In this document: one piece after another, positions 1 through 32,901 of the stretch | How positions within the stretch are numbered: position 1 is the stretch's first letter | Layout: the number at the start of each line of letters is the position of its first letter | NCBI GenBank assembly: GCA_040143965.1 | Contig: JASJQH010000079.1 | Location: forward strand, 1-32,901 | Source: Basidiobolus ranarum | Lineage: Eukaryota | Length of the DNA: 32,901 bases | Reading direction: 5' to 3' | Translations under genes and position numbers: made by a program | The notes under the pieces: generated by a model | Database searches by the model: none | What the model was told of the DNA's origin: nothing | Seen by the model: the letters and a program-made list of their open reading frames with translations, nothing else

Positions 1-5092
<5,092 letters not shown>

Positions 5093-6229
5093 ACCTCTAC
5101 TCTAGTCTCTGGCATACAATTGACAGTCATAGTATTGTATTCAGAAAGTCCACTTAAACGTGGTGTTTTTTATGTCCAATTGTAGCACATATTTGTGCCC
5201 TGCTACAAGATAAACTATGTTCATCCCATGATGTCAGCAATGAAAGCTATTCTAAAGCCATGTCACTGCCAAGGCCAATACATGACCCGAGTTTAGTGAA
5301 TGATATATGATAGAATATGTTGGCGAGGGCGGTAATTCGTTCAGTCGCAATGTGGCCTAATAGTGAAAGTATTGTTAAATTAAATAATGAATAACTTGGC
5401 TGGTTGATCTCTGTTAATATAATAATTTGGCCTGCTGATCTCTGCTGATTTACTCGAGTGCCATTGGCTCACCAATGATCTTCAACGGCTGAAACTCCAT
5501 CCGAACATGAACTTTCAAATCCAATCGTTTATGAATTTAATTATGGATTCGATTTGCGCATCATTAGTATGAAAAACTGCCAAACGCAATCAAAAGTTTG
5601 CTTCATTATAATCAGAAATTTAATGAGTAACCGTTGGGTGCTTCGTACAAATTCCTCGATTGGTTCATCATGACCGCCCTCGCCATTTTGATAGAATAAA
5701 TGGTCTACAAAAAAATAGGGGCAAAAAGTAGTCACCTTATCAAACGAAGGTTGTACGTTTTCTGACTGTCGTTAACCCAGTAGTCTTTCCTCAAAGCTGT
5801 ATTCTTCGTTGGTGAAATAAAATATTTCACGCATACATACATCATATACATAGATAAATTTCGCTTCATACCTCCCTTCTGCAAACCGTATCAGAGTCTA
5901 CCTTTCTACCCTAAGATAGGACGTATACTTAGTCTTAATAGAACCTAACTCTATAATCCGTTTTCATTATAAATATCACTATATTCCTCTTTTTCTACCA
6001 CTAGCATTTGTGGTTTTCTTTCAGTACCTATTTTTCTCACTAGGAATCTACTAAAGGTGGATACTTGTGAGGTGTAAATACACCGATTATATTCCCGCAC
6101 AGTAGGCGTTGGATTTGATCAAAGTCTACGACCTCAACTTCATATTATCGCCGAATCTCCTACTCTCACTCAAACTAGGTCGAATTAAACTCCGTAAGGA
6201 CACTTTCTAACGACATATAACCTTTTCAA

Positions 6230-7069
6230 ATGGCTCCGTTACATCACTCTCCTCGAAGAAGCCATCGTACTCTGAGCCAAGGTGAATACTTAAACTCACG
6301 AGGAAATAATCAGGGAAATACAAACAATAACAATTCACTTATGGGAAGTCAAAATGTTCATCCTCAATTTCGAAGCAAAACTGTATGTGTCTTATCTTGC
6401 CGTTCTTGTCAAACTACAGTATGCCAGCGTGGAATGAAGGCCATACTATTAGCAGATACTAGAGTTGAGTTATACTCTACTGATTCTGTGCCATCTGGGT
6501 ATGTATTCTTGTCAAATCTCTTTTTATTTCAAAGTTTGTATCCAAATTGGAAATGAAATATGGACCCTGTTCATATTCATGGAATTTTTGGAGAATCTTT
6601 CTTAGTGGTGCTCTTGTTAATGTATTCTATAGAGTACAACGTGTAGGGCCTGAATATACAACGAACAATTGCCATTGCAAAATCCGAGATGTAGCTTGTC
6701 TAGGCTGGTAATTATCATCTCTATAGTCGTTTTGATTTTTCACTTATATAATGAAATATCTTCTAATGTACTGCCTCGATATATCTTTGCTATAGTGGAA
6801 ATGTCCTTGGATATAATGTTACAACTGCATGCTTCTCATGCTTAGCTGACTGTAATAACGGCCACTATTGGATGTTCTACTCCAGTGCAGTAGCAGCCTC
6901 TGAAAGAATTCACCCCAAAGGTAGGCATTTTAATGAACTAAACTAATTCCTAATAAAAGGTGAACTAACTCGAGTATTTTTAGATTCTCGCCCACTACTT
7001 TGGGCATTCCTGCCTACCGCTGAAGAAGAGTCCAAATTGTTGGATCCTGACGAATCCCCATGTCGTTAA
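6230..7069 (+). CDS. FAM72: FAM72-family Cys-rich protein, 4 exons (6230-6498, 6633-6707, 6796-6920, 6984-7069)
   Basis: Spliced product contains VCVLSCRSCQTTVCQRGMKAILLADTRVELYSTD, NCHCKIRDVACLGCGNVLGYNV, CFSCLADCNNGHYWMFYS, LLWAFLP and ends in PCR*. These match the FAM72 motifs. All introns are GT-AG. Confidence 0.9.
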
Positions 7070-8305
7070 GTTGAAGTTGTATAGAAAAATTGAACATATG
7101 AAGCTCTGTAGCCTGGATTACCTTTCACCTCTTACATATCACTGTCTCACAACCCACTTATTTGTTTGAAAATCCTCAAGATGGATATTGTCTTGACGGC
7201 TGATGAGAAAAACTTGTTATATATTGCAGCTTGAGACGACTGAGGAATATTATGGGTAAAGTAGATCTACATTTTCAATCCACCACAGATTAGGTTTGTC
7301 GGGGATTTTAAATTAGTGTCTACCTTACCCTCCTATCACATAGCTGTACTCATTCTAAGCTCCACTATTCTTCTCACAGTCCGACGCGAATTTGATTTTC
7401 CTTTCCGCTTCCCTTTCTAAATATCTTTTATTGTACAAAATCACAAAGAGATCCATCTGTTAAACCATGATCCCTAGAAGCGAATGAATATACAAATCAA
7501 ATGTACAAATGAAATGTACTTACCTACACTCGTGACTGCACAACTCATCTGAACAATGGTAGTAGTAGTCTTGAGGCTTGCACGATAAGCGTCGCATATG
7601 CTCGGAGATTCTCTTCCGATTTATCCTTCAGCCAAGTTCATGGCACCTTCCATTGCTTTCGATACAGTGAATTCAATCTAAATGTTATTAATTGTACGAG
7701 TTTCGTGGAGATTGCGGAAATTCTATTTTTGACTCCGTTTAGAGTGAAACATCTTTATATTATAGATCTTACTGAATCTACCTTTCGGAGGGTTCTTATT
7801 GGCCAACAGTGGGCATTGTTAAACAGGCTGCTCATAGCATATGGCCTGTACATGTTCGCTTCTCGTTACTACGGTGAGTTTCACGATCTAAGACGATCCA
7901 AATGAAGAGAACGTCAGTACTGAGATACCAGTTACTCAGTTTCTCCTAAATTATGATGACACTTTTTTGATTGCTTTACAATTAACATATAGACAGCTAT
8001 ACTGATTAATCTCTTCATCGGGATAATAAGAGAAGTTTAACCAATTATGTTCTACACTAGGAAAATAATCTTGCTTTTTAAAGCTAATGATTCTGTTTGA
8101 TTTAGATGACTGTTGTTTTTTCAATACTCCATTTTTAGACTCCTCCCTATATTAGCAGCTATTTTTGACTTTACTCGTGTTACAGTCCAACCTTCGCTCT
8201 TCTTCCTTACGTATTGACTTATTTTACCAAGTTGTAAGCATATACCCGCCCACTCTATATAGAAACTGTTTGTGTGCGGTTATCTGGGAGTAGATTCCTA
8301 AAAGT

Positions 8306-10553
8306 ATGCGGATTTTTTCCTTATATCAATATGTAGTTAGTATTTTCGCAACCCTGTGTATTTACTATGAAATTGCGGAAGCCTATCAGCCTCCCTCATC
8401 TTGTAATACTGACAAAGATTGTGTTGACTTAAGCATCGGTTTAAGCAGCCCGTCGGATGCTTCTGACTTTAAATCCACCCGTATTGGGGATTATATGTGT
8501 GTTCAGAAAAAGTGCCAATACATAGTAGCTGCTGGTGAGTAAACAGTTTATTTGGTGTTAGTCCTTTTTTATATTGTGTTTAGGAAAGAGACCATTGTAA
8601 ATTTTTATTCACACAATTATTTTATTAGGCGAATTATGTCGTGCTCCAGAGGAGTGTGCCTCGTATCAGAGCTACCTTCGTAATAACATGACTGCACCAC
8701 AAAACCTATGTTCGGCTAAATATTGTACTATTCAATCCACTTGCGACGGTGCTTGGACCTTACCTTATGCTCCAAACGGTTTAGAGAGCGGTTCTTGTTG
8801 TGGCGGAGTATTGTTAGACCAAAAGTGCTCTTTGTTATCCGGAGAAGTGAACTCATGTGAAGCAGGCTCTGGATGTGTTATTGAGAATAATGCAAGTACT
8901 CAGCAAAGAGGCGTAACGGTATCTGGAGTGTGCCAAGATATAAATGAAAAGCATTCAATTTGGATTGGCATTGTACTCGTATTGTTAGGCGGTACCACGC
9001 TAAACATAGGTCTGAACCTACAAAAGTTCGCTCTTAGAAAGAGTCAAGAGAAGAAAAAACTTCTAGAACAAAGCAATCATGAAAATCCACGCAACTCAGA
9101 AGACGTTAACCCACATCATACCATATTTCAAAAAATATCCCACTCATTGTCTAAAATCAACCCGGTATGTTTCTACTTGAGTGTCTCTTCGCTTTCATTA
9201 CTGGAATTCAAAACTAACCTCTTTTTTTGCAGGTATGGGTGGTGGGATTTGTTATTTATGTAGCGGCTAGTTTTCTCAACTTCATTGCGTTACAATTTGC
9301 GCCGCAATCGTTAGTGGCTCCTTTAGGGGCCATTTCGTTAGTTACCAACGTCGTAATTGCACCTATAATGAACAAAGAATCGCTTGGAAAGTTTGATATT
9401 ATCGGTGTGATAGTGATTATTGCCGGGTGTGTTTTGGTTGTTGTATTTTCAGGTGTTGTGGTTCAAGGTCAGTAGCGAACATTTCTCATTCAAATGTTGA
9501 CCAGATTCCGGATTGAAATTTACTTATTCTTTTACGTATAAAGATTACCGATTGTGTGTATTATTGAATTTATTCAGGCAGACTGCAACTATTGTATACC
9601 TTGTGCTCATATTTGGCTTCATAATCGTGGCTTTCTTTTACATCAAAATTATGGAGAAAAATATAGCCCCTGAGGATGTTGACACCCCCATGACCGTTCA
9701 ACCAGAACAACTTAGTTTGATCAATACAACTCAAACTCCGAAAGACAATCGTGTTAGCACATTGACATCTGCTGAAACTCTCAACGATGAAGGAATGCAA
9801 GGTATTCATAGCAATCTAAAAGTGACCAATAAAGGGGAACGAGAATCTATTATCGAATCTCATGACGGTCACGACAGTGAACATCCGATTTCCTCGGATG
9901 CATTCAGAGAACCGACAAATCCTCAAGAACCCAAGAAGCCCTGGGATCGATTACACCAACAATACCGAGCAATGTCGTTTATTCCAACATTACCAAAACC
10001 TATACCAAGATCTTCTTCAGCAGTACGCTTTGTACTCCCTTTGAGTTATGCATGTATTGGTGCTATGATGGCTACAATGACCACTTTATTCGCCAAGTCA
10101 TTGATCAACTTACTCTCCGTCTCAATCGTTCAAAAACAAAATCAGTTCACCAGTGGCCTTGCTTGGGTTATTTTGATAGTCACGATAATTACCGCATTTT
10201 CGCAGGTCTATTGGATCAACATGGGACTGCAGAGATATGACGCTATGCTACAAGTACCGGTCTTCTATGTCATCTGGTCAGTCTTCGATATCATCGGTGG
10301 AGGTAAGAGCACTTATTGACTAAAATACGATTACTTTGAACACTAACATGGTGCCATAAATTTAGGAATCTACTATAACGAATTCAAAGATTTCTCAGCA
10401 TTTCAGTATGGCATGTTCTGTCTTGGTGTATTGGTAATATTCAGTGGAGTAGCACTTCTATCCAAACGAATGTCTAAAATTACCAAAAAAGAAATTGAAT
10501 TTGAAAATGAACTACGTAACAATAGAGAAGCAGAGAGAGAATTAAACTCTTAA
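8306..10553 (+). CDS. NIPA-family (DMT superfamily) magnesium transporter with N-terminal signal peptide and Cys-rich extracellular region, 5 exons (8306-8534, 8629-9164, 9233-9467, 9544-10302, 10366-10553)
   Basis: NIPA motifs: IWIGIVLVLLGGTTLNIGLNLQKFALRK, WVVGFVIY..LNFIALQFAPQSLVAPLGAISLVTNVVIAPIMNKE, TTLFAKSL, QVYWINMGLQRYDAMLQVPVFYVIWS..IIGGGIYYNEF. The N-terminal exons splice in frame with GT-AG introns. Stop TAA at 10551-10553. Confidence 0.88.
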
Positions 10554-10938
10554 CATGACCTAGTGTAATCCCATCGAAATTATTATTACCATTAACTCAT
10601 TTTTCTTCCCACTTTTTCGTGAAATTTTCTTCATTTTTGGTGAACATATACTCCAGTTTCATTTCCGGCCTTGAATTTAACTTTTTTGTTTGTTGTTCAT
10701 TAGACAAGATGTACTTGTTTGCTCTCACCAATAATAGTAGGTGTACACTTAACACTTAATATCCTTGACTTCGATGTTAGGATATATTTGAAATACTCTG
10801 CATACAATAAAGCAAACAAATGGTTTGCCTTCAGAAACACTTTAGTTAATTTATTTATCTAATCTCGTTGCAGAAACCAAAGAAATGGGTATGGGTATCC
10901 ACTGTCAACAATAATTCCTAAGAAAATAAGGATTTTTA

Positions 10939-11289
10939 CTAAATAAGTTTCTCAAAATTAGAAGTTGGTCTTCCAATGGCAGCTTTTCCAGTGGTATTAT
11001 TGATCAGAATGGGACGTTGTAAAAGGTTTGGTTGTTCAGTGATAGAAAGAATGATCTGTTCTAGGTCTTGGTTATTTTCTACCTCGGAACGAATAAGTGA
11101 CGAATAGTCAGGGTTAAGTGCGAGACTGTTTGCAATCTTACGAAGGGAATCAGCAGAGGGTGGAGAATTCAGATATTCAATAATATCAACTTGTTCATCA
11201 AAATCGGTCAACCGTTGTTTTAACAGCTCAAGTCCTGCGCAGGACTTGCTACATGCTGGGTTATGATAGTAAGTAAACGCCTTTGACAT
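10939..11289 (-). CDS. arsC: ArsC-family (glutaredoxin-type/YfgD-like, thioredoxin-fold) arsenate reductase-like protein, intronless, 116 aa
   Basis: MSKAFTYYHNPACSKS..IIEYLNSPPS..LIRSE..QPNLLQRPIL..AAIGRP aligns by eye with the bacterial ArsC motifs HNPxC (catalytic Cys) and the Arg60/Arg94/Arg107 equivalents. The start at 11289 was chosen to match the bacterial N-terminus. Confidence 0.85.
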   Translation of the reverse strand: MSKAFTYYHNPACSKSCAGLELLKQRLTDFDEQVDIIEYLNSPPSADSLRKIANSLALNPDYSSLIRSEVENNQDLEQIILSITEQPNLLQRPILINNTTGKAAIGRPTSNFEKLI

Positions 11290-11572
11290 GATGATTCGTG
11301 AAAGTTGCATACAACAAGTGAAGCATGATACCACATAAAATGATGACGGTGGCTGATCTTTTTTTTACTTGGTAATCATATCAAATTACAAAACTGATGG
11401 AATTGGAGGAATTGGGGAGCTAAACTGTATAGTAATGTACAATAATAGCAATCCTTAACTAGTGTTATACTCAAATTAGCTGCACCAATGGGTGTCACAT
11501 AATCAATGGAACCATAGCTATCGCATTTCCTAGATTAAATATCCCAATGACACTGAAAAAAATATAGTGAAA

Positions 11573-11735
11573 GTGACGCGATTATTGATTTTGTTTTTAT
11601 TCGAGCGTGACGCGATAATTATGGTACTAGTAAGGCCAACCATTTTTGTTTTGGGATGTTTACAAATACCTACTTTCTAGATCGTTGATTGGTCAGTAGG
11701 ATGAACAAGGGAGGTTGACAGGGGGGATTCAAAAC
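11573..11735. promoter_or_regulatory. Putative cell-cycle promoter elements upstream of CDC20
   Basis: Exact 10-bp direct repeat GTGACGCGAT at 11573-11582 and 11607-11616 (MCB-like ACGCG core). Forkhead consensus TGTTTAC at 11657-11663, inverted CCAAT at ~11688-11692 and inverted TTTGAA at ~11728-11733. Confidence 0.45.
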
Positions 11736-11806
11736 ACTTAAGTGCGTTGTATCTTACCTTTTGTTATCGTACCATTGTTCACTCACTTCCATCACACATA
11801 TCCAAT

Positions 11807-13331
11807 ATGCCTGGAACACCTGTCAGAAGCGCTCCTTTTAGTCCACTGACCCCTAAGCAGGCACAACCACTCATCAACTATCTTAATTCTGGAAGAAAGA
11901 AAGCTCGCTCTCCCAGAGGAAAAACTCCCAAATCTTTATATCGTTCCTCTTCCTTTGAAGTAGTTGCGAAAGATTGGCTTGCCACTGGTACAACTCCTAA
12001 AAAAGGGAAAAAAATTCAAACTCATGTAAGTTACAACTTTAAAAGTTCTGTGAACTATTTACTTATATTTACCTTTACAGTATGATAGATTTATTCCAAA
12101 CCGTGAAGCTATGGATCTTTCCAATTCACAATTTCACATTGCTCATAAGGATATGACCAAGGAGCAAATGCTCGATAGTGCTGCATTAGCATACCAAGAG
12201 CAAGTGGCCAAAGCGTGTGGAATTGCTCTTGATAAAAGAATATTAGCCTTTAAAGGTGCCCCACCCACCAATGACAAAGAAGATTTACGTAAAATCTACA
12301 ATCGTCCCTTAAAGACGTCTGTATCTCAATTATCCAAACGGAAAATCTTGAATGCACCTGAAAGAGTTTTGGATGCTCCAGGACTTATCGATGATTATTA
12401 CTTGAATTTATTGGATTGGTCTTGTGCTAATATCGTAGCTATCGGACTGGATAAGAATATTTATCTTTGGAATGCCGATACTGGAGATGTTAGTGGATTG
12501 TGTGAAACTGCTTCTTCAGATTTGATCACCTCTTTATCCTGGTCAAATGATGGTGCGTATCTCGCTGTTGGTACTGATGAAGGAGACACACAGATCTGGG
12601 ATATCGAGTCAAGCACTAAGATTCGTTCTATGCCTGGCCATCTTGCCAGAGTTGGTGTTCTTTCTTGGGATAAACACATGTTATCTTCAGGTTGCCGTGA
12701 CGGTAGTATCTGGAATCATGATGTTAGAATTGCCAATCACAAAACCGCCGAACTTCTAGCACATACCTCAGAAGTATGTGGTCTGAAATGGAGATCCGAT
12801 GGTACTCAACTTGCCAGTGGAGGAAATGATAATTTAGTAAATATTTGGGACGCAAGATCAAGTGTACCTAAATTCACTAAGCACAACCATACTGCAGCAG
12901 TCAAAGCTCTCGCTTGGTGTCCTTGGCAACCCAATCTACTCGCCACTGGTGGCGGTTCCAATGATCGTCATATTCATTTCTGGAACACAACCACCGCCGC
13001 TCGGTTGAATTCTATCGACACTGGGTCTCAAGTAACTTCGTTGATTTGGTCTCCCGAATATAAAGAAATCATGTCATCCCATGGATTCCCAGACAATCAC
13101 ATCTCCATATGGAACTACCCATCACTATCCAAGGTGATAGATATTCCCGCTCACGAAACCAGAGTTTTACATACTGCATTGAGTCCCGATGGACAAACAG
13201 TTGCTAGTGTTGCTAGTGATGAGAATCTCAAATTCTGGAAGGTATTCGAAAGCTCTGGTAAGGGAACTAAATCCATACGTAAGGAGAAAGCCTCGGAATC
13301 ATTTGGTTATTCTGGAATGACTATTCGTTAA
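11807..13331 (+). CDS. CDC20: APC/C activator Cdc20/Slp1/Fizzy, 2 exons (11807-12025, 12081-13331)
   Basis: C-box DRFIPNR immediately after the intron, RILAFK (KILR/Mad2-binding-like) motif, ERVLDAPGLIDDYYLNLLDWS, WD40 propeller, C-terminal IR tail (MTIR*), and N-terminal TP/SP CDK sites. Confidence 0.96.
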
Positions 13332-14403
13332 ATAACTCATTTATCTATCACTACATGTACTTTCATCATCCTACCTTGTCAAATATATCCACTACTTATC
13401 CGATCCCAAGCGCATTTTTGTGTAGAAATATTTCTATCCTATCCTATTTACATAATAAATATATATTGGAATAATATAAAGCTCATTGATTAATCAGAAA
13501 TTCATTCTGATATTCAGGTGGAATCACCAATGTGAGTAATATCAATATCTTGAGTGGAATTAATCACTAATCCTTTCAAAAACGATGTAGGACAGTGATT
13601 TTCAGGTTATTGATGATATTGAGGTCAACTCGCACTTATCTTTCTCAAGATGTGAGAAAATCAAATGATCTCTCAGAAATGGTGATTATCTATCCATCGT
13701 TAATTTAGATCAAGTCTGACTGGGAGAAGGAGGGGGATATGGGGGTATGACTATGAGATATAGGGTGAGTTTTGATTATCTTCCCCAGTGCGGAGTTAGT
13801 AGGAAAAGGGTGTACGCCACATCAACATGGTAGTTACCCTGCTTATTATCGATATGATTGGACCAACGCTAAGTGGCAATTGGTGGCAAATCATCTATCA
13901 ACGAATGGTGGTAATGACTTGCTAGGAAAAATCCCAATTGCCCAAAAACCGGACTCTACAAGTTCAATTTCAATGAGAAATGTGGCATTGAAAGTGTTTA
14001 GCGGATATACAATGTTGTACACAAACTATTGTTGAGGAGGCCTAGTAATTTCGTCCTTTAACCATCAATTATCCGGATGATCAGTATCGTATCTGCATCA
14101 ACATCTCCATCTTCATCTTGAGAGAGAATTAGCCGAGCTTGATGTAAGATCCCTAACAACCATTCATCATAAATTCCTGTGCTAACCTTAGTAGACATAA
14201 ACCATTTAAGCCACATTACTTTGTATTTGAAGGTAGCATTTGTACTTGTACCCCCGGTATTTTCCATGAATGGATTGAGGGCGCTGATTTGCTGAAATCG
14301 AATATTCAGCCATCCGATCATATAAATATCGATAAAAAAATTCGGTTTCGTTGCAAACTTAACAGTGTCATTATCTTCAATTTGATACCTTCCTTCATAC
14401 ACT

Positions 14404-16038
14404 ATGTCTGCTATTAGAAGAGCCCCCGTATTATTAAGAACTTGCCCTAGAAGCGGTTTAAACGCAGCTCGTGTAGTTCCCGCCATTCACGCCACCAAAA
14501 CTGCCCTCAAGTCAGCTAGACATTTATCTACTATCACGTAAGTATTATTAGAGTTTGAAATATTCTATGGTTACGATAGAAAGCAAATAGAAAAGAAGTT
14601 TACTTGAAGTTATTCTTATTTTCATAATATTGATTATTTTGCTTCAATCTAGTCCAACAACCCGCATTTTACGTTCTACTGTTCCTTCCTCCATTCGTTC
14701 CGTCTTGGTTCGTGCTTATAGCTCTGATGGTGGGTGATATATGGAATTTTATCGATAATTTTTACCTCACATACTAATATTTTCTTAGCTCTTCCTGCTC
14801 ATACCAAGATTAATATGCCCGCTCTTTCTCCTACCATGACTGCTGGTAACATTGGTGTCTGGCGTAAGCAAATTGGTGATGAAATTGTCCCAGGTGATGT
14901 CTTAGTTGAGATTGAAACTGATAAAGCTCAAATGGATTTTGAATGCCAAGATGAAGGATATTTGGCCAAGATCATCATTGATAGCGGTGCTAAGGATATT
15001 TCCATTAACACTCCCATTGCTATCATGGTGGAGAATAAGGAAGATGTGGATAAATTCAAGGATTATGTTGTTGAGGAGGATACTCCTGCCCCCGTTGCTG
15101 AATCTAAGCCAGAGGAACCTAAAGCTCAAGAGAAATCTACCTCTACTCCTACCACTACTGCCTCCGCCCCATCTACCGACCGTATCTTCGCCAGTCCTTT
15201 AGCCAAAAAGTTGGCCAAGGAGGGAAGTATTGAATTATCTGAGGTCAAAGGATCTGGTCCTCACGGTAGAATTGTAAAGGCTGATATTGATGGATTTGTT
15301 CCATCTGCTGCTCCTCAAACCGCCACATCTGATGTCGCTTCCGGAAATTACACCGACATTCCTGTCAGCAACATGAGAAAGGTGATTGCCGGTAGATTGA
15401 CTGAATCCAAACAAACCATTCCTCATTACTACTTGACTAGTGAAGTTAACATGGATAAAGTCCTTAAATTACGTGAAGTTCTTAACAGCCAAGCTAATGA
15501 TCAATACAAACTCTCAGTTAATGATTTCGTCGTCAAGGCTTCTGCTTCAGCTCTCAAGGAAATTCCTGAGGTTAATAGCGCTTGGTATGGTGATTTCATC
15601 AGACAATTTAACGCTGCTGATATCTCCATTGCCACCGCTACTCCCTCAGGTTTGATCACTCCTATCGTTCAAAACGCTGATACTAGAGGTTTGGTCTCCA
15701 TCTCCAAGACCGTTAAGGAATTGGCTAACAAGGCTAGAAATAACGAATTGAAGCCCCAAGAATACCAAGGTGGCAGCTTCACCATCTCCAACTTGGGAAT
15801 GTTTGGTATTAACTCATTCACCGCCATTATTAACCCACCACAATCATGCATCCTTGCAGTCGGTGCCACTCAAAAGAAGATCATCCCCGATTCTAGCAAA
15901 GAATCCGGATTCGCAGTTGGTAATGTAATGAACGTTACCTTATCTTGTGATCATCGTGTTGTTGACGGTGCCGTTGGTGCTCAATGGTTAAAGGCATTCA
16001 AAGCATACCTTGAAAACCCATTGAAGATGCTCTTGTAA
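14404..16038 (+). CDS. LAT1: Pyruvate dehydrogenase E2, dihydrolipoamide acetyltransferase, mitochondrial; 3 exons (14404-14537, 14653-14729, 14789-16038)
   Basis: Arg/Ser-rich presequence (MSAIRRAPVLLRTCPRS..VRAYSS), lipoyl domain MPALSPTM..VEIETDKAQMDFE, E3-binding domain ASPLAKKLA..GSGPHGRIVKADI, and catalytic DHRVVDGA. Confidence 0.97.
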
Positions 16039-16542
16039 TTTCATATAATTCACATGTTATATGCTCCAAAATTAGTCCTCATTATTCCAATTCCATACTC
16101 ACTTTCACCTTTCCATCAGTAATATTTTTCTTTATTCTCCAAGGGTAACCTCTTTTTCTAAAAAACTAAACTTATTTCCTGTTCTTGAAATTGCCTGCAT
16201 TATTCCCTTACCATGTTCATTAGAGTCATGTTAATTTCATTAAATAAAATCCCATTTGCATCGAAGTTTATTAAGCAACATTTAATCTTTGCCATTCAAT
16301 CTGTGAGCACTCTCCAAAGAATATAGTATATTACTTCCTATTATAGTGCGTATAGTGAATGTATAAACTTTTTGGCAGTAGATAGGAAAATTGTATACAG
16401 AAAATAAAATTAAGATTAAGTTAAGAAATAAATCTTGGATTCTATAAATATTTAGTCCCGAATCTATTAGAACTTGGAGTTGCTAAACTCCACTAGTTTG
16501 TTCTCATGGAGGAAGAGATACACCTCGAAATGATAGCGAATC

Positions 16543-19500
16543 TTACAAAGGTGAATGCAACCCTAGCTTAGTGTTGAATTCTAGTTTGGATCGTTTCTGG
16601 AAACGAACGAATTGTTTTCTATCATGCATCTTGACCAATTCTTGCACAGGAACCACGATTAATGGAGAGCCCAGGCCAATTAAGTAGACAAACCACGGTA
16701 AAGTAGATAATTCGATAGGACCACGGAAAAGTGATAATACACAGAAAACCACTTGAAGAATAACGCTATTTACAGTGAATGAGTATATTTTCTATATCAA
16801 GATATACTCGAAGTACTAACCAGATTATCGCACAGATCATCCAAACCACGTTTCTGTAAGGTGGGAATTTTCTTAAAGACAGTGTGCGATTCACAAAAGT
16901 GGATGAGATCCACACTAGATGATTAGGGTGCATCTTTGGGTTAGTTACTACAATAAAGATGTAAGGCGAAGATTGAACTTTACCTATATTCCACACAAAA
17001 ACAAATAAGGCGTAATTTTGAGCGTACAGTACTTCCCATTGCTGGGAGTCAGATAGGTGAGACCAGGCAGTATGGCCAACGAAGTTGAAAGCAGAGCTTG
17101 ATCTATCTCCAAAATAATACAGAGATCTAATAGAAAAAGATTAGTCTTAAAACAAGCCTCATATTTCTTCAGGTCTCCACCTACAAGATGTATACTAAAA
17201 CGGTCAATATAACCGTCAATAAAAACCGGGAGAAGGCGTAAAAGAAAAATCGCCAGTAGTCTTTCAAATGGTCTATGTTTTTTCCTGACGAATAGAATCA
17301 CGATATATACAGTTAGAACAGGTAGACGAAAGAAACTTTGATAACGTATGGCATCAGATAAGTAATTTACCAGTCATGGTTGTCATAGTGTTCGTTTCAT
17401 GAGGCGAAAATAACAATGAGATCGCAAGAATAGGGCAAATGATCCATAGAGTCCATAAAATCTGATAACCGGTGAACAACAAAGGTTGCAGGAAACAATA
17501 AGATAAGAGTAACGATAGAGATATGGCAAAATAGGCAGCGACTGAAAAAGATAATCCCTATATCGCGAAACGAAATCAGAAAATAGTTTTGAAAGGAAAC
17601 CGGTTGGGTAACGAAACAAACCTGGCGTATTCCGTTTAATAAGCGACGGGCTTCTCGAATTACTTGTGCTAGAGCATATAAACTCGTATCATGCTGCAGA
17701 AATAAGGCACAAGGAATGCTGGTGAGTGAAGCACCGATAGAAAACGGTGATTGAGTTTGCTTGGTCTCTGAAGATCGTAAACGGGACTGAAATCGGGTAT
17801 GCATTGGTTCGATAGCGACACTGATATCAGCCTTGGAGATTATAATGACATTCAATATTAGAATGACTCGATTCATATGTGGGTGTTTTGACTGAAGAAA
17901 ATACTTACACTTGCAAATGCTCCAGTGTTGCTAGAGTTCAGCGCACTACCAACGCAGCATACGACCTCTCCGTACTCTTGGAAAATTTTAATCATTTCCC
18001 TGACAGCATCCGAATTACACTCCGCGAAAAGAGATACATGTAGGGGAATATCATCTACATTTTCTAGATGTGGGCGAATATTCTCTATACCTCGTGGGAG
18101 TCGAGCTTTAATATCATGAGATTCCAAGTATCCTGAACCGGCACCTTCGTCATCGTCATGTGAAGACAATAAGATACAAGAGTTCCAATCAGTTTCTAGT
18201 CCCAATCTTTCAGCAAATGCTACGAGAATAATGCTATATTAATGGCAGTTATGTAAGTTTGAAATTACTAAGAGAGTGTCTACCTTTACTCTCTCTTTCA
18301 GCTGAGGAAGAGAAATATACGAATCGTATTCCAGCTAATCCAAAGTCATCGATGGAGTTGCAAACATCCTTGAACGAATGGTAAAAAGTTAGTTACTTAA
18401 ACGCAACTCTTTTCAAAATACTAAATTCAAGCTTACTGCTTTTGGTTGGTGGCACAGAGTGGCCATCCCTAAAAAGATCTGGCCTTTAACAACTTCTTTA
18501 AAGAAAAGTGCCTCTTCCTCCTTGCTAACTTGTCCATTGAATTGAAATCCATCCTCATTGTCGATTGATGCAGATACTTTACGAGCACGTCTCTTCCAGT
18601 GTTTAGAATCTTCGATTTGATAAGGGACGAGTGAATCAGAAGGCTCTGAAAGCTCTTTGGACCAAGGGATATCCATGTATACAAAATCTGAGTCGGCCCT
18701 GCCTTTAAGGAACGGAATTTTCCCATCGTTATCAATGTTAATTGGTCGATAGGAAAAACCGACACATTGCATATCATTGACCACAGACTTCTCGTAAAAA
18801 TCAATGATTTTGTCTACCATCTGATAATTACAAAGGGAGTTGTAAGAATGATTACAGCATAGAGATATAATCTATAAAATAAATATTTACTCCATCATCT
18901 AGAGCATTAAGCTGCTCTCCATTCCAATAATCTGAGCAAAAATCTATGATAAGTTCGACATTACCATCGGATAGAAGCTGGTAGCTTCCTGATTAGCAAA
19001 GTATAAAGGGTGAATTAATAAACGTGGGTTATCTTCGATCTCTTTGGATGAATTACCTGAATTTAACTCTTCATATATAGTTGATAAAATGTTTGGAACC
19101 TCATACTGATGGTGTCGAAGTGAATGTAATACAGAGAGATAATAAGGAGAAAATGTGCCGATATCTTTCTTTTTGGAAAAGGTTGCTAAAGCATTGTCGG
19201 AGAACCCAATTTCTTTTCCTAATCGACATAGACACGCTATGAAATATATATGAATATAAGATTTGAAAATGCCATAGTGTAAAAGACTAACATTGTCGTG
19301 AAGGAAGTAGCCGCGCGTGATCATGAATGGATGAAAATTTTCGATGATGATCTGCTCGACGACGTCCTTGACGTACTCCACAATCGGTGTTGAGCAGTAG
19401 ATTTAAACCTAATGGTTTAAGTGACCTAAGAATCCCGAGTAAGAAAATAGTAGCTGTATATTGGTACACTTCATACTTACGGAAGGTATTTTTGCCAATC

Positions 19501-21187
19501 TCTATCTTCAAACTGTATTCCGTTTGAATTGAAGGAATTCTCTGTCAAGTCTAAAGCTGTCAACTCGTCATCATCAGTTGGAAAAAGTATTTGTTCCACT
19601 GAAGGGTAAGGCTATATATTTTCATAATAGAGTACGTGAAATGTCAGACACATTTATATTCTAGCGTAAGGAAACTTTTTTACGAACCGAAGCTATTGTG
19701 CCTTCTTTATCGATTGAGCAGATTACGGTTGTCGATCCTAAGGATTCCAAAAGGTTTGTTGAACGAGTGAGCGACATACGATCCCATTTGGTAAGCAGAG
19801 ACCAAAATCTATTCCATACAGCAGCTGTCGTAAACAAGTATAAGAAAAAGAACACAAAAACATACTAAAAGTCAAGATAGCTTACTGCGACTCAATTCAA
19901 CATCTTTAGTGGGTGGTGGAGCTTCGGCATCAAACTCATCTTCTTCATCCTCAAACTCTGTCTTTGATATCTGTAATGCTTCGAACAATGTCAAAATCTT
20001 AGCATTACCATATGAACGAGCTAAGACCCATAAAGTAGGAAATGACAAAGGGAGGAAAGGGAGCACAACGTATACTTGAAGAAGAACAATTGTTTCAAAT
20101 CCGTCTTCGGCTTGGTGTTCGTGAATAACATCCTGGAAAACGTAACGCGCGATATTTACTATCATAGAAGCGGCTAGGATTACCCATAGCAATCGTTTTA
20201 GGAGTTTCTGAACAAGAACATTAATTTGATTGTGAATGATAGTATTCGGCCGAGTTTCCACGAAAGCTGGTGGAAGATTAAACGATATAGGGGTTTCTTG
20301 AAGGATGAACCAAAACCTGCCTTGGCACTGTATATTCTTTTTTGAAATTGGAACTTGAGGAGGTATCCCAAATAACGTGGGTTTGAACACTTGATTTCTT
20401 TCCAAAGAATACTCAAGTAGAGATTCGGACGTCTCTAAATCAGCTTGATATACGTGAACCATTTTACAGGGGGCAATATCTCCGTATCTCATTTCCACAA
20501 TGTCACCTTTAACCAACAGATTATCGGGTAAAATTTTGTGCACACAGTCTCGGATTACTTTTACTGAAGAAACTGAAGGTATCCCTGGTATTCTCAACAT
20601 CTTAACACAAAATAGTTTAGAAAAATTCATAATGAAATAAAGCATATAAATATAACTACCGGTTGAGCCAGATTCGTTCCAATTATCTCAACTTCTTCAT
20701 ATATAGCTTGAGCTCGATCACGAACTTCAGTAATAGTCAGGTATTTCTCACGTTGGTATAGATACCCATTCCACAAATATAATGCGATAACAAGAATTCC
20801 CTCAACTAACACACCAGTAACTCGCCACTGATATGGAGAGGTAATTAGGCTTGCATAGATATAAAATGCAATCAGGAGAAGTGCACATAAAAGAGTAAAG
20901 AGTGAGAGAGGTTTCGTCGCATATTCTATAAGGTCTAATAAAGATATAGTAAGTATCGGCCACAATGCATGTATATATAAATATATGTATGTATTTACAA
21001 GCTTTCCGTTCCAGAGTCTTTGAATAAGTTCCAATCAATTCGCTTATGGTATCTAGTAGTATCCTACGAGAATAAAAGTTAGTTTTTAATTCTTCATTAA
21101 GATTTCTTTTACATACTTGTTTGCTTGAGTACTAGTTAAGGATCTCTTTTCAGTAAGAACCTCTTCAGTGTGTCGTGAATTGGCCAT
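16543..21187 (-). CDS. TMEM94: TMEM94 (KIAA0195/ERMA) homolog, degenerate P-type ATPase-like membrane protein, about 18 exons
   Basis: Spliced product starts MANSRHTEEVLTEKRSLTSTQANK. It contains LLVKGDIVEMRYGDIAPC, LESLGSTTVICSIDKEGT, SLKPLGLNLLLN, CLCRLGKEIGFS, QIFLGMAT, GIRFVYFS..ESKAFAERLGLETDWNSCI, ARLPRGIENIRPHLENVDDIPLHVSLF, MIKIFQEYGEVVCCVGS, and ends KLEFNTKLGLHSPL*. These are TMEM94 signature segments. GT-AG introns keep frame at the junctions traced. Confidence 0.92.
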
Positions 21188-22200
21188 GATTTTCGAAACA
21201 ATTGGTTGAAAGTTATCTTCTTGAAAATAATTCTCTTTACGAGTTTCTGAACCAAAATCTACAATGCATGTTGTCTCTACGCAGTGTGTTTTCGAAAGAT
21301 CTTCGTCGAGAAGTGCGTTGCAATCTTCAGCATCATTGTGGAAGTTGTCGCTCCTTGAAGACTAAACAATTACAAAGTTTAGAATTGGAAACGTTCAACT
21401 GTATATATATATCCTTCCTACATATTGATTACTAGCCTCGACCTTTGAAGTATCAGATGGATTATGAATCGGGTTCATAGTAAACGCTTCCAAAAGGATA
21501 CAACCTCTTCAAAGCTACTAAATTTAAAGAAAAAATATTTTTGGAATGTTCAGGTGAATGTCAAAAACGAAAACGCAGCTCTGTAAAAGCTTAAGTTTGG
21601 GAGTCAGCCACACTGAATAATTAACAATCAGCTAATAAAATATAAATATAACAAATAAAATTGATACAAATAATAACAAAATGGTATTTTGTTTAAAGAA
21701 AAAGAGAATACAAATAAGAGCTAATTAATGAGTTTGACACTTTCACGATTTATTATTAAATAAATTGAGTCTAGTGCGCATTTATCCATTGACTCATTTC
21801 TGTAGACATCTTGACTTCAACTTTAACCCCAAGATGTTCATACGATTAGTTCATAATTGAACTAAACAAACCCCACAGTCAACCAATCACATCTAGAGTC
21901 AGTCTAAGAAAAGTTGCATATTTGGCTCGCTATTGCTACAGTCACAACCGCAGAGACAGCATATTGTGTTTGTTACAGATCAAGGGGAATGGGAATAGTG
22001 GAGTTTGCATATTCACTGCTTAATTATCGTAATTTGAATTATGCATCGATTATGGTGAGCAGACAGAAAACACGTGAACTATTTAGTCGCGAAATATTGA
22101 CCTTCAAAAAAATAATCCCAATTTTAGGACAATTCTCATCACTAAATCTCAAACTGACTATTAGAGAGCTTGCTCTTTTAACGGTTGAGATAAGGATAAT

Positions 22201-23448
22201 ATGGACAACAACTTAGATCTATCACAAAATGAGTTTCAAGATCTACATTCTTCGAATGTAGGTCATTCTACTTCTCAAGACATTTTATCCCAGTTAGATT
22301 TCCACTCTTCGCTTGTGAGTACAGTTCAATCTCAAACGATCCCTGACAAGACTCAGTATCCCATTTCAGATATTCATAATGTCACACCGGTTAAAATCCC
22401 AATCCTACCGTCAGCTATTCAAACTCCCCATTCTTCAAAATTTACCATTACTACAAATACTCAACTGAATTCCGCTTCGACCCCGCAATCCCAACCTCAA
22501 ACACCTAACAGTAACCCTAATGGAACTGTCAAAACTACACGTAAATACAACAAGACAGGAAAATATTCGAAAAAGAGGATTTTGCAACAGCAGCAGCATC
22601 TTCAGCAACAACAACAGTCCATATATAACGTTCAAACTACCCCAAGCAAACCAGTAGTTCCTTTACCTAGTGTATCTAATAAACCCACAACAACAGAAAA
22701 ACTCCCAGAACAACTTTCACATCATGAATATCTTAAAGCAAGGTTAGAAAGTCAGTTTCTATTTGCCTAGACAAGTTATTTTTCACCTAACGAACTTGTG
22801 CTTGATAGATTTAATGAAGTAATTGCCTCCGATCAGCACGCTACCAACCAACCTAATTATACCACTCCTTTTGCTTCTTTAGAAGATGCAGTTACTCGAC
22901 TATTGCCCTACCACATATATCAGTATCCCGACTCTGATCTTTCAAACAACGATAAGATGAGCAAAACAGAAGGTGCATAGGTTGCTCTTAAGCACCTGCA
23001 TATATATAGTATATTGTATTGCTAAAATACTCATCAATTTGAATTCAATAGCAGGGGCCATAGCTATCCAACTTGTATCGAAGAAAAACAGACTATATAA
23101 GAGACTGAATGACTTTATTGAAAACGACTCCAAGGTATGAGGCATTTCTTTTCGGATAAGACCAATCTCCAATATCATCTACTTACTGCGACTTTCATGA
23201 AATATTAGCAAAAATGTTTCAAGGCACATAAAGTTTTAACGGAAAAATTGATTGTTGAGGAAGAAAGAAATGTAGTAACATTGATGCAATCAGAGTTCCA
23301 TCAACTTAGAGATGCTCACCTGCATTGGTTAACTGGACATCGATCTCTACTTGTCTCAGAAATGGCCAACGAGGATCCTACAATGTCTAACTCCACTGTA
23401 CTGGAGTTAACCAACGACGATCAGAATTCAGAATTCACTTTACAATGA
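22201..23448 (+). CDS. GLTSCR1/BICRA-domain protein (ncBAF/GBAF subunit-like), exons 22201-22742, 22809-22972, 23052(or 23055)-23134, 23209-23448; possible upstream ATG micro-exon at 22052-22054
   Basis: Contains PNYTTPFASLEDAVTRLLPYHIYQYP, the conserved GLTSCR1 domain core, followed by a helical segment (EKLIVEEER). The N-terminus is low-complexity (S/T/Q/P) with a basic RKYNKTGKYSKKR patch and a poly-Q tract. Confidence 0.8.
22585..22617 (+). repeat. CAG/CAA polyglutamine tract (QQQQHLQQQQQ) inside the GLTSCR1-domain gene
   Basis: caacagcagcagcatcttcagcaacaacaacag. Confidence 0.7.
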
Positions 23449-23922
23449 AAAGAAGCAAGATACCTGCCGGATTTTATGGTTTTACTGGTGGTTAGGATGA
23501 AAGCGCTAAGTAACTATTATCTGTTCATGTGCGTAGTTTGGTGTCACCTTTTTGTGTATTTTATATTTTCTCTTCGAAGCCCGCTAGCCATTTACTGGTT
23601 GCATTTTGATCGCTACTTTTCTCTTTTAGAACTGCTCACTCTTCGTACTTCGTTGGTATCAAATTGAAAGCCAGTATGAGACACGTTGAGTTATTTATTA
23701 GTAAAATATCTTTGTCATGTAACACGCAAGTTGTGCTATTAATTTATTTTCTTTTCAAATGATTTGTATTGTTGTTAAATATATGAACACCGCTCGAAGG
23801 TATATACCAATCGAATCAAAATAAAGAACTCATCCAAGAAAGTATCTCTTGAATTCTTCAAATATAAAGAGATGTATATCAAATATTTTGGGTTGTCGGG
23901 AGACTTGGCGGTTACCGTTACC

Positions 23923-24880
23923 CTACCCTTCTTTAGGTGCATCTCCTCCTCCCACCAACAATACTAGCACGACTGGAACAATAATGTACCAGTACTTCAT
24001 GAAGAAATTGGTGTTCTCTGCAGTTTCTTTTTGCTTCAACTCTTCTTGATTAATACGCTGAAGTTTAGGTCTGAATGAGTGGTAAAATAATGAAAAGTTA
24101 GAGTATTAGGTAGTGGTAGTAGTATGATGTCTACATACCTTAATTCATAGTAAGGTTTTGCAAGTTCAACACTGGTATTGAAAATCACATCTGAACCCTA
24201 TTATATATTCAGGGTTAAAACAAAGATTAAAATCCATCAATATAAAATAGAAACATACAAGATTGCTTTGTTGGCAGTCATGAGCTCCAGGATGATAATC
24301 AGCATGAAAGAAATTTTCTTAATGCAGGAAAATTATATGAATTAGTTTCGTGAAGTGTAAACATATAGAAATGGTTTGAAAATCTATTACCTTCTTTATC
24401 AAAATGAAGAGTGAACTTGTCGCTAAACTGAGAGGCTTCAAGCATGCACTAAATGATGCAAGATTAGTATAGACCGAGGATCTATCGATTATTCTTAAAT
24501 TTACCCATTTGACGGAGGAGAAAGTTACAGCTTCTACTTCATTTTCTCTTAAACTCCCCACTTTTACGGTATATAAACTATTGTCGGAATGTTTGAGTTG
24601 AGGGGAATTTTCATCTGTAATATATTTAGCGGTTTTAGGTTTCAAAGTGTACACGATCTCTCCACGCTTAATATATTCTTCTTGGCTTTCAATTTTGTGC
24701 CAAACTCCAATCCTTTGTTCCTGAAAAAGAAACACAGAGAATCAATGTCAGCATTTTATGATATATTACAAGAAAGAAAATCAGGGTATTTATTATAGAA
24801 AAAAATACCTGTGTATCTTCACCGTTAATGGCTAGACTGACACATAGGAAGGTCAAAAGTAAAGTGAAGGTGATTTTCAT
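23923..24880 (-). CDS. EMC10: ER membrane protein complex subunit 10, 6 exons
   Basis: Signal peptide MKITFTLLLTFLCVSLAING, YIKRGEI, FSSVKW|CMLEASQFSDKFTLHFDKE, FNTSVEL, and C-terminal NFFMKYWYIIVPVVLVLLVGGG (the EMC10 FFxKYW + TM signature). Stop TAG at 23925-23923. Confidence 0.85.
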
Positions 24881-25800
24881 TTTTCCAAAGAGACTTAAAC
24901 AGCACTTTTTCGTACAGTTGTAAATACCCGCGTACTCATACTCGCAATGATCCCATTGATGACTCCTCGAGAATATCAAGATTTTCAGATTTTTGACAGA
25001 TCAATCAAATAATAATTTAAATTAATTGAATTATATTTTACTTTGATCATTTTGTCAGTTGATCATAATCGCACTCAAACTTCAAGGTGATTAGAGTTCG
25101 ACAATTTAAACCAATATGGTATCTAATGTAACTTCGCTGTGCTGGCAAGGGGTACAATAGTAGTTAGAAAGCGCTTTTTAACGGTTTAATGAGCTTGGCA
25201 TGGAAATAAACAAACAATGGCTCAAGAAAAACATTGGCTATATTCAACAATGTTATCAAGTAAGGAAAGCACTATAAAACCTCCAAAAGCCTTATATGTG
25301 AGTACTTGGGTTATATTGAATATGATACGCACGGAAGTGTTTTGCCTCCGTATAAGTAATAACATATGCTACAAAACAAAACTGGCGTGGATCTTAAATG
25401 AGCATTTCAGGGTGTCTCTTCATGACCGAAATTACCATATATACATTTAGATTTGCCATATTGAGTGTCCAAATACAGAGCCTTTACTACCAACAAGCTC
25501 TAGGTTTCTTGGAGATTAGCTTTAAAAAGCACTCGCCACGCAACACTGGTCCTTGACCATTATTGGTGATCATTACCCGCATAAGGCACCTATTTGTATT
25601 TCTAAGTGGCAAGTTTTCTATTTTTAATGGGAGGATTAGTGTAATTTTCTATATATATATACTACTGCCAATGACGTAAAGATATGATTTTCTCGAACGC
25701 TGGTAAATCAATGACCCAACCAGTTGTGATGGTTAATCCATTTTGAGTAAGGTAATAATCGCAGTAGTTGGCTTTAATGAATAATTCTTTGGGGGAATTA

Positions 25801-25836
25801 TGAAAGCTAGAACGAAAACTAGAATGAAAGCTAGAT
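25801..25836. repeat. Imperfect 12-bp tandem repeat x3
   Basis: tgaaagctagaa / cgaaaactagaa / tgaaagctagat. Confidence 0.6.
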
Positions 25837-26179
25837 GAGCAAAGTTGATTGTACTAGCACAACTTTGGTTAGTGAACAAAACAGTTGAATATACCTTGTA
25901 CGACATCATCCTGGCTGAGTTTGAAGCTATCAACCAGCAATCAGTTATGGGAAGCAACTATCTATATTCAACTGACTGTTTTGATCTGTGTACTAAATAG
26001 ATTATTCAATGAACACGAAAAGCACCATTGTTCATGTATTGAGAAGGAAAGAGTATTCCACTATACTCAATTGCTCTAGAACTCAAAAGTCATCGAATTC
26101 CTTCAACCACTCCAAATTAAACCAAATGAACTTTTTTTCCACTGTATTTCGATCAACCACGCTAGGATAAGACTCCACT

Positions 26180-26388
26180 CTCGGAAGAAAAAAAACATAG
26201 CCGTTCATTTGTTTAATCCGAGTAATCGAGTTACCCGAACAGATAACTTATCATAATCATACATGACAAAATAGGAATTCTCGGATTTTAATATTCCAGA
26301 CTAATCTCGGAGAACCCATCCACTCGCCAAAACCACTTGCGAAAACTTCCGGTAGCCGTATCTCTATATCCAGGGGGTTTTTTCCGAG
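26180..26388. promoter_or_regulatory. Cluster of five CTCGGA/TCCGAG hexamers; putative Zn2Cys6-type transcription factor sites
   Basis: CTCGGA at 26180, 26280 and 26306; TCCGAG at 26217 and 26383. Confidence 0.4.
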
Positions 26389-26584
26389 CAGATTGGTGTT
26401 TGATTATGCATTCACAATGAACAGATATAATTACGAGAAGTTGTGGTGAAGTCTGTGTTTTTAATTATTAACGACAATATAATGATAATTACAAATATTA
26501 GACTAGAGAGTTACTAAAGTTGCAATATTAAAACTAGCTCTGGATCTTTATGTACAACGAATTAATACTAATTCTAACCTAACC

Positions 26585-27703
26585 CTAATCTTTCGTAATC
26601 TTGGCTTCCAGGGATTGGAACCAAGGGTCTTGCATTACTTCTTCAATAGTAGCTCGCCTATTAGGATCAATGGTCAGCATCCGTTTAATAAGCGGAATTG
26701 CTTCTGGAGGACATTGTTTAAATAACGAAAGTGAGTCCCAAGAGCTCATAAAAAGAGCGAAATTTTTGTCATCAACTGTTGCTTTCTCCCATGGGAAGAT
26801 CCGTGTCAACATGCCAATGTAGAGAACTCCTAAAGCCCATATGTCATCCTTGGATGGATCGTAACTCTCGGTAGTCCATACTTCTGGAGCAATAAAAGTG
26901 CTAGAACCGATCACACCACTAGCAAGGACATGCTCACTACTGAAGGGACTACGGAAGTTGGTGGCGAATCCAAAATCAATGATTTTCAAATGGCCATCTT
27001 CTCCAATACACAGATTTTCAAGTTTAAGATCACGATGAGCTACTCCACGAGAATGTAGATGAGCAAGACCGCGTACTAGCTCTACGAAGTACCGGTTAAC
27101 CTCATCTGTGGTAGGGTTTGATTCCTCGAATACTGTAAATAGATCGCGTGGGCAGTACTCCATGACCTGATAAATTCTCCCATATTCCTCCAAGACATCC
27201 ACCGTACGAATGATGTTCTCATGGTGTAAAGATGCGGCGATGTAGATCTCATTACTAATACTCATGCAATATTCTCTTGGGGTTTCATAAGGGTAACGAC
27301 AACGGAATGCTTTGACCGCATACTTTTTGCCGGTTATTGGTGAAGAAGTTGGATAAACTTCTCCTCCAGAGCCCAGGCAACATGGCTTGGTAAATTCACC
27401 GTAAAGCTCTTTCAATGATTGGTGATCCTTGCGTTTTTTCAAAGCGGCAAAAAGAGGCAGGTCACAAAGAGAAGGTTGACCCTTGACCTGAGCCCAACGA
27501 GATTTCTTCTGTGGTGATGAGCAAAGCGCTTTGAAAATAAACCGAGATGGAATGGGAGAACCCAGTGATATTTCCGAAGAACTACTTGATGATGAGCATA
27601 GTTCTGGCACAGGTTCATGAGAAGGATCATAAATATCTACTTTGTGGAATGGGATGGGCACCCCTTTGCTAGGATCCGTTGGTTGAGAATGTACAAGAAC
27701 CAT
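26585..27703 (-). CDS. Ser/Thr protein kinase, HAL/NPR (Sat4/Hrk1-like) family, intronless, 372 aa
   Basis: YAVKAFR, ISNEIYIAASLHHENIIRTVD, VMEYCPRDLF, GVAHRDLKLENL, LKIIDFG, FIAPEV, DIWALG, FPWEKA, DPNRRATIEEV. The YAVKxFR..E..I..SLHHxNII and FPW pattern is typical of fungal HAL-family kinases. Confidence 0.9.
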   Translation of the reverse strand: MVLVHSQPTDPSKGVPIPFHKVDIYDPSHEPVPELCSSSSSSSEISLGSPIPSRFIFKALCSSPQKKSRWAQVKGQPSLCDLPLFAALKKRKDHQSLKELYGEFTKPCCLGSGGEVYPTSSPITGKKYAVKAFRCRYPYETPREYCMSISNEIYIAASLHHENIIRTVDVLEEYGRIYQVMEYCPRDLFTVFEESNPTTDEVNRYFVELVRGLAHLHSRGVAHRDLKLENLCIGEDGHLKIIDFGFATNFRSPFSSEHVLASGVIGSSTFIAPEVWTTESYDPSKDDIWALGVLYIGMLTRIFPWEKATVDDKNFALFMSSWDSLSLFKQCPPEAIPLIKRMLTIDPNRRATIEEVMQDPWFQSLEAKITKD

Positions 27704-27735
27704 TTTGATGATGTTAGAGCAGATGGTATCTTGCC

Positions 27736-27743
27736 TTTATATA
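27736..27743 (-). promoter_or_regulatory. TATA box (TATATAAA) upstream of the kinase
   Basis: Minus-strand cagTATATAAAggc lies ~33 nt upstream of the kinase ATG at 27703. Confidence 0.5.
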
Positions 27744-27950
27744 CTGTACCGGGAATCTTTTTTACTCGAGCGCCCTACGCGATTAGCTAAGGTGCGATAA
27801 TCCGAAAAATTCCGTCTATTGACTCGAAAACGAATACCCTGCATTTATCTACTTTTATCTTGCTTGATCCAAATGTCCCAAATGGTTGTTTCGAGATTTC
27901 TTGCTGTAATACCAAAATAGGGAATCATTTGTGCTGATAGGATGGTGAAT

Positions 27951-27995
27951 GAATCAGTTACGAATAAATCATTTACAAATAGATCAGTTACGAAT
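27951..27995. repeat. Imperfect 15-bp tandem repeat x3 in the kinase/CutA divergent intergenic region
   Basis: gaatcagttacgaat / aaatcatttacaaat / agatcagttacgaat. Confidence 0.7.
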
Positions 27996-28545
27996 TCCAC
28001 AACCGATAATAAAAGGCGAAGTCTATTGTGCATTCCACATTGTAGGAATCCATGATACTGCCGATATCATGTTATTTGTTTTTCCACAAGCTACGCAGTA
28101 GTAGCACTACTACATATACATATCCATAGAAATATGAACCTTGGCACAGGAATAGTACTATGAATACTATCTGTGAGATATACATACGTACAGAAATATG
28201 CTCCACAGCGATGAGTCCAAAGTGCTCTGGCCTCGAAAAAACTTTAAACTCTTTCAAAGTCGATACCCTTTACTATGTCAAGTTCTTGGACTGAGGGGAT
28301 TAAATTTGGTAATCACCAAGATATATACTTCATGGTCAGCTGTAAGATACATAATTTACGTTCAATTTGTCCAAATTAGTGTGATGGCCTTTCTCCACAT
28401 GACCGTTCTCATCTGAGTCAAATCAATTAATATTTCATCGATTAATCTTGGTGGGTCAGGAGAGATGGATGAAATTAATCATATGGATCAAGGATCAGCG
28501 AAATTCCAATCTATGTATTCTTAGAATCCAGTAAATGTGACTTTA

Positions 28546-29202
28546 ATGAGAAGACTTTCTGCTTTAAAACCGCTAACCTATCACTTCGGTTTAACAAGGA
28601 GACTCTCAAACAGTTTGGCTTATCCCCAACTTCGACCAATATTTCTATTGAACAGTTTCTCTGTGACTTACCAACATCCCAGTCAAAGCGAAAGTTCTTT
28701 ATTTTCTAGAAAGTATACCAACATGTCTAACAACGTGCCGGATATTCGTATGATATTTGTGACTTGTCCAGGAGAGGAAATAGCCAAGAGAATCTCACGT
28801 GGTCTATTAACCGAGAAGTTGGTGGCTTGTATCAATATGATTCCTAAAGTAACTTCCATGTATTGTTAGTATCGAGTTGTTCTCATTCCCTTCATCCTCA
28901 GTACACCGATTGTAAAGGAAGTAACCCATTTATCATTCTTATTTTAGGGTGGGATGAGGAGATTGAGGAGTCCACCGAGGTTTTATTAATGATCAAAACT
29001 GCCCAAGAAAAAATGAATCAAGTTATTCAGTATGTAAATGATAACCATCCATATGACGTACCCGAAGTCATATCAGTTAAGGTATTCCTTCAGAACACGC
29101 TTTGAACGGCATTGTAGAAAAGAAATACTAAAGTTCCTTACATAGATCGATGATGGTAGTAGAGAATATCTGAATTGGGTAGCAGATAGTGTGCAGAAGT
29201 AG
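28546..29202 (+). CDS. CUTA: CutA divalent-cation tolerance protein with putative mitochondrial presequence, 3 exons (28546-28864, 28948-29081, 29146-29202)
   Basis: MIFVTCPGEEIAKRISRGLLTEKLVACINMIPKVTSMYWWDEEIEESTEVLLMIKT..HPYDVPEVISVKIDDGSREYLNWV, the classic CutA motifs. A second in-frame ATG lies at 28723. Confidence 0.92.
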
Positions 29203-29362
29203 TGGCGATAAATGATATTGATCGAGATTTTAAAAAAGGATAAAAGCGAATAAAATAGGATATATATTGGAATATGGTTGTATACATCATCTTAGGTATG
29301 AGACGGCGGGGACAAGATAAAATACTTCATATATCAACTCTACATTCTAATTGAAGTTAGAA

Positions 29363-30244
29363 TCATTTATTTTCGGGTAATGCAGCAGGGTTTGGTCTAG
29401 CATTGAAGAAGGTGTAAGATAAAGTGATTGTATCCACATCATCCATCCATGGATCCTCGGCGAACTCCGGGTCAATAAAAAAGAATACTGGCATATCTAC
29501 TTCTTCTCCAGCTGCAAGTTTTTGTTCTTCAAAGCAAAAGCATTGAATCTTATTGAAGTACTGACCTACTTTTATAGGAGTAACATTATAGGTAGAGATA
29601 CCAATGATATCATGGTCAGCTTTATTCTGTGCCACATAGAAAGCCAGCGCAGTTTCACCTGGTAAAACGTTCACTTCTCTTTGTTGTGGCTTAAAAGTCC
29701 ATTCCAGCAAGTTTGATACGTTGCTAGAAAAAGTGATCTTTAGTCTACGCGAATTCGTGACTGGAACCAGATTCTCCGGTTCAAATGTATGATTTATGTT
29801 AGGTGTTCCACCAAACCCAGTTGTTGCACAGAACATACGATACAAAGGAACGGCTGCGTATGAAAGTCCTAATACCACTATCAGAAGAGAGGTACTATAC
29901 ATTAAGTGCTCCCAGTTTTTAGCCCTTTGGTATTTACGGTAATTTGCGTACATAGGATTGGCTTCATATTTACTTGCACTATTACTAAAGTTACGAAGGC
30001 TGTTTTGTTGAAGGAAACTCGGGCGTTGCCAGGCTTGCGGGGAGGCTTTTAAAAGTGGAGCACTAGTACTCTATCAATATACATATACCGTTACCAAAAG
30101 TAAGACTTTGAATATGACACGAATAGAACTTACGAGTTGTTTTTCAGAGAGTCTAAGATATTGGCTACCACTAGGTCTAACTCTAGACAAGAGTAGTTGT
30201 CTTAAAGAACCAGTAGACGCTCTTAAACCAGGAGTAAAAATCAT
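29363..30244 (-). CDS. COX11: Cytochrome c oxidase assembly copper chaperone Cox11, 2 exons (30244-30134, 30070-29363)
   Basis: Presequence MIFTPGLRASTGSLRQLLLSRVRPS, TM segment ending LSYAAVPLYRMFC, Cu-binding YFNKIQCFCFEEQ, VDMPVFFFIDPEF, ITLSYTFF. Confidence 0.96.
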
Positions 30245-31569
30245 AGTGTTTGAAAGTAAACAGAGCCACTAGCAGTATTTTCAACTATAACTAAAGGTTT
30301 AGAAATTCTTGAGAACAAGTAATGTCGAAAAATTTCAGTGCCTAGCTCGTGAGCGTCACACGTCTCACAACAAAGCATGAATTATACCATGGGGAGCATA
30401 ATTTGTAATCCGACTACAACAGACCTACTTTTGACTTGTTCCATCTTTAGAACGTCAAATCTAGATGCGGACGCTATTTTCTGTGGCTATTTCCCAAATA
30501 AGCACCTTCTCTACCATGAGCACTTATAAACTAGACAATTGTAAATCACAGCCATCATACCAAAATTGGCAACACTGTATTGATTGAAAATCAATATTTG
30601 GCTTATATGCTTAACTCCGTATTATAGAAATTCGGTTGCAGTAGATTTAACAGCTTTCACAGCTATATATACGTACACTTATAGCGAACAATCTTGGGCA
30701 TAAAGTGGAATACACTAGTGATGATTTGATGTGGTTGTGCTGTCTTAGCATATAACTTTGACAGGCATCCAGCTCAGTTCATTTTACCTGACTGAAACGT
30801 AAGGAATCTTGAGGTTGTTTGTATCTACTGAACTTGTCTGTTCAAAGAACGCTCATTTTCCATTTCAATATGCAGAGTGAATCGTCTTGGCAATGTCTGG
30901 TTTCAACTTCTCTTGTAAGAATTAATCCCATTTGAAATGTTTAATATAGTACTAGCCGAAGTTGTATCAATTAGTAGAGTTTCACCTTCGATTATGTTCT
31001 TTGAGCAATCAATATCAGTAATACTCTTCGTGTACTCTGCTAAAGACGAATTCCCTCGGTAGTGTAGAATGTCAATACTCTGGGAGGCATTTGGAGCGGT
31101 TTCTCAGAAGAAGTACTTAAGGGATAGTGAACACGGAAATGAATTTACGAAAGATATGTTCCTTGGCAGTTTGAAGATTTATAAACACAATATCGTGTAA
31201 GTAATTCTTCAGATGCGGTTGTCGGAAAATGGCATTAATGGCACTTGTTTGGTCTTTGTCATTTTTTTCAATTCTCATTCGACAAATCCGACATTTGGTG
31301 TAATAACCAAATGCCATTTGTGAAGCTTTGCTATCGAAATTCAACCATACTTGAAAAAACAGCAGATAAGCTCAACCTTTTAAAAGAAACCATGTCCAAG
31401 TCATAGTATAAGCTTACTTCACAGTTATGTGGCCATACAGTAACACTACGAACGGTCGCTATGGAACTGTCGTTGCGGAAAAGGGTGTAGTTGTCTTATA
31501 TCAATTACTAAAATATGAAAAATTGAAAGTTCCAAATACTGAGTTTCATTTACATTTTCCTTTACCTTA

Positions 31570-32247
31570 AGAACACCTTGTACTAATCAACCTTTACTCA
31601 GTCCCTATTCTGTGCTAAAGTTGAAACGTTTCTTCGTTTTACAAAAATTCCTTATGTCACCCACGGCATCCACAACACTAATTCTTCCCCAAGGGGCAAG
31701 CTTCCTTTCAACAGTCTCAACGAAAGGGAAATATCTGATAGCACGAGAATAATCGATCACCTCACTAAGCATTTCGGTATCGACCTAGACGAGAACCTCA
31801 CCTCAAGTGAACGTGCTCAAGCAAGCGCATTTCATGGTGGAGGATCATCTGTATCTATTCGTCTTGTGGTGTATGTGGCAGTATGAACCTGGGTGGGAGA
31901 AAATCAGAGCTGTCGCTTCTGAATCATTGTACCTCCCTTTGACATATATTGTCCCAAGGAACAAAATATTGTCAATTTTACAAACCAACGGTGTGGGGCG
32001 AAATGAAGAGAGTGAAAATTTGAGCTATGCAAAGAAAAACCTAGATGCTTTAGCATCATTCCTTGGGGATAAGTAATACTTTATGGGCGATAAAGTGAGT
32101 TCCATAGATGCGACGGTGTTTGTGATTTTAATGTTTATCCTCGAGTTCAATACATGGGATGATCTAGTGAGTATTGTGAAGAATCATAGTAATTTGACTG
32201 AATATGTGAGCAGAATGAAAGCAGAATGGTATCCAGAGTTGGCCTGA
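31570..32247 (+). pseudogene. FAX/metaxin-like glutathione S-transferase-fold pseudogene, intronless, with 2 frameshifts and 1 premature stop
   Basis: Reads LLSP/fs ~31606/FCAKVETFLRFTKIPY..SSPRGKLPF..ISDSTRIIDHLTKHFGIDLDENLTSSERAQASAF/fs ~31833/MVEDHLYLFV..NLDALASFLGDK*(32074-32076)YFMGDKVSSIDATVF..NLTEYVSRMKAEWYPELA*. These match GST_N/GST_C metaxin-like (FAX) motifs. The 5' start is uncertain. Confidence 0.85.
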
Positions 32248-32901
32248 CCGTCCTGACCAATACGGGGCATTCTAATCAGCACTAGTCTAAATTATTCTAT
32301 CGTATTTGTTACAGTATTACCATTAAGGATAGAAATATCCGTTTAGGCTCTTTTATGACTCCACAAAGCCAAGGCATCAATCTAAAATCCTACTTGAGAT
32401 TAAAGAAAGAATTTCACTTAAATATAACGTCTTCGATGGTCATGACTAATGTGAAACATTCCAGTGGTTTAATATATACTACATCATTTATTTACTTTTC
32501 ATTGAGGATATATATGGCTGTACATTAACAATCCGTTGGAATGACACAAAGTCGTGGCTTAAAAGGTGCTTACCAAGAAAGATTAAAACCTATTGTAATT
32601 CAAGCGATTCGAAAGATGGATTACAGTATAATGCTACAGATAAGTGGTACACAGACCTGATTTCAGGCGTACTAGAAATAATACTTGTATTTGACGCTGC
32701 GGACTTTCCGAGGATGCCATCAATGGTTTTTTATGCATAAATCATTTCTCTGAATGCTGCTCGACAAATCCGATATTTCTTAGAATAATCCTATATTTTT
32801 TATGAATTTTACCATAAATTTTATCTTTATTCGAAGATACAACCAGTATGACAAGATCAACTCTCAAATCTTTAAAAGGCGCACAAGTCACAACCTAAAA
32901 A

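What the first reader, a model, noticed from the sequence alone, without database searches (positions are those of the whole stretch)
8306..8960. NIPA Mg2+ transporter fused to a signal peptide and ~190-aa Cys-rich ectodomain: candidate transceptor
Seen: hydrophobic leader ending AEA|Y, then about 15 cysteines (SCNTDKDC, YMCVQKKCQY, GELCRAPEEC, LCSAKYCTIQSTC, SCCGG, QKC, NSCEAGSGC, GVCQ) with an NAS sequon. This runs without a stop into NIPA TM1 (IWIGIVLVLLGG), and most of it shares exon 2 with TM1, so the fusion is not a splicing artefact. Known: characterised NIPA/NIPAL proteins have short N-termini with no disulfide-rich domain. CxxDxDC and GExCxxxxxC spacings recall small disulfide modules (Dickkopf/EB/colipase-like). 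Inference: a ligand-gated or sensing transporter architecture. I do not know of it being described. A ~120-aa disordered loop (9660-10020) could be a signalling tail.
Basis: partly seen in the sequence, partly recalled or inferred. Interest (0 to 1): 0.7.

Follow-up and report, generated by a model that had tools for sequence, protein, structure and literature searches.

The report
Cysteine-rich outer cap on fungal NIPA transporter
This Basidiobolus ranarum gene encodes a NIPA-type membrane carrier that carries a signal peptide and a compact 15-cysteine outer domain welded to its first membrane helix, a layout shared by many early-diverging fungi that I did not find described in print, though nothing shows that it is a sensor.

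Summary
A five-exon gene (8306-10553, + strand, 648 aa) encodes a hydrophobic leader, a ~158-aa domain with 15 cysteines, and then a NIPA (PF05653) membrane core. Residues 77-184 of the domain share exon 2 with TM1, so this is not a merger of two genes.

The window is a Basidiobolus ranarum contig. The deposited model (591 aa) misses the last exon.

All 15 cysteines are conserved in relatives from Basidiobolus, Kickxellomycotina, Mortierello-/Glomeromycotina and chytrids. In every search the domain was found only in front of a NIPA TM1, usually exactly 10 residues from the last Cys to the conserved Trp. Pfam has no family for it. AlphaFold gives a confident compact fold (pLDDT 83) with no significant PDB match; the best are colipase and knottins, both weak.

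A 16th near-invariant Cys lies in the outer 4-5 loop, where human NIPA2 has its gating "acidic staple". That staple is absent here.

My reading is a rigid outer cap on the transporter's gate, possibly disulfide-linked to that loop. I found no evidence for a transceptor, and the "signalling tail" is a poorly conserved, disordered cytoplasmic loop.

This scan already noted the same layout in a microsporidian (e1-599525). My literature searches found no description. I class it as a new variant of a known kind, of moderate interest.

The parts
8306..8383 (+). Signal-peptide-like leader, aa 1-26 (MRIF...AEA, followed by YQPP)
   Evidence: Read directly from the sequence. On a crude hydropathy test, 36 of 48 relatives with a complete N-terminus also have a hydrophobic leader. 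SignalP was not available.
8384..8534 (+). Ectodomain, N-terminal part (aa 27-76: C33, C39, C65, C70); end of exon 1
   Evidence: Gene model. The cysteines are conserved. The donor GTGAGT begins at 8535.
8535..8628 (+). Intron 1 (94 nt, phase 1)
   Evidence: GT...AG ends. The spliced reading equals the deposited protein P0001 across this junction.
8629..8951 (+). Ectodomain, main part (aa 77-184: C80, C86, C104, C109, C115, C133, C134, C143, C153, C159, C178; sequons N96 and N164), in exon 2
   Evidence: phmmer with this stretch gave 12 hits, all followed by a NIPA TM1. AlphaFold model of the ectodomain alone: pLDDT 82.9, pTM 0.80.
8955..9044 (+). TM1 of the NIPA core (aa 186-215, IWIGIVLVLLGGTTLNIGLNLQKFALRK), in the same exon as the ectodomain
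   Evidence: The open frame 8601-9263 is continuous. W188, G190, N202, G204, L205, N206 and K209 are invariant. The model has a helix at 184-227.
8629..9164 (+). Exon 2 as a whole (ectodomain, TM1 and the cytoplasmic 1-2 loop)
9233..9467 (+). Exon 3: TM2-TM4 (FAPQSLVAPLG motif)
   Evidence: Pfam Mg_trans_NIPA, E 1.1e-13.
9555..9557 (+). Codon of Cys338 in the outer 4-5 loop (DYRLCVLL): the candidate 16th cysteine
   Evidence: Nearly invariant in the subfamily. It aligns with N140 of human NIPA2, five residues after that protein's acidic patch.
9544..10302 (+). Exon 4: 4-5 loop, TM5, disordered loop, TM6-TM8
   Evidence: Pfam Mg_trans_NIPA, E 6.2e-07. Model helices.
9660..10013 (+).
   Evidence: pLDDT below 50 for aa 384-457. 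Median identity 13%. No Pfam domain.
10366..10553 (+). Exon 5: TM9 and C-terminal tail with stop codon; missed by the deposited 591-aa model, which reads into intron 4 (...GGGKSTY)
   Evidence: Splice sites GTAAGA...TAG. Paralog P0003 and orthologs continue GGGIYYNEF... just as exon 5 does.

Best explanation
The gene encodes a NIPA-family (DMT-fold, 9-TM) carrier of an early-fungal subfamily. Its N-terminus, which lies outside the cell or in a lumen, has been extended by a cleavable leader and a compact, disulfide-rich domain of about 155 aa.

Shown here:
- The fusion is real and lies partly in one exon with TM1.
- All 15 cysteines are conserved.
- The domain is found only in front of this NIPA core.
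- The spacer to TM1 is short and fixed.

Inferred:
- The domain is an integral outer cap that sits on the top of helix 1.
- Helix 1 is part of the 'hinged lid' in human NIPA2.
- The cap's odd 15th cysteine probably pairs with the conserved Cys338 of the outer 4-5 loop.
- That loop is the one that staples the two lobes shut in NIPA2. Its acidic staple is missing in this subfamily.

The cap would therefore shape or control access to the outward-facing cavity, through substrate capture, selectivity or gate stability, rather than signal to the cell. The substrate is unknown. The Mg2+ label is inherited from mammals, and the key Glu70 of NIPA2 is Ser here.

Confidence that the architecture is real and conserved is about 0.95. 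Confidence in the gate-cap mechanism is about 0.45, and the figure below refers to the mechanism.
For: Gene model and shared exon.

NIPA identity: PF05653 at E 4.7e-22 for P0001 and 1.7e-30 for the paralog. Human NIPA2 chains 9z7s/9z6n match at E 1.7e-11.

Conservation:
- 8 of 8 hits with exon 2 are NIPA proteins from Basidiobolus, Dispira, Coemansia and Synchytrium.
- 12 of 12 phmmer hits among 1.84 billion representatives carry TM1 directly after the domain.
- 18 of 18 profile hits carry PF05653.
- Median identity to P0001 is 34% for the ectodomain, against 13-14% for the cytoplasmic loops and 55-67% for the TM blocks.

Rigid coupling: the distance from the last Cys to the TM1 Trp is 10 residues in 56 of 67 proteins and 9-13 in 66 of 67.

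Sixteenth cysteine:
- It is present in 63 of 67 proteins with a recognisable TM4 end. The four misses are three broken or mis-matched models and P0083.
- It is present in 9 of 12 further Glomeromycotina models; the other three diverge or end after TM4.
- The three relatives with complete N-termini and no ectodomain (P0083, P0084, P0085) lack it, and NIPA2 has Asn there.

Topology and gating roles of helix 1 and the 4-5 loop: PMC13500462, sections 7 and 11.

Outside location: the N96 sequon is kept in 10 of 25 relatives.

Compact fold: pLDDT 82.9, pTM 0.80.
Against: - I could not see coordinates or the error matrix of either model, so neither docking of the cap on the core nor a Cys338 partner has been observed.
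- The link between the loop Cys and the ectodomain rests on only two or three independent lineages without the domain, so shared ancestry confounds it.
- The odd cysteine could equally be free or bridge two protomers, since NIPA2 is a dimer.
- No transcript data could be obtained.
- 13 of 85 stored relatives gave no ectodomain hit. Most look like truncated gene models, but I did not prove that.
- Structural searches with the full model did not clearly recover the DMT fold above helical background: SLC35B1 Z 9.1 and Gdx Z 8.9 among unrelated helical hits, and no Foldseek match at E 0.001 or better.
Confidence: 0.45

Rival explanations
1. Biogenesis or stability module. The disulfide-rich domain helps folding, ER exit, dimer formation or survival of the carrier in the oxidising, protease-rich wall space. 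It might also tether the carrier to wall material. It takes no part in the transport cycle.
For: Compact knotted folds are typical stabilisers. The model is confident, but its only PDB echoes are small disulfide-stabilised proteins such as colipase and knottins. NIPA2 is a dimer (PMC13500462, section 7), so an outer domain could add to that interface. The sequon at N96 is partly conserved.
Against: A pure stabiliser would not need a fixed 10-residue spacing to helix 1. Nor would it explain a co-occurring Cys in the gating loop together with loss of the acidic staple. The domain has 34% median identity across phyla with many non-Cys positions kept, for example YCT[IL][QE]STCDGAWTL, which suggests a specific surface.
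Confidence: 0.3
2. Transceptor or ligand-gated carrier. The ectodomain binds an external ligand and either opens the carrier or signals through the cytoplasmic loops.
For: A conserved outer domain sits next to the lid helix. NIPA regulation is unknown (PMC13022745, passages). There are large cytoplasmic insertions in the 1-2 and 5-6 loops.
Against: No known ligand-binding fold was found: best Foldseek E 0.034, best VIA Z 3.4. A profile search of PDB sequences gave 0 hits at E up to 10. The cytoplasmic loops are disordered, vary in length from tens to hundreds of residues, have 13-14% identity, and carry no Pfam domain. That is a poor basis for a conserved signalling output.
Confidence: 0.1
3. 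Annotation artefact: two neighbouring genes, a small secreted Cys-rich protein and a NIPA carrier, were wrongly merged.
For: No transcript data were available. One fungal NIPA 'fusion' in the literature is suspected to be a gene-calling error (PMC11291939, one passage), although that case involves a different domain.
Against: One uninterrupted frame (8601-9263) holds 11 of the 15 cysteines and TM1. The same order recurs in independent gene calls from many genomes. No stand-alone version of the domain turned up in a search with no length limit.
Confidence: 0.02

Closest known systems
Human NIPA2 (PDB 9Z6N, 9Z7R, 9Z7S, 9Z7T; Karuppan et al. 2026, PMC13500462) and the NIPA/NIPAL family, Pfam PF05653
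   Same: The membrane core is the same. PF05653 is matched above threshold and phmmer gives E 1.7e-11 to NIPA2. Nine TM helices are predicted with the N-terminus outside. Site residues Q232, G89 and S92 are kept, and Y252/Y253/F256 are kept as F/Y/W (read from the printed alignment of paralog P0003).
   Different: NIPA2 starts a few residues before TM1; this protein has a leader plus a 15-Cys domain. NIPA2 Glu70, which is needed for Mg2+ and nucleotide transport, is Ser here and Asn in most relatives. The acidic patch E133-E135 of the 4-5 loop is VVQ. A conserved Cys replaces N140. There are long disordered inserts in the 1-2 and 5-6 loops. Some relatives are annotated 'NIPA-like protein 3'. 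I did not test which human paralog is closest.
Microsporidian NIPA with a Cys-rich cap
   Same: The described layout is the same, and that note also states that free-living early fungi have it.
   Different: I did not see that sequence and could not test whether the domains are homologous. A word look-up with my exon 2 found no look-alike window in the scan.
Colipase / Dickkopf / prokineticin-type and knottin-type small disulfide folds
   Same: Weak local likeness. Colipase 1lpb_A: Foldseek E 0.034, prob 0.57, TM 0.21/0.35. Colipase 1eth_B: Z 3.3, rmsd 7.4 over 65 residues. Mu-agatoxin: Z 3.4, rmsd 2.4 over 36 residues, on model residues 105-152.
   Different: No match reaches significance and none covers the whole domain. 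The cysteine order of the last six (CC-C-C-C-C) is not, from memory, the usual knottin pattern. There is no sequence match to any PDB chain.
Carriers with N-terminal outer domains, such as the ZIP4 extracellular domain and the NPC1 N-terminal domain (recalled, not tested here)
   Same: The concept is the same: a signal peptide and a disulfide-bearing outer domain in front of TM1 of a multi-pass transporter, which assists substrate delivery or transport rate.
   Different: The membrane folds and outer-domain folds are unrelated. This is a comparison from memory and is offered only as an analogy.

Membership tests
NIPA / Mg_trans_NIPA (PF05653), DMT superfamily | Profile match above Pfam's gathering score | tested here: met
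   P0001 scores 78.9 bits against a cut-off of 26.2 (E 4.7e-22). Exon 3 alone scores 51.5 bits and exon 4 scores 29.3 bits.
NIPA / Mg_trans_NIPA (PF05653), DMT superfamily | Sequence relation to a solved member | tested here: met
   Paralog P0003 against human NIPA2: E 1.7e-11, in two stretches (TM2 to TM5 and TM6 to TM9).
NIPA / Mg_trans_NIPA (PF05653), DMT superfamily | Nine TM helices with the N-terminus outside | tested here: met
   The model has helices at 184-227, 255-277, 280-301, 308-331, 347-372, 492-529, 538-564 and 567-586. A ninth hydrophobic segment at aa 596-623 is encoded by exon 5. The leader plus Cys-rich domain with sequons fits an outside N-terminus. The topology itself is inferred from NIPA2.
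NIPA / Mg_trans_NIPA (PF05653), DMT superfamily | DMT fold recovered by structure comparison | tested here: inconclusive
   SLC35B1 gives Z 9.1 (rmsd 3.0 over 122 residues) and Gdx-Clo gives Z 8.9, but these do not stand out from unrelated helical proteins. Foldseek found no match at E 0.001 or better.
NIPA2-type Mg2+/nucleotide transport | Substrate site 1 glutamate (E70) | tested here: not met
   E70 aligns with Ser265 of P0003, which is Ser268 of the window protein, and with Asn in most relatives.
NIPA2-type Mg2+/nucleotide transport | Other site residues (Q232, G89, S92, aromatic Y252/Y253/F256) | tested here: met
   They align with Q, G, S and F/Y/W in the printed alignment.
NIPA2-type Mg2+/nucleotide transport | Acidic patch E133-E135 in the 4-5 loop (lobe staple) | tested here: not met
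   It aligns with VVQ. A conserved Cys follows five residues later.
NIPA2-type Mg2+/nucleotide transport | Measured Mg2+ or nucleotide flux | not testable with these tools
   This needs liposome or cell assays. According to PMC13022745 (passages), no non-mammalian NIPA has been characterised.
Colipase/Dickkopf-like fold | Significant structural match over the domain | tested here: inconclusive
   Best Foldseek match E 0.034, TM 0.21/0.35. VIA Z 3.3.
Knottin (inhibitor cystine knot) | Significant structural match of a six-Cys module | tested here: inconclusive
   Z 2.0-3.4 on model residues about 103-155, with 28-42 residues aligned.
EB module (PF01683) / DUF7107 (PF23416) | Profile match above Pfam's gathering score | tested here: not met
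   DUF7107 matches 5 of 11 ectodomains, best E 0.021, and the window's own ectodomain scores 13.7 bits against a cut-off of 24.6. EB matches 3 of 11, best E 0.17.
Transceptor (transporter-receptor) | Conserved cytoplasmic signalling tail or domain | tested here: not met
   The 1-2 and 5-6 loops have 14% and 13% median identity, low pLDDT and no Pfam domain.
Transceptor (transporter-receptor) | Ligand-dependent signalling | not testable with these tools
   This needs experiments.

The most novel reading that the evidence does not exclude
The 15-Cys domain is covalently stapled, through the conserved 16th cysteine of the 4-5 loop, to the outer gate of the carrier. There it replaces the acidic staple of NIPA2. 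The result would be a built-in lid whose opening depends on an external ligand or on the redox state of the wall space. That would be the first DMT-fold carrier with its own extracellular gate-sensor. It would be ancestral to fungi (chytrids to Glomeromycotina, and microsporidia according to an earlier scan note) and apparently not kept in Dikarya.
Probability: 0.2. Interest if true: 0.75.

Novelty: new variant of a known kind. Interest (0 to 1): 0.5.

Why it matters
According to the reviews and the 2026 structure paper I read, NIPA carriers are poorly understood, and their regulation and even their true substrate are open questions. This subfamily places a conserved, foldable outer domain directly on the lid helix. 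It also swaps the gating staple for a cysteine. That gives a natural handle for testing how the outer gate of NIPA carriers is controlled.

The subfamily occurs in fungi of practical interest, including Batrachochytrium, Synchytrium and arbuscular mycorrhizal fungi. It also defines a disulfide-rich domain family that matched no Pfam model above threshold and no PDB structure significantly in my searches.

The practical gains from this window are smaller: a corrected gene model for K7432_002815, and a caution that the 'Mg2+ transporter' label is not backed by the key NIPA2 glutamate.

Tried and rejected
- Complex prediction with the TM core (aa 186-586) and the ectodomain (aa 27-185) gave score 0.03 against a mark of 0.34, verdict 'no answer'. 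The alignments were not used by the tool. This says nothing either way about docking.
- The protein-atlas search on aa 27-185 gave no usable hit.
- A profile of the ectodomain against PDB sequences gave 0 hits at E up to 10.
- Foldseek with the full model gave no match at E 0.001 or better; the top rows are ABC exporters, which is helical noise.
I therefore could not count NIPA paralogs in the genome or check expression.
- The search of earlier findings by place and by sequence returned nothing.
- My first gene model used 8307 as the start and gave a nonsense frame. I corrected this.
- The weak Nodulin_late (E 0.024) and OSTbeta (E 0.029) matches of single exons are far below cut-off, and I took them as chance.
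- Kex2-type release of the domain: dibasic pairs occur just before TM1 in some relatives (for example TKRH, GKRF), but not in Basidiobolus (EKHS). I rejected this as a conserved feature.
- I could not establish absence from Dikarya or animals. I can only say that no such hit appeared. Two of those depend on shared 5-residue words.
Full report
**What is in the window**

The window is a 32,901-base contig with 38% G+C. A search with exon 2 returned a 100% identical protein, K7432_002815 of Basidiobolus ranarum, on a contig of exactly that length. B. ranarum belongs to the phylum Basidiobolomycota.

Reading 7600-11200 and its open frames gives a five-exon gene on the + strand:
- Exons: 8306-8534, 8629-9164, 9233-9467, 9544-10302 and 10366-10553.
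- All four introns (94, 68, 76 and 63 nt) have GT...AG ends, and the product is 648 aa.
- My first attempt used 8307 as the start and gave nonsense. The finding's 8306 is correct.
- The deposited model (591 aa) agrees through exon 4, then reads into intron 4 (...GGGKSTY) and loses the last helix.
- The paralog K7432_003838 and the orthologs continue GGGIYYNEF..., exactly as exon 5 does.

**The observation**

The protein begins with the leader MRIFSLYQYVVSIFATLCIYYEIAEA, followed by YQPP. Then come about 158 residues with 15 cysteines (aa 33, 39, 65, 70, 80, 86, 104, 109, 115, 133, 134, 143, 153, 159, 178) and two sequons, N96 and N164. The rest of the mature protein has 4 Cys in 464 residues.

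The frame 8601-9263 is open from ELCRAPEEC through IWIGIVLVLLGG. So 11 of the 15 cysteines and TM1 lie in one exon.

Exons 3 and 4 match Pfam Mg_trans_NIPA (E 1.1e-13 and 6.2e-07). The whole deposited protein scores 78.9 bits against a cut-off of 26.2.

**Conservation and distribution**

- Exon 2, searched against longer proteins, found 8 of 8 NIPA proteins from B. ranarum (a 660-aa paralog), B. meristosporus (two N-truncated models), Dispira, Coemansia and the chytrid Synchytrium.
- The 107-aa exon-2 part of the ectodomain, run by phmmer against 1.84 billion representatives with no length limit, gave 12 hits at E 0.001 or better. Every one has the NIPA TM1 directly after the domain, including the three short fragments of 189, 227 and 303 aa. 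No stand-alone copy and no other fusion partner appeared.
- A profile of 11 ectodomains (A2) found 18 proteins, and 18 of 18 carry PF05653. This added Dimargaris, Ramicandelaber and the Glomeromycotina genera Funneliformis, Glomus, Rhizophagus and Cetraspora.
- A search with TM1-TM5 of the paralog listed 79 proteins. They come from Kickxellomycotina, Mortierellomycotina (some named 'NIPA-like protein 3'), Glomeromycotina, many chytrids (Batrachochytrium, Rhizoclosmatium, Chytriomyces and others) and Gonapodya. The group names are from my own knowledge of fungal taxonomy.
- Of the 85 proteins then held, 72 match my ectodomain HMM, each at E 1.6e-08 or better.
- The 13 that do not match are mostly models whose TM1 lies 23-79 residues from the start, or partial records. 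I take these as truncated gene calls but did not prove it.
- Three of the 13 have complete N-termini without the domain: P0083 and the pair P0084/P0085.
- Each of the 15 cysteines is a Cys in every sequence that covers its column. Over 45 sequences, 10 are invariant and 5 nearly so.
- Median identity to the window protein is 34% for the ectodomain, 67%, 55% and 67% for the three TM blocks, and only 14%, 13% and 17% for the two cytoplasmic loops and the leader.
- On a crude hydropathy test, 36 of 48 relatives with a complete N-terminus have a hydrophobic leader.
- No Dikarya or animal protein appeared. This is non-detection, not proof of absence.

**What the domain is**

Pfam has no family for it. 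DUF7107 matches 5 of 11 ectodomains (best E 0.021) and the EB module matches 3 of 11 (best E 0.17), all below cut-off. The profile finds nothing in PDB sequences at E up to 10.

AlphaFold2 on the ectodomain with 45 aligned sequences gives a confident compact model (pLDDT 82.9, pTM 0.80). It is mostly short strands and helices, with one floppy stretch. In the full-length model the same region has pLDDT 81-89 in most blocks.

- Foldseek against the PDB has no match at E 0.001 or better. The best is pancreatic colipase (1lpb_A, E 0.034, prob 0.57, TM 0.21/0.35).
- The Foldseek-independent aligner has no Z of 5 or more. Its best rows are mu-agatoxin (Z 3.4, rmsd 2.4 over 36 residues), colipase 1eth_B (Z 3.3, rmsd 7.4 over 65) and a run of knottins on model residues about 103-155.

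The domain as a whole has no recognisable relative.

**Relation to the solved NIPA2**

It pointed me to the 2026 cryo-EM study of human NIPA2, PMC13500462. I read the abstract, section 7 part 1 and the discussion.

That study reports:
- Nine helices, an extracellular N-terminus and a dimer formed through helices 4 and 9.
- A 'hinged lid' made of the tops of helices 1 and 2 together with helix 3.
- An outer 4-5 loop whose acidic patch E133-E135 staples the lobes in the occluded state.
- Passive transport of both Mg2+ and nucleotides.
- E70, Q232 and F256 as essential residues.

phmmer of the paralog against PDB sequences finds NIPA2 at E 1.7e-11. From the printed, ungapped alignment:
- E70 aligns with Ser (Ser268 in the window protein; Asn in most relatives).
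- The acidic patch aligns with VVQ.
- N140 aligns with the Cys of DYRLCVLL.
- G89, S92 and Q232 are kept, and Y252/Y253/F256 appear as F/Y/W.

**The sixteenth cysteine and the fixed spacer**

The loop cysteine (Cys338, codon 9555-9557) is present in 63 of 67 proteins with a recognisable TM4 end. The four misses are a model that skips the segment (P0002), a truncated model (P0079), a wrong motif match (P0080) and P0083, which has Asn and no ectodomain.

It is also present in 9 of 12 Glomeromycotina models that my first pattern missed; the other three diverge or end after TM4. It is absent from P0084/P0085, which have no ectodomain and keep the Glu.

Fifteen conserved outer cysteines plus one conserved cysteine in an outer loop make eight possible pairs.

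The distance from the last ectodomain Cys to the TM1 Trp is 10 residues in 56 of 67 proteins and 9-13 in 66 of 67.

**How it most likely works**

Shown: a conserved, foldable, disulfide-rich domain is fixed by a short invariant spacer to the top of helix 1 of a NIPA core. That core has lost the NIPA2 acidic staple and gained a loop cysteine.

Inferred: the domain is a rigid outer cap on the gate, probably disulfide-bonded to the 4-5 loop. It would govern access to the cavity, capture substrate or hold the gate, rather than signal.

I put this at about 0.45. A pure folding, stability or dimerisation role gets about 0.3, a transceptor about 0.1 and a gene-merging artefact about 0.02.

I could not inspect model coordinates, so the disulfide and the docking have not been observed. 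The co-occurrence argument rests on two or three independent lineages. The substrate is open: the 'Mg2+ transporter' name is inherited, and the essential glutamate is missing.

**The 'signalling tail'**

The stretch 9660-10013 encodes the TM5-TM6 loop. By the NIPA2 topology this loop is cytoplasmic. It is disordered in the model (pLDDT below 50 for aa 384-457). Its length varies widely among relatives, it has 13% median identity and it has no Pfam domain. Only the last 30 or so residues before TM6 are somewhat conserved. Nothing marks it as a signalling module.

**Literature**

Five full-text searches gave no paper describing a Cys-rich ectodomain on a NIPA protein. The term sets were:
- NIPA, magnesium transporter, cysteine-rich, fungi
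- NIPA-like, N-terminal, disulfide, ectodomain
- DUF803, fungi
- NIPA, Rhizophagus, magnesium
- NIPA, signal peptide, cysteine-rich domain, transporter

Passages of two reviews state that Mg2+ transport by NIPA in native cells is largely unconfirmed, and that regulation and non-mammalian members are uncharacterised (PMC9276622; PMC13022745). One paper mentions a chytrid NIPA fused to a glycoside hydrolase as a possible gene-calling error. That case is unrelated to this domain (PMC11291939, one passage). I did not consult any supplements.

**What could not be done**

- Sequencing-run look-up, the window's whole genome and cluster membership were not available. Expression, paralog counts and the names of some hits therefore remain open.
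- The complex prediction gave no verdict, and the Atlas gave nothing.
- Structure comparison of the 591-aa model placed the DMT relatives SLC35B1 (Z 9.1) and Gdx (Z 8.9) near the top, but not clearly above unrelated helical proteins.

**Verdict**

It is a new variant of a known kind, already noted once by this scan in another fungus. I score its interest at about 0.5.

Noticed in passing
window 10303-10553: The deposited model of K7432_002815 (591 aa) reads into intron 4 and ends ...GGGKSTY. Splicing 10302 to 10366 restores the ninth helix and a C-tail (IYYNEFKDFSAFQYGMF...) that matches the paralog and the orthologs.
   Followed up: yes
P0021, P0042, P0049, P0050, P0052 and other Kickxellomycotina relatives, between the leader and the domain: Many Coemansia-type orthologs have a short extra stretch with one or two cysteines and a dibasic 'FKRD/AKRD' site between the leader and the first conserved Cys. 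It looks like a Kex2-type propeptide. Basidiobolus lacks it.
   Followed up: no
P0027 (Cetraspora), P0056 (Siphonaria), P0082 (Racocetra): A few relatives carry extra Pfam domains ahead of the NIPA core: RCC1-type repeats, a UBC domain and PNP_UDP. These are probably merged neighbouring genes rather than true fusions.
   Followed up: no
window 10939-11364 (- strand): An ArsC-family (Spx/ArsC-like) open frame (Pfam E 6.5e-07) lies tail-to-tail just downstream of the NIPA gene. The other neighbours are ordinary housekeeping genes: CDC20/Fizzy WD40 at 12054-13331, a 2-oxoacid dehydrogenase E2 at 14728-16038, a protein kinase at 26585-27736 (- strand) and Cox11 at 29363-30070 (- strand).
   Followed up: partly
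window 631-2673 (+ strand) and 17397-21034 (- strand): Several long open frames (283, 396, 177, 152, 152, 271 and 135 aa) have no Pfam match at E 1e-4 or better. I did not examine them further.
   Followed up: no
P0072, P0077, P0078 (chytrid-like relatives), 4-5 loop: In these three the loop cysteine sits two residues earlier (DYCLAVLL instead of DYxLCVLL). That is a shift of about half a helical turn and could bear on the disulfide idea.
   Followed up: no
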